A stretch of 64,000 nt of DNA from Lepidodermella squamata. Taxonomy: Eukaryota; Animalia; Gastrotricha. The notes under the pieces were generated by a model. It was not told where the DNA came from. It saw nothing but the letters and a program-made list of their open reading frames with translations, and did no database searches. Made by a program: the position numbers and the translations under genes. Below, one piece after another: positions 1 through 64,000 of this stretch. The first letter of the stretch is position 1. Each line of letters opens with the position of its first letter. The stretch covers positions 496,001-560,000 of the forward strand of contig JBLDXI010000036.1 in assembly GCA_047495785.1 (NCBI GenBank), in the 5' to 3' direction.

Positions 1-2
1 GT

Positions 3-857
3 TACCAGAAAAGGAGCTTTTCCAAACCTAAATGTGATGTTCTAACTCACGATGACTACGATATGTGGCAGCTGGATAACACCTGCAGAAGCGAACAGTG
101 TCCTAGTGAACTGGGAAAACAATTCACTCCCTCCTGTTTTCTTTTTACATTAAAATTCAAACGGGATTCCAAATGGTATAAATGGCATTTTACATCGGGA
201 CCATTATATTTCTTAATAATTCTATATTTGATTACATACCTTTATCGTTATAATGGAGACGATAATAGAATATGGAACAGCACTGCTCTCCACCTGGCGA
301 CTCTTCTTTTATTTGTGAATTATTATTCTAATTCTATTAATGAATTTGGAAAGCTATTTCAAGTATTGACTCCTATGCAAACATACTTAGATGCTCTCAT
401 ACTAATAGGGGCAGCCCCGCTGTTCTTAGACTTCGCGATGTTAACACTCCTTCAAAAAGAAGACGCAAAAGGTGCAATAGGGATGCTGCAAAATATTTGC
501 CTTCTAATTTACGGTATTTGTTTCACCATGGTAGTGGTGCCATTTCAATTTGATAACCCTGACGTTTCCGCAATTTTATTTGGAAAATACTGGTGCTTGT
601 TCTTCAATTTCTTCTTGTTAATCTACGGGTTGATATTTGTCTACATCCCTTCTACACGTTACATCATCGGAATCATTCTAGTTAGTGTTATTAGTTTAAT
701 AATAACCTGTTTCGTACATTGCTTTACTTTGGATGATCAATACGGTACCATACAGGCAATGCTGATTTTATACGTCACTTTCTTCTTAATCTATCCTATC
801 GCAGCAGTGATAATATCTTATGTCATTGAAGCTTGCGCTATTGGGTGCCAATCGTGA
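3..857 (+). CDS. Multi-pass membrane protein of unknown family (5' partial)
   Basis: Frame is open from base 3 (YQKRSFSKPKCDVLTHDDYDM...). About 6-7 hydrophobic segments, AT-rich and intronless here. No family recognised with confidence. Confidence 0.55.
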   Translation, partial: YQKRSFSKPKCDVLTHDDYDMWQLDNTCRSEQCPSELGKQFTPSCFLFTLKFKRDSKWYKWHFTSGPLYFLIILYLITYLYRYNGDDNRIWNSTALHLATLLLFVNYYSNSINEFGKLFQVLTPMQTYLDALILIGAAPLFLDFAMLTLLQKEDAKGAIGMLQNICLLIYGICFTMVVVPFQFDNPDVSAILFGKYWCLFFNFFLLIYGLIFVYIPSTRYIIGIILVSVISLIITCFVHCFTLDDQYGTIQAMLILYVTFFLIYPIAAVIISYVIEACAIGCQS

Positions 858-1083
858 TTTGATTGTCTATGTAATTTGTGAGGCACTATTATGTTTTAAT
901 CACGTTGTGTCAGCTGCTAATAACTATTCAAGCAACAGTAGAATTCATTAATTCATAATAATTTAACTGATAGAAGGCAATTCGTTTTTCCCCACATTCA
1001 ATATAGTGTTTCAATTGAAAGAATATATAAATGAAAATAAAATAATAATAATAAATTAAAATTAATACTACACCGGCCCCTTT

Positions 1084-1552
1084 GATTTACCTGTGCTTGC
1101 ACAAACGATTTTGCACAAAAGCATTTGCACAAATGCAGTTGCACAAACGATTTTGCACAAACTCCATTTTCATAGCGGATTTCATCATTCAATGGCTAGA
1201 AAAGCTGTATAATGAAAGGGCAGCGCAGTCTTGAGTGATAGTAATAGAAAAATGGACATGGCATCGCTGATTGATTGATTTCAGCTTCATTTCTTCAATT
1301 CATCATTGCCCTAGGTCCGAACGTGAAACTCGCCACCGCTTGTAATTTAAACTCGAATCGGACGCATTAAAATATCTCAGCAGGGCCCGAAATCAGTCTT
1401 TGATGCCCATGGGCTTTGTCTTCAATTTGGTATATTCGATTTTCTTATTAAACTTGATTCCGCTTGAAAAATGGAGTTTGTGCGAAATATTTTGTGCAAC
1501 TGCATTTGTGCAAATGCTTTTGTGCAAGATCGTTTGTGCAAGTACAGACATC
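1084..1552. mobile_element. Foldback-type MITE with long TIRs built from (T)TGCACAAA subrepeats
   Basis: 1091-1170 is the imperfect reverse complement of 1468-1547. Ends are GAT...ATC, flanked by the direct repeat CCCCTTT (1077-1083, 1553-1559). Confidence 0.8.
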
Positions 1553-1558
1553 CCCCTT

Positions 1559-2498
1559 TTAGTTTCCCCATTCCTGCTCCGTCGGTTTGCTAAGATCGGG
1601 TTCGCTTTTAGCTGGGCGACGGCAATTCTGTTTGATGTTTCTCTTCTTACCGCAATTAAAAAAAATTGAGGGGTCGACGCCTTGGAGCGTCCGGGCGTCG
1701 AAATCCACCACTTTGAAACGGTCGATTAAAACGGCAAAAAGGGCGTTCTTGGCTGTTGTTGGGGTCCCCAATGCGGAGTTTTTCAACTGTCTCAGCCGAT
1801 TTATCCACCTTTTCATCTTTCTTCTTTTGTAGCTGTGTCAGAAGACCGATTAGAAGTGGCGTGGTTGTGTCTGTCACGTTGCCGATTACTGCCGATGTGC
1901 CGATTGCTCCGAGTTACAGAGCTCTTTCTTCTCGTTCTGCCAGTTCTATTGCTCCATTCAAGTTGGTTGGATCTCCACTGGCTTTGAACACGGCAATTCG
2001 AAGGTCTGGGCGTAATCCCGCCATGAATCTGGCTAAGAGTTTCGCATTCTGCACGGTTTTATCTGCGTCTGGGTCAGCGGTCCTGATCAGCTTCCTTAGT
2101 GCTGCTAGGAAGTCCCGGACCGATTCGCTGGGCTGCTGTGTTTTGTTTTGAAATCAGACTTCAGCGATTGGCTTGTGGATTTCAAGATGAGCACCTTTAG
2201 CTATGCTGTTCTTTGCTGCATTCATGCTAAACTCTAGGCTTCGGTCCTCCGCTTCCTAAACTTCGCGCAATTTTGCTGGCAGATAGGCTGGTAGCACTTT
2301 CAAGACTAAGCGCACTTTTTCTCGCGCCGTTCTTTGTGATGTGTGTGCTGCCGTTTGTGCTGCTGCATACTCTATCGTAGTCAGGTCTTTGGTTGCGGCT
2401 GCGTCGTCTATTCCACATGCTGCTTCCGGCGACTCACCAGAGAATTTAGGTAAGGCGCCGAGACATCGCTGTAGCTCCAACGGTGCTGGTGCTGCCAT
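1559..2498 (-). mobile_element. Degenerate LTR-retrotransposon gag (Ty3/Gypsy-like)
   Basis: Read across frameshifts and a stop: LPKFSG, MHR-like QQPSESVRDFLAALRKL, RFMAGLRPDLR, AIELAEREE and a degenerate zinc knuckle FNCGKKRNIKQNC. No pol follows. Confidence 0.8.
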
Positions 2499-3322
2499 TT
2501 TTACCAACGTAACTCAGATTTAATTCTTGACGATGGTACTCGTATTAGCTTTAGATAACAACACACATCGATAGTTTTCACGCTAAAATGCGCACATCGG
2601 GTACTTCCAAATATGCGCACACATTAAACATACGGACTATATGAAAAACAATGTCTATAACTCCAGTAACGCCCGCATGTCGTCGGTATGAATTTAAATT
2701 GTTGCCTAAACACTTCGCATCCCTTTCATTCTAGACCGCCTATCAATGTGCTTCAGCTGAACATCAAACCTCGTGATTGGCTCCAGGTAATTCAATTTAG
2801 AGGGGTCATTTTTACATCCCTAAACTCACCTCTGTGCAACAACATGCTGTGACCTCATTTCGGGACATACCTGGCTGAAAATAGGAGGCTTGTTGATAAT
2901 CGTCCCCGTAAATTTTTATAACGTTTTACCTTGTAGTTTTTGAGCTATCGATAAAAATGTGAAATTTTTGTTGGCTTCTTGTGCGTTTTTGTAGAAAGGT
3001 GGAAAAGTCGATCGAGGGTTCGGGCTCGTTGCGCAAATTGAGTAGGGCTGAAAATTATCGAAGGTTGTTAACGGCAATAATTAAGGGCTTACAGGCAGGG
3101 CTCTTCCAGCTCATCAGACAAGGCTCAGGTTCCGAAAGGCTCAAGGCTCAAAGTCAGGCTCATTATGACGACTCAGGCTAAGGCTCAGGGCTCTGTAAGG
3201 CAAGGCAGAGATCTATTCATTAAACGGTAAGCTTACATATTGATCGGGCTGGCTCGAGAGGGGCTCAGGAGGGCGAGGATCGCAAGGGCACCTAAAGGAA
3301 TACAGGAAATCACAGGATCACA

Positions 3323-3720
3323 TTAGTTTTTAGGGAAAATGTCGGTGATGAGGCGGCAGGGCTTAGCCGGGGCACTAATGCAGTCACGCAAGTGCCATGC
3401 TGGACAGTGCTTCTCCAGCATTCGGAGGCCGAAGGCGTCAGGCTGGAAGCTGGCAACGTAGGATATGTAATCCTTCATCCCGTTATTTGCGTTGAGGCAC
3501 CTGATGGCGTACCGCATCAGTTGATGCTCAAATGTGTCGCTGATTGCTTCCACGCCAGCTTCGACGACAACACCGAAAGGGTCGCAATCGATAGGCAGAT
3601 CCAGGGCAGCTTTCAAGCCGTGGGCCTGGAAGCCGAACAGACGTAGCTCGGACGACTTGGGAAGACAATATCAGGCTGGTGAGCAGCAATGTTCTTAGTC
3701 ATCGATTGCGCCAGCCCGAA
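3323..3720 (-). mobile_element. Probable non-LTR retrotransposon ORF2 remnant (post-RT region)
   Basis: LKAALDLPIDCDPFGVVVEAGV resembles the LR..LG.P..TP..AV..EAG segment that follows LINE RT domains. Fragmentary. Confidence 0.35.
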
Positions 3721-4619
3721 CGAAAATGGCCTGACTGGTTTCAGATATTCATTGATTGTTTAAATTATACCCCCGGCATTACTCTGACATTTCTAGGTAT
3801 TAACTTGACTAAAGGTTCTGCAGACGTTTACTGACAATTCCAAATTATCATCTCGAAAACAACGAAGCGTAAATACCTAGAAACATCTAGAAAAGTCAGC
3901 AAATTTTCGTTCGGGAGATCCATTAGCAATACTGGATTTTTAAAACAAATTTTTTACCGCCGACCATTTTGGCGGCTGGCAAGCAACGGCTCTGGCCGCA
4001 GGTAAAATCCGACCTTTATCCGGTCGCACCATTTTATTATTTGCTTTTATCGGCCTTCGGCCCTGAAAATTATCTACTATCTTACACAACTGGATTTCAC
4101 AACTCCAATCTCCAATTAAATTTTGAAATTTTCTCCCGTCAGACCGAGCTGACGTGTCGCGACACCCCAGCACCCCTGTACTTCGCACCCTGGTTAACAG
4201 TAGCCGAGGGATCAGGTGTCAAGTCAGTTCGAACACATGCAATACATACTTTAGCAATTGCTACATCAGAGGAAGCATTCATTTAAAGATAGTTCAAATG
4301 ATGCGGCTTCTTAACCCGGATATAAACCTGACCCTAGATGTCGATTAGTGAAAATTATTTCGAGATTCTAAAGTAACTTTTAACGCTGGTACCAAATCTG
4401 AAAACCGTATATTTTTATATTTATGCAAGGAATCACCATGCAGTCTCGAAGAAATGAGGGAAAAAGAGGGCACTATACTTGCTACACAGTGCTGATTTTA
4501 TTAACAATAGAAAGGCAAACGTGGTACACATCAGCAGCCATGTCCAGATTGCCTCGTGACATCGCCCTGCTTGCGATAGCTTGCAGCAGTCACCTCACCC
4601 CTTTCCTTTCTGGCCTCAT

Positions 4620-5500
4620 TCAGTTCTTGGCGGGCCCGCAGTATTTCACTTTTGTACCACTTGCGGCGGTCCGCCACGCCCATTCGCCTTTGCCCCCACT
4701 TAGTCTGGTGCATCCCTCGCGGGCTTCTTCTTCCGGTTGCCATTGTGCTTCGCGAGACTCGTGAGATTCGGGAAAATAGAGCTGAGGGGCCGGTTGGCGA
4801 GCATATACAGCTGCAGCAATGAGAGCAGCCTATAAAGAAAGATATTTGACATCAATGGAGAATAACAAAATGGCGCTGCATACAGTAGTTTTGCGTTAAG
4901 CCGGACACGACCCGCGCCAGACGATTTTGTCCGGCTTAATGAAAGTCCGGCTAATTGTAAGCCGGACATGTCCGGTTTAGAAAAAAGCTTCAATTATTTA
5001 ATATTTTTTTACAAGTATCAGCCCCATAGTCTCCTCATAGTCATGGTCGCTACTTTCTTCAGATGCCGACTGGGTGGGTGATACTGCGCGCTTGGGCATG
5101 GCGAATTTCTTATAATTTCTCAACTTTGCAAAACGGTTTTCAATTAAAAAAATGCTAGTAAACAGCACAAGTAAACCAGCGGTGACATTTCTAGCTGTTG
5201 CATAGCTCACTCGCTTCGAAGCTGGTACTTTTCACTTTTCGGCGGGTTTTTTCCTGAAAATTGTACCATAAGCTGGACATTTTGATGTTAATTCCACTAA
5301 AAATCTGTCCGTTTTAACGCATGTCCGGCTTAATGTCGTCCGGCTTATTGCAACTGTTAGTATGTAAAACGCTAGTCCGCGGCACGAGCCAGCCGATTTT
5401 GTCCGTATTAACGCAAGTCCGGCTTATTGTCGTCCGGCTTATCGCAAAACTACTGTATTACAATTACGAAAATAGCAATGATAAAACCAAGCTTAGCCAT
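4620..5500 (-). CDS. Secreted prepropeptide, single-disulfide peptide family member 1 (80 aa)
   Basis: Exon 1 5500-5468 (MAKLGFIIAIF), GT-AG intron 5467-4830 (63 nt once the MITE is removed), exon 2 4829-4620: AALIAAAVYA-RQPAPQLYFPESHESREAQWQPEEEAR-EGCTRLSGGKGEWAWRTAASGTKVKYCGPAKN*. Same gene structure as the paralogs at 7115 and 55965. Confidence 0.8.
4883..5455. mobile_element. Tc1/mariner (pogo-like) MITE inside the peptide-gene intron
   Basis: TIRs CAGTAGTTTTGCG...CGCAAAACTACTG, TA duplication at 4881-4882 and 5456-5457, repeated subterminal GTCCGGCTTA motifs. Confidence 0.9.
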
Positions 5501-6076
5501 TAGATGCTTTGATGACTTGAAAGGAAAACTATTAAAACCAACTTTTGAAAGTTTGAAAACAAGAGAATGAAATAATCTTCGTCAGGCTTCTCGAAAAGCA
5601 CTCTAGCAGCCAACCAGCTGAACTTACACTTGATAGGCATGTCGATGATCGAGGCGTGACGTCTAGACTATTGTCTAGACTGAACCAACAATTATGAAAA
5701 TAGGCGAAGTGTCAGCGGAAATATCCAGCCATAGAGCCTATAGTTTCCTGTCCGCAATTGATCGAAAATTTGAATAAGGTTCACGGCGTTCACAGCTAGG
5801 AAGCTCAGACGCATAGCTTCCACGATTCATCGCGTTTTTAGGTTCAAAAGTAATCATGCATTATTATTCATATGATTTTTGCCCATTTTTTGTTGTGAAA
5901 GCGCGGGCCTTATATAGTTTTTGCTTCATTACCCGGCTTGAAGGATTGCAGTGAATATGTTTCAATTTTCTCCGGTGGATGATGCTAAACACGTTATGAG
6001 TGATTTAACTTTACGTATCAATTAACAAGTTAAGTAACTCCGGTGTTACAAGGATAAGGATGTTCGCCTTATACCT

Positions 6077-6579
6077 GAGGGGTTTTTTTTATTCGCAACA
6101 GAAAATACAGCTACAGCTACAATTTATCGCATTCGAAAATTCGCTACAGAAATACTGTATTTCTCCTGTATTTTCAACGGATTCGAATAAAAAATACAGA
6201 AAATACAGCCTTATTTTTCCAACAAAAAATACAGCCAGAAAAAGTGTAAAGTGTAGAAATGGGGCTGCTTGTGCGTATAAAAAAGCCGGGGCGAAAATCA
6301 GAAGAAAAAAAACGGCTTGACCTCACGAGGAGTCGAACCCTCGACATCTATTTCGCCTAATAAACCAAGTCACATATGCGAATGGTTTAAAATTTCTGTA
6401 TTTTGTCCAGATTCAAAAATCAAGTGCTGGAAAAATACGCTTTATACTGTATAAAATATAGCGAATTTACGAACGCGTACAAAATTTCTGCATTATTTGC
6501 AGAAAGTGCTATTTTCGAACGAGAATACACATAATACAGTATATTCTGTTCGAAGTGTTGCGAATAAAAGAAACCCCTC
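6077..6579. mobile_element. MITE with ~24-bp TIRs carrying a tRNA-like 3' fragment
   Basis: GAGGGGTTTTTTTTATTCGCAACA ... TGTTGCGAATAAAAGAAACCCCTC. Internal AATACAG subrepeats. B-box-like GGTTCGACTCC on the minus strand near 6329-6339. Confidence 0.75.
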
Positions 6580-6825
6580 TGGGGGCTGTGATTTTGTTAT
6601 TTTTTATTCCCAATTTCTCTCAGAAACTCTTCACTCAGAAACTTTTTAACTAGGCTGAGTTTTCTATGCCTTTTACTAGAATATTATAATTTTGCCGGTT
6701 TCAAAATGGGCAAATTTTTCCGAAATGTTCAGCGTTCAGCTTGAATGGGACAATCTTTGCGCTCAATGTTGCACCTCATCCGCGGCTGCTCTTCATCCTC
6801 ATCGTAGCCGGTAGTGGTGTGAAAT

Positions 6826-7115
6826 TTATAGTGTAGAGATCGCCGCACTGCAGTAGTATTTGCCTCCATTGCCCATTTTAATCCTGCCAGCCCTTCCACT
6901 TGGAGCCGTGCACCTCTCACCAAGCTTTCCTACTTCTCGCTGAGCTGCCTCGCGTCTCTTAGTGACTCCTTGTCCAGGGGCGTCTGCATAATCTGCATTT
7001 GCCATGATGGTACAGCGGCCTATTTGGAGAGATAATAATGCATAACAAAGTCTGTAAATCATTATGTAAGACGTCTCACCAAAACGGCCAACACCAGTAC
7101 GAGCTTAGCTGCCAT
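6826..7115 (-). pseudogene. Single-disulfide peptide family member 2 (1-nt frameshift as assembled)
   Basis: Exon 1 7115-7080 (MAAKLVLVLAVL), 60-nt GTGAG...TAG intron, exon 2 from 7019. Adding one base near 7010 gives AAV(T)IMANA-DYADAPGQGVTKRREAAQR-EVGKLGERCTAPSGRAGRIKMGNGGKYYCSAAISTL*, collinear with the 55965 paralog. Confidence 0.7.
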
Positions 7116-8355
7116 GAGTTTGAAAGTTGTTGAACGAGAAGAAATAATTCAATTATCCTTATAAGATGAAAACTTGAATTATCAACTGAGCATAGATGCG
7201 CTTCTCGATGAGCACTTTACTAGGCACCCTGTTATTGCGCCGGTATTCAGCCCGATGCTTATTTAGCCTTCTATTATTAGTTCTTTGTTTTAATAGCTGC
7301 TCGTTTCATCATACGATATCGACTTGAAGTTTTTACTAACAGAAGTTTCATTAAAATTAACGCTAATAAGTAAGAAAGTTAGCGCGTTGTTTGTTTTGGT
7401 TAGCGGATATTTCATCCCTTTCTCATATCCCCCTCATCCCGCCTGAAAAACGCACGCTGGCGATACCAAAAATTTTATGTCCTGGCAAAATTTTCTGGCA
7501 CTGGAGAATAAATCTTCTCGTTATTCTCTTAGCATCGCCTCGCCCAAATCCAAGCTCACATTGATAGCAGTGTATTTTTAGCCAAATAAAAAATTCTTGC
7601 TGATAAAAAGTAACGGCGCCGAAAGCAGGGTTTCGAGTCGAACGTCGAAATCATTATCATAACTTACGATCGAAGAGGACGGGAAAAAAACGTACTTTGC
7701 TTCATCTTTGTATAAGTCGGATATTGACCACTAACTCCATAACAGTAATTAGCAGTAACAGTTTTCAACGAAATTTTCAACCCAGCGAAAATTTAAGCCT
7801 AATGAAAATTTGTAGCAATGAAGTAATAATTTGTCGAGCCCAGAGAAAATCGGAAAATGGAAATAAATTATTTACACAACAAATTGTATAGCGTCGGATA
7901 GAGAAAATTCTCAACGTGGATTAACTGATTTTTTCAAATTTTTCAAAAATTTCCGGAAAAATTCGTGTTGTTGATGTAAAATGTGCATATCATAGATTAG
8001 TCATAGATTCGTCATTTTTTCTAATTTTCTTAATTTTTCAATAGATACTGCGATATTTTCTTACCGTAGATATTACAGTACTTTTTCAGTATAGTCACCG
8101 TATAGCTACTGAAAAACAACGTAGAAATCGTATATTGGCTATTGGCTCAAATCATGAATCATTAGAGCTTCAGAACATTGTTAACCTTATATCGCAAAAT
8201 CAGTTAGGTTTAATTCTATTAAACCATGTAAAAGTTGTTTTCAAGTCGAAATCTGGCACGAGCCTCGAGGCCGAGCCAAATCATGTGATTTAAGCAGGCT
8301 GTTGTAACCCTAGCCAGTTAGGTATTCACGTTATTTTTTTGTGAATGAAAAATAA

Positions 8356-11300
8356 ATGAACAATTTTATTTTAACAGTTCTATTGGTTTCGTTCGCGGTT
8401 ATCGGCCATTCATCAGGTCAAGCTTTCAAGCGATGCTTCCAGGTGACCAACAACGGATTCAGTTCTTGCCGCAATAATAACCCTACTTGTGATCCTATCA
8501 CCGAATATCAGGTATTTTCAGAACTTTTTTGGCGATCAAATTGAAACTTGAAATTATACATTATAATTCATTCAAAGGTGGTAATTTACTGAATGAAATA
8601 TTTCCTCCGTTCAAAACTCTTACAATTTATTTTATTCATAATTCAACTACAAATTCGTGTTGAACATTGAACTGATTGAAAACGTTATTTTACTTATTTT
8701 AATCAATTCAATGAATTTGCGTCCACAGTGGGGCCCTTTCTTCGCAGATTTGGCAACGTGTCGATCGGGGGTAAGATTCGTGAAATTCAGACGTCACCCC
8801 TGTAAATTTTACCCAATTCGAAACAAGAATGCCAAAATGTGCTACAAATACGGCGCCCTAACGACGCGGTGCAATCCCGGCCTCGGCAACTGCAAATTGA
8901 CTGGCGAACCAGCTGCTGACAGAGAAATCGAGGTAAAATTCACTGATCTATTTTTCATTTCATCCTAATTTAAATTGCAGCTTAATTGGTTCAGGAAGAA
9001 CACATTGAAAGACAGTTTAACCGCTTGCAATAACGCGAGATCGAAATTCCCGGTAAATGTCTTCTATTTGTTTTAGTTATAATTTGTGATTTTAGAATCA
9101 AGCATTCAAACGATGCATGGACAGCGGAGTGGTGAAAACTTGTGTTCCGGCCAACTACGCCTGTCCCGAAAACTGGGTCAGAAAAAATGATCGATCAAAA
9201 CTTGGCAAAGCTTTGATTTTCTAGGTCGCGTCAGATGGTACTCCTTACGCTAATCTCAGCATCTGCATCTACGGAACTTCACGTGAGTATTTGTATACCG
9301 TCACTTGTACCTAATGAATTTGCTCATCTTCATTGGTGAAGTTCAAGTTCCAGACAGCGAGAAACCGCATGTCAGGTGTTTCAGTTCATCGAACAGGAGC
9401 TTTATCGATTGCCGCCCCGAGACAACTGGCTGCCAGGCTGTGGTGGAAACACGAGAATTTTCATCGGCTACGTTCTCGAATAAGGCAAACTGCTTGAATG
9501 GGGTAATATGCAAATTTGGAAATAGCATTTTCACCTTGCATTTCAACTATGTGCAAATAAAATTTCCTTTTTTTTCTGCTCATCTACGAATTTACTTACT
9601 TCGTATTCTTACTAATTTTTGCCGATTAAGTTTCCGATTATTTAGATATTGAAATTGAAGCTCTTGAACAACTATTTATCTTCGACTTTAATTGATTGTT
9701 GATCATTCTTCCTTTCAATAGAGAGCTGTCCAGTGTGTCACAGGCACCGGCAAGCAGTGCTACGGCATTTTTCCGATAGGAATCCGCGTTAGATTGTTAT
9801 CTGGACAATTAGAATATCTGAAACGATTTCAAGATTTCAGGTTAAAGTCTATGGCAACTCAACGTCTTTCAAAGAAAACCATGATGCTTGTACGATGGAA
9901 AATACCACAGAAAATACGGTATTTCGCTCGACTTTTGTTAAAATGAGATGGGGACACTAGGTATTTGTTTCTAACAGCACAAGCTTTGCACATCTGCCCG
10001 TCTCATGGCGGCAAAATGCTTTCCAGTAGCAAATGCCTGCCCTCAAGGCTGGGTAAGCTCCCATGTCTGCGAAAACTGTTGTATCAGAATTTATTTTAAT
10101 TCAGACATCAGCATCGACGTTCCCAACTGCTGAGCTGTGTGAGAAACGTGAGTTAGCTTTATTTTTGCAGTATAAGAATCGACTCAAATTTCGTGTCTAG
10201 AGACGCCGTTTGGCCTGCCACTCGAAACAGTCTACTTGCCTCTTAGCGATGTCTACGGTACCAGCGACATCAGTGGAAACGGCATCAACGGAAACTATTC
10301 CGGCTCGTCTTTGACATACGAGGTGTCTCCGTTTCGCGGCACGGGGCTCTCAATAAATTCGGCAATTGGATCCGTGTACTTGAATAGCAGCTTGCTCAAC
10401 GTCGAGAATTCGTCGTTCACAATTGCTGTATACGTCGTATTTCCGTCGGGTTCAAGTGGCCTGCAAAGAATTTTCGAGTTCTACGAAACAAGTGATCTTA
10501 CTTACATTGATATTAACAGAGCGACAGACTTTCTTCGAGTGGGCATAAGTATGTGTTTAATTGTTCATAAAATCGCAATACTTTTTTTCTGCCCTTTTGA
10601 GACCCGAATTAAAGTATTCTTAGACCTAAAGAATTATTTATTTGTTTGTGATAGATCAGAACTACGCCATTCCTCTTGCTGGCGCGCTGCCAAGCGTTGA
10701 TCGTATGACTGCTTTTGTTGCTATTTCCTACAACTACAATACGCAGAAGTTGCTGATCGTCCATGATAACTTTGTCTACGAAGAATCAGTTACTCAAAAT
10801 ACGAGACCGCTGGTTAGCTCGAAAATAAAACTCGGTGGCGATTTGGGCGGATACAGCAACTTCCAAGGCCAGCTTTCATGTTTCTCGCTTCACAAACACG
10901 CATTGACCCTTGACCTTTTATGGATCCTTCGAAAGAAGTGCCTTCAAATTCAGGCTGGGATGATTGTGACGCCGGACGTTTTCTACTCGCTGCTGTCGGC
11001 GAGCTATGGCAATTGGCCTTTGGTTTCCGATCTGAATGACCGCAGCGAGCCTAGAGCTGATTTTACGACCCCAAGTACACCTCTCCCGCAAGTGACTGGC
11101 CCGTTTGGCCGGCCGAGCACAGCGTTTCATTTCAATTCAACCGATCCTATTGCTGTAACTGCCGGGAAGATTAAGCTAAACGATGGTTTGACCATCACAC
11201 TTCACGCTACTTCGGCCAAACAGAAGGGCACAATCCTGGAGTTTGCCCCCGATGCGTCGACGACGGGGTTCAGGCTTATGGCTGATGTCAATCAAACCTT

Positions 11301-11682
11301 CATTCTCAGGCCGTATGGCGATGGGTCGGCTGATTTGACGGTTCGCTGTTCGGAATCGAGTGGAATCGAATGGCATTATCTTAGGGTTCGGCTTCACACT
11401 AGTGACGAACTTCTGTCATTCCAATGTAATTCAAGAGCTGTAGTCGAAGCTACCATACACCATCCATTCACCAGATCCGGATTATTCCACTTGGCAGGGT
11501 TTGTATCTTCCTATTCATTCTCGCCCAATAAAATGCTTGTTGACAGATCCTGGGCCACTCCAATCGAGCCGTTGAGGGGAAGCATAGCTTGCCTTAGCAG
11601 CTTCGGTACGACTCTCCACTCCGATCAACAACGAATCGCAGAAATTCGTTGTGCTTCGTATGCGATTCCAGAGCTGCTGTAA
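8356..11682 (+). CDS. Secreted protein: Cys-rich repeat modules plus two LamG/pentraxin-like (ConA fold) domains
   Basis: Signal peptide MNNFILTVLLVSFAVIGHSSG. Many small exons with GT/AG boundaries (e.g. 8356-8511, 8729-8770, 8828-8932, 8981-9052). Two C-terminal domains with LamG-3-like motifs (DISGNG, SFTIAVYV, FQGQLSC; GPFG, LTITLH, WHYL, LRGSIAC). Confidence 0.7.
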
Positions 11683-12066
11683 AATTTATCATTTCACTCA
11701 TGCCTCGCAGCGACATGTCACCTCTAGGATCTGTTAAATTGAGCTGTTTATGATAATGTGGATTATGAAGTTTATATTATGCTAGACTTGATAATAAGCC
11801 CGTTTCTATATGCAATATGTAACGCAGATGTTCGCACTTCGCCTGGGCGACTCCTATTTGCAATAATTGTTTTCGTCATCTGCAAACTATTTTGAGCGAC
11901 ACGTGTCCCCCTTAATTTAATGAGCAAACAACAAGCAACAAATAGGAAACAATAAAACTTAACAATCGCCTAAAATTTCCGGCATTGGCCAGCTGACGTT
12001 GGCCAGCTGCTTGTTTAGACCGGGATGCGGTTTTGGTTCGTGGAGCCGTAATACGGAAGCTTATAA

Positions 12067-12486
12067 CTAATGAAAAAATATCTGTAATGACAGCAAAGAG
12101 AGCACGAAAGCCTCCCGATACGGCCCTTTCACTATTGCATCCTCCATCCGTTGTTGCATGGTCGACAGCAACTCGTGGCCAAGCGGTGGTTCGTAGCCCT
12201 CATTTCCGACGGCGTTTTTCCACGCGAGACAAACCGCAGGGATGGCGCAGCATAGCATGTACGTGAATAGGCTGCAAATCGACCATTTTCGGACGCAGGT
12301 TCTCAGTTCTTCGACTGACCATGCAACTTGCGTCACATGACCGCGACCACAATTCATTATTATAATACTGAGAGTAACGAGAACAGCGTTCAAGAAAAAG
12401 CAGCTTTTAACTGAGCTTACTTGAGCCATGCCATTATCGCCTTGGATTGTTTGCTGTCCCATAGCTGAGTGAGCCGCTTGAGACAT
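12067..12486 (-). pseudogene. Truncated CD225/dispanin-like paralog
   Basis: Close nucleotide copy of 23690-24330 including upstream DNA. Internal deletions, splice phase mismatch and a stop after the second hydrophobic segment. Lacks the C-terminal exon. Confidence 0.7.
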
Positions 12487-15179
12487 TCCCTTTATCCTCT
12501 TCTTTTATCGTTCAGAAATCTGCAGAAGTGTGTGTTTCCGTAAAGCAGCAGAGATATCTCATCTCCGAGTTGGCGGATGGCAAATTTCATAGAGGAAGCT
12601 AATTATCTTCCATTCATCAAAATCGACGTTTTCAGGAAAAATAATTAAAATCAAATATACCACTGGGGCTGATAGCCAGAATTTCCACTTAGGCATTGTG
12701 AACTGAGGGGTACTTTACCCCCAAATTGGGAACAGAAAATTACCGCAGCATGGCACTATCATCACTAAAACTCACTCCTAACTCTATTAAACAAGCGATT
12801 TATTTATATGATGATTGTTTACAGATTTATTTTCATGAACATTTTCATTTAAATTTTACTACATATGGCGGCGAACAGCTTTGTATGAAAATAGTACAAA
12901 AAAACTGGTCAAACACGATATATTCATACTTGCGACTGATGCGACGATTTGCTGCGTCACATGAAAATTAGTCGACGCTACAACGCTACAGTCGCCCCGA
13001 TGACTAAGGGCAAGTTTACGAGCGACGCCGTGCGATAGCGTTTGATTTCCGGGTCTTTGACTTTAGCAATGACTATGGACAAGAGTACAGCGGCGCCCGC
13101 AGGAATCAGGTCGACCGCCGCTAACATCATCATGAATTTAAAGTCCTCAACTTCACTTGCCTCGCATATCTCAATATAGACATGGCGTAAGATGTCACGT
13201 TCAGCCGCATATACTCATTAATGACGTTCTTAATACGTGATTTCATTACATTGCTGATGAGCCATGAAGCTAATGATGACAGGCTAATGATTAGGACAAG
13301 GATTGGTGCAACGTTGGCGAACAGGAATTGCAACCTATTAGAACCTCTCTTCATCACCCTTTTCAATTCAGCTGGAAGCCTAAGTATTACTGCGTTGTTC
13401 TCATAAATGCAGGGCAAAAAAGTGACGCGTCGCCTTGAAGTTACGTAAATTGCCAACTTTCGATAAATAAGCAAATGAACGACGGTTGCTCCAATTGCGA
13501 GGAAAATATACTTCATATTACAAACCACTGCAGAATGAACATCCAGGGAGAACAAGATTGAAGATGCGTTGAGTAACATGCAAGCAAGGGTGAAAATGAT
13601 CCTATCGATTTTCAACTTCGATTTCAAAGCCAGCAGTTGAGAAATGGTTGCTACGGCGTTAAGGACGCATGCGAAGATGAGAAAAGCATTCAGAACGTGC
13701 AGTGTCTCAATTTCCTCGCCTGGCGAATCAGCTGGGGGTTCTTTATTCACTGAATACCAGACGTAAGGTTCGAAACTGCGAATCGCGTAACTTGAGATAT
13801 CGCTCACGTTTGTGTTACTCGGTGGTAGATTTATTTCGGAGTTGATCCGCACCCGATTTTCCTCCGGTGTCCACTGGAAAATGTACTGAGGCTCCGAGTC
13901 CTGTTCAAGCCTGTGCGAGTACTCGATGACGCCCTGGCGGAACCCTACGAAGCTAACAGAGGCAGCACTTTTATTCGCAGCGTCCATTACTATCTTCGGA
14001 TTGTTGCCGTAATCTTTTAGAGACATATTTTTCATTTTAAGGATCTTCCCAGCTCCGTCTCGCGTTAGTATGGCTTGAAGGTACGCATCGTGGCAGAGGT
14101 AACGCCTGCTGTAGCCGGACATGTTTCTAGGATCGGGAATAGCCTTGTCAAGCATTTCATCAAATCGCACTGTGTCGTAGCCTAGACTGGTTTTCCCGGT
14201 ATTTTCGACCCCAAAGCCTGTCCATATTGATCCGATTAAAACGGTTGATTGATACTGCTGCAAGACAATGGCTTTGGTACACCCCGGTGCGATGAAGTCG
14301 GGTCTTGTTCTTATATCCCCATAACTGAGCCCTGGCAGGATGAAAAGGTACCGAGATCCAGTTAAGCCGAAGCTGAAGCATTTGCATAAAAAGAGCAAGG
14401 AACTTGGGAAATCTGTAATTTCATAAATTATCACTCGTGCACCTGAACGTTTCAATCCGAGCAAAAAATCATCATTTAAGTCAAATGCTGCATCGAAATG
14501 TACAACTCGTATGCCATTTTTGACGGCCAAATCGTAAAAGTAAGATGCGACGTGAAAGTTGACAATCGTTGACCCAGCATTTGCTAGTATTGCAATCTTT
14601 TGCCACCCGCCGATCTTCTTGATGAAGTTGAGTCTCGGCAGGGCCAGTGCCTCTCCGGATAACGTTCGTGTTGCGACGTAAGAGACCGCCAGTGCTAGCG
14701 CATCTTTCTATATATCATTATACGGCTATATTGCGGCTGTTTACAACTGTGGAGCGGTTGCATCCCAAATTACTATCTTCGGTTCAAGGGCTATAAAATT
14801 GCCATTAGCTGCGATTGCTATCTTGCGTTCTTGGACTCTTGAAGATAAAAGAAGATAAATTCATCTTCTTCGCTTATCCTTCCCATAATTCTTCAAAGTT
14901 TTCGCGCGCTCTTCTACAATTCTTCGATTGAAAATTATACAGTTAGCAAAAACGAACTGCCGAGACCAATGAAAAAGTATTATTATCCGTGACTCGGTGC
15001 CGTCCATCTTTATTTTCAACGCAGCGAAACAATTGAAAATGAAGAAATGAAATGAAACCAAGAGAATAATTTATCACACTTTGTTTCAACAGAAATGGCG
15101 ATAACAGGTTGAATAATATCGGAAGAGCCAGCACTCAGCAATAGTATAGTAGCGACCTTTTGCCGGAATTTCGCTAATT

Positions 15180-16090
15180 TTCCCTCCTTCGTCCTCGGAT
15201 CGTACGCGATGATGTCGACTCGTCTCCACGCGCCGTCTGTCTCCTGAAGCCGGTTTACCGCGACTTCCTCGTGCACTTTCATCCCGTTCTTCCGTAGTGC
15301 CGTAGCGATCATCGAGCGGATTTTATCATGACGACTGGTGATCATCAGCGAGTTGAAATGACAAGCGCCGAGGACATGACCAAGAGTTTCTTTCTCAGCG
15401 CCGCAGTGGTGGTCCCGTCGCTTGCAGCAAACTTACTGCTTCTCACTGACACAGATCTCGCCGTCATCTTAATTGCGCAGGTGTACTCGCTCGACGAGAG
15501 GCCGGTTTTATTCAGGATCAGGTTGTTACCCGCGCGATATTCCTTGAACAACACAGCGCCCTCACCTGTGGGTTTCGAACACCACTCCTTAAAACACGAA
15601 TCGCGTTTCGGTTTCCTGAGATCGCGGCTCGTTGCCTGGCGGTCGTCGGGTAGGGTCAGCTTTCTCGAGTTGGTCGTTGTTGATCGAGGCAAGCTTCATG
15701 CAGATAGCGTAGTGTTGGATGAACGCCTCCCACGATGCTCGCCTGATTGCGAGTCCGCGGCAGCGCCTGGCGGCGTAAAGGAATGCGTCGGGTGCCGGGG
15801 TTGGCAGGAGGAGCACTCCCTTCACGGCTGATCTGACTATCTTGTCCACATTCTCCAGGAATGATCGCGGCAGCTTGTTCAGCGGTGCGGTTTAGCTTAC
15901 TGGTTCAGCAGCGTGAGCTTTTGATCTCCGCGAAGCCAGGTGCATGCGACAAGTTTATTCAAGTTCTTATTCAGATTGCTGATAGCCGATGCGGTATCGA
16001 AGTCGATCAGGGCCGAGAAATCGGTTCCCCAATATTTGATGATTTCGCCGGGTTGGAGGGCGGGATGGACGTGTTAGCGTCGATCATTAG
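15180..16090 (-). mobile_element. Fragment of an RLE-type non-LTR retrotransposon (NeSL/Utopia/R2-like)
   Basis: Frameshifted pieces: RT end (IKYWG, LRGDQKLTLLNQ, RRCRGLAI), CCHC-type HCGAEKETLGHVLGAC, then RHD...VHEE...RRVDII of a restriction-like endonuclease. Confidence 0.85.
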
Positions 16091-17357
16091 TCATTAGTGG
16101 TTCGGTTAAGTAAAATAATCCTATCAACAATGCAGAAATTAAAATTTAATACAGCGGCTAATTGGATGTAATATTACTGTACTATTAGATGTACAATTAG
16201 ATAGATTCGGGAGATATTGGAATAAGATAGTAATGAATCATTATTAGCTATTTTAGAATGAGCCATTCTAAAAAAGCTCCTTTGATTCTACGATAAATTA
16301 TAGAATGATATTTGTGAACACGTAGATTTACTGGAAGTAGATCTCGTCCATGGAAGCTTTAGCGGATAAATCTTTGAAGTTTCGCAATTAGGAAACAAGC
16401 GGTCTGTAAAGATTTCTGAACATGTATCACTTAAAACCGAAATGAACTAGTAATTTTCAAGAATCGATGACGGCACCATCGGAAAAAATGTGACGTAGTA
16501 TTTCCGTAAGAAGTCCGCGCAAAAATCGTGAAACCCAAACTTGAATGGTGGATCACGTTTTGTCGTATACGAATAATGTCAAGCGAGTTACATGTCAAGC
16601 ATTCCTCAAATACGGCGGTTTCGTTGCTAATTGATAATCATCAATCATCGCTAAATCGCTAACCAGATCACATTATCAAGACAATCCGCTATCTTTCTTA
16701 GGATGCAGGAATACAAGTCATCCTAGCAATTCTTGAATGCAACCAACTTCGTTAACTTTGTGTGATTCTACTATTGACCTCGTGTGGCTGCAAATCTAAG
16801 CGATTCCGCGAGCTTCGGGCAAGGTTTTAGTTCAGTTTGTTGCAACAGATCAACTGCTCATATTTGATAAACATGAAATTCGATTGATCAGAAAAAGATG
16901 TGATCGCTTTTTCAAGCGAAAAATTTAAGAAGGATATCAAAATGCGAGATAATGGAGAAGGATAACCGCAAATTAGGGTAAGGTTACCTAATCTGTCATA
17001 ATTTTGCTTACTTTTTTTCGAGGCCCGATATCTACTGACCTGATGGGTCCCGGTCCGATTTTTTTTGACAGGGACCTCAGTTCAGGTCTTGGCTTCAATA
17101 ATCCGTCGACAAAATTTGACCCGAATGCGTATTGTGTGCGTGGCAGCAGGTGGTGTTGCGCAAGAGACGGGTTTTTAAAAATGGGCAGGGTCTCCTATTG
17201 TGTCATAATTTCTCGACCAACGGTCCTAATTGTCATAATGGGGTTTAGCGTTATTTTTTTGGCCTGCCTTTATAGGAGTAGGTAAATCAAGGTCGGCGGA
17301 TTCGAATATCATGGTCTAGAGGCCGGAATGTTGCTCGGATGGGCGGCTGCCTCAGCC

Positions 17358-17536
17358 CAAAAAAGTGCCAAATTTTGAGTTTTTTCAAATTTTCACTTTC
17401 GTTTTATCATCCTAATATCGTCACATAGCCATCTAAAATAGATCAATATCTTCAACCGGCGCTAAATAAACACCAATGAGTCAAAAAAACGAAAGTGAAA
17501 ATTTGAAAAAAACTCAAAATTTGGCACTTTTTTTGG
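17358..17536. repeat. Short palindromic element (~48-bp arms)
   Basis: AAAAAGTGCCAAATTTTGAGTTTTTTCAAATTTTCACTTTCGTTTT and its reverse complement flank an ~80-bp spacer. Confidence 0.8.
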
Positions 17537-17542
17537 CGCCTT

Positions 17543-17985
17543 TTGTATAGAAGTGACTACTATTCATCGATTGACGGTGCCTCGTATTATGAAAGATGTA
17601 AAAAACTAGGACTGTGTCCTCTTGAAATCAGACGCTTTCAACATGACCTTGCGCTATGCCATAAAATGTACCTAGGCTGTGTGGATGCTAGCTTTTCTAC
17701 ATTCTTCAAAATATCTTCAAATCCCCGTTTACCAGCTCATGCTGTTGTGATCAAACGATTTGAACATCCGAGCTCTCAGTTCAGCTTTACAAGGCGTGTG
17801 CGCGCAGCGTGGAACCGGCTGCCCTCAAGTATTGTCAATAATTCTCATACTGTGTTTCTGCGATATCTTAAATCTAAGTCAGATGAACTAGTGGATTTTA
17901 CGACCTCTGAGGTGAGGCGCCGAGAACTAACCTATTGCTAACTGTTGTGAAACAAAATGCATAATAAAATCAGAATCAGAATCAG
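17543..17985 (+). mobile_element. 3' end of a CR1/L2-clade LINE
   Basis: YYERCKKLGLCPLEIRR..DL..CHK and FSFTRRVRAAWNRLP are the typical CR1/L2 ORF2 C-terminal motifs. Followed by AATAAA and an (AATCAG)3 tail. Confidence 0.85.
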
Positions 17986-19432
17986 TAGAAACATTGGCTC
18001 AGCTGGTCCATAATTCCTGGGAAATTCTCCGGGAATGGGAAACTATGAAAGTATGCCCATTCAAACGCAGACTCTGGTCATGTTTGAACAATGAGTGGAA
18101 CATAAGAGAGAGAGAGAGTTTACCCTATAAGTTTAGCCTATAGATTTTGAGAAAAATTGATGGAATTATCCTAGACTACGCTCCAACGGAACGATTATGA
18201 AATAAGGAAGATAGAGATAAATTTGGTTGATCTTAAGAATTTAGCCATGATAACGGAGAAATTGTCTGAAGCGTTTGTGTGCAGTACGCATTCTGGTAGG
18301 CGTTTTAACCGCTCGGTATCGGATGCGCCGCAATAATGATGCTATTACCGGCAAATAAAAAGTAGCTATACCAGTACCAAGTATTTTATTACAAACAGCA
18401 TGAAAGTACTGCCTAACGAGGTCTCTTACGTCGCAACACGAACGATAAACGGGTGCGATAAAAATTGGGATACACTGCGCGGTTCGCAGTGAAAATGGGT
18501 GATAAACAAACGGGGGAAACGGCTACCAGATTTGTGTGGTGAAGAATTTGCGCCAGAGATTTGCATCCAGCAGTATAGCCTCCTGCAAAAACAACCGGCG
18601 ATTTTGCTGAATTATTAGCTAGGGGTTTCCTGTAGAATTCTATCACTCGCCGGGTTAGCAGAAAACTTCCTGGTCCTTCATCCTGATTGAAGGCAACCAA
18701 CTCGTAGCCTGGCAATATGTCGTTCCGCTTGTTGACTATTTCGATCAGTAGATTTTGAACATGCGGGCAAATGTCCCCGGCAGTATCGATAACTTGAATT
18801 GGTGTAGTGCCAAAAAACATCTCCAATTTGGTAGTTTCGCCTCGAACTGAGTATACTAGGAATAATGTAAAAAATGTTGATTTCATTGTCGGAGTATCTA
18901 GATTGCTGAAAATCGCAAAATAAATGTCGATTGAATTGAGCACACGCTATGAACATTGGCATATACACGAACGAAAGAGGGCGTCGAGTAACTGCACACC
19001 GAGAAACCTAATTACTTACCCCGATGCTTAGATTTGCAGTCGTAAGATTATCTCTAGTACGAGCATGCAGCCAAAATGTCTATACATTTTTTTGCTATCA
19101 TGGGGGTTAATTAGTCGACGAGCAAATTACATTTAGAAAACGTACACCATCACGTACTACGTGAGTATAGAATGGCCAATGTCCGAGTAGATGACCTGAG
19201 AGAAATGACAGCGGCATACCAACCGTTCTCCATATGATTGGTACAATTTGGTTTTGCTAAATAATTGATCTCTTCCATACACCCAGTGGGGAAAATGTAG
19301 ACCCTGGCATACAGGGGGGTTTTGACCACATTTGAACCCTTTCATGGCAATAAGGACGATTTCGGAAATTCGACTTTGACAACGCACTAATATTGCATTT
19401 TGATGAATTGATCGCCCTTTTGAGCAATATTA

Positions 19433-20375
19433 CAGGGTGTTCAAGAAATAATAGCCAGGCTATTTTTAGCGCTGGACTTCGGCCAGACGACACGCGACTT
19501 TTCTAACACTTGAGACGCGAGTCGTAACGGCGTGTTTTCTTGTAAAAGCGGGAACTTTTGTATTGGCCTTGATTTTTTTATTGCCACCTCAAAACCAGAA
19601 ATTGAAAAAAATCGTCGGGGAAATAGCTTGATAAAAATCACATCTAAATTGGTTTCTTGAATCGTAATTGAAAGGTATTCAATTTCGTTGATTACAATAG
19701 CCAAGATTAATCAACCAATTTATGGTGTTTTTGCTTCTGACTAATTATTCAAAGTAACGCGTCTTACTGTACTTTTAGTAAGTTACTGTACCTACTAAAG
19801 TTGGGTTTTTGGACCTTTTTGCTTTATATATGGGCGAAGAAGTAACAGCTTGCTATCGGCGGGAAAAAAGTAATCGCCATAAATAACTTTTAGGAACGAA
19901 CGCGATGGGAATTGCTTTCCTGAATCACATTTTTATGTTGATTTTCAATAACCGCTTTCGAAGTAACTCGGCGACGCAAAAATTGAGCCATTTTTGCAAG
20001 TCTGCACGAAAATGTTTTCCTCTCACATTGGTTTTCATGGTAACAGTTACCCCGAATATCATCGGGAAAAGTAAAACGAGGTATTGAGCTGAGAGATGAG
20101 TAAAATAGCAAAGCCCCAAGTGAAAGTTGGATTTGAATGAATGTCTTCGTTATGAATTTCATCAGATTAAAAAGTATTCAAAAACCGGATTGAGGAGATA
20201 TTTATTTTTTATTTTTTCTATTTTCCATCTATTTCGATTCGCGATTCTGAAAACTGAAATCGGTGGGTTGAGTTGGGCTAGATGGCTCAGGGTCCAGCTT
20301 GACAACTTGCTCGCGTGTCGTCTGGCTGAAGTCCAACGCTAAAAATAGCCTGGCTATTATTTCTTGAACACCCTG
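19433..20375. mobile_element. Tc1/mariner-type non-autonomous element
   Basis: TIRs CAGGGTGTTCAAGAAATAATAGCCAGGCTATTTTTAGCG... (about 65 bp, near perfect) with TA on both sides. Confidence 0.92.
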
Positions 20376-21116
20376 TACTTTTCGATGTTGGCTACAAGAA
20401 TTTGAAACAATGAGACCGCTATCTCACACCGTTTTGAAAGTATGGCCACTTTAAAATTGGTAGCCGAGGAGTGAAATTTCGATTTTTTTTAAATTGAAAT
20501 CAAGGTAACCCAATTTCACTATCCGGTCAAACAAAAAATACTACAGAGTTCGGCATTGTCACATTGACTTGTGTGTGAAAACTAAGGGCGCTGCCTAGAT
20601 TTTGGTTAATGAAAAAATGAAAAATGACAGTAAACGGCGTTTTCAGGCGGTTTCCTGCAATTCCCACTGGAACTTTGCAGTATTTCGCAAAAAACGTGCA
20701 CTTGCTGCTCAGGGAATTAATATTTCATCGACGAATCTATGCTTTCAGAACCGAATCAGCAATACGAGGGTTTAGCAGCGATAGCTTCGAAAAGCGACTC
20801 GATATTGTCCATTGTTCATGCTCCTGACATGCCGCTGGATGATGCCGTTCGATTGCTGAGAGCGGTCGACAAGCTGCATGCATTTTTTTCGAATTTCTTT
20901 ACTTTCTTGGTTAATTAACTGATTGGGTGCAGATTAGCAACCCTCTGAACCAAATTTCAACATCAAACATCAAATCGTCAATATCGAGTTAATATCAGAT
21001 ATCAAATACCTAGATTTAAAAACTAAAATTTATTCAAACCAGTTTAACCCATATCATAGCTGGAAAGTTATCGCCGGCATAATGTCTGAATTGAAATTTT
21101 TTCGAACCGTGTGATT

Positions 21117-22248
21117 TCATGCAATCCAAATGGAGCTTGTAACTTTAGCTGAAGCTGGTACCGTTGTGTTAAACATTTTAGCATTAACATTGTAGGCGCA
21201 ACTCAGCCTTGCGATGTTCTTCGCATAATAGGCGCAATCGCAGTAAGAACGCGCGTTTTTCGAGTACAGCTGCGTTGAATCGATAGACGTACCTGTAGCT
21301 TCGACGTCGTAAAGCAGCCATCTGTGAACATATAAGATCATAAAAAGATATAAGCTTGTCGTTGGCCTCCTTCAAAACTCGGATTTAGGCTTGGATTTAC
21401 GATTTAAGGCAGGTTTAGGAGGAATGATTCTCTGTGAAAATATTATTTTCTTAGCCTTTACATTCACACTTTTATCATTCACATCTCGAAACCAAGCCAA
21501 ATTCCGGTTTTTCATCGTGCCAAAACATACACGGTATCAGAATTTGAAGGCGGGAATTGCCTATTGGTATTGCCATAGCAGTAATTAGGTGTTGTTGTGG
21601 GTTCTGTGTTGGTATTTATTTGACTTCCTTTACTGAAGAGCTGCACCGAGGTGATTATCGCAGAGGGGCCGCCCGTTGCAAAGCCTATCGTGGCGATCAA
21701 ACACAGCAAAAAAGCACACTGGTACGGCCCTTTGAGCTTAAGATCCATAGCTCGTTGCTGTGGGGTCCACATAAAGGTTGGACCAGGTGGCGAAACGTAA
21801 TTCTCATCCTCGACCACGTCGTCTTTCTTCTTCCAAGCTAGACAAACAGCTGGAATCGCGAAGCATAGCAGGCCGGTGAACAGGGTACAAATCGACCACT
21901 TTTGCACGCAATTCTTCATTTTTCCAACAGGCCAGGTCGCTAGAAACGGCTGAGCAACTCGCCCACGCCCAGTATTCACTACAACGATGCTGAAAAATAG
22001 CAAGATTTTCATTGGTCCTGTAAATTAGGAATTTACTTCTGGACAGGGGCCATTCCCATGTTGTTGTATTGGGGCTGAATGTAGATCGGCTGCTGCATCG
22101 GATACATATTGCCTTGCTGATACATGCCAGGATTATACCCCAGATTATTTGGTTGCTGATAGTTTGGTGGGAAGTCATATTGAGGAACGCCTGGGTTCTG
22201 TGACTTCTGAGCTGGGTCGTAATACGGCGATGGCGCAGCTCCGTTCAT
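21117..22248 (-). CDS. CD225/dispanin-like membrane protein with Pro/Gln/Tyr-rich N-tail and an extra C-terminal Cys domain (3 exons)
   Basis: Exon 1 22248-22037, exon 2 from 21989 (WSICTLFTGLLCFAIPAVCLAW...AFLLCLIATIGF), exon 3 (WLLYDVEA...YCDCAYY...CAYNVNA). Two phase-2 introns shared with the neighbouring paralog. Family label rests on motif resemblance. Confidence 0.7.
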
Positions 22249-22648
22249 CGTTTCTAGCAAAATGAAGTTAAAACAGTTTATCGGACAATGCACATTATCG
22301 GATGCGTTGGCGTTTTCATCGGTTTATCAATTATTCATCGATGAACGAGGGGGGGGCTTGCTTGATGCGCAACGCTTAGGAACAATCGATGAGCCCATTT
22401 TGAGATTGCGCATCATAAAATCATGAATGCGTTTCACTATTATCTAGAGGAGAAAAAATTTCTGTTCTGCCCTTACACACCTTGTGCCCTCTTGCGTTCT
22501 TTGCGGGGTCTAGAATATCGACGGGTTGAACGTTTTTGTTCATTCAGTTTTTGTTGTTCAGGGAAACTTGTTCATTATAGATAATCTAACATGCAACAAA
22601 AATGGTTTTTACTAAATGTTTTGAATTTTAACTAGATATAACCGGATC

Positions 22649-23007
22649 CAGAGTTGTCCCCGGGTCGGATCTAAGCCGGGTCGGATTCGCGTCCGCCCCG
22701 TGGACCCGACACTGGGTAGCTGTAACCTAGACTTAGCTAGAAACTCACCACACCGTAAAATTTAGTGTGTTCAATGTCACTTATTAACGGGAAAACGGGG
22801 ATTAACGTAGCAAAACACATTTTAGCGAAGTTTCGGTTAGCGTAACCTAGAAAATTACCCTTTCGTATTACCTAGAAAATTACCTAGAAAAAACCTCGGA
22901 AAATGCGGCCAGTTTAGACCCCGGTTCGGGTCGGATCGGATCCGGGTTTAGGTTTCCCAAGTCCGGTTCGGGTCGGGTCAAAAATTGTGGACCCGAGGAC
23001 AACTCTG
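22649..23007. mobile_element. hAT-type MITE
   Basis: TIRs CAGAGTTGTCC...GGACAACTCTG, perfect 8-bp TSD ACCGGATC (22641-22648, 23008-23015), subterminal CGGGT/CGGAT repeats. Confidence 0.92.
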
Positions 23008-23282
23008 ACCGGATCAAACCAGGATTGAAAGATCTGCCTTAGTGTGGTCCAAGCCAAAACATTTTGGAATCAGCAGCCAAACCACAAAAAGGTCGCCAGA
23101 GTCCGCGTATCTTTTTAGTTTAATTTTACTGTGTTAGTCTCGAAAAAACAAAGAATCGCCTTGAGTCCGCATTTGGACCACATCGGAGTTTCTAAACATG
23201 TCTACACATTCAAAGTTATTAGCATGGATATTTTAGAGTGAAGATATTAGAAATATTGCTTGAATCAAGCAATCCCTTGCTG

Positions 23283-24118
23283 TTAATCGAACCAAAAAAT
23301 GTCTTTATATTCAGCTGAAGCTGGCAATTTCGTACCGAAGATTAAAGCGTTGACATTGTAAGCGCAATTCAGCGTTGAGATGCTCCGCGAATAGTAAGCG
23401 CACTCGCAGTATCTACGCGCGTACTCCGAGTAGAGTTTCGTGGGATCGACCGATGCATTTCTTGCTTCGACATCTTCCAGCAGCCTCCTGGAAATATACT
23501 TGATCATCCAGCTAATTCAGAGAGATGAAACAACATACTCTTTTTCGCTAGTCCAAGGTGGGTATCGCCTGTTGAATAAGCCATAGCAGTGATTTGGTGT
23601 TGTAGTTGGCGCCGTTGGTGTAGTAACATGGTCGATAATCCCAAATCGCAAATAAACTATAGGTGTCGCCACCCCGGGAACGACGAACATGAAAAAGCCC
23701 AGCAATGACAGCAAACAGAACACGAAAGCCGCCCGATACGGTCCTTTCACTTTTTCATCCTCCATTCGTTGTTGCGGGGTCCATAGCAGCTGGTGGCTTG
23801 GCGGCGGTTCGTAGCCCTCATTTCCGACAGCGTTTTTCCGCTTCCAAGCGAGACGAACCGCTGGGATGGCGCAGCATAGCATGCACGTGAAGAGGCTGCA
23901 AATCGACCATTTTCGCACGCACGTTCTCAGCTTTTCGACTGACCATCTAACTTGCGCCAAATGGTTGCGACCATAATCCATTATGATAATTCTGAGAAAA
24001 ACGAGAATAAAGTTCGAGAAAATGTAGCTTTCAACTGAGCTCACGTTTGAGGTTGAGCCATTCCATTACCGCCTTGGGTTGTTTGCTGGCTCATAGCTGG
24101 GTGAGCCGCTTGAGACAT
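23283..24118 (-). CDS. CD225/dispanin-like paralog (3 exons)
   Basis: MSQAAHPAMSQQTTQGGNGMAQPQ|IIIMDYG...WSICSLFTCMLCCAIPAV...AAFVFCLLSLLGFF...|RLLEDVEA...YCECAYY...CAYNVNA. Canonical splice sites. Confidence 0.7.
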
Positions 24119-25992
24119 TCAATATTCCCTTTCTCCTCTTCTTTTAGCGTTCGGGAATATACAGATATGTGTGTTTCCGTAAACCGCAAGCAGCGGAGAT
24201 ATCATCTCATCGCCAAGTGGGCCGATGGCAAATTTGACGAAGAAGCATGTTATTGGCAGACTTTGTTAGATTAGGGGTTCCATTCATCAAAATCAATGTT
24301 TTCAGAAGAAATAATTGAAATCAAATACCACTGATGCTGATTGCCAGAATGTATAAAATTCTCGCAGTCAAAAACATGTGTAAACAATTTGTATCACTTT
24401 GAGCATTGTAGTTTAGAACTGTTCAAACTAAAAATATTACTCGATCTAAAAGAATAATGAATTTTCAAAATCCTGACGGTACCATCCCTGGCGGTACTTC
24501 GCTCTCCGAATTTTCAAAATCCTGACGGATCATAACTTGTAAGAAGGTGTCTTTAAACAGGGTGCTTTCATCGTAGGATAACTGTAGTGGTCATGCCAGC
24601 CATTTCCATCATTCCGCACAGTTAACGCGATCACCGACCTTTCCATTTCTGCTGTCCTACTTCGCTCTTTGATTCCTACCACTTTTCTGAACCCTCAAAC
24701 AAAAGTGTTTTAATCGGAAATCGGAAGGCATTGAACTAGGTGTGATCAGTGGATGGAACGCAATGTAACCGGAACAATGTACAGACCCGGGAAAACCCGT
24801 CCTTTTTGGAATTTTCAAGCAGGATGAGCTCTGAGTTCCGAGACCGAGTTGAGTTCCTAAATTTGGACATCAAAACTTGAAGAAAAAAAATCAATAAATT
24901 CGCCAAACCCCATTTTTCCTTATTTACGTTTAATTGTTCTGAACTTAGAAATAATTAGGAAGATCGTTAGGAATTCAAATTTTTAGTAATTTTGTATTGT
25001 ACAGTATTGCTGCAGGATCATATTTACATTTGAGAAATGTACGGTTGAGAAAAGGATGGCGAACCTTTTCAAAATTCACGGTATTCCTGTGAGACGAGGT
25101 TGAAATGTTGCTGTCTATAGATCAATAAAAAGCTGTTGGCGGCTAATATTAGGCTGATTCCTATCTCCGAAGCGGAAGATGCAAATTTTGACATAAAATT
25201 GAGCTTTTTCTAGCCAGTTTTAGCAGCAGGTGGAGCGCACGTAACTGACGCGAATTAGAGCTTAAGCTCCTTCTGCTTCCTGGAACTGCTTCAAAAAGCC
25301 AATTTTAGGTGAAAAAACGCAAAATAACTCCTATCACTATAGTAGTCGCGTCGATTTCACTGGCGGTTCCGGAATCCGAAATCTCAACCGAAGACACAAG
25401 GTCAGCGCATGTAAGATTTTTTATCAACTTAGTCCGACGACCAACCTTGCACCAACCTTGTATTTTTCTTCAGCCACTGTACTTGAGTTAAACAGTGGAA
25501 TTTCTAGGCGTGCGCTGAATCGACCAATCAGCTATGACTCCCAGATGAAACATTATGGTCGTACGATCCATATGATTTTTCGCAGCATGTGATGTTTTGC
25601 GGCAGTAATTAGTAATTTACAGCGATTAGCATGGAGTTTACGCTCGTGGTCAAAGGAAACCGTGCAGAGGGCGTGGCAAGGTCACTTTTTACAAAAATAG
25701 AAAATAATTTATCAGTGGATCGCACGGCAAGGATGTTTCATCCCGGAGTGATCATGTGACATAGATAGCACGCCGGCTGGCCGAAAGACGCGTTCGCTTT
25801 TTTCTCATGAATATTCAGAATGATTTGCAGCCTAAACAAATCAAAATGACTCCATTCGAATTTGTTAAAAAATTTGACAGCCCCCCTCTCCCCCTCTCAA
25901 CCCCTCGCAAACAAAACCGGTCTAATGACTTACAAATTGCTCTGTCAAATTGCGATTGGTATAGGGTTTATTTTCAGTAATTTTACAGAAAG

Positions 25993-28300
25993 ATGCCTAC
26001 CTTCACTGCGTTCATTGCATTCACCTCCGTCGTTTGCTTTTCAGGTAAGTATTCGATTATGAGTAATCCCACTGTAAAAACGAGATTTCTACTTAGTACC
26101 CTAAGAAGTAACCATCACTGCTCTTGGCGATTGTTACTTTAAAGTATTTTCATTCTTACTTTTGAGACTCTGGTTCCCAAATAGCACGGTCTTAAAAAGG
26201 AATAATTCTGAATCGCTGCTAATGAGCACGGTCTTTATAATTAATAATTTTATATTGTTCCTATATAGCCGATTCCTACGGTAGTTTTGCGGTAGTTTGG
26301 GCGGTAGTTTTACGGTATTTTTACCGTACTACTGCCGCGAACTAAAAATTCGGGTCAGCTTTGATTTCTACCAAGCTTAAATGAACTTTAATTCAAGCCC
26401 AGCAAGGATTAACGATAGCCAGGATCATTCTCTACATTCCTACTTTATAGCAAAAGTTTCACAGCACAAAATCGCGTCGAAAGTCACTAAAATGGGCCAA
26501 ATCGCGACATTTTGGCAACCTTTGCGCGCAGATTCTGGACGAACGGGCTATCGCCGGCGCGATTTTCGCATAGCATTAGATAGCAGGCTTCATTCTCTAC
26601 AAGATAAACGCGGCTCAACTCGCGCCAGGTGGAATTTCATTGCGAAAAGTCGCGTCGAAAAGCTAACTTTTGACTAGGTCCGTGCGCTATCGGTATTTGA
26701 TAGTGATTCTAAAGGATAAAATGTATTCCTATTATATTGGTTTACTTTTTTATTACTTTGTAATGGCATGTACGGCCACGTGGTCATATAACGTCATTCA
26801 TAATACCGTTTACGCTGGATAAATGACAATAATAATCGCGTATTGCACTCATAATGAATGAAAATCATGTCATTGCAGCCAATTTTAATTTTCAAACGAA
26901 ATTAATTATTTCTAGCTGGAATTTTGAGTTTTACAGCGTAAATGAGTTTGATAATCGGTATTTTGCTGATTCTGGTCCAAATGACACGTTTTTCGGTATA
27001 TTTGGGATTTGTTTCTCATTGCGGTAGTCTTGCGGTAGTTACGAGGTACTTTTTCGGTAGAACACCCGAAAAAATACCGAATTATTCGTAATATGGCACC
27101 GTCTTATTTAGAAGACTTTGAGCTAAAAAACGGCTTTTCAGTAATAATTATTCAGCTACATTTTACGCCTAGTATACCTCAAAAAACGGACACGATGTAA
27201 AAGCGCATTTTATTTCGAAATGATTTAACACTTTTGTTCGAAATTCGGACGTTTTCCTCATATTGCCGAAAAATAAGTATAAAACTGATCATGAGTGGTA
27301 ACAAAATTCAGAAATACGAAAAACGGGGCAAACAGACAAGAAGATCGGGAAAAAAATGGAGAATATAGTTCGCATGTCACAATAAATTCTCGCACAAACT
27401 AATGTTTAGAGGCGGCGCGATGTCGTCTTCTTGATTTCTCGGAGTTTTCTGGTCGGTCGATTAGCAGCATTATTAGGTACGAGGTGCAGCCTTCAGCGAT
27501 CGCGTGCCACATGTTCCATCTAAATAAGACAAATCGAAAAATTAACTAAGCATGGCATTGGAACGTTCTTGATTTCTGATAAAAATAATTCACTAAATTA
27601 TATTTTCCGATTTTATCAAATTTTCCACACAAAATTGAACTACTAGGTTTTAATTTGGACAAAAAAACAAGCTTACCACCAGAAAATAATAGCTCGATGG
27701 ATGAAATTCAGTCGCTGAAGGCAAAACGTTTTACTAAATGTTTTGAATTTTAACTAGATATAACCGGATCCAGAGTTGTCCCCGGGTCGGATTCGGGTCC
27801 ACCCCGTGAACCCGACACTGGGTAGCTGTAACCTAGACTTGCATTCACCTCCGTCGTCGGCTTTTCAGGTAAGTATTCGATTATGAGTAATCCCTAATGG
27901 ATAAATTATCATCCCGTGCCCTACAACAGAAACAGTGGCTATTCAATGCTACGTCACTAACGGAGAAGGCGGATACACGACTGCGACAGGTTGCGGTGTG
28001 TGCAGCAAAGGCTACGCCAACGTTGACGGCATCGAATTGATTGAGAAGAGGTGCTGGCCGGGCACGCCTGGCACTATTAACCCAGAGTGCCAGACTGACA
28101 TTGTTCGCGGCTATTCGGTGCGTGTTTGCCTGTGCAACGACCGCGATTTCTGCAACAGCGCCCCACCTTCAGCAGCCTCCTTCTCGGCTATCACCATCAC
28201 TTTCATCGCAGCAGCTTTTTTTTTGCTTAATAGACCCGAATCAAGTTTTACTATCCAGCAAAAACATTTACCTAAAGTCCTAATTTGTATTGAGAAATAA
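25993..28300 (+). CDS. Ly6/uPAR (three-finger, quiver-like) GPI-anchored protein
   Basis: Exon 1 25993-26044 (MPTFTAFIAFTSVVCFS), exon 2 from 27930 (ETVA-IQCY...CGVCSK...KRC...C...CLCNDRDFCN), followed by a Ser/Ala spacer and a hydrophobic tail. Confidence 0.85.
27728..27894 (+). repeat. Chimeric local duplication inside the Ly6 intron
   Basis: 27728-27840 copies ~22607-22734 (flank, TSD and left part of the hAT MITE). 27841-27894 copies 26017-26070 (exon-1 end and donor). Confidence 0.9.
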
Positions 28301-28394
28301 ATTTCGCGGTGTCCTAATTAGAATCAAACAAGCGATCTTTAAAAGGTTCATTAGACTGTTACTCTCGCTGTCTATATTTTTCTCCGAATTGATA

Positions 28395-29512
28395 TCAGTC
28401 AAAGCGTTTGCACGAAAAGTTGGCAAATCCAAGCGCGACATCCAGCGCTTTCTTGATAGCATCCTTCGCGGCATCACCAGTTGGCGCATACCCAGCCTCA
28501 ACCGCCGCAGCAACAGCTCGAGTTGTAGCAAGAGAAACCTTCTTGATGTAGTCCTTGCAAGCATCACGATCGCTACAGCAGATAGCTCCGAAATCGTGAG
28601 GACGCGATGAAGGGCATGCGTTCCAGCAAACTGGACCAACAGGTGCCGAACCATCCGGGCAGTGGGGGTAGCACAAACCAGCGTCGTAGTGCTGGTCCTT
28701 AGGGCAGCTCATCGGGTAACCAGCCCCGCGACCATAGCTCTTCTTCGCATAGGTGTGAACATCGATGCGGCAAGTGCAGCCGTCGTTTTTGTATCCCGAG
28801 GGGCAGTGGGAACAGCCTTTTGAGAGGGTTAGGCCACACTTGTCGTACCATGGGCAGTTGTGGTTGTCGGACGAGATGATAGAGGTTGGGCGGGTGCAAA
28901 GGGCTCCGGTATCTGTGTATCCATCACGACAATATTCCCAGCACTGAAAAATAATTTCGAAATCGCATTAAACCATATGAATCAATGAAAAATCACAATC
29001 GGTTCAAAAAGGATCCCAAAATTTTTAGATCCCGGATTCTACTAGGTTTCAGACTTCTAAGGCCCTTCCAGACTCCTGAAACTTGACAATTCCTTTCTTT
29101 GAAGACTATCATTAAGAGAGACTTCAGGAGGATGTTTTGACTTACGACAGGGCCGACTCCCTTATAACCATTGGCACAAGGCGGATAGCAAAGAAGGCCG
29201 TCTTTCTCCAGGCCATCCCGGCAAGTGCTAACAGGCTTGCCAACGCCTCGAGTGGTTGTTTCCTTCCAGCAAAGGCCCATTTTTTCCTTCATGATCAGGA
29301 TGACATTAGTCATATTAACGTGCTCCAGGGCTAGGCCAATCAGCTGCTTTATCGGGCTCGTCTCCTCATCTTCGTCATCGACGTAGCCGGAAAGACTGAA
29401 ACGAGCGTTGGCTAAGAGGAAGAAGAAAAGTTCAAAATTCTCAATAGTCTGATTAGAATGACGAACCCTTGCAAAATATTGCGGCCAAGAGGAAAACGAT
29501 GTAGAACTTCAT
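28395..29512 (-). CDS. Secreted Cys-rich protein with two GRG.G...C...G.CY..C..G...VGPVCW..C repeats (3 exons)
   Basis: MKFYIVFLLAAIFCK|ANARF...LCWKETTTRGVGKPVSTC...LCYPPCANGYKGVGPV|CWEYC...KSYGRGAGYPMSC...LCYPHCPDGSAPVGPVCWNACP, then an Ala-rich helical tail. GT-AG introns keep the frame. Confidence 0.85.
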
Positions 29513-29770
29513 TGCGAGCGTAGAAAAATTCGGATTTGATCGAACCTTAATATTTGCCCCTTATATATGGTGACATTTGGGTAAAAAAAGTACGTCAGAG
29601 CCTTTGGGTACCTGGAATCTGCTGGGAAAAGCAAGCCGTTTTCTCAGTGAGGCCAAATCGTGATAAAAACACCCAGTTTGACTGACTTTCCGTCCTAACA
29701 AGCGATTTATTTGTTCAAGATTTAAGGCGATAAATTAAAGCAATTGTCAGGCTTTGATATATTTTTTGGA

Positions 29771-31030
29771 TCAATTCGACGGATTTTCAACTGCGGTAGA
29801 ATTTGCTTTAGCTTCGGCTGAGGCGATGAATTCCTCGGATAATTTCCACAGCCGCTCAGCTTTCACGTCATCCTTCGCAATGTTCCAATGCCCAATTCCA
29901 GTCACAGCCTTCGAATCACTGAAATAGCCACCGCTGTTTGTAAACTCCAGCCCAGGCTCACAAGCACAGTAAATCGTCGTAGCTGCTCCTTTTTGCGGTG
30001 ACATAGCGAATAAGGACTGAATAGGGTCAAACCAGGCCATGAACGCTTTCGATTGGTTCTTTTTCGCAATTGTGGTCCGAACGAATCCGGGGTGAAGTGA
30101 AAACACAGCAACTCCACTTTGAGCCGCAGAAAGTGTATCAGCTCCATTCAAAATTTGATGAAGCCTCCTTGCATGCAGGATGTTCGCGAGCTTCGAATGG
30201 TTGTCTATGAAATTTGTGGTGAATTTATTCGATTTTAAAGAATTTAAGACTTACAGGCTCGTAACGCGTCGTACTTGCCCGGCTCTTCGCAGTTCAAATC
30301 TTCGATGTCAAGCCCCTTCGGCCAGCAGAATTGATGAGCTGAGGATGCGACTATCACGATCCTAGACGGCTGGCTCTTCTTCAAAAGCGGAAGCAGTTCA
30401 TTAACCAGTAAGAAGTGGCCCAAATGATTGGTTCCAAAAGTTAGCTCGAACCCATCTTTCGTAAAGTTCCTCTTATCATTCGGCGCATGGACACCGGCGT
30501 TGTTGATTAGAACATGTAGGACCTGTTCAGTTTCTAGAATCTTCTTGGCGCAGGTTCGGACAGAGGCGAGAGATGAAAGATCTAGTTCGATCACTTCCAA
30601 GATGCAAGTTGATGAACTCTCGCCGAGCTTCTCCTTGATTGAATTCACGGCTTCTTGAGCGGATTGAACGTTGCGACAGGCCAGGATGATTTTGGCCGCC
30701 CCTCGTCGAGCGAGTTCAAGGACAGTTTCATAGCCGATGCCAGCGTTTGCTCCTGTAAAATGTGAAGACGACATTGACGTTTAATAATTACTTCAAGAAG
30801 GGAAGACATGTCTTATCGTCAGTTACTTTGATTTTTAGTCGTGATCGATTTTTTAGAAAATAATTTGGAAAATTTCTGAGGATTTTTTTCTGATTTTGAA
30901 GTAAATCTGAACCTTAAGAATCTTCAAAATCCTTTTAAACAAAATTCAGCTCTGAAAAATAATTGTTCAAACCTGTGATGAAGACAACTTTGTCTTTAAT
31001 GGTCCATGTGGATTGAGTAGCCGCAGCCAT
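29771..31030 (-). CDS. Short-chain dehydrogenase/reductase, RDH11/12/13-like (3 exons)
   Basis: VFITG|ANAGIG, INNAG, TNHLGHF, catalytic Y|NHSK split by an intron, HPGFV. Confidence 0.92.
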
Positions 31031-31548
31031 TTTTTGGAATACTTGTATTAACTGTTTTTACGAACTGAGGAACGAATTGTGTCGCGAACGTGGGCCTTTA
31101 CTACATGGATAAGGCTTATCTCGAGACGGGCAACGTGCTCAGAAAAAGTGACCCCTTCTTAACGGAAACAAGGTAGATTAGCCTAGCTAGTTTTTCATTA
31201 TTCAGTCTGAAGGGCTTATCATACCAACCGGTCAGCGAGCTTGTACATCAAGTTCATCATCTTGCTCTTTGGCAAAACATGCTCAATTTCCTCATTACCT
31301 TGGTAGCTAGGCTTGACTTAGGCTTCGTAGAGAACAAGTTTGATCTATTTTAGGCCGATTCGAATGACTAAAATCTTCATGGATTCAGATTTTTAGGTAA
31401 AAGAGTCAATGGTTTGCGTTATTGAGGTTATCTGGGTTATCTGGCTTGATTTTATTCTGCACCATTCACAGTATTTTATCGAGCTAAATCAAGAGGTTCT
31501 AGCAATGAAGTATCGCTGTTACCGCGTTATCTTAATCCACACACAAAG

Positions 31549-32664
31549 TCACTCAAATTTCAAATAACGAAGCAGAGCAGGCGGTAAAACGCCGTCCAGT
31601 CCAATATCTATAGCCTCGATTCGTTTCTTACAACCGGGTGGCAGGCGGTTGAGAACCACCGTTCTGCACATCGCCTGTAGCTTCATCGGAAAAAGCTGAG
31701 CCACGTGAGGAATCAACATTTGTCGCAATCTCGTGCTTTCAACGCCATCGCCGGTTCTTGGCTTGAAGTTCGCCGGGTTGAATGACGATGTCATTCTTGC
31801 GACGAGAAGAATTTCAAACAAGCGATTGTCTAGCTGGCTCGGATTATTGATCCTTTCATAGGCAAATCTTGACAAAAGGAGGCTAGTGAAATAATCATCC
31901 TTAGCGCAGCATTCGCACATCATACCAGCAATTGCCAGGGTTTTAAAAAATTCAGCCTTCACACCACCAGGGAAAACAACCAGCTGCATCCCGTTCAAAA
32001 CAACGAGATCTGCCGCGCGGAGAAACAAGTCAACCATACAGGACCTCCATACACGAAACTTTTCCTCAGGTTGATGGGTAGCCTCTAGATGCGCCCCGGA
32101 TTCAAGCAGAAACTTCGCAATGTCCCAACAGTTATTGAAGTAGGCAGTATTCAATGGAGATGATTCTCCGCTTGGGAAATTCAAATTCGCCCCACGGGCT
32201 ACCAGAAGCTCAACCAACGGCATCAGCCGATAGACCACACACAATTTCAAAGCTGTGTATCGAAATGAATCGACGTAATCGATTTCGGCGCCGTGGTCTA
32301 GCAATACGCTGACTGTTTTTGAACGATCTACGACACGGTCGCTATCTCGATGTTGTTCTGTAGTATGCAGTGAAACTTGGTTGAGTTCAAGCGCTCGAAT
32401 AGATGGATCGCAAGCTGCTTTTAAGCACGTATAATCGGATGTGAGAAGTTGATAATTTGGATAGAATCCCTTAATTTCCAAGTTGACTTTTCGCGTTGAT
32501 AACAGGTAACTGAGGCATTTGTGGCTTGCTGCAGCGCTGACTACTCGAGCGATTTTATCGGCACCCAGTACTGAAACAGCGTTATCGAGGTCAGACGAGA
32601 AGAAGGCAAGGTCGTCGTCTTCGCAGGCCTGGGCAAATTTCGCATAGTTGAAGTTCCTTCTCAT
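31549..32664 (-). CDS. Ankyrin-repeat and SOCS-box protein (ASB-like)
   Basis: Ankyrin motifs (LLDHGAEID, LVARGANLN, LLESGA) and a C-terminal SOCS box PMKLQAMCR...LPPALLRYL. Confidence 0.88.
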   Translation of the reverse strand: MRRNFNYAKFAQACEDDDLAFFSSDLDNAVSVLGADKIARVVSAAASHKCLSYLLSTRKVNLEIKGFYPNYQLLTSDYTCLKAACDPSIRALELNQVSLHTTEQHRDSDRVVDRSKTVSVLLDHGAEIDYVDSFRYTALKLCVVYRLMPLVELLVARGANLNFPSGESSPLNTAYFNNCWDIAKFLLESGAHLEATHQPEEKFRVWRSCMVDLFLRAADLVVLNGMQLVVFPGGVKAEFFKTLAIAGMMCECCAKDDYFTSLLLSRFAYERINNPSQLDNRLFEILLVARMTSSFNPANFKPRTGDGVESTRLRQMLIPHVAQLFPMKLQAMCRTVVLNRLPPGCKKRIEAIDIGLDGVLPPALLRYLKFE

Positions 32665-33114
32665 TATGAAAGTGCGTAATCAATGATATCAAGTGATATC
32701 AAGTTATAAACGGGGACTTACTAACTGATAAGGAATGCGATAAGCAGCATGTTAGGAAATTGCGATATCTAGATGGGTAGGAGTAATTCAATCTTCATAA
32801 ACAAATTCCGGGTCCAAATGGCTTAATTTTGTTCTCGTCAACCTCAAACCTAGGAATGTCGATGTCTTCCTGTCATTCTTTCCATCTAATTTTCCAATCT
32901 TCATTCTCAGAAGCTGTATTCGAGTCAAGAAAATTGAATACAATGGGGGCACTCGGCAGGGTTCGAACTGGTTCAAATCCAAGCGCGGTTTTTTCAAAAA
33001 GCGTTTTTGAGGTGTTTTCACGCAAAAAACCTCAAATTTCCAAAGTTAACAGCCAGCCAGAAGTCGTCTAGGAGTCATTATGTCCCTAGGATCAATACCG
33101 CATAGCTTAAATAA

Positions 33115-33297
33115 AGGGCCGCTTCTAGGATTTATGAGCAGAAGATCAAACATTTTATTTACGAAATCAATTAAAATTATAATGGGCGGTTAAGGCGCTG
33201 AGTGCCATGAAAATGGTAGGTGCCGCCCTTTTGCAAATTGAGCTCGAATAAACTTACTAGGATCGTGAGTTCCTTATCTGTTACAGTGTTGTCTATG
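33115..33297. repeat. Dispersed repeat shared with 48151-48367
   Basis: AGGGCCG.TTCTAG.ATTTATGAGCAGAA...GCAAATT.AGCTCGAATAAA...TTACAGTGTTGTCTATG occurs upstream of both ASB-like genes. Confidence 0.7.
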
Positions 33298-33490
33298 CCA
33301 TCGGATTTCTAAAACTGGGCAAAGTGGAATTCATGGGAAATTCTCTCATTTTTGCGAAATTCATTGATCGACCCGCAAAAGCTATTAGAATTACATGTAT
33401 AAAAATGTGTATAAAACTGATAATTAGCCATACTGATCACCAATTTATTTAGCTGGCGTAAAATTTCCGTTACCTGCTGCATGTTACCTG

Positions 33491-34618
33491 TTACATGATC
33501 AAATTATACGTGATGATATTTAGAAATGATAGAATTATGAGGAACACTTGGAATGCTATGAAATCCACAATATACCGAACGCTAATTTGTTTCCTCAAAC
33601 AAGCAACGTTGATCGGTCTATCAGCTGTTTCGGGGAATCGATTGATAAGCGTGCACATCCCACCGAAGTACAGCGTGCAAAGCATAGCAAATATTGTCTG
33701 GCCGAGGATGTAATACGAAATCACAATATGCCGCGGTGTTCGCGGTAAAACGGCCGAAATTTGGCTTTGAAGCACGAAAATCGACATCATGATAGTTGCG
33801 GCGAACGTCGGCCGATCCGGAGCATCAGGCGGTACTAGGAAGCTACCCAGAACGAGGATAGTGAGAATAAAGCTCGGAGCTATGAGGCTGAGAACGAAAT
33901 AATCGGGCTTCCTCCCGAGCTCAAACCTGAAAGTGACCCTTTGCAACTTTTAATTGGCACTTTTGATAGTATCGTCTTGAAACTTCACGTCAGAGCTGAC
34001 GTTCAACAATTTCCAGTTAGCGTTGTCTGGCATAAAATCTTGGGATAGCCCTAGAATGTAGGCGTCTTTAACTGCGATATTTTCGAGGATTGCGCTGAGC
34101 TTCAGCCTGATTTCACATGTTTGGCTATCGAACGGGAAGGCGAAGAGCTGTAAATTACAAGACGAAACAATAACGCCGTAGAAGGCATGCGTGAAAAGGC
34201 CCGTTGACATGTTGACCTCCATTCGCCTTAGCGAGCCATCGACGCTCGCTTCCATGCCGATGTTCGTCAGGCTGTTTTCATGCATCAGATCAGGCACCCA
34301 GAACATTTCAGGGTCGATTCGGATATTTTCAAGGTTTTTACGCCATTCCGGGTCGTGGTAAGCCTTTGCTACGCACGGCACAATCCAAGTGACCATGACA
34401 ATGCCTACAACTGTTAGCGTCTCGCCTACATCGTCGATTTCGCGAAATCGCTCGCCGTAGAAGGAAACGTTGATTTTCGTTGGCACACCTTCGCTTTCTG
34501 ACGGCGAATTGATGTGACGACCGACGTTGCACCGCGAATGGATGAAGTCGGTCGTGGAAGAGTTGTTGAAGCAGAATGCTGTGTTACTCAAAAACAACAG
34601 AGCGAATAAACTAATCAT
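33491..34618 (-). pseudogene. Cys-loop ligand-gated ion channel subunit with one in-frame TAA
   Basis: Signal peptide, W.PD, Cys-loop CNLQLFAFPFDSQTC, four TM helices, short M3-M4 loop, intronless. The 33950-34705 and 33491-33946 ORFs are the same frame separated by TAA at 33952-33950. Confidence 0.85.
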
Positions 34619-35815
34619 TGGTTTCCAGCAAAAACTCCTAAAATAGCGTCTAATAGTTACTCTAATACAATGGCGAATTCTTCCTACTTTAGCAATACGT
34701 GACAATAATGGCTTGAGGTAAACATTTTTTTCTCAATTAGTCAGGATTACTAATAAATATTAGTCTTACAAATGTTTGCATTGGTTTTTACTAGTGAGTT
34801 CCGGCAATCCTGTTTCTGTTTACTCAGCAGTGTCTTCTGGAAGATTTACTACAATTTTAGTTTTCGGGGTTTTCCCTTTCCTATGTTCTGCTTTTTGCCT
34901 GAAAATCATTCTGACATTTTTGAATTTCTATCACGGAACTTTTGACATGTACATGGTAACATGGATCTTGGTAACACGTAACACGCCACACGACTTTCAG
35001 TACACATTTTGATGATGAAAAAGACTGATCCGAGTCAACAAACGAGATTCATTCAATTTATGAGCTTTTCACTTTTTCGATCATTTCCTCTGATATTTTC
35101 CACTCACGTGATTCAAAATGTTGCCCAAAACGGACAGACAAATGGCAACGTAACGGTCAGACTGTGTGGCATTCAGTTCATTTCCGGGAGAACCGTACAT
35201 GATAGCTGATAAAACTCTGCATATTCGAAATCTGCGCACTTGATTACCTCTCCTGTTAGCAAATACCGAAGCAATCGGAATGACCGATCAATTTTTGATT
35301 TTTGATTTTTGATTATCGATTATCGATTATCGATTTTGAGCCGATCGGTTGATGATAGAAGTGATTTTGTTGTGATTTTTGAAATCAACATACCCTGATT
35401 ACATTTACTGGTACTTTGCCGTGAATAATCATGGTTATCGATTATCGACTATTGATTATATCGATTATTAGTGCCAAAAATCAATCACCTCCCAGGCTAT
35501 GGGAAACCGATCGGTCTGATGACGGGCGTCTGATCATGAACAACTGAGAAAAAATTATAAGAAAATCTATCACCGTTCATGAGAAAATACGTTTGGAATT
35601 TCTGGCCTAAATGGGACATTGACGCGGACATAACCGTATATCTGAGGCAAAAAGCTGCTTACTGGACACATTGACAAATTCGATTACGATATGAACCTCA
35701 TGCATGGTTTTAGAAGTCGGATGATTCTTGACAGAAAATAGTTTACTCATAATAAGCTTGATAATGCTCGATACAGCATCAGATGAAAGAGAAGTATTAA
35801 TTAGTTCGCACTCAC

Positions 35816-38800
35816 TCAACCTGTGGACCAAGCTCGACTCGCTCCTCGCATCGTCAGCAAGTCGGCCGCTGCGGTTCTGTTTTGATAAATTGCTCGGTCA
35901 AGAGGCGTTTCACCATAGATATTCCTGACATCCTTATTTGCACCTCTATCCAGAAACAGTCGCGCTACATCGGCCCACCCGGACGAAACCGCAAACATCA
36001 AAGCCGTGTTGCCGTCTTTATCTTTGGCGCCGATAGCTGATTTGCGATCCAGTAACAGTCGAACCACTGCAACATGCCCTTTCGAAGCAGCTAACATCAG
36101 CGCGGTCCGGCTATTGTTACCTTTAGCATCGGCGGAGGCGTTGCGATCCAGCAACAGCCGAGCTACTTCGAATGTCCCATACGAAGCAGCATATGACAAA
36201 GCCGTGTCGCCATTGGAATCGCTAGCCTCAACGGCGGCCTTGCGATCTAGGAAAAGACTAACCACCGCGACTTGACCGCTACTTGCTGCACGCATCATAG
36301 CCGTCGAGCCGTAGTTATTCTTCGCCTCAATAGCAGCTTTACGGTCCAGCAATAGTCGAACTGCTTCGATCTGTCCAGCCATAGCCGCATGCATCAATGA
36401 CGTCATACCTTCGTTATCCTTAGCCTCGATGGCAGCATTGCGGTCTAGCAACAGGCGAAGTACTTCGATATGCCGGGTCCCAGCAGAAAACATCAGCGCC
36501 GTAATACCAAACCCTTCCCTCGCATCGATAGCAGCGTTGCGATCTAGCAGCAGTCGAACTACTTCGATTTTCCCATTTATAGCAACATTCATCAACGCCG
36601 TTATGCCTGCGTTGTTCTTCACCTCGATGTTAGCGTTGCGATCCAGTAATAAGCTGAGCACTTCGATTCGCTCCATAATAGCCGCCCACATCAAAGCCGT
36701 TTGGCCATCGTCACTTCTAGCCTCGATCGAAGCGTTGCGATCAAGCAACAGTCGTACAGCTTCGACTTTTCCTGCCATAGCGGCCCTTATCAATGCCGTT
36801 TTACCTTCGTTATCCTTCGCCTCGATGTTAGCTTTGCGATCTAATAACAATCGCAGTACTTCGATTTGCCCTTTAAAAGCCGCATGAAGTAGCGCCGTCC
36901 AGTTATCCATTCCCTTTGCCTCGATAGCAGCGTTGCGATCCAGTAGCAGTCGAACCACTTCGACATTCCCACCTATAGACGCAATCACCAACGCCGTCCA
37001 GCCATCGTTATTCTTAGCATCGATGGAAGCGTTCCGCTCCAGTAATAACCGGAGAACATCGATTCGCCCAATATTAGCCGCAATAATCAACGCTGTGTTG
37101 CCGGCGTTATTTTTCGCCTCGATTGCAGCGTTGCGATCCAACAATAGTCGAACTGCTTCGATTCGCCCAGCCGAAGCCGCATACATCAACGCCGTCTTAC
37201 CGTCGTTATCCTTTGCCTCGATGGCAGCACCGCGGGCTACCAGCAGTCGTAAGGTTTCAACTGGCGCACTGATAGCCGCATACATCAACCCAGTCTTACC
37301 GTCGTTATCCTTGGCTTCAATGGCAGCATTGCGATCTAGCAACAGTCGAACAACTTCGACATTCCCGATCCCAGCAGCAGACATCAACGCCGTCATGCCA
37401 TTTTTTACCCTCGCCTCGATAGCGGCATTGCGATCTAGCAACAGGCGAATCACATCGGTCTTCTCTATCGCAGCCGCAATCACCAAAGCTGTCCAACCGT
37501 CGTTATTCTCAGCATCGATAGCGGCGTTGCGATCCAGTAATAAGCGGACGACTTCAGTTTGCCTATTACTAACAGCATACAGCAACGCCGTAAAACCATT
37601 CGCACCTTTAGCCTCGATCGAAGCGTTGTGATCAAGCAACATTCGTACGGCTTCGACTGATCCATATATAGCCGCCACCATCAACGCCGTCTTGCCATCG
37701 TTATCCTTGGCCTCGATGTCAGCGTTGCGATCCAGCATTAAGCGGAGTACTTCGATTTGCCCTTTAAAAGCAGCATACATCAACGCCGTCAAGCCAGCGT
37801 TATTTTTAGCATTGATAGAAGCGTTTCGATCAAGCAACATTCGAGCTACTTCGTCATCCCCAAACATAGCCGTTTCCATCAAGGCAGTCCTTCCAAAGGC
37901 AGCGTCCTTAAGATTCACATCGGCACCACGATTCACCAACAGCCGAGCAATCTCCAGTCGCAGGGCTGGTTTTCGGGTGGAACACAGCCAAACACCCAAT
38001 AGCAGCGTGCTATTTCGTATAGCCGACCTATCGCAGGAGGACTCGTTTGGTTTGCGCCAGTTTGGGTCGAACTTGCCGCCAGTTGCATCGTCGATGTCGG
38101 CGACAAGTTGCCGCACTTGCTCAGCGTCGTCCGTCTCGGCTGTTACATTCCACAATTGGTCGTACACTTCGCGGATCTAAATGCAGACATGAAATAGAGA
38201 TTACCAATTGCATTTAGAACAGAAAGGCATAGAGGTATAGAGAACTGATTGAACTAGAAAAACTGGTTTCACAAATGTGCGACAGGTACGAATTCAAGCG
38301 CGTAACAAATATTTTGGAGAACCGCCCTCCCTTCTTACTACCGAATACTAACTGGTCTCTGCTGCTCTGACACGCAAGAACCAGGCTGGGACCACGTGAA
38401 GTTCGAGAGGCACAATATGGAAGCATTTCCTCGAATCGCAAAGTTTTGCTTGCAAGATATATTTCGCGTAGCTCCGATGCTCGACGGACCAGGGGATACG
38501 TTGCCGTTTCGGATCGTGCGAACAGCACCGCAGCCTTGACGTCACACATTACATGGGACGAGAGTGAAGCAATATATTTACTAACCTGTTGGATTGCATC
38601 TTCCACTTAGCACTGGGCGAAATGGAGGCACGCAAGAGGCAGTCGACACAGAGGCGGAGTAGGCATAGCCAGGGTTGCATTTAACACTCACCACGCCTCC
38701 TCTTTCCACCACTGTTCCAGGCCTTAGAACTACGCCAGTATCTTCCGAAGTTTCTGGGTCCACTCGGGTCACAAATCCTACAAATCCTGCGGTTACATTC

Positions 38801-40029
38801 GGTACGATACAAGACTGCTCGGGAGTAGTCGTTTGGCTTCGAACATCAGTGTTCTCCGAAATCCAATCAAGAACCTTGCAGACTCTGCTGTAGATAACTG
38901 GGCTGTCTCCGCTGCATGACTCGTCGCCATTCGAAATCAGGCCAAGCAGGTAAGTTCTCCTCGACATCGAACACATTAGCGGGCCCCCAGAATCAGCGAA
39001 GCAAACGTCGCTGCCATCGGCGGCTAAACACATTTTAGAATTGATGTTGACTGGATCAGAACGGCTGCGGGAATAATCCGTCGAGCAATTTCGGTAGGAC
39101 TGAACTTGAAGATCGAGCTTCCTCGGGATCTCAGATATTCTGACTGAAATACATACATGCCACGTAAAATCGGATGCTCTGTATTAATTTAAGATTTAAG
39201 TCACTTTATCCCTCATTTGCGAAATTTCCTCAAACCCAACCAAAGTAAAGTTATGCATGATCATGTTGAATAATGCATTCAAATCCACCTCGGAATTAGC
39301 TGGTTCATAATTTAATAATTTAATGAATACTGCATGAGCGTGGCTCACTTTGTGACAAATGACGCCAGCCAACTGCGACTGCCGAATCGCATCCGTCGAT
39401 CGAATTCGTTGTCAATGCGTTGGCTCGGCACATAGTACTCGCATCAGGTAGGCAAATCGGCCTGATCTCCTGCGAAAATCTAGTGACTGGGCTCATCAAC
39501 CGCAGGAGAGCGAAGTCAAAATCGTAGAAATTCTGACTTCCGCTGTATTGCGGATGAACCAAAGGCGGCAGGGACACAAGTGATTCGCGAGAGGCTGTCT
39601 CTGAACGAACACTGATGTTATGACGTCCCAACAACGCCTTGATCCTGTTCACAAACCCATTTCAGCCATCTGTTAGAGAAAATAACAGAATCACCTACAT
39701 AATTGGGGTGCTTCCGGCATTTAAAATGCAATCAGCAGCTGTTATCAGCCATTGCTTCGATATTAGAGTAGCTCCGCAATATGAGGCTGACGTTTCGCGG
39801 TTGTGATAAATTTCTAGCATAACCTTGAACGAGCATCCGTTTTCGGCGATAAGAAACTGATTTGAACAATACAAACCAGCCATGGGTAGTCGTTCGGTCC
39901 CGTCGGGTGACTGCCCGGGCCGCTTGATTTAGGCATCGCAGTAGGGATTACAGTGCCACATCCGAGATCTTGAGCAATTACAACTCCGTAAATCAGCCAA
40001 TGGTGAGCAAAAGCTATAAGAAGAAGCAT
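35816..40029 (-). CDS. Secreted trypsin-like pseudoprotease-CCP-CCP-ankyrin (~22 repeats) fusion, copy A
   Basis: Exons 40029-39877, 39823-39699, 39644-39349, 39143-38586, 38534-38353 and 38176-35816, all GT-AG and phase-compatible. Motifs TAADC (His lost), DFAL, ADSGGP. Two sushi-like modules. The ankyrin exon has no ATG of its own at its start. Confidence 0.8.
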
Positions 40030-40182
40030 TTCGAAATTTTCCTGCTAAAGTTGAGCTGAAGCCGCAACAAAAGGCTTGATAAATGCAAATTATCCTCCTC
40101 ATTGTTAAGTTTTACGTGAAACGTGTTCTCAAGTGTATTTGTTAGAGATACAGATAAAAACGTGACGTTTGTTTACAATGAA

Positions 40183-41060
40183 GAATAATGACGGGGGACA
40201 CCCCGTTGTCGTGGGTCGTCTTCGTTACGTGTGTCCGTACGTCAAGGAGGATATGAGTGCCCGCTTAAAAAACGCATCAAGGAGGATATGAGTCCCCGCT
40301 TAAAAAACGGGGTGTTCCCCGTCAACTGTCAAAGGCCGGAGGCCGACAGTGGTAATTCTATGCAAACTTTGGAAAACCTCAGGGTAGATTCAAATCTAAC
40401 AAATTTTAAACACGATAAGAGAAAAAAGGATTTGCAAGTGAAATTAAGTGCCAACAACCGGGAGCCATACTTCGCCAAGGAACCGGTTAAAGCAGTGGTT
40501 CTCAAACTATTATCGCTCCCGGCCAAAAATGGCGGCCGGTTGGTGACCTTTCTGGCCGCATTGTCGCCTGAGCCCTTAGCTATAATAAAAAAAGCACCTC
40601 CCGGTCGCACGCCGCGTTTATCAAGATTCGAAGTTTTTGAACGCGATTGTATGCGAAAGAAAGCGCATTTTGAAGCAGTACTTTTTGGGGTATAGCCACT
40701 ACTGTTGGGTAAATGGAAAACTTCAACTATCCTAAAAATTCCTGATCCATAACACCAAAACATGCTTTTTTAAATTGAGTCTTCCAGGCTTTTCAGACAA
40801 GTAAAAATGCTTAAATTGAATTCAATTATTCGAGCAAAGCGAGACAATTTTTCTGGCTTATTAAAATCGCCCAAAAAATCCAAAAGAAGCAACTGACCTT
40901 AAAGCCAAAAAACTTTGGAATAACTCAGGTCTGACATCAAATTCCTGATTCCTTTATTCTTTATTCCTTTCAAGTTCGCGAACAACAGTGGCGAAATGGT
41001 CACGCACACACCCACACAGATTTCAAAGATACAAAATATCGAGGCGCCTCACTACTGATG
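40183..41060. mobile_element. Possible Helentron/DINE-like non-autonomous element
   Basis: 5' hairpin GACGGGGG-ACA-CCCCGT, short GT- and CA-rich tracts, internal 35-bp tandem duplication (40242-40309). Boundaries uncertain. Confidence 0.3.
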
Positions 41061-42403
41061 TTAGAAATTTAGTTAGATCAAGCTTTTCCACATATTTTTT
41101 AAAATTGTAATGAGAATTATTGATATATTCAGTCGGTATTACATTCCATAGATTCCAATACACCTTGAAGCTAAAATTAAAGAGCAGTAATGTTTAAATT
41201 GCTAAAAGTTCCAGCGTGACATTTCATTGAGGCTAAATGAGGTCTCATTTCGTGAAGTATTGAAACTGAAGTCTGCGAGCGAAGCGACAAAGTTTCTAGA
41301 AAATAGAGGTGATTTATGATCCGGAAATATTATGCTGGAAGTATTTTAAAATCCTGAATTATTGGATTTGAAAGAGCCTTCCGGCCGCACGCAATGCAAG
41401 AGATAGGCTGACCTCTGCCGGCCGCCGAATTGGATACAGTATATTTTCAATACAGTGAACGCTGTTCGTGCCATCAAATTCGTTTACTATAACGAAAGTC
41501 CACTACAGTGATAATTGAAATTGAAAAGCGCTTTTTGAAGCTTCTTCAAGGGGCGAGCCGTGACAACTGCTGGTCCATTTGAGCGGTGCGGAAGTTGCGC
41601 CTAAGACCCTTAATCTAACCCGCAGTTATCTCCGGAAGTATGATGACTAACGAAATTCTGGAAACGGATTCTGATCTGCTGTGAAAAGTTCCCCCTCCGA
41701 GTGAAGAGAAATTTCAACTTGAAAGCCGCCTAAAAGCCCCCTACCGGAAGTAAAACTGATTTCACGATAGTTTCCTTACTATTATCGATATCGCCATGAA
41801 AATTTGAGATTTGCCGCTGAACACGATGCTGACATCGAATTGCCCGCGTCAGGTATCGAATATCGATTATCGATTATTGGTAACTGATCGAGTGATCGAT
41901 TTTTCAAAATTTAGCCAAATCGATTTCATGTGATACAGAGTGTAATCTTTCTAAAGTATTTCAGCTGTGCGGTATTGACCCTGGGGACATAATGACTCCT
42001 AGACGGTACCGGTTCAAACCAGTTTATACTTTATACTGGTTGGAGTTTAAACCGAATACCCTGCTATTCTGAGAACCTTGGTACAGTCGCCTGTCGAATT
42101 GAGCTAGAATGACCCAGGTACTTTGTTTAACGGGTTTCTCCATCTTACCACGGCTAGAAACCCTTTTATTTAATTTGAAATGCGAAAAAAATCGGCAGAA
42201 TACACTTTTCATCTTGCAGCGGTCATTTATTCATTAACAGTTCTAGAAGATCGGTGTGAGAATGAGAAAGGGAGAAAATAAAAATCTCTGTCTATCATCC
42301 ATATGGCTATTTACCGTGATATTATGAGCGCGACGGTTCACAGAAAATCCTGAGTCGAAACGTGAGAGAAACGAGTTCCTATATGCAATCACCAAGTCGC
42401 ATA

Positions 42404-45400
42404 TCAAGCGCAGGGTGGGGATTTCAGGCGACTTGCTCCTCGCGACACCAACAGATCGATCGCAGCTGTTTTCTTAAAATATATAGCCATTCCTAGGGCT
42501 GTACAGCCATCGCTAGTCTTGGAATCGATGACGGCTTTGCGATCTAGCAACAGCCCAATTACTTGCACTTGCTCAGACAAAACCGCTTGCATCAATGCCG
42601 TGTAGCCACTGTTATCCTTGGCCTCAATCGCAGCGCTGCGATCTAGCAACAGTCGAACTACTTCGGCTTGCCCAAACAAAGCCGCGTGCAACAATGCCGT
42701 CATACCTTCGTTATCCTTAGCCTCGATGGCAGCATTGCGATCCAGCAAAAGGCGTATTTCTTCGATTCGCCCACGCTTAGCCGCATGCATCAGCGCGGTT
42801 AGGCCGCCATAATCCTTTGCCTCAATAGCAGCGCTGCGATCTAGCAGCAGGCGAACCGCTTCGATTTTCCTTTCCATGACAGCATGCATCAACGCCGTGT
42901 AGCCAGATTTATCCTTTGCCTCGATTGCAGCGTTGCGATCCAGTAACAGCCGTTCAACTTCGACTTGGCCATTCATAGCCGCATGCATTAACGGCGTGTA
43001 GCCTTCGATATCAATGACTTCGATGGATGCGTTTCGGTCTAGCAGCAGTCGCACTGTTTCTACTTGCCCATTCTTAGCTGCATAAATTAGCGCTGTGCAG
43101 CTATCATCGTCCTTGCTCTCGATGGCAGCGTTTCGATCAAGCAGCAGTCGAACCACTTCGTTCGGTCCCCCCCAATCCTCCCCCATATCATCCCCAAACA
43201 TAGCCGCTTCCATCAAGGCAGTCCTTCCATAAGCAGCCTCCCTGAGATTCACATCGGCACCACGATTCACCAACAGCCGAGCAATCTCCAGTCGCACGGC
43301 TGGCTGTCGATTAGCGCATAGCCAAACGCTGTGCAGAAGTGTGCTATTTTGTGCTGTCCAACTATTGCAGTTAGATACGTTTGGGTTACGCCAGTTTGGG
43401 TCGAACTTGCCGCCAGTTGCAGCGTCGATGTCCGCAACAAGTTGCCGCACTTGCGCAGCGTCGCCCGTCTCGGCTGTTACATTCCACAATTGCTCGTACA
43501 CTTCACGGATCTAAGCGAAGATAAGTATCAAAAATTAAAAATAGAGATCCCAGATTTCTCAGCTATGGAGCATGTGAAAAATAATCAGTTTGAGGAGTGA
43601 ATGCTCTCATCCCATTTTTGCTAATCTGCCGTTTCTTTTTAAGGAGTTAACTCGGAAATTGAGAGAAGAGGATTCAATTATCATCAATTTTTCATCCAAA
43701 CCACTTTTATGCTTTTTCAAAGCAAATATGCTTGTCACCGTGATTGGAAAGGCTCCTAATTGCAAAGCTTAGCGACCAGAAAGGCCCAGAAATATTCCCA
43801 AAATTGTTAGTAAAACCGACATTATCACCACTTCCTGGCGGCCCCTGGGCACGAGTCCTCTGTGCCTATGCGTTGAAACCGCCCTGCTACTAAATACTTA
43901 CTGATCTTTGCTGCCTTGGCACGCAAGAACCAGGCTGGGACCACGTGAAGTTCGAGAGGCACAATATGGAAGCATTTCCTCGAATCGCAAAGTTTTGGTT
44001 GCAAGATATGCTTCGGGTAGCTCCGATGTTCGACAGACCAGGGGATACGTTGCCGTTTTGGATCGAGCGAACGGCACCGCAGCCTTGACGACTCGCAATA
44101 AAGAGGACGAGAGTGAAGCAATATTTTTACTAACCTGTTGGATTGCATCTTCCACTTAGCACTGGGAGAAATGGAGGCACGCAAGAGGCAGTCGACACAG
44201 AGGCGGAGTAGGCATAGCCAGGGTTGCATTTAACACTCACCACGCCTCCTCTTTCCACAAATGTACCAGGCCTCAGAACTGCGCCGTTAATTTGCGAAGT
44301 ATCTGAGTCCACTCTTGTCACAAATCCTGCGGTTACATTCGGTACGGTACAAGACTGCTCGGGAGTAGTCGTCCGACTTCCAACATCTGTGTTATCCGAA
44401 ATCCAATCAAGAACCTTGCAGACTCTGCTGTAGATGCCGGGAGTGTAACCGTTGCATGACTCATCGCCATTCGAAATTATTCCAAGCAGGTAAGTCTGCC
44501 TTGATTTCGAACACATGAGAGGACCCCCAGAATCTCCAAAGCAAACGTCGCTGTTACCGGCAGCGAAACACATCTTCGAATCGGTGATGTTGACTGGATC
44601 AGAACGGCCGCTGGAATATTCGAGCGAGCAATTTCGGTAAGATCGAACTTGAAGATCCAGCTTCCTCGGGATCTCAGAAAGTCTAGCTATATCGAGAGAG
44701 CGATTACGCTATTTGAGTCGTGGCAAGTGATTCGAGCATTCTCTATTTCGAACACTGGCCCCTCTGTAAATTTAAACTAGCTATTGCCTACTTTGCCCGA
44801 CTCTGCTATGAAAGAAAATTACATACTGTATGCAAAATGTCCCCAGCCAACCGCGACCGCCGAATCGCATCCGTCGATCGAATTCGCGGTGAACGAGTTG
44901 GCTCGGCACATGGTACTAGCGTCGGGTAAACAAATCGGCCTGATCTGCTGCGAGAATGTAGTGACCGGGCTCATCAACCGCAGGAGAGCGAAGTCAAAGT
45001 CGTAGAAATTCTGACTTCCGCTGTATTGCGGATGGACTAAAGGTGGCAGAGCCACGAGGGATTCGCGAGAGGCTGTCTCAGACTGAACACTGATGTTATG
45101 CCGCCCTAGCAGCGCTTTCATCCTGCACAGAAAACTTATTAACACCATCTGATAGAGGAATCGCCGAACCACCTACAATATTGGGGTATCTCCTGCATTC
45201 CAAACGCAATGAGCAGCTGTAATCAGCCATTGCTTCGAGATGAGTGAAGCTCCGCAGTAAGAGGCTGAGGTTTCGCGGCTGTTGTAAATCTCAAGAAAGA
45301 CCTTAAAAAAACGTGTTTTTCGGTGGCATGAAACATATTAATATGAAGTCAAACCAGCCACGGGTATTCATTTGCTTCAGCTGGGTGACTGCCCGGGCCT

Positions 45401-45495
45401 CTTGATTTCGCCGCTGTGGAAGAAACTACAGTACCGCATTCTTGAGCAGTGACAACTCCGGAAATCAGCCCAAGGAAAGCGACAGCTTTAAGCAT
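42404..45495 (-). CDS. Secreted trypsin-like serine protease-CCP-CCP-ankyrin (~9 repeats) fusion, copy B
   Basis: Signal MLKAVAFLGLISGVVTA. Intact TAAHC, DFAL and GDSGGP with Asp at the S1 position. Two CCP modules. Donor TCA|GTAAGT at 43902/43901 and acceptor TTAG|ATC at 43510 join in phase 0 to the ankyrin ORF. Confidence 0.82.
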
Positions 45496-46032
45496 TTCGA
45501 AGAAATGTTCGAGCAACTTTCAGCTAAAGCTTGAAAGTTGAAACTTGATGAATGCAATTCATGCTCTTACGTGCTTAACCTTATGTGAAGCTTGCATGCA
45601 AGTGTTTTCCTTCTAATGAGTTTTCTCTCGTGTTTAATTCTTCGTTTGTAATAATAATAAGACTTAAAAGCGTGATGACTACGTTGACAGTTTTTTTACT
45701 ATTGGGGAAAAGCTCAGCTAAGATTCAATACAGAGCAATTGAAGAGGCGATGCTGGAAGTGGTGGCTTGAAAGTCTACCAGTTTACAAAGTAGGATCCTC
45801 GAGCCGGGGGAAGGAGGAGATCATTATTCATTATTTCAGATATCTGAATTCATGCTTTCGGTAGATGGAATGGCATCGAACATCGCTCGCTTTTTAGTTG
45901 AAAGTTGAAATGACATTTTTTTATTTTGGCAAAAACAGGAAAAGAAAAAAATTTTCTATTCCTAGCAGGCTCCGGGATCCAAGATCGCACCCTGAGTGTA
46001 TTATTAGCCAATCAGAATAAAGCAGTTCAAAG

Positions 46033-47145
46033 TTAATCAAATTTCAAATATCGAAGCAAGGCAGGCGGTAAAACACCGTTTAATCCGTTATCTATAGCAT
46101 CGAGACGTTCCTTACAACCAGTTGGCAGGCGGTTCAGAATCACCATTCTGCACATCGCCTGTAGGTTCATCGGAAAAAGCTGCGATACATGGGGCATCAC
46201 AATATCCCGCAATCTAGGGCTTTCAACGCCATCGCCGGTTCGCGGATTGCAATTCTCCGGGTTGAATGACGATGTCATTCTTGCGAAGAGAAGAATTTCA
46301 AACAAGCGGTCGTCCAGTTGGCTCGGATTCTCGATCCTTTCATAGGCCCATCTTGTCAATATGAGGCTAGTGAAAATCTCATCTTTAGCGCAGCACGCGC
46401 ACATCATACCAGCCTTTACCAGGGTTTCGAAAAACTCTGCCATGATACCGCTTGGGAAAGCAATGAACCGCATCCCGCCTAGATCAAACGATTCTGTGTT
46501 GCGGAGAAACAAGTATACTATACATAACCACTGTTTGTCCTCGGGGGGATGAGTAGTCTCTAGATGCGCACCGGATTCGATGAGAAAATTTGCAATCTCG
46601 TAACAATCCATGAGGTAGGCAGATTTCAGTGGAGTTGATCTGCCGCTTGGGAGATTCACATTGGCCCCACGAGCTACCAGAAGTTCAACCAACGGCCTCA
46701 GCTTTGAGAACACACACAATTTCAAAGCTGTGCATTGACTTGTTTGATCGATGTAATCAATTTCGGCACCGTGGTCTAGTAATACGCTAACTGTTTTTAA
46801 ACGGTCTTCGATACGTCGGCTATCTCGATGTTGTTGTGTTGTACGCAGTGAAACAGTGTCGACTTCAAGCCCTCGGGCATCATATAGATCGCAAGCTGCT
46901 GTTAAGCACGTGTGATGCGATGTGAGAAGTTGAACATTTGGATAGAATCCTTTAGTTTCCAAGTTGACTGTTCGCGATGATAACAGGTAACTAAGACATT
47001 TGTGGCTTGATGTAGCGCTGACTACCCGAGCGATTTTATCGGCGCCTAGCACTGAAACAGCATTATCGAGGTCAGACGTGAAGAAGGCAAGGTCGTCGTC
47101 TTCGCAGGCCTGGGCAAATTTCGCAACGTTGAAATTGCTGCTCAT
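46033..47145 (-). CDS. Ankyrin-repeat and SOCS-box protein (ASB-like), paralog of 31549-32664
   Basis: Collinear, highly similar 370-aa ORF with the SOCS box PMNLQAMCR...LPPALLRYL. Confidence 0.88.
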   Translation of the reverse strand: MSSNFNVAKFAQACEDDDLAFFTSDLDNAVSVLGADKIARVVSATSSHKCLSYLLSSRTVNLETKGFYPNVQLLTSHHTCLTAACDLYDARGLEVDTVSLRTTQQHRDSRRIEDRLKTVSVLLDHGAEIDYIDQTSQCTALKLCVFSKLRPLVELLVARGANVNLPSGRSTPLKSAYLMDCYEIANFLIESGAHLETTHPPEDKQWLCIVYLFLRNTESFDLGGMRFIAFPSGIMAEFFETLVKAGMMCACCAKDEIFTSLILTRWAYERIENPSQLDDRLFEILLFARMTSSFNPENCNPRTGDGVESPRLRDIVMPHVSQLFPMNLQAMCRMVILNRLPTGCKERLDAIDNGLNGVLPPALLRYLKFD

Positions 47146-48597
47146 TTCAAAAGTGCGTAATAGCCTAATGATATGAAGATATAAAAAGAGGAAAAACTCG
47201 GAAAATCGAAATAAATATTTACCCTACAAATTGCATATCGTCGAATGGAGAGATTTCCAACCGCGGATAATTTTTTCAAACATTTCAAAAAATTACCGGA
47301 CGAGTCAACCGTGGCAGAACAGTGGCAATTTTGCCCAAAAAACACCAAATATAGCGATTTTTGGCCAATTTTAGAAAAATTATCTCGAAATGTTCCGATT
47401 TTTGCCCACTGGGCCACGCTCAGTGGCAGACACAAAAAATATACCTTATTAAAACCGTTGAGAAAAGGGGTAGGGGTAAGTATATTTAATCGGCGTAAAC
47501 TATCAAACCTTATGAAGCCAGCCAGGTTCAGGGATTGAGTTTAAAATTCGCAATTTTCGTGCTTTTTTATCATACGTTTTGCTCTTTGCCCGCTTCGCTC
47601 GCAAATATCCAGTTTCCTTTTGTTTTACATTTCTCAAGCTGAAATTCCCCATTCTCTTCCGACCCAATTATCAATGATATGGAATCTGGAATTTGCCTGG
47701 AAGGAAGTTTGAAGGAGACCTACAATGCTGTCCTATTTAGAGAAAAACCAGCTACGAAAAATGCTCATTTTCGCATTATTAGGGGCGGGTCACAGAAAAA
47801 ATAGGCTAGCTTCGCTCGCATCCTAAACCTTACTGTTATATTTTTTTGTTTCCCTGATATAATAGCTATGTAGAAGATCTTACTCCCCTAGAACAGCATC
47901 GAATACTTTAGGCTTAAAGCTTTAAAAAATAACATCATCTGTGGTTTTTTATTAGTGTATTAACTAGCTTTTGCGAACTTCGAACAATGAAAAGCAGCTT
48001 GGCGTAAAAAATTGAAAACGAAATTTTAAATTGGCGTACGCTTTTTTGCAATTTCTTTCAAGTGGCAGACACTTTCGAGTCACGAAAAAAAATCGGAGGA
48101 CTGCTCTAAGGGACCACAAAGTTTACCAGGTATCATTAGATATTAGATAGAGGGCCGTTTCTAGTATTTATGAGCAGAAAATCAAAATTTGCGAAAGAGT
48201 TACGTGTAACTTTTTCAGTTTTTGAAATAAATTTAAAATACAATGGGCAGATAGGGCGTTAGGTGGCATACAAGTGCTCGCGTGCCGTTCTCTTTGCAAA
48301 TTCAGCTCGAATAAATTCTCGAAGAAAGATCGTTACATTCATCCCAACTCTTACAGTGTTGTCTATGGGATGAAATATCAATTCAATCCTCCTATACCGT
48401 AAGCAAATTTCTGGTCAAACCTTCAATTTCGGGATGTCAGCCTGTCATTCTTACTCACAATTTGTAAATTATTAAGCAAATCTAAAATGAAGCAGTCGAT
48501 TGATTATGAACATATCGCATGCCTGATTTTAAGTATTGTGTGTATTGATTTTAAAAAAGCCAGGTCGTAGTCAACAAGCAATATTTATTCAATTCAC

Positions 48598-49808
48598 CTA
48601 CGAGCTTTTCGCTTTTTCGATCATTTCCTCTGAGATTTTCCACAGCCGCTCAGCCTTCACGTCATCACGCGCAATCGCGGCTAAACAGCCTTGAACCACC
48701 TGAGAATCGCTGAAGAAACAACCGCTGTACAGTTCGTCGATTTCTGGCTCGCACGCGCAGTAGATCGTTGTTTTGGCGCCGTTTTGAGGTGTCATGGCAA
48801 AGCATCGTTGAACTGGCTCGAAGAATGCCAGGAAAGTACTCGACTGATTACGTTGAGCAATCGTGGTACGGACGAAGCCCGGATGCAGCGAGAACACTGC
48901 AATGCAGCTGGGTTGGCTTGAATTACCAGGGGTCGATCCGTTCAGCTCGAAATGCAGCCTTCGGGCATGCAGGATATTCGCCAGTTTCGACTGGCTATCT
49001 ACATAAAAAAATTTTCATAAATAAAATATTTTGCAAGTAACAATAAAATAAAAATAAATTTAAAATTGATTAACTGAATAATTTATTATGAAATTTATAT
49101 AAATTTATTTTTCGAAAATAAAGTGAATTTCATTGAAAAATTCTAGAAAATTGAAAAAATTCGAAATTTTTCAGATTTAAATACTTACAAGCTCTCATCC
49201 CGCCATACTTTCCCGGCTGTTCTGAGTTCAAATCCTCGATATCGAGCCCACCAGGCCAGGTAAACATGTGAGCTTGCGATGCCACATTCACGATCCGACC
49301 CGGTTTGGACTTCTTGATAAGAGGTAGCAGCAAATTTGTCAGTAAAAAATGGCCCAAATGATTCGTTCCAAAGGTCAGTTCAAATCCATCTTTTGTAAAA
49401 TACCGCTGATCGTTGCCAGCATGAACGCCAGCGTTGTTAATCAAAACGTTGAGAATCGGTTCGGTTTCGAGAATTTTCTTCGCGCACTGGCGGACAGAAT
49501 TCAGGGAAGACAAATCCAACTCAACTGTTGTAACTACACAGGTCGATGCGTATTGGCTAGATTCTTTGGCCAGTGCTTCCTTGATGTTTTTCGCCGCTTC
49601 CTGAGCTGATTGAGTGTTTCGACAGGCCAAAATCACCTTACTAGCTCCTCGCCTTGCTAGCTCGAGAGCTGTTTCATACCCTATACCTGTATTTGATCCT
49701 GAAAAATAAAATAAAATTGCCTGTAAAAATGAGGAAAATTTTGAAAATTGTACCTGTAATCAGGCAGACTTTTCCTTTAATGTCCCACTTTGTAGCAGAG
49801 GCATCCAT
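48598..49808 (-). CDS. SDR, RDH11/12/13-like (3 exons), paralog of 29771-31030
   Basis: CLITG|SNTGIG, INNAG, Y|SQSK, HPGFV. Same two intron positions as the 31030 gene. Confidence 0.92.
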
Positions 49809-50630
49809 TTTTTAAATCTGCTCTAAAAAATCGGGAAAAGTGATACTGTCCGGCAAGACAAATAGCATAATGATAAGGAGGGCATTTTTCGCTCTAGTAG
49901 GCTGTGGGCTGCATCATTTCAGATAAAAACTACGTCAGTACTACAGTGCTATAGTACTAGCCTATAGCGTGTAGCTTTTATAGGAAAATCTACTATAGTA
50001 CTATAGTCCTATTGACCGTATGCACACTCTCGCATACAACATGCATAGTATCTATTGTAAAACTCATTTAAATAAGCCGGGAAAAAGCTCTGCGCGGTTT
50101 TTAACAACTCTGATTCTCAGAAATTCAGTTGCATGAGGATTTCCTACAGATTAAGCCAAAAAGTTGTTTTACGTTAGGCTGTTTATTCTCTTTTTGAGAA
50201 AGTCACATTTAATATTCTACCTATGAAAATGGAACAATTCCGATAGACAACAAGAGAGTCATTTTTCTACATTTTGTAAAAAGGCCAATGTTGTGCCATA
50301 TGTTGTGACTACAATAGGCTAAATCGGCTTCTGAATTTCATGCAAGAAGTCAATAGAACCAAATCGTTCAGATGATTCTTAATCTAAAAGAATCTGAAAA
50401 TTGTAATCAATAAAGTTGTTTTTCAGACGCATCGATCTCATGGCGCGTGGCGAAGAAATTCATTGATAACAACTTATTTTTTTTTGAAGAATCTAAATTT
50501 CAGCCATATCCCATGAAACATTGGAAAATTAGACATTTTTTAGAAATTTTCTGTGAAGTTGGCTTTCATTTCGAGCTGTAATGCATCGCAAACATTGTTG
50601 GTCATGTTTTCTAGGTCATAAGTCATAATT

Positions 50631-52334
50631 ATGGATTGTTACGACAGCAATTGGTCGCTTGATGGCAAAACAATACTCATAACTGGGGCAACATCTGGCA
50701 TAGGCCTGGAAACTACGCTGGAACTGGCCTGCAACACTACAGCAAACAAAGGTACGCCAAAGCGGATAATCCTCGCCTGCCGTAACTTGAAGGCGGCTCA
50801 AAAACTTGCCGAACAAATTAAAGAAAAACAGCCACAAGTCGCTGTTGATTGCTACGAACTTCAGTTGTCGTCCTTAGCTTCGGTTAAAAAAGCTGCCGAA
50901 TCGATTCTTCAAGGCGAAAATGCCCAACTTCACGTTTTGATAGCAAATGCTGGAACTTACGCCCCGGACGCAAAAGTAATCACAGATGAAGGGTTCGAGT
51001 CGACTTTTGCCACGAATCACTTGGGTCACAGTTTGTTGATCCGACTTTTACTGCCTTTGATGAAAAAATCGATTGGGCAAGATGGCGGTCGAATAATTAT
51101 ACTGTCATCTGAGGGTTATAAGTTTGTCTGGTCTACGCCGCGATTCCACGCCTATCTTGACGATTTCAATTACGAGAAAACACCCTATGAAGCTGGTCTA
51201 GCTTACGCCTTCACTAAAATGTGCAATCTACTGTACGCCAAGGCCTTAGGGGAACGGTTGAGTCGAAACGGGGATACGGAGAAAATCACAGCCGTCTCCG
51301 TTCATCCTGGTTTGGTGAGCACGGATCTTTTCCGGCATCGCTCGTGGCTGTTTCAGATGATTCTGAGGCCGATTGAATGGCTGTTGTTCATCACGCCGCA
51401 TCAAGGTGCTCTAACAACGCTACATTGTGCTCGCGAGCCAGGATTGTCCCGACTGAATGGGAAATACTTCAAGTAAGTTCTTTGCTCTCACTTCAGCAAA
51501 GCTGATTTTTTTAAATTCAGGAATTTGCTTGATTATAAATTATTTACGTGAAAATTGCTGGCCCATAATTTCGCAAAATTCATCAAAAGGCTCAACGAAT
51601 TTTGTTTTATATTTTTTGGAAATTTCCGTACTTCAAAAATAACAGCACCTTTCCTAGAAAAACTCAAAAACTTAGTCATCGAGCTTTGCTAATGTGTAAA
51701 GCCTAAGTTTAAGGGGTACGAGAGTTACCCTACCCCAGTCGAGAGGGCAAGACGAGAAAATTCTTCGCTGCAAATATTCGAGGCCGAAAATACCTGATTG
51801 GTCTTTTCGGCCCCATTTGAAGCCCCACTTCAAGAAAACCCGGAAAAAACTGTGATCTGAAAATTCCCCAACTTGCCTCCCTGGACCCTATAGCTCCATG
51901 ATCCTACTTCGCACATGTGTCCTACTTCGCAAGGTTTTGGCAATTCGCCCAAGCTTAACGTCACCACGTCTAGCTTTAAATGATAATATCAAGGTCGCCA
52001 CAGCTAATGTGGCGAGTGACGGCCATGATGTCCTCATTCCGAAGCTGTCCGATGTGAAGCTTGAACCTTTCGAACGTAAACATGTCCTAGTGACGATATT
52101 TTTCCATGTCATTCTCCATTATGGCATCATTAAATCATTATATCATCTGCTATTGATCCTACCTCATGTTCCGCAACTAATGAAAATTTATGGTTTCATC
52201 GTTTTATACACAGAAACAGCGGAGTAGCCGAACCCTGGCAAATCGCAAAGGACAACTCGTCAGCGGAACGACTTTGGACTTTAACCGAGCAACTTCTCAA
52301 CGAAAAAGGCCTAATTCAGGCGAAAATTGATTGA
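50631..52334 (+). CDS. SDR, RDH11/12/13-like (2 exons)
   Basis: TGATSGIG, ANAG, YAFTK, HPG. Exon 1 ends 51472 (AA|GTAAG); exon 2 52214-52334 encodes NSGVAEPW...AERLWTLTEQLL. Confidence 0.9.
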
Positions 52335-52585
52335 AACTAATTGACTGTGACTTGAAAATGCGCCATAACAGTACAATTTGATTACTCCATTGCCGATGAA
52401 TTTAACGTTGAATAAAGAATTCACATGTGTTAGTCATATAGGAAGTGTGCAATTACATATCAGTGACACGTGCATCGTGACTAATGTCAAACAAAAACGA
52501 TGGCCACCCCTACTTCCGACTGAATATAAAATCAATGAATGCTTTCATCATTTTTTAAAGACGAGCGAGTTACTGTGCGTGAAAA

Positions 52586-53884
52586 ATGTTCAGGAGGAAA
52601 ACCTCAGATCGAGATGGCAAAATGTTGATACGCGAGCAGTTGAGGCGAGGCTCATCAACAGGCCCAGTCAACCGGCACAGCCACCACCACCGCAACCGGG
52701 TCGCTGGTCGCAACTTCAAGAACCTCGCCTACAGCATGGAATCGCTATTCTGCAAAACTCAATCTTTCATCTCAAACACAGTGGCGACTGGTGGGAAAAC
52801 TAACGACGCCTTATGGAACGTCCACGGCAAAACTTGTATAGTCACAGGCGGAACTTCCGGGATCGGACTTCAAACCGCCTTGGGGCTGCTAAAACGCGGG
52901 GCGAGGGTCATTCTCGGCTGTAGAAACGGCCAGGCTGCTGAGGAGGCGATGATCTACCTCAGGCGATACGCTGGGATCAAATCGCCGGAAATAGCCGCGA
53001 AGGTCCTATCCTGGTGCCATCTCGACCTAGCCAGCCTGTCATCTGTCCACCGTTTCGCCGAGGAAATTTTGTCCCACGAGAAACAGGTCCATGTTTTGGT
53101 CAATAACGCGGCTGTAATCACGACGAAACCCCGCCAGGTCCGTTTGGAGGGGAATCTAGAGCTGACCCTAGCTACAAACCACCTTGGGCCGTTTCTTTTA
53201 ACGAATCTACTCCTCCCGTTGCTAAGGGCGAGTTCACCGAGTCGAATTATCGTCGTAACATCCGAAAGCTACAAACAATGCCGGAAAATGTTCCATGGTC
53301 AAGGGTTGAATTTGCCGGATTTAGGCTACGACTACAACCCGAAATCTTTCGATCCTTGGCACGCGTATTGCCAGACCAAGCTGATGAATATTCTGTTCAC
53401 CCGAACCCTGAATTGGCAGTTGAACGGCGGTGGGGCGAGTGGAGTTTCGGTTTTCGCCGTGAATCCTGGCCTTTGTTCGACGGATCTTTTCAGGAACCAG
53501 CCTAAGACCCTGGCGCATGCTTTCCTCGCGAAATTCGGCCGGACAGCTCGAGAGGGGGCTGAGTGTAGCATCTACTGCGCTGCTCAGCCTGGGTTACAGG
53601 AATTTTCCGGTCGATACTTCAGTAAATGCCGGATAAAGCAGCTGGAGAGTATGGCGATGGATGATAGTCTAGCTGCGAAGTTGTGGTCTGCCTCTGAGCG
53701 GCTAACTGGTTTGCGGGCTATGATGAGTAATCGATCGTCGACGGGCACTGAAGGCTTCTATAGTTGCCAGGACTTCAGGCTGAAGCATACGTTCAGTGAG
53801 GTGCCTCAAAACAGCCCGAAGCAAGTCGACCACAAACGGGTAGACATTCAGCATTCGTTGACAGATTTTGAAATGGCTTTATGA
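52586..53884 (+). CDS. SDR, RDH11/12/13-like, intronless, with N- and C-terminal extensions
   Basis: TGGTSGIG, NNAA, TNHLG, YCQTK, NPG, KLWSASE. Confidence 0.92.
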   Translation: MFRRKTSDRDGKMLIREQLRRGSSTGPVNRHSHHHRNRVAGRNFKNLAYSMESLFCKTQSFISNTVATGGKTNDALWNVHGKTCIVTGGTSGIGLQTALGLLKRGARVILGCRNGQAAEEAMIYLRRYAGIKSPEIAAKVLSWCHLDLASLSSVHRFAEEILSHEKQVHVLVNNAAVITTKPRQVRLEGNLELTLATNHLGPFLLTNLLLPLLRASSPSRIIVVTSESYKQCRKMFHGQGLNLPDLGYDYNPKSFDPWHAYCQTKLMNILFTRTLNWQLNGGGASGVSVFAVNPGLCSTDLFRNQPKTLAHAFLAKFGRTAREGAECSIYCAAQPGLQEFSGRYFSKCRIKQLESMAMDDSLAAKLWSASERLTGLRAMMSNRSSTGTEGFYSCQDFRLKHTFSEVPQNSPKQVDHKRVDIQHSLTDFEMAL

Positions 53885-54979
53885 TGATGTTCACTTTGAC
53901 TGTTGTAAATTAGAAGCTAGAAGAAATGCTACAGAGACGCAAACCTGTTGTTCTAGCTTGCTTGGGCCCTAGGAGCTTGACTAATAAATTTTTCAATTTC
54001 TATACCACCATTCTCAACGGGCATATTGAATAACTATAACTGACAAATCAATTTCGGATATTGTCGATCAGCATCACTTTGGATTTGAAGAAAAGAAAAT
54101 GTTAACCTTGAAAACTATGCGGCTGAGATTCCATGAACTTATGCAGCAAATTTCGATGGATTTTCTAGGGTCGAAGGGCTGATTGCATTTCCTCTGCACT
54201 TTTCCTATATGTAGTCGAAGCTTGATCGAATGGTTTGAATGAGAAAAACCCGTCAGACCTCGCAGATAAGGATGTGGACTGAAATGTTCACCGAGCTTGC
54301 CGAGATCAAGGTCAACGTGTTCCTGTTTGGTTTTTCGATCTCGATTTAAAATGTTAGCAGATTATCTTGAAAAATTGCAACATTCTAGTCGACTACAGTT
54401 ATTAGTAACCTTCCAAAACTTCCTGAGTGAAAAATGGCCCTCGCCCTTTACATTCGGCTATTCTCGAAGAAAAGGCCTTCCAGAATTTTGTTGTGGTTAG
54501 ATACATTCAAAATATGCGAAAATTCCTATAAATCTATAATTAGTTTCGACTGAGATATTTTTAATTAAAGAACCAACTTTGCGACCTCGAGCCGTTGTAA
54601 ATTTAATTTCTAACGACGTTTTGGGTACAACCTATCATCAGGCTTAACAATCTCAGACAAGTTAAAATCGCAGATATTTTATGGAAAATCTCTAAATAGA
54701 AAAAGACCCTTAAATTGCTTTCATATGTTTGATTGATAGAAAAACCACTGCAGCAACATCAGCTGTTTTACTGATAGAACAGGTTCCTATCGCCCACTAT
54801 CAAACATCAAACAAAATTCTCAGTATAAAGCCTCTCAAAACAATGGCGGTTTACATAAGTAATTTTCTTCCGATTTGTTGAATTGTGAAACTCACTTAAA
54901 TCTCAAAACAAAAATACCCTCTAAATACAAAAATATTCCGTTTATTATGTCATATTATTCAATTATGTCATAGTTAACT

Positions 54980-55424
54980 TATAGGCAGCAATCTACAATT
55001 TCCTCACAAGTGAGTGATACAGATATCCAATCGACTTCTGGGTCAGATGCCATGCAACTCATGTCAGTGAAATGTGTGTTCAAAGCAATAAATAACATGA
55101 GGCTAAATTTGGGAGACGGATTTTTTAAACGCGAAAATATCCGGCTTGAAAAGGAAGCGCGGTACACAGCTCAGTACGCTGCACACTAGAACAATCAATG
55201 AAGCCGAGGCGAAAACGACGATGGCACTTCCTGACGTCGGGCATTTCACAGATCTACAAGCTTTGTAAGACGACAAGACGTCTAGCACTAGCACAATCGA
55301 AAACACCAGACTCCCGATAGCAATAGCAGCCCAGAGGCGGAGAGATCTTGAATGTAAGATGCGAAGTCGAAAATCGGAGAAGATTGTAACGTTGTAAGCG
55401 ACCTGGCAAGATTCGCACTGAATT
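54980..55424 (-). pseudogene. Partial duplicate of the 3' end of the RING-CH gene
   Basis: Near copy of 56795-57232 with small deletions. Encodes the same FSIVLVLDV...KKSVSQI terminus. Confidence 0.88.
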
Positions 55425-55964
55425 TCGCATTCGCATTCATGTTTGTGCGTACCTATAGCTGTTTATCATTCGTTTTTTTATTGCCCCGTCGATGCGTCGC
55501 TTCGTCGATCATACCAGACTGGTCGTTTCGGTGGTGGGATGAATTGAGATGAATTGATGCGATCTCAAGATGATATTGCATAAATGCGAAATGCGGAAAT
55601 GAACTCATGTATTGTCGAAACTACTCAACTTCTCGCTAGTAGCTGCTTGAATCCTCTTGCCTGTGCCCAGGCAATATGTTTATTTTTTGTCGCTGCCAAT
55701 TTCTCTTGTCCGTGATGGAGAAATTTTTCAATTTGTTGAATCAGTCGCTTTGCTGCCGTTAATCAAGCTAGATGGGCGCGCTTAATAATCCATTTAGCCT
55801 CCCAGGGATACTACGATAACTATGTAAACAATCGAGCCTAATGCTGACACGGACGCCGAATGACTGGCAAAGTGCTTATCGAGAAGCTCATCAATGCTTA
55901 CTTCATTATTCAAGTTTCTATCATACAGATAAAGTCGAAATTTTCTTACATTTCTTGATAACTC

Positions 55965-56246
55965 ATGGCAACTAAGCTGGCATTGGTGACCGTCGTTTTG
56001 GTGAGCAGCCTTTTGAAATTATTCGTAACCCTTAATAGCCGAACGTTATATTCCACATAGGCCACTGTCATTCTCATGGCATCAGCAGAAAGAGAAGGAG
56101 ATCGTTGCGACTTTGGTGGGGGTATGTCTGGCACTTTGGTTAGAGTGGGCTCAAATAATATGCTGATGTGCTACCCGTCATTCGGCCGTGAAGAAGTGCT
56201 GATGGAGGAAGCGGCCCGGGATTCGCCTGGTGAACTGGTGAACTGA
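55965..56246 (+). CDS. Secreted prepropeptide, single-disulfide peptide family member 3 (73 aa)
   Basis: Exon 1 55965-56000, 60-nt GTGAG...TAG intron, exon 2 56061-56246: MATKLALVTVVL|ATVILMASA-EREGDRCDFGGGMSGTLVRVGSNNMLMCYPSF-GR-EEVLMEEAAR-DSPGELVN*. AATAAA near 56388. Confidence 0.82.
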
Positions 56247-56910
56247 ATTGCACCCTGACTCTCGCATAGATCATATAAGGCTTGAGCTCCATGCGATTTA
56301 AAACAGGCTGCTGGGAGCGATGAGGGGATAGCAGCAAGACTGTGAATATAGATCTTTACATTGTAAACTAACCGTGATGTGAGGTTTCAATAAAAATGAA
56401 TGCTACGGCAGTGGGAAGTTGTTAATCCACAGTGATGACACGTTTTTTTGGGCCATGATGGGCAAAGGATAATAGGAAATGATTATAAATTCATTTCTTA
56501 ATTATATATTTTGATTAAAAGCTTTTATATGGAACTGGGGTGGTCGCGACGCCACAACCCTATACTTCGTACTCTGGAGCTCCGCTGTCGCTTACCCAGC
56601 CTCCAGTCCTTCCTGACTCGCGCTCAAAGCCGTTATTTCGACAACGCCGTTCGACATATCTTGCCTCTGCGGGAGGACGTGGAAAGCGTCCGCACCTCGT
56701 CGCCGCACCTCGTCGCCGCCGATACACATTTTCCAAAAAAGCCATGTTTACATTCAAAAATATTATTTACATTTTTATTATTTCATAGGTGATTTATAGG
56801 CCTCAATCTACAATATCCTCCCATTTTTGTGATACAATAACATCGTTTTCTAGTTCAGAATTTCTAATAATTTCTTTGAAATGTGTGCTCAAAGCAATAT
56901 AAACATGAGG

Positions 56911-57972
56911 CTAAATTTGGGAGACGGATTTTTTGAACGCGAAAATATCCGGCTTGAAAAGGAAGCGCGGTACACAGCTGAGCACGCTGCACACTAGAAC
57001 AATCAGTGAAGCCGAGGCGAAAACGACGATAGCACTTCCTGAAGTCGGGCATTTCACAGATCTACAAGCTTTGTAAGACGACACGACGTCTAGCACTAGC
57101 ACAATCGAAAAAATCAGACTCCCAATAGCAATAGCAGCCCAGAGGCGGAGCGATCTTGAATGTAAGATGCGAAGTCGCAAATCGGAGAAGATTGTAACGT
57201 TGTAGGGAACCTGGCAAGATTCGCACTGAATTTTACCCCACTCGCCCTTTGAGGCTGTTTCCAGGCGTTGTCGGAGAAGTTCGTCGAGGCAAGATTGGTG
57301 AACCACGCCGAGACATCCGCAGATTTTACGGTAGAGAGGGTCGGTCGTATCGCCACTTCGGCACAAGCGACACATGCTCAGATCACGAGTTTTACGGTCA
57401 GTGAACGAATCGACCCTAGGGTGGTATTTGAACATCTTCCGGCCGTAGATGCAAACATAACCGGCAAGGAACGCAGAGCCGAGGAAAATCAGAGCTACAG
57501 CGATCGTGACCAAGATTACAAGAGGTAGAAACAGGCAATATCCGCCTTTTGTTACGTAATAACAAGAAATTGAGTAATTAATCGTGGCTAGTTGGATTAT
57601 GCAAGAAATCAGAAATAGGAGAGTCGCGAGAAGGACCCCGCTGTTGAAGCGAAACCAGGTATTAGCCAGCCAGTGGCTTTTCAACCAAGATTGAAAGGTG
57701 AAGGTGAATGTGCAGTTGTAGTGCCGGCTGCATTTGTCGCAGATGATGTCTCCGTGGCTGTCTCGGGGTAGTTTTTCGAGATTATCGCGTAGATACTGGT
57801 CGAAGCATCGCGAGTGGACGAAGCTGTCGTGGACTTCGCATGAGCAGAGATTGCCGTGTAACGGAGCTGTGCGTTTGATGGATTTTCCGAACAAATTACA
57901 GGCGTCGTACTCAAAAGGCCCACGATCGCAAAATCGACATTTTGGCGGACACGCTTTTTCAGGAGATGACAT
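56911..57972 (-). CDS. MARCH-like membrane E3 ligase with a duplicated RING-CH plus 2TM unit
   Basis: CRFC...CSC...VHSRC...CDKC, two TM segments, then CRLC...CGC..VHQSC...CESC and two more TM segments. Confidence 0.85.
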   Translation of the reverse strand: MSSPEKACPPKCRFCDRGPFEYDACNLFGKSIKRTAPLHGNLCSCEVHDSFVHSRCFDQYLRDNLEKLPRDSHGDIICDKCSRHYNCTFTFTFQSWLKSHWLANTWFRFNSGVLLATLLFLISCIIQLATINYSISCYYVTKGGYCLFLPLVILVTIAVALIFLGSAFLAGYVCIYGRKMFKYHPRVDSFTDRKTRDLSMCRLCRSGDTTDPLYRKICGCLGVVHQSCLDELLRQRLETASKGEWGKIQCESCQVPYNVTIFSDLRLRILHSRSLRLWAAIAIGSLIFSIVLVLDVVSSYKACRSVKCPTSGSAIVVFASASLIVLVCSVLSCVPRFLFKPDIFAFKKSVSQI

Positions 57973-59714
57973 TTTAAAAAATTCTAAAAAATTCTGGAAA
58001 ATTTGAACCGGTCAAAAATTATATTAAAAATTAATAGAAAATTAGGGGAAGCATGAATTATTTTTTACTAAATTTTTAAAAAATTTGGAAATTCTTTCTT
58101 TATTGTGGGAAATTAAATAGCAATTTTCATGATTTTCAAATTATTTGAGGAATTTTGCTATATTTCTGCAAGTGCGATTTTTCAGTGAAAATAAGTGCTG
58201 ATATGGGGTGTGAACTCGCATTATATGAGAAAAATATCGAAAAATTGAGCGTTATTTACAGAAAAAGGCGCGAGAGTTTTTGACGCGTGTTTATTAGCCT
58301 TCATCATTATCACACCACCTAATAACGCCTGATAGCTCGGGGCCTGCTCACTCACTCACTCATTCGTATATTGGCGCATAGCAAAGTGATTCCGCTGCCT
58401 TATTAGTAGCAGTTGCGTTTGGAAAAACAACATCACTCCTTATCTTCTTCACGTTTCCTGTGATGCGTAAATACAGTGAAGGATAGAATGAAGAAAATAT
58501 CAATAGGAAATGTATATTATTAAGACCGCGAAATTGTGCACTCGATCTTAACATTTTGATGTGCCTGCGCGCGCTCATTCCGTGACCACTGAGAGTGCAT
58601 AGTAATGATATAATGCAATAAAAATTGCAATCGCGCAATTGCCGGTCAAGTGCAATGAAAAATCTAATAATCGGGAGCAAATATAAAATCCAACTCCTTC
58701 GTGTCTGAGATGAGACGCCTAGGTTGCGGCTAATTTTAAGAAAAAAATAAGCAAATCAAATTTGAAAAACGGCTTCTATAGAATTTAGAAAATGGGTCAT
58801 TATGCCGGGCTAAATACGTGAGCTCACGTGAGCAAACAGAGCGAAAAATAATTTTGTTGGCACCTGATATAGATAAACGAGGTAAATATTGGCGTAGTGG
58901 CCGTTATAATGTCCGAAAGCTGGCAAATTTCATGATAGCGAGAATATCCAACGCTTTACAACAATTTAACGCAGAAAAGTAGAGACTTGGGTAGATGTAG
59001 CTTGCTTGTGTATAAATTGCGTTTCATTTTCGTTTTACCAGGACTTTTGTTCGTTAGCATCAATTGAGGCGTTGATATTGGGATAGAATGTTCACAGTTA
59101 GCCTTTCATGGTGGCAAGCGCATCTTTTTCCATCATGTTTTACAATTCACATATGTTTCCGTCCAGTAGTATATTGACTGAAATCCAAACCATAGCGCTG
59201 ACCCATACCCTAATCCCTAATCCTGGCCTAACGCTAACCCAGGCTAACTGGGGCCATCGAAGACTTTGGTCTTTGGCTGGGTTCAGCTTGCGGCCCGATT
59301 GAACTGGTCGTGATATTCCGTAATCCACAATCCATGCAATCCCTATCAGTATTTCTCCTTTCAGCTGTCACGGTTATTTACAGCCATAGCCCCTTCACTC
59401 ATAGCAAAAGCCTTGCTATTTAGGCCTCTTTCAATTCGGAAGCCTTTCAACTCAACGTAATACCTTATTCAAAGAAACTAGAAAGCTGGACGCTGCAATT
59501 ATGATACCAATGATCTGTTATCTTCGAATCTCACAATGAATACGGCCAAGGCTAATATTTGATCAAAATGTAATACTTGTTGTAACAAACCGAGGACCGA
59601 GGAAATTGGCAGAGCCATGATCTAGAGGTTTCTAACGGAAATGAAGTTTATTCACTATTTGAGTTGATAGGTGATCAATATCGAAAACCCAGTAACCGAG
59701 GACAGTTGCGAAAA

Positions 59715-61297
59715 ATGAAGTTGCTACCAAGCTTATTTTTGCTAATTTTAGCCGTGAATGAGGCAATACTCCAAGGTCCTGTAAACATGTTGACAGACCG
59801 CATATTGGCTGAATATCAACGCAAATGTCCGATATTGTCATCGCCGAAGCTTCATATAGAAAGCTTTATAGCAAGCGGGAAGCCGCTCGATATGCGAGTT
59901 AGTTTGTGGCTCATGCGTTTTCTGGGAATCGACGACCTCCAGCAACAGCTGTCCATCATGGGCTACCTCACTGTTTCGTGGGCAATCCCTGCATGTAGCA
60001 AACTGCCGTCTTGCTCGAAGCTCAACATATCGACGCCAGATGTTTGCAGGAGGCTGGATAATTCCAGCATTTGGCTTCCGCTACCGATAAACCAAGTCTG
60101 GCTACCGAATCTTATACATTTCAGCGGAATCGGCTATCCTTTCCTAAGACCCAAGTAAATTTCCGGCTTATTCTCATTCAAAACTATTCAATAATTAAGT
60201 TAGAAGGTAATAGGAGTTATGAGCCCTGACCAAATAAGTCGGGAGGAAGAGGGTCCGGTATCAGAAGCCATCCTCCATTTTACTCAACAATCTAGAACCC
60301 TGAATTTTAGGCTTAGAAAATGGCTCAAACACTTGTCCCACGGTCTAAATCTGACCATTCTGTATTGAGGATTGTCGATTTGAATGTAATCGCTAGTATT
60401 TTTGAGCTAAGTAAACATTCGTGCTAATATCGATTTTGCAAATCATTGATTTTTGCGAATCCGGAATAAAATCGGTGAAAATATCTGTCCATTTTTCGAC
60501 TGAAATGTTTTTTCCTCACTCTTTCAATCAAAGAAGCCTCATTGTCTTGATTTTTCAGGAAGACTGAATACGCCTACTTGCCTATGAACTGGCCCAGCCC
60601 AACTTTGATCATGAACATCGGCAATCGCTTCGACATATCTTGCGCCGGGTTCAACTACGCGAAATTCCCATTCGACACCCAAACTTGCACGATGACCCTC
60701 GAAGCCCATGACGCGGATTGGTTGACTCAATACAAAATCTCCTACTACACAATTGAAAAATCCCGAGTCGGCTCATTCCTTTCGAACACCGATATCTGGG
60801 AATTGGTCCCTGGATCCATGTCGAGCATCGCGTCAACTTTCGAACCTTCGAATTTCACGAGGCTGGAATTCACAATGACATTCCATCGGAAATCGACCTA
60901 CTACGTCGCAAGCTTCATGTTCCCTATGCTATCCCTTATTGTCCTACCTATCATCTGCCTGTTAACTGAGCCTGAACGGACAGATCGATCAGCCTTCTGC
61001 GTTACAGTGGTTCTTGCTTACTCATTCCTGCTGAATCTCATAACTGATATGGTGCCTAAAACATCCGCCCCCGTCTACATTGTCTACGTCGTGTCGTTTA
61101 AATTCACGGTTACGATTATCATTACGATCTACTGTCTAGTGGATGGGTTCATGAAGGATAAAGTTGTCACGCTGAGATGTGGCGTGACCATCAAGGCGAG
61201 GCTACGTCGGATCACTGATGTTGCCCTTGGAGTGACGGTCATTTTAGCGATCGCAGCCACGGATATCTACATGATGGGCGTGATCACTCATCCGTGA
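59715..61297 (+). CDS. Cys-loop ligand-gated ion channel subunit (2 exons)
   Basis: Signal MKLLPSLFLLILAVNEA, GIDD, WLPNL. Phase-2 intron 60155-60558. Cys-loop CAGFNYAKFPFDTQTC, four TM helices, PKTS in the M2-M3 loop. Confidence 0.88.
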
Positions 61298-62022
61298 ATT
61301 AAAATATCAATTTAATACTTCACCAAAGTCTGCTGCTCTGAAACATTGTCGAGTCTTGATTTCCTAATTGCTCTCGCTTTTTGTGTCTGAGTTCGTATTT
61401 GAACTAGTTTTTTTACCGAAGCGCTGGGAATTACAGGCACGGTAACTTTGGTCTCCTCGTCCTTATTAAATGGCCATAAATAATGTAAAATTCCCAAAAT
61501 CACCAAAAGATAAATCGGTAATAGCTTCCCAATCCTTATCTTGGACTGAGTTGGGGCTAACTTTAATCCTCGGAACGTACAGTTTTGTCCCAAGTCCAAA
61601 GCATCCCCGCGTTACAGTAATAACTTATTTTTTAAATTTGCGTTAGCTGTCTCGAAGCTCTTACCAAAATAAACGCTATGCTTTTTCGACCAAATTAGCT
61701 TCTAATCAATATCGACCATCGATGACAACATATTGAGGCGTTGCAATTATCGAATCATCGCAGGTCTGATGTTCATGCTCTTTAGCTAGTTTCCAGGTCA
61801 TGATTAGGCATCTGGAGTGAAATGTCTGAGTTCTGCAAAAATCTGAAACGTGACTGCTGTTCATTGCAGATGTTTCCCTATTACTCCTCTGCCCCCACAT
61901 CAGATTATGTCGTAGAGCTTTTCGCAAGGTGACGAGAAACCCGATCTAGACATTAGACCACGAACTACGACTTACCAATTAAAATTTCTCAGACAGGAAT
62001 TCATAGTGTAACGCAGAAAAAG

Positions 62023-64000
62023 ATGCCATCTCTTCTAGTACTTCTATTGACATCGGGAATTCATATCGAATCGAAACCATTCGAAAGCCCTATTAGCATG
62101 ATTCCACTGAATGAAACAACTGCTTTCAAGCAGCTGGTTTGCCTTGATGAACCACCTATGCCGAAGTATGCAACAGCTTCCGATTTCAACTCGACCGGAA
62201 ACAATAAAACACTGATAACAATTTTGGCTGGCATAAGTTACGCCGGAGAAATGCCAGTAGGTTCCATAGCCTCAAAATCTATCGAACTTGCGTTAGATCG
62301 ACTGAAATCCTTACCAAACTTCCTCGAGGGATATGAACTGGCTGTTGAACTTTTCGATGATCAGGTAAATTCATATCAGTCCCATTATCCAGCCTAATTT
62401 TTTCATAAATGTAGTGTCTTGATTACGTATCGATTCCTCAGATGTTTAATCGCCTTCGCGGCATCAAAGAAGGTACAAATCGACTGCCAATTTTTCTGAG
62501 CCACGCCTGCGAATCAGTTGGAATCAGAACTTTCGCTGAATCTGCGAAATATTTCGATTGGCTGGCTCTGAGTCACCTTATAATCTCACCTGATATGAGC
62601 CCTACTATCAAAGGAACCGGTTTCCGAATTACTACCCGTTACTTCAAAGATTCGAGGGTGGTCATTTAGCGGCAGTTGAGTTCATGCTTCGAATGGGCTG
62701 GCGGAAAGTTGCAGTGATTTCTGAGAGTTTCCTACTCTACGACATGCTTCAAACCTTGCTACTACCATTACTAGACCGGAAGAACATGACCATAATCCAT
62801 TTGAGTAAATCGTCCCATGTCGCAGTGTATGACGAAGAAATGCGGCCAGTTTTCGATGAGCTCAAAGAAATCGATGCGAGAATTTTCATTTTAGACGCAG
62901 ATCGAGCCTCAGGCAAGGCGTGTTGGCTCCATCGTTACGGAATGTTCGGCTCGAATTACGTATCGATGTTCTGGTACTGGTCCGACAGTTACCCTAGTAG
63001 TCTTGTACCCCCAGAACAATCATCGTGGTGTACGATCGGTATGGTAAACGAAGTTATTGCTAATTCGATATTTTTCGGAGATTCAACGCTAGTAGACACA
63101 ATCGGGGCTAAGCATACTGGTGTAACGGGAATCACAGCTGCTGATTGGGAGATTCGAATGGAGGAGAAGGTCGCAAATCCTCAAGATAGTGGCCTATGGC
63201 ATATGTACTATCGCCTATGATGTCACAATCTTTGCCGGCCTACTCCTTAACAAAACCGAGCAAATCCTCAAAGATCGAAACCAAACTTTGCTAGATTGGG
63301 TTTCAGCTGGAGCTGGAAAGGGTCCAGAACTCATTAATCTTCTCATCGAGAATATATACACAGTTAACATGACTGGAATGAAGGGCTACTACAACTTTGA
63401 TAACAGGACGAAATTGAATACGAACGGGTTTGTTTCTATAACTCTAACTCAGTTCGACTCGTATCGCGATGCAAATGGCACAGTCATGCTTGGAAAACCT
63501 CGCATTGTTGCGGTCTATCATCCAGGTAAAGGTGGTCAACTTGAGGTTTTGAATGGATTGAAATGGAGAACAAAAGACGGCAGTCCACCCCTTGACTCAA
63601 AGGCCTACGTTAAAATCGAGTTTCCACAGCTATCCGTAATTCAGTATTCGATATTAACAACGATTACCGTCGTCCTAATGATTTTCTTAGCAGTTTTCGG
63701 AGGGCTAAGCCTATTCGTTCTGAAATCAAAGAAGGTTCCATCGTTTTTCAATCGATTTTCGGCTGATTCGGCGGTAGTCCCTTCTAATTTCTCCAGCCCC
63801 GATGTTTTGCTTCATTTCGGAAATTGGATTATGGTATCAAGCGTTTTGACACTTCCGTACCCAGATGTGAATATCAGAATATTAGACTACTGCCAAGCTA
63901 TGGCAATCCTTCTAATGAATGGATTTTTCACGTCTTTATTGGCGATTTTTTTCAAACTAGACCGATCTTCAAAGACCATCAAAGTTTTGATGTACTCTCT
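62023..64000 (+). pseudogene. Class C (GABA-B-like) GPCR with frameshifts, 3' partial
   Basis: Signal peptide, IELAL...LEGYEL...DDQ|C (intron 62365-62414), MGWRKVA, ARIFI, PPLDS and TM helices. Frame changes near 62650 and 63215. Confidence 0.75.

What the first reader, a model, noticed from the sequence alone, without database searches (positions are those of the whole stretch)
35816..45495. Secreted serine protease-CCP-CCP-ankyrin fusion genes, present as a tandem pair
Seen: in both copies the last sushi exon ends in a phase-0 donor (CCA|GTTAGT at 38353; TCA|GTAAGT at 43902), and the ankyrin ORF is preceded by a phase-0 acceptor (TTAG|ATC at 38176 and 43510). Similarity between the copies resumes exactly at the acceptor (IREVY[DE]QLWNVTAET) while the introns diverge. 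The ankyrin ORFs start at GTG, and the protease part has no conserved stop. Established: S1 protease plus CCP is complement/MASP/factor C-like and extracellular, whereas ankyrin arrays are nearly always intracellular, with exceptions such as latrotoxins. Here the protease is N-terminal and no TM segment separates it from the ankyrins. Inference: a target-addressed secreted protease (immune, venom or symbiont-control effector) with an architecture I do not recognise.
Basis: partly seen in the sequence, partly recalled or inferred. Interest (0 to 1): 0.92.

Follow-up and report, generated by a model that had tools for sequence, protein, structure and literature searches.

The report
Secreted protease–Sushi–ankyrin fusion gene pair
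Two neighbouring genes of an unidentified small-intron animal each most likely encode one exported protein that joins a trypsin-type protease and a Sushi module to a long ankyrin-repeat array. Ankyrin arrays normally work only inside cells, so this is an unusual, apparently undescribed layout that recurs dozens of times in this genome.

Summary
Both minus-strand copies give clean six-exon GT..AG models: copy 1 runs 40029-35816 (1224 aa) and copy 2 runs 45495-42404 (800 aa). Each has a signal peptide, an S1 protease, a 4-Cys module, a Pfam Sushi domain, and then a phase-0 splice (38353^38176; 43902^43510) into an ankyrin exon with no ATG of its own.

Evidence for the join:
- Exons are 79-92% identical between the copies, but intron 5 is only 36% identical.
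- In 30 of 30 paralogs an AG sits directly before the conserved start of the ankyrin exon.
- Every Sushi exon upstream of such an exon ends in a phase-0 GT.
- Three paralogs have only 46-57 nt between the Sushi and ankyrin exons.
- One contig of a public run (guessed to be RNA, from a relative) joins a Sushi-exon end directly to base 43510.

The "linker" is the array's own N-terminal cap (AF2 pLDDT 92). It carries a conserved Cys pair and two conserved N-glycosylation sequons, and the arrays are Cys-poor. These are hallmarks of an exported protein.

Copy 2 keeps the catalytic triad. Copy 1, and its twin on another contig, has His57 changed to Asp.

The first "CCP" is not confirmed by HMM methods. 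The function is inferred, not shown. The scan has found this family before on other DNA of this genome. I found no description of it in the literature searched.

The parts
39877..40029 (-). Copy 1 exon 1. Start codon at 40029. Predicted signal peptide is about aa 1-19 (40029-39973, ..VVIA|QD). GPGSHP stands in place of the IVGG activation N-terminus at 39921-39904.
39699..39823 (-). Copy 1 exon 2, start of the Trypsin domain. The catalytic His57 position reads Asp (TAADC; GAT at 39733-39731).
   Evidence: The same substitution is in the twin on contig C42.
39349..39644 (-). Copy 1 exon 3, middle of the Trypsin domain, with Asp102 (DFDFALL).
38586..39143 (-). Copy 1 exon 4. C-terminal half of the Trypsin domain: D189, then ADSGGP with the Ser195 codon at 38991-38989 and Gly193 changed to Ala. 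A conserved 4-Cys Sushi-like module follows (38844-38587).
38353..38534 (-). Copy 1 exon 5, a canonical Sushi/CCP module ending in a phase-0 donor CCA|GTTAGT.
   Evidence: (PF00084, E 1.3e-8)
38177..38352 (-). Copy 1 intron 5 (176 nt). Not alignable with the copy 2 intron. Contains no AATAAA or ATTAAA.
35816..38176 (-). Copy 1 exon 6. N-terminal ankyrin cap (38176-37892) with C48, C65 and the sequons NVT and NST. Then 20 regular 33-aa repeats plus a C-terminal cap. Stop codon at 35818-35816. No Cys in the array.
45355..45495 (-). Copy 2 exon 1. Start codon at 45495. Predicted signal peptide is about aa 1-17 (..VVTA|QE). GPGSHP at 45399-45382.
45177..45301 (-). Copy 2 exon 2, Trypsin domain with His57 intact (TAAHC; CAT at 45211-45209).
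44827..45122 (-). Copy 2 exon 3, Trypsin domain with Asp102.
44135..44686 (-). Copy 2 exon 4. Trypsin C-terminal half (D189; GDSGGP with the Ser195 codon at 44531-44529), then the 4-Cys Sushi-like module (44393-44136).
43902..44083 (-). Copy 2 exon 5, a Sushi/CCP module ending in a phase-0 donor TCA|GTAAGT.
   Evidence: E 3.3e-9
43511..43901 (-). Copy 2 intron 5 (391 nt).
42404..43510 (-). Copy 2 exon 6. N-terminal cap plus about 9 further ankyrin repeats, and a C-terminal cap with Cys 336 and 367. Base 43510 is where the contig of run X1 joins a Sushi-exon end.
   Evidence: (table 5c)

Best explanation
Each copy is one transcription unit of six exons. The product enters the secretory pathway through an N-terminal signal peptide. 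It consists of:
- a chymotrypsin-fold (S1A) protease domain with an Asp189 pocket, so specificity for Arg/Lys;
- a conserved 4-Cys beta module, probably a divergent Sushi;
- one canonical Sushi/CCP module;
- after a connector of about 7 residues, a continuous ankyrin solenoid of about 23 repeats in copy 1 and about 11 in copy 2.

The N-terminal cap of the solenoid starts at the first codon of exon 6.

Shown: the exon structure; the domains; the family-wide conservation of the Sushi-to-ankyrin junction; purifying selection; and the secretory-type features of the ankyrin part.

Inferred: the protein is exported, so the ankyrin array works outside the cell or in a secretory lumen. There it acts as the binding module that recruits a target or substrate to the protease, with the CCP modules as a stalk. 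Copy 2 is probably catalytic. Copy 1 (His57 to Asp, Gly193 to Ala) is probably a non-catalytic protease homologue that acts as a binder or regulator.

The pair belongs to a lineage-restricted family. At least 142 cap-plus-ankyrin exons occur in this 121-Mb genome, and roughly half or more of the 56 sampled carry the protease/Sushi exons upstream.
For: - Gene models: frame-consistent models with canonical splice sites in both copies. Domains confirmed by Pfam.
- Exon versus intron conservation.
- No start codon: the ankyrin exon has no ATG for about 98 codons, yet it is conserved from codon 1 in 26 aligned paralogs.
- Junction conservation: 30 of 30 paralogs have AG directly before that codon. 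All 16 with a Sushi exon upstream have a phase-0 GT donor right after it. Introns range from 50 to 1183 nt, and L009 (50), L012 (57) and L068 (about 46) leave no room for a separate gene end and start.
- No AATAAA or ATTAAA in intron 5 of either copy.
- Joined contig: a contig of run X1 (depth 9.2) places base 43510 next to 22 letters that continue a Sushi exon in frame (..GSCVFSGQRRP|I..). The intron is therefore absent. This joint is not listed for the DNA-like run X2. No joined form was found in this genome's own DNA for the commonest anchor sequences.
- Selection: dN/dS between the copies is 0.18 for the protease and 0.38 for the cap. pN/pS in the array is 0.23-0.24 against the twin on C42.
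- Secretory hallmarks: (-3,-1) signal-peptide sites and no other hydrophobic 19-mer in copy 2. Two N-x-S/T sequons and a Cys pair in the cap are kept in about 25 of 26 paralogs. A C-terminal-cap Cys pair is present in most paralogs and lost on both sides in copy 1. Array Cys content is 0.49%, against 3.8% in the neighbouring cytosolic ANK-SOCS ORF. Two paralogs keep only the signal-peptide-like exon upstream of the ankyrin exon (L035, L053).
- Structure: AF2 model of copy 2 exon 6 has pLDDT 91.8, and 354 of 368 columns align to ankyrin-B (TM 0.83).
- Catalytic residues are intact in most paralogs: H 9/9, D 13/13, S 25/26, D189 22/26.
Against: - No RNA of this organism itself was available. X1 is only guessed to be RNA and comes from another strain or species: its 22 joint letters are absent from this genome. 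The joined contig could therefore be an intron-less DNA copy, which would still argue for one reading frame.
- Signal peptide and topology rest on simple rules, not on SignalP or DeepTMHMM.
- A stop lies 3-4 codons past each exon-5 donor, so an intron-retaining protease-only isoform is possible.
- The protease lacks the Ile16 (IVGG) N-terminus across the family, so its activity and mode of activation are uncertain.
- There is no evidence for any target. No diversifying selection was seen in the one close comparison.
Confidence: 0.78

Rival explanations
1. There are two genes per locus. A secreted protease-CCP gene ends at the stop a few codons past the exon-5 'donor'. A separate cytosolic ankyrin gene has its mRNA start, or is trans-spliced to a leader that donates an AUG, at the TTAG acceptor.
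For: A stop follows each donor after 3-4 codons. The acceptor is a bare AG that could also take a spliced leader. No RNA of this organism was seen.
Against: The ankyrin exon lacks an ATG for about 98 conserved codons. The gap is only 46-57 nt in three paralogs. The read-through tail is not conserved. Intron 5 has no poly(A) signal. The cap keeps glycosylation sequons and Cys pairs that have no use in the cytosol. The X1 contig joins Sushi to ankyrin.
Confidence: 0.07
2. The fusion gene is real, but the product is not released. It stays in a secretory-pathway compartment (granule, lysosome-like or extrusive organelle) or on the cell surface through partners. Alternatively, both a fused and a protease-only isoform are made by intron-5 retention.
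For: Nothing tested here tells release apart from luminal retention. Early stops in intron 5 allow a short isoform.
Against: There is no KDEL-type tail, no C-terminal hydrophobic or GPI-like tail and no transmembrane segment.
Confidence: 0.12
3. These are decaying or artefactual reading frames: dead duplicates with no function, or a mis-assembled repeat.
For: Copy 1 has lost the catalytic His. The twin of copy 2 on contig C42 is broken.
Against: Both window copies have intact reading frames over 3.7 and 2.4 kb. dN/dS is 0.18-0.38 and 0.23 in the array. The DNA-like run X2 covers the region. The His-to-Asp change is shared by two diverged copies.
Confidence: 0.03

Closest known systems
Complement and clotting mosaic proteases with CCP modules (MASP, C1r/C1s, horseshoe-crab factor C; haptoglobin as a dead-protease relative)
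   Same: Secreted S1A protease domain adjacent to Sushi/CCP modules. Recognition is delegated to non-catalytic modules. Dead-protease members exist, like copy 1.
   Different: In those proteins the CCPs precede the protease, and CUB, EGF or lectin modules do the recognition. Here the CCP follows the protease, the recognition candidate is an ankyrin array, and the IVGG activation N-terminus is replaced by GPGS. It is not a member of that family.
Latrotoxins of widow spiders (papers found, e.g. PMC11449929, PMC4058007)
   Same: The best-known animal proteins in which a long ankyrin array acts outside the producing cell.
   Different: Latrotoxins have an N-terminal helical pore-forming part, no protease, no Sushi module and no classical signal peptide. 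No sequence relation was found here.
Cytoskeletal ankyrins (AnkB/AnkR) and designed ankyrin repeat proteins (DARPins)
   Same: The exon-6 model superposes on them over its whole length. Variability between repeats sits at the same positions that are randomised in DARPins: 2, 3, 5, 13 and 14, with 10 and 16 also variable here (the DARPin positions are from my own knowledge).
   Different: Those are cytosolic or engineered. This family has TALM instead of TPLH, Cys-stapled glycosylation-type caps and a signal peptide.
Repeat-protein recognition repertoires outside the cell (lamprey VLRs, LRR-based)
   Same: Functional analogy only: many germline copies of a solenoid binder with variable surface positions, apparently exported.
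   Different: Different fold, no somatic assembly shown, and no immune role shown.

Membership tests
Peptidase S1A (chymotrypsin fold) | Match to the Pfam Trypsin profile over its length | tested here: met
   Exons 2, 3 and 4 match profile positions 23-46, 51/52-131 and 139-220 in both copies. The best PDB sequence hits are chymotrypsin, HGFA and kallikrein.
Peptidase S1A (chymotrypsin fold) | Catalytic triad His57-Asp102-Ser195 | tested here: met
   Copy 2 has TAAHC, DFALL and GDSGGP. Copy 1 does not meet this feature: His57 is Asp and Gly193 is Ala. Most paralogs are intact.
Peptidase S1A (chymotrypsin fold) | Zymogen activation that creates an Ile16-Val-Gly-Gly N-terminus | tested here: not met
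   GPGS[HQ]P occupies that place with chymotrypsinogen-like spacing in both copies and in 11 paralogs. The preceding residue is R, K, T or S.
Sushi/CCP/SCR domain | Pfam PF00084 above the gathering score, with four Cys and the conserved Trp | tested here: met
   Exon 5 scores 35.5 and 37.4 bits against a cut-off of 20.7. C1, C27, C41, W47 and C53 are invariant in 23 paralogs.
Sushi/CCP/SCR domain | The same features for the first module (tail of exon 4) | tested here: inconclusive
   Four invariant Cys but no Trp. No Pfam hit. The PDB profile search gives only E 0.017 or worse to factor H. hhalign against the exon-5 profile gives probability 0.6%. The AF2 model has pLDDT 49 and is unusable. 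The language-model feature search gives 0.95 to Sushi clusters, with 69 of 100 hits.
Ankyrin repeat arrays | 33-residue repeats matching the Pfam Ank families and forming a helix-turn-helix solenoid | tested here: met
   Ank_2 E 5e-145 and 2e-66. Exact 33-aa spacing of 20 and 6 units. AF2 pLDDT 91.8 and TM 0.83 to AnkB.
MASP / C1r / C1s / factor C type proteases | CUB-EGF or lectin modules, with CCP modules N-terminal to the protease domain | tested here: not met
   Exon 1 runs directly from the signal peptide into the protease. There are no other Pfam domains, and the CCP lies C-terminal.
Latrotoxins | N-terminal latrotoxin wing/body domain before the ankyrin array | tested here: not met
   The only domains upstream of the array are Trypsin and Sushi. 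The cap has no homolog outside this genome.
Secreted glycoprotein (class, not family) | Cleavable signal peptide, no membrane span, glycosylation and disulfides actually present | not testable with these tools
   Indirect evidence only: hydrophobic N-terminus with V-x-A sites, no other strong hydrophobic window, conserved sequons and Cys pairs. SignalP, DeepTMHMM and wet tests were not available.

The most novel reading that the evidence does not exclude
The 140-plus signal-peptide / Sushi / ankyrin genes of this genome form an extracellular recognition repertoire built on ankyrin solenoids (natural DARPin-like binders). The protease-bearing members, such as this pair, are its effector arm. 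That would make it a humoral recognition-plus-proteolysis system that uses a fold thought to be confined to the cell interior. The active and dead neighbours might work as enzyme and regulator.
Probability: 0.25. Interest if true: 0.9.

Novelty: new variant of a known kind. Interest (0 to 1): 0.72.

Why it matters
Ankyrin repeats are among the commonest binding scaffolds in eukaryotes, but they are treated as intracellular. Engineered versions (DARPins) work well outside cells, yet natural secreted arrays are almost unknown apart from latrotoxins.

A large, selectively maintained animal family would show that evolution has used this scaffold extracellularly. The family puts ankyrin arrays behind a signal peptide, staples their caps with cysteines, keeps glycosylation sites and often welds a serine protease to them. 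It would be a new type of mosaic protease whose specificity could be set by a repeat array.

It also offers natural, disulfide-capped, Cys-free ankyrin frameworks for protein engineering.

The proposal is directly testable by RT-PCR, secretome proteomics and recombinant expression.

Tried and rejected
- Homologs of the cap. A word-indexed search with the 786-aa exon (region 1-100) found only two generic ankyrin proteins. The search with the 95-aa cap alone found nothing. A profile of 26 caps against 1.84 billion representatives gave no real hit; the best was E 3e-6, in short repeat-like stretches. I therefore could not test whether the architecture exists elsewhere.
- Metagenome scans. One pattern matched only a spliced Sushi-to-cap junction and one matched the cap start. 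Both scans returned nothing.
- Exact-product look-up of an exon-4 ORF: not on record.
- The 22 joint letters of the X1 contig are absent from this genome at up to 3 mismatches. X1 is therefore not this strain.
The shorter exact one found no intron-less copy.
- Fold of the first 4-Cys module. The AF2 model was too poor to search, and hhalign against Sushi was negative.
- Diversifying selection on the binding positions. pN/pS is 0.24 at hypervariable positions and 0.23 at framework positions between copy 1 and its twin, so there is no signal.
- The organism could not be identified with the tools.
- SL trans-splicing was not tested.
Full report
**What is there**

The region 35816-45495 holds two head-to-tail genes on the minus strand. 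Reading the sequence and joining exons by script gives two six-exon models with canonical GT..AG at every intron and no internal stop.
- Copy 1: 40029-39877, 39823-39699, 39644-39349, 39143-38586, 38534-38353, 38176-35816 (1224 aa).
- Copy 2: 45495-45355, 45301-45177, 45122-44827, 44686-44135, 44083-43902, 43510-42404 (800 aa).
- Introns 1, 2 and 4 are 51-54 nt in both copies, the usual intron size here. Intron 3 is 205/140 nt and intron 5 is 176/391 nt.

Pfam finds Trypsin spread over exons 2-4, Sushi in exon 5 and many ankyrin repeats in exon 6. The tail of exon 4 holds a further conserved 4-Cys module that Pfam does not recognise.

**Is the Sushi-to-ankyrin join real?**

Several independent lines say yes.
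1. Between the two copies, exons 2-5 are 79-92% identical and the first 285 nt of exon 6 are 85% identical. Intron 5 is 36% identical, which means unalignable. Identity resumes at the acceptor.
2. Exon 6 has no ATG for about 98 codons. The "GTG start" is only the ORF-listing rule. Yet its protein is conserved from its first codon.
3. This genome (121 Mb, 151 contigs) contains at least 142 matches to the first 95 residues of exon 6.
   - In all 30 best paralogs an AG lies directly before the conserved [IV]REVYEQLWNVT start.
   - In all 16 that have a Sushi exon within 1.5 kb upstream, that exon ends in a phase-0 GT donor.
   - The intron is 50 nt in L009, 57 nt in L012 and about 46 nt in L068. 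That leaves no room for a gene end plus a promoter.
   - The peptide that read-through of the donor would add varies from 2 to 54 residues, so no stop position is conserved.
4. Neither intron 5 contains AATAAA or ATTAAA.
5. Laying two public runs on 38040-44039 gave, in run X1, a contig (depth 9.2) that ends exactly at 43510, the first base of copy 2's exon 6.
   - After 22 intervening letters it continues at 38372 inside a Sushi exon.
   - Read on the minus strand, the 22 letters continue the Sushi frame as ..GSCVFSGQRRP and are followed directly by the I of IREVY. The family's typical "..QRRP" exon end is thus fused to the ankyrin exon with the intron gone.
   - The joint is not listed for X2, the DNA-like run that holds 80% of the stretch's words.

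Caveats on line 5:
- X1 is only guessed to be RNA.
- Its 22 letters do not occur in this genome, so it comes from another strain or species or an unassembled paralog.
- If X1 is DNA, the contig is an intron-less copy. That would still show one continuous reading frame.
- No joined form exists in this genome's own DNA for the commonest anchors.

I put the single-gene reading at about 0.85-0.9.

**What the ankyrin exon is**

The "linker" of the finding is not a linker.
- An AlphaFold model of copy 2's exon-6 protein, built on 15 paralogs, has mean pLDDT 91.8. Helices start at residue 2.
- The model superposes on ankyrin-B/ankyrin-R over 354 of 368 columns, TM 0.83.

The exon boundary is therefore the domain boundary. 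About seven residues separate the last Sushi cysteine from the N-terminal capping repeats of the solenoid.

Copy 1 has 20 perfectly spaced 33-residue units plus caps. Copy 2 has a 42-residue first unit (a 9-residue insertion of low model confidence) and six regular ones plus caps. At the DNA level the arrays are 99-nt tandem repeats, with a 396-nt higher-order unit in copy 1.

Between repeats the framework (T6, A7, L8, A11, A12, R21-L24, D25, R26, A28) is nearly fixed. Positions 2, 3, 5, 10, 13, 14 and 16 carry most of the variation. From my own knowledge, these are the surface positions that bind ligands in ankyrin proteins and are randomised in DARPins.

**Signs that the array is made for the secretory pathway**
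- Both proteins start with a hydrophobic stretch followed by V-x-A|Q. The only other window near transmembrane-like hydrophobicity is an Ala/Leu-rich ankyrin stretch in copy 1. There is no hydrophobic or KDEL-type C-terminus.
- In 26 aligned caps, two N-x-S/T sequons (N10 and N55) and two cysteines (C48 and C65) are kept in about 25 of 26, while the middle residue of each sequon varies.
- Most paralogs also have a cysteine pair in the C-terminal cap (AIC ... SSC-end). Copy 1 has lost both members. Copy 2 lacks the first (AIY for AIC) and has a Cys elsewhere in the last repeat.
- Outside the caps the arrays are almost free of cysteine: 0 in 515 residues in six long arrays, and 0.49% overall. 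The single-exon ANK-SOCS-box ORF next door has 3.8%.
- The Sushi exon carries four sequons in 60 residues.
- Two paralogs (L035, L053) have an exon resembling the signal-peptide exon 1, with the same phase-0 end, upstream of the ankyrin exon and nothing recognisable between.

None of this proves secretion, but together it is hard to reconcile with a cytosolic protein.

**The protease**

The domain is a chymotrypsin-fold S1A protease.
- Copy 2 has His57, Asp102, Ser195 and Asp189, so trypsin-like specificity.
- Copy 1 has Asp in place of His57 and Ala in place of Gly193. The same His-to-Asp change is present in its diverged twin on contig C42. It is therefore real and has been kept.
- Across paralogs the triad is intact wherever the sampled DNA covers it: H 9/9, D 13/13, S 25/26, D189 22/26.
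- dN/dS between the two copies is 0.18 over the protease.
- The whole family has GPGS[HQ]P where chymotrypsinogen has IVNG, with the same spacing to the PW motif. The residue before it is not consistently basic. Classical zymogen activation through an Ile16 N-terminus therefore cannot apply. How, or whether, the enzyme is switched on is open.

**The first "CCP"**

The module is strongly conserved, with 18 invariant columns including four Cys, but the Sushi Trp is missing. The tests gave:
- Pfam: no hit.
- Profile search of PDB sequences: factor H and DAF only at E 0.017-0.5.
- hhalign against the exon-5 Sushi profile: probability 0.6%.
- AF2: pLDDT 49, unusable.
- Language-model feature search: Sushi clusters on top at 0.95, with 69 of 100 hits.

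I call it Sushi-like, unconfirmed.

**Family and neighbourhood**

Among 56 sampled cap-plus-ankyrin loci, about 33 have Sushi or protease exons upstream on the same strand. About 28 of these include trypsin-domain exons, and some have two to four CCP exons. This agrees with earlier notes of this scan on other pieces of the same genome, which counted about forty protease-bearing copies and well over a hundred Sushi-ankyrin genes. Those follow-ups all lacked RNA evidence. The X1 contig is the first, still weak, piece of it.

The pair recurs on contig C42 (L002, L003):
- The copy-1 twin differs at pS about 0.05-0.07 and has an array about two repeats shorter (721 against 786 aa).
- The copy-2 twin is broken: a frame change in exon 4, Ser195 replaced, and the 5' exons not found.
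- Between copy 1 and its twin, pN/pS is 0.23-0.24 in both variable and framework positions. That means purifying selection, with no sign of diversifying selection.

**How it probably works**

Shown:
- one gene per copy;
- the domain order signal peptide, protease, 4-Cys module, Sushi, ankyrin solenoid;
- selective maintenance of the genes.

Inferred (about 0.75): the protein is exported and the array is extracellular or luminal.

Inferred (about 0.4): the array binds a target and brings the Arg/Lys-specific protease to it, with the CCP modules as a spacer. Copy 1 would then act as a non-catalytic binder or regulator, like other serine-protease homologues. Immune, digestive, venom or symbiont-control roles are all open.

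**Comparison with what is known**

The parts are ordinary, but I found the combination nowhere. The cap has no relative in the two large protein libraries. Full-text searches for trypsin/CCP/ankyrin or secreted/extracellular ankyrin proteins returned only latrotoxin papers and unrelated work.
- It is not a MASP/factor C-type protease, because the module order and content differ.
- It is not a latrotoxin.

I rate it a new variant of a known kind: a mosaic secreted serine protease with a recognition module of a type not known in that role.

Limits of this judgement:
- The organism's own lineage is not represented in the libraries.
- InterPro could not be queried.
- The function is untested.

Noticed in passing
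window 39921-39904 and 45399-45382 (exon 1 of both copies); paralogs in L031-L061: The whole family has GPGS[HQ]P in the place of the IVGG/IVNG activation N-terminus, with chymotrypsinogen-like spacing. The preceding residue is not consistently Arg or Lys. Classical zymogen activation cannot apply.
   Followed up: partly
G000:C42:202571-210600 (L002, L003, L071, L072): A second copy of the whole tandem pair lies on another contig. The copy-1 twin is intact, shares His57-to-Asp, differs at pS about 0.05-0.07 and has an array about two repeats shorter. The copy-2 twin is broken: a frame change in exon 4, Ser195 replaced, and 5' exons not found. It may be a diverged haplotype or a segmental duplication.
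   Followed up: partly
window exons 4-5 of both copies (38353-38844 and 43902-44393): Synonymous divergence between the two copies is mosaic: dS 0.59 in the protease, 0.34 in the cap, but only 0.09-0.12 in the two Cys modules. This suggests gene conversion between the neighbours.
   Followed up: no
L035 (G000:C4:1789449-1795230) and L053 (G000:C4:1768066-1771835): These family members have only an exon resembling the signal-peptide exon 1 (phase-0 end) recognisable upstream of the ankyrin exon. They may be signal peptide plus ankyrin array without protease or Sushi.
   Followed up: partly
window 42404-42520 and 35816-35930 (C-terminal caps): Most paralogs end with a cap carrying two Cys (AIC ... 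SSC-end). Copy 1 has lost both, and copy 2 uses a Cys at another place in the last repeat. This co-loss fits a disulfide pair.
   Followed up: partly
window 40240-40640: The stretch between the two genes has very high contig depth in the DNA-like run (up to about 2400 against about 100-200 nearby). It also holds a 35-nt tandem duplication at 40242-40309. It is probably a high-copy repeat or transposon fragment. The two ORFs there have no Pfam hit.
   Followed up: partly
window 35810-35825: Copy 1's stop codon TGA is immediately followed by GTGAGT, a good donor consensus. A further downstream exon cannot be excluded. Copy 2 has nothing similar.
   Followed up: no
window 46033-47145 (-) and 33950-34705 (-): Flanking genes. 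One is a single-exon ankyrin + SOCS-box ORF (Cys-rich, no sequons, a cytosolic type). The other is an ORF with a neurotransmitter-gated ion-channel ligand-binding domain.
   Followed up: partly
window 36314-37853: Copy 1's array shows a 396-nt (four-repeat) higher-order period at about 74% identity. This suggests growth by multi-repeat duplication.
   Followed up: no
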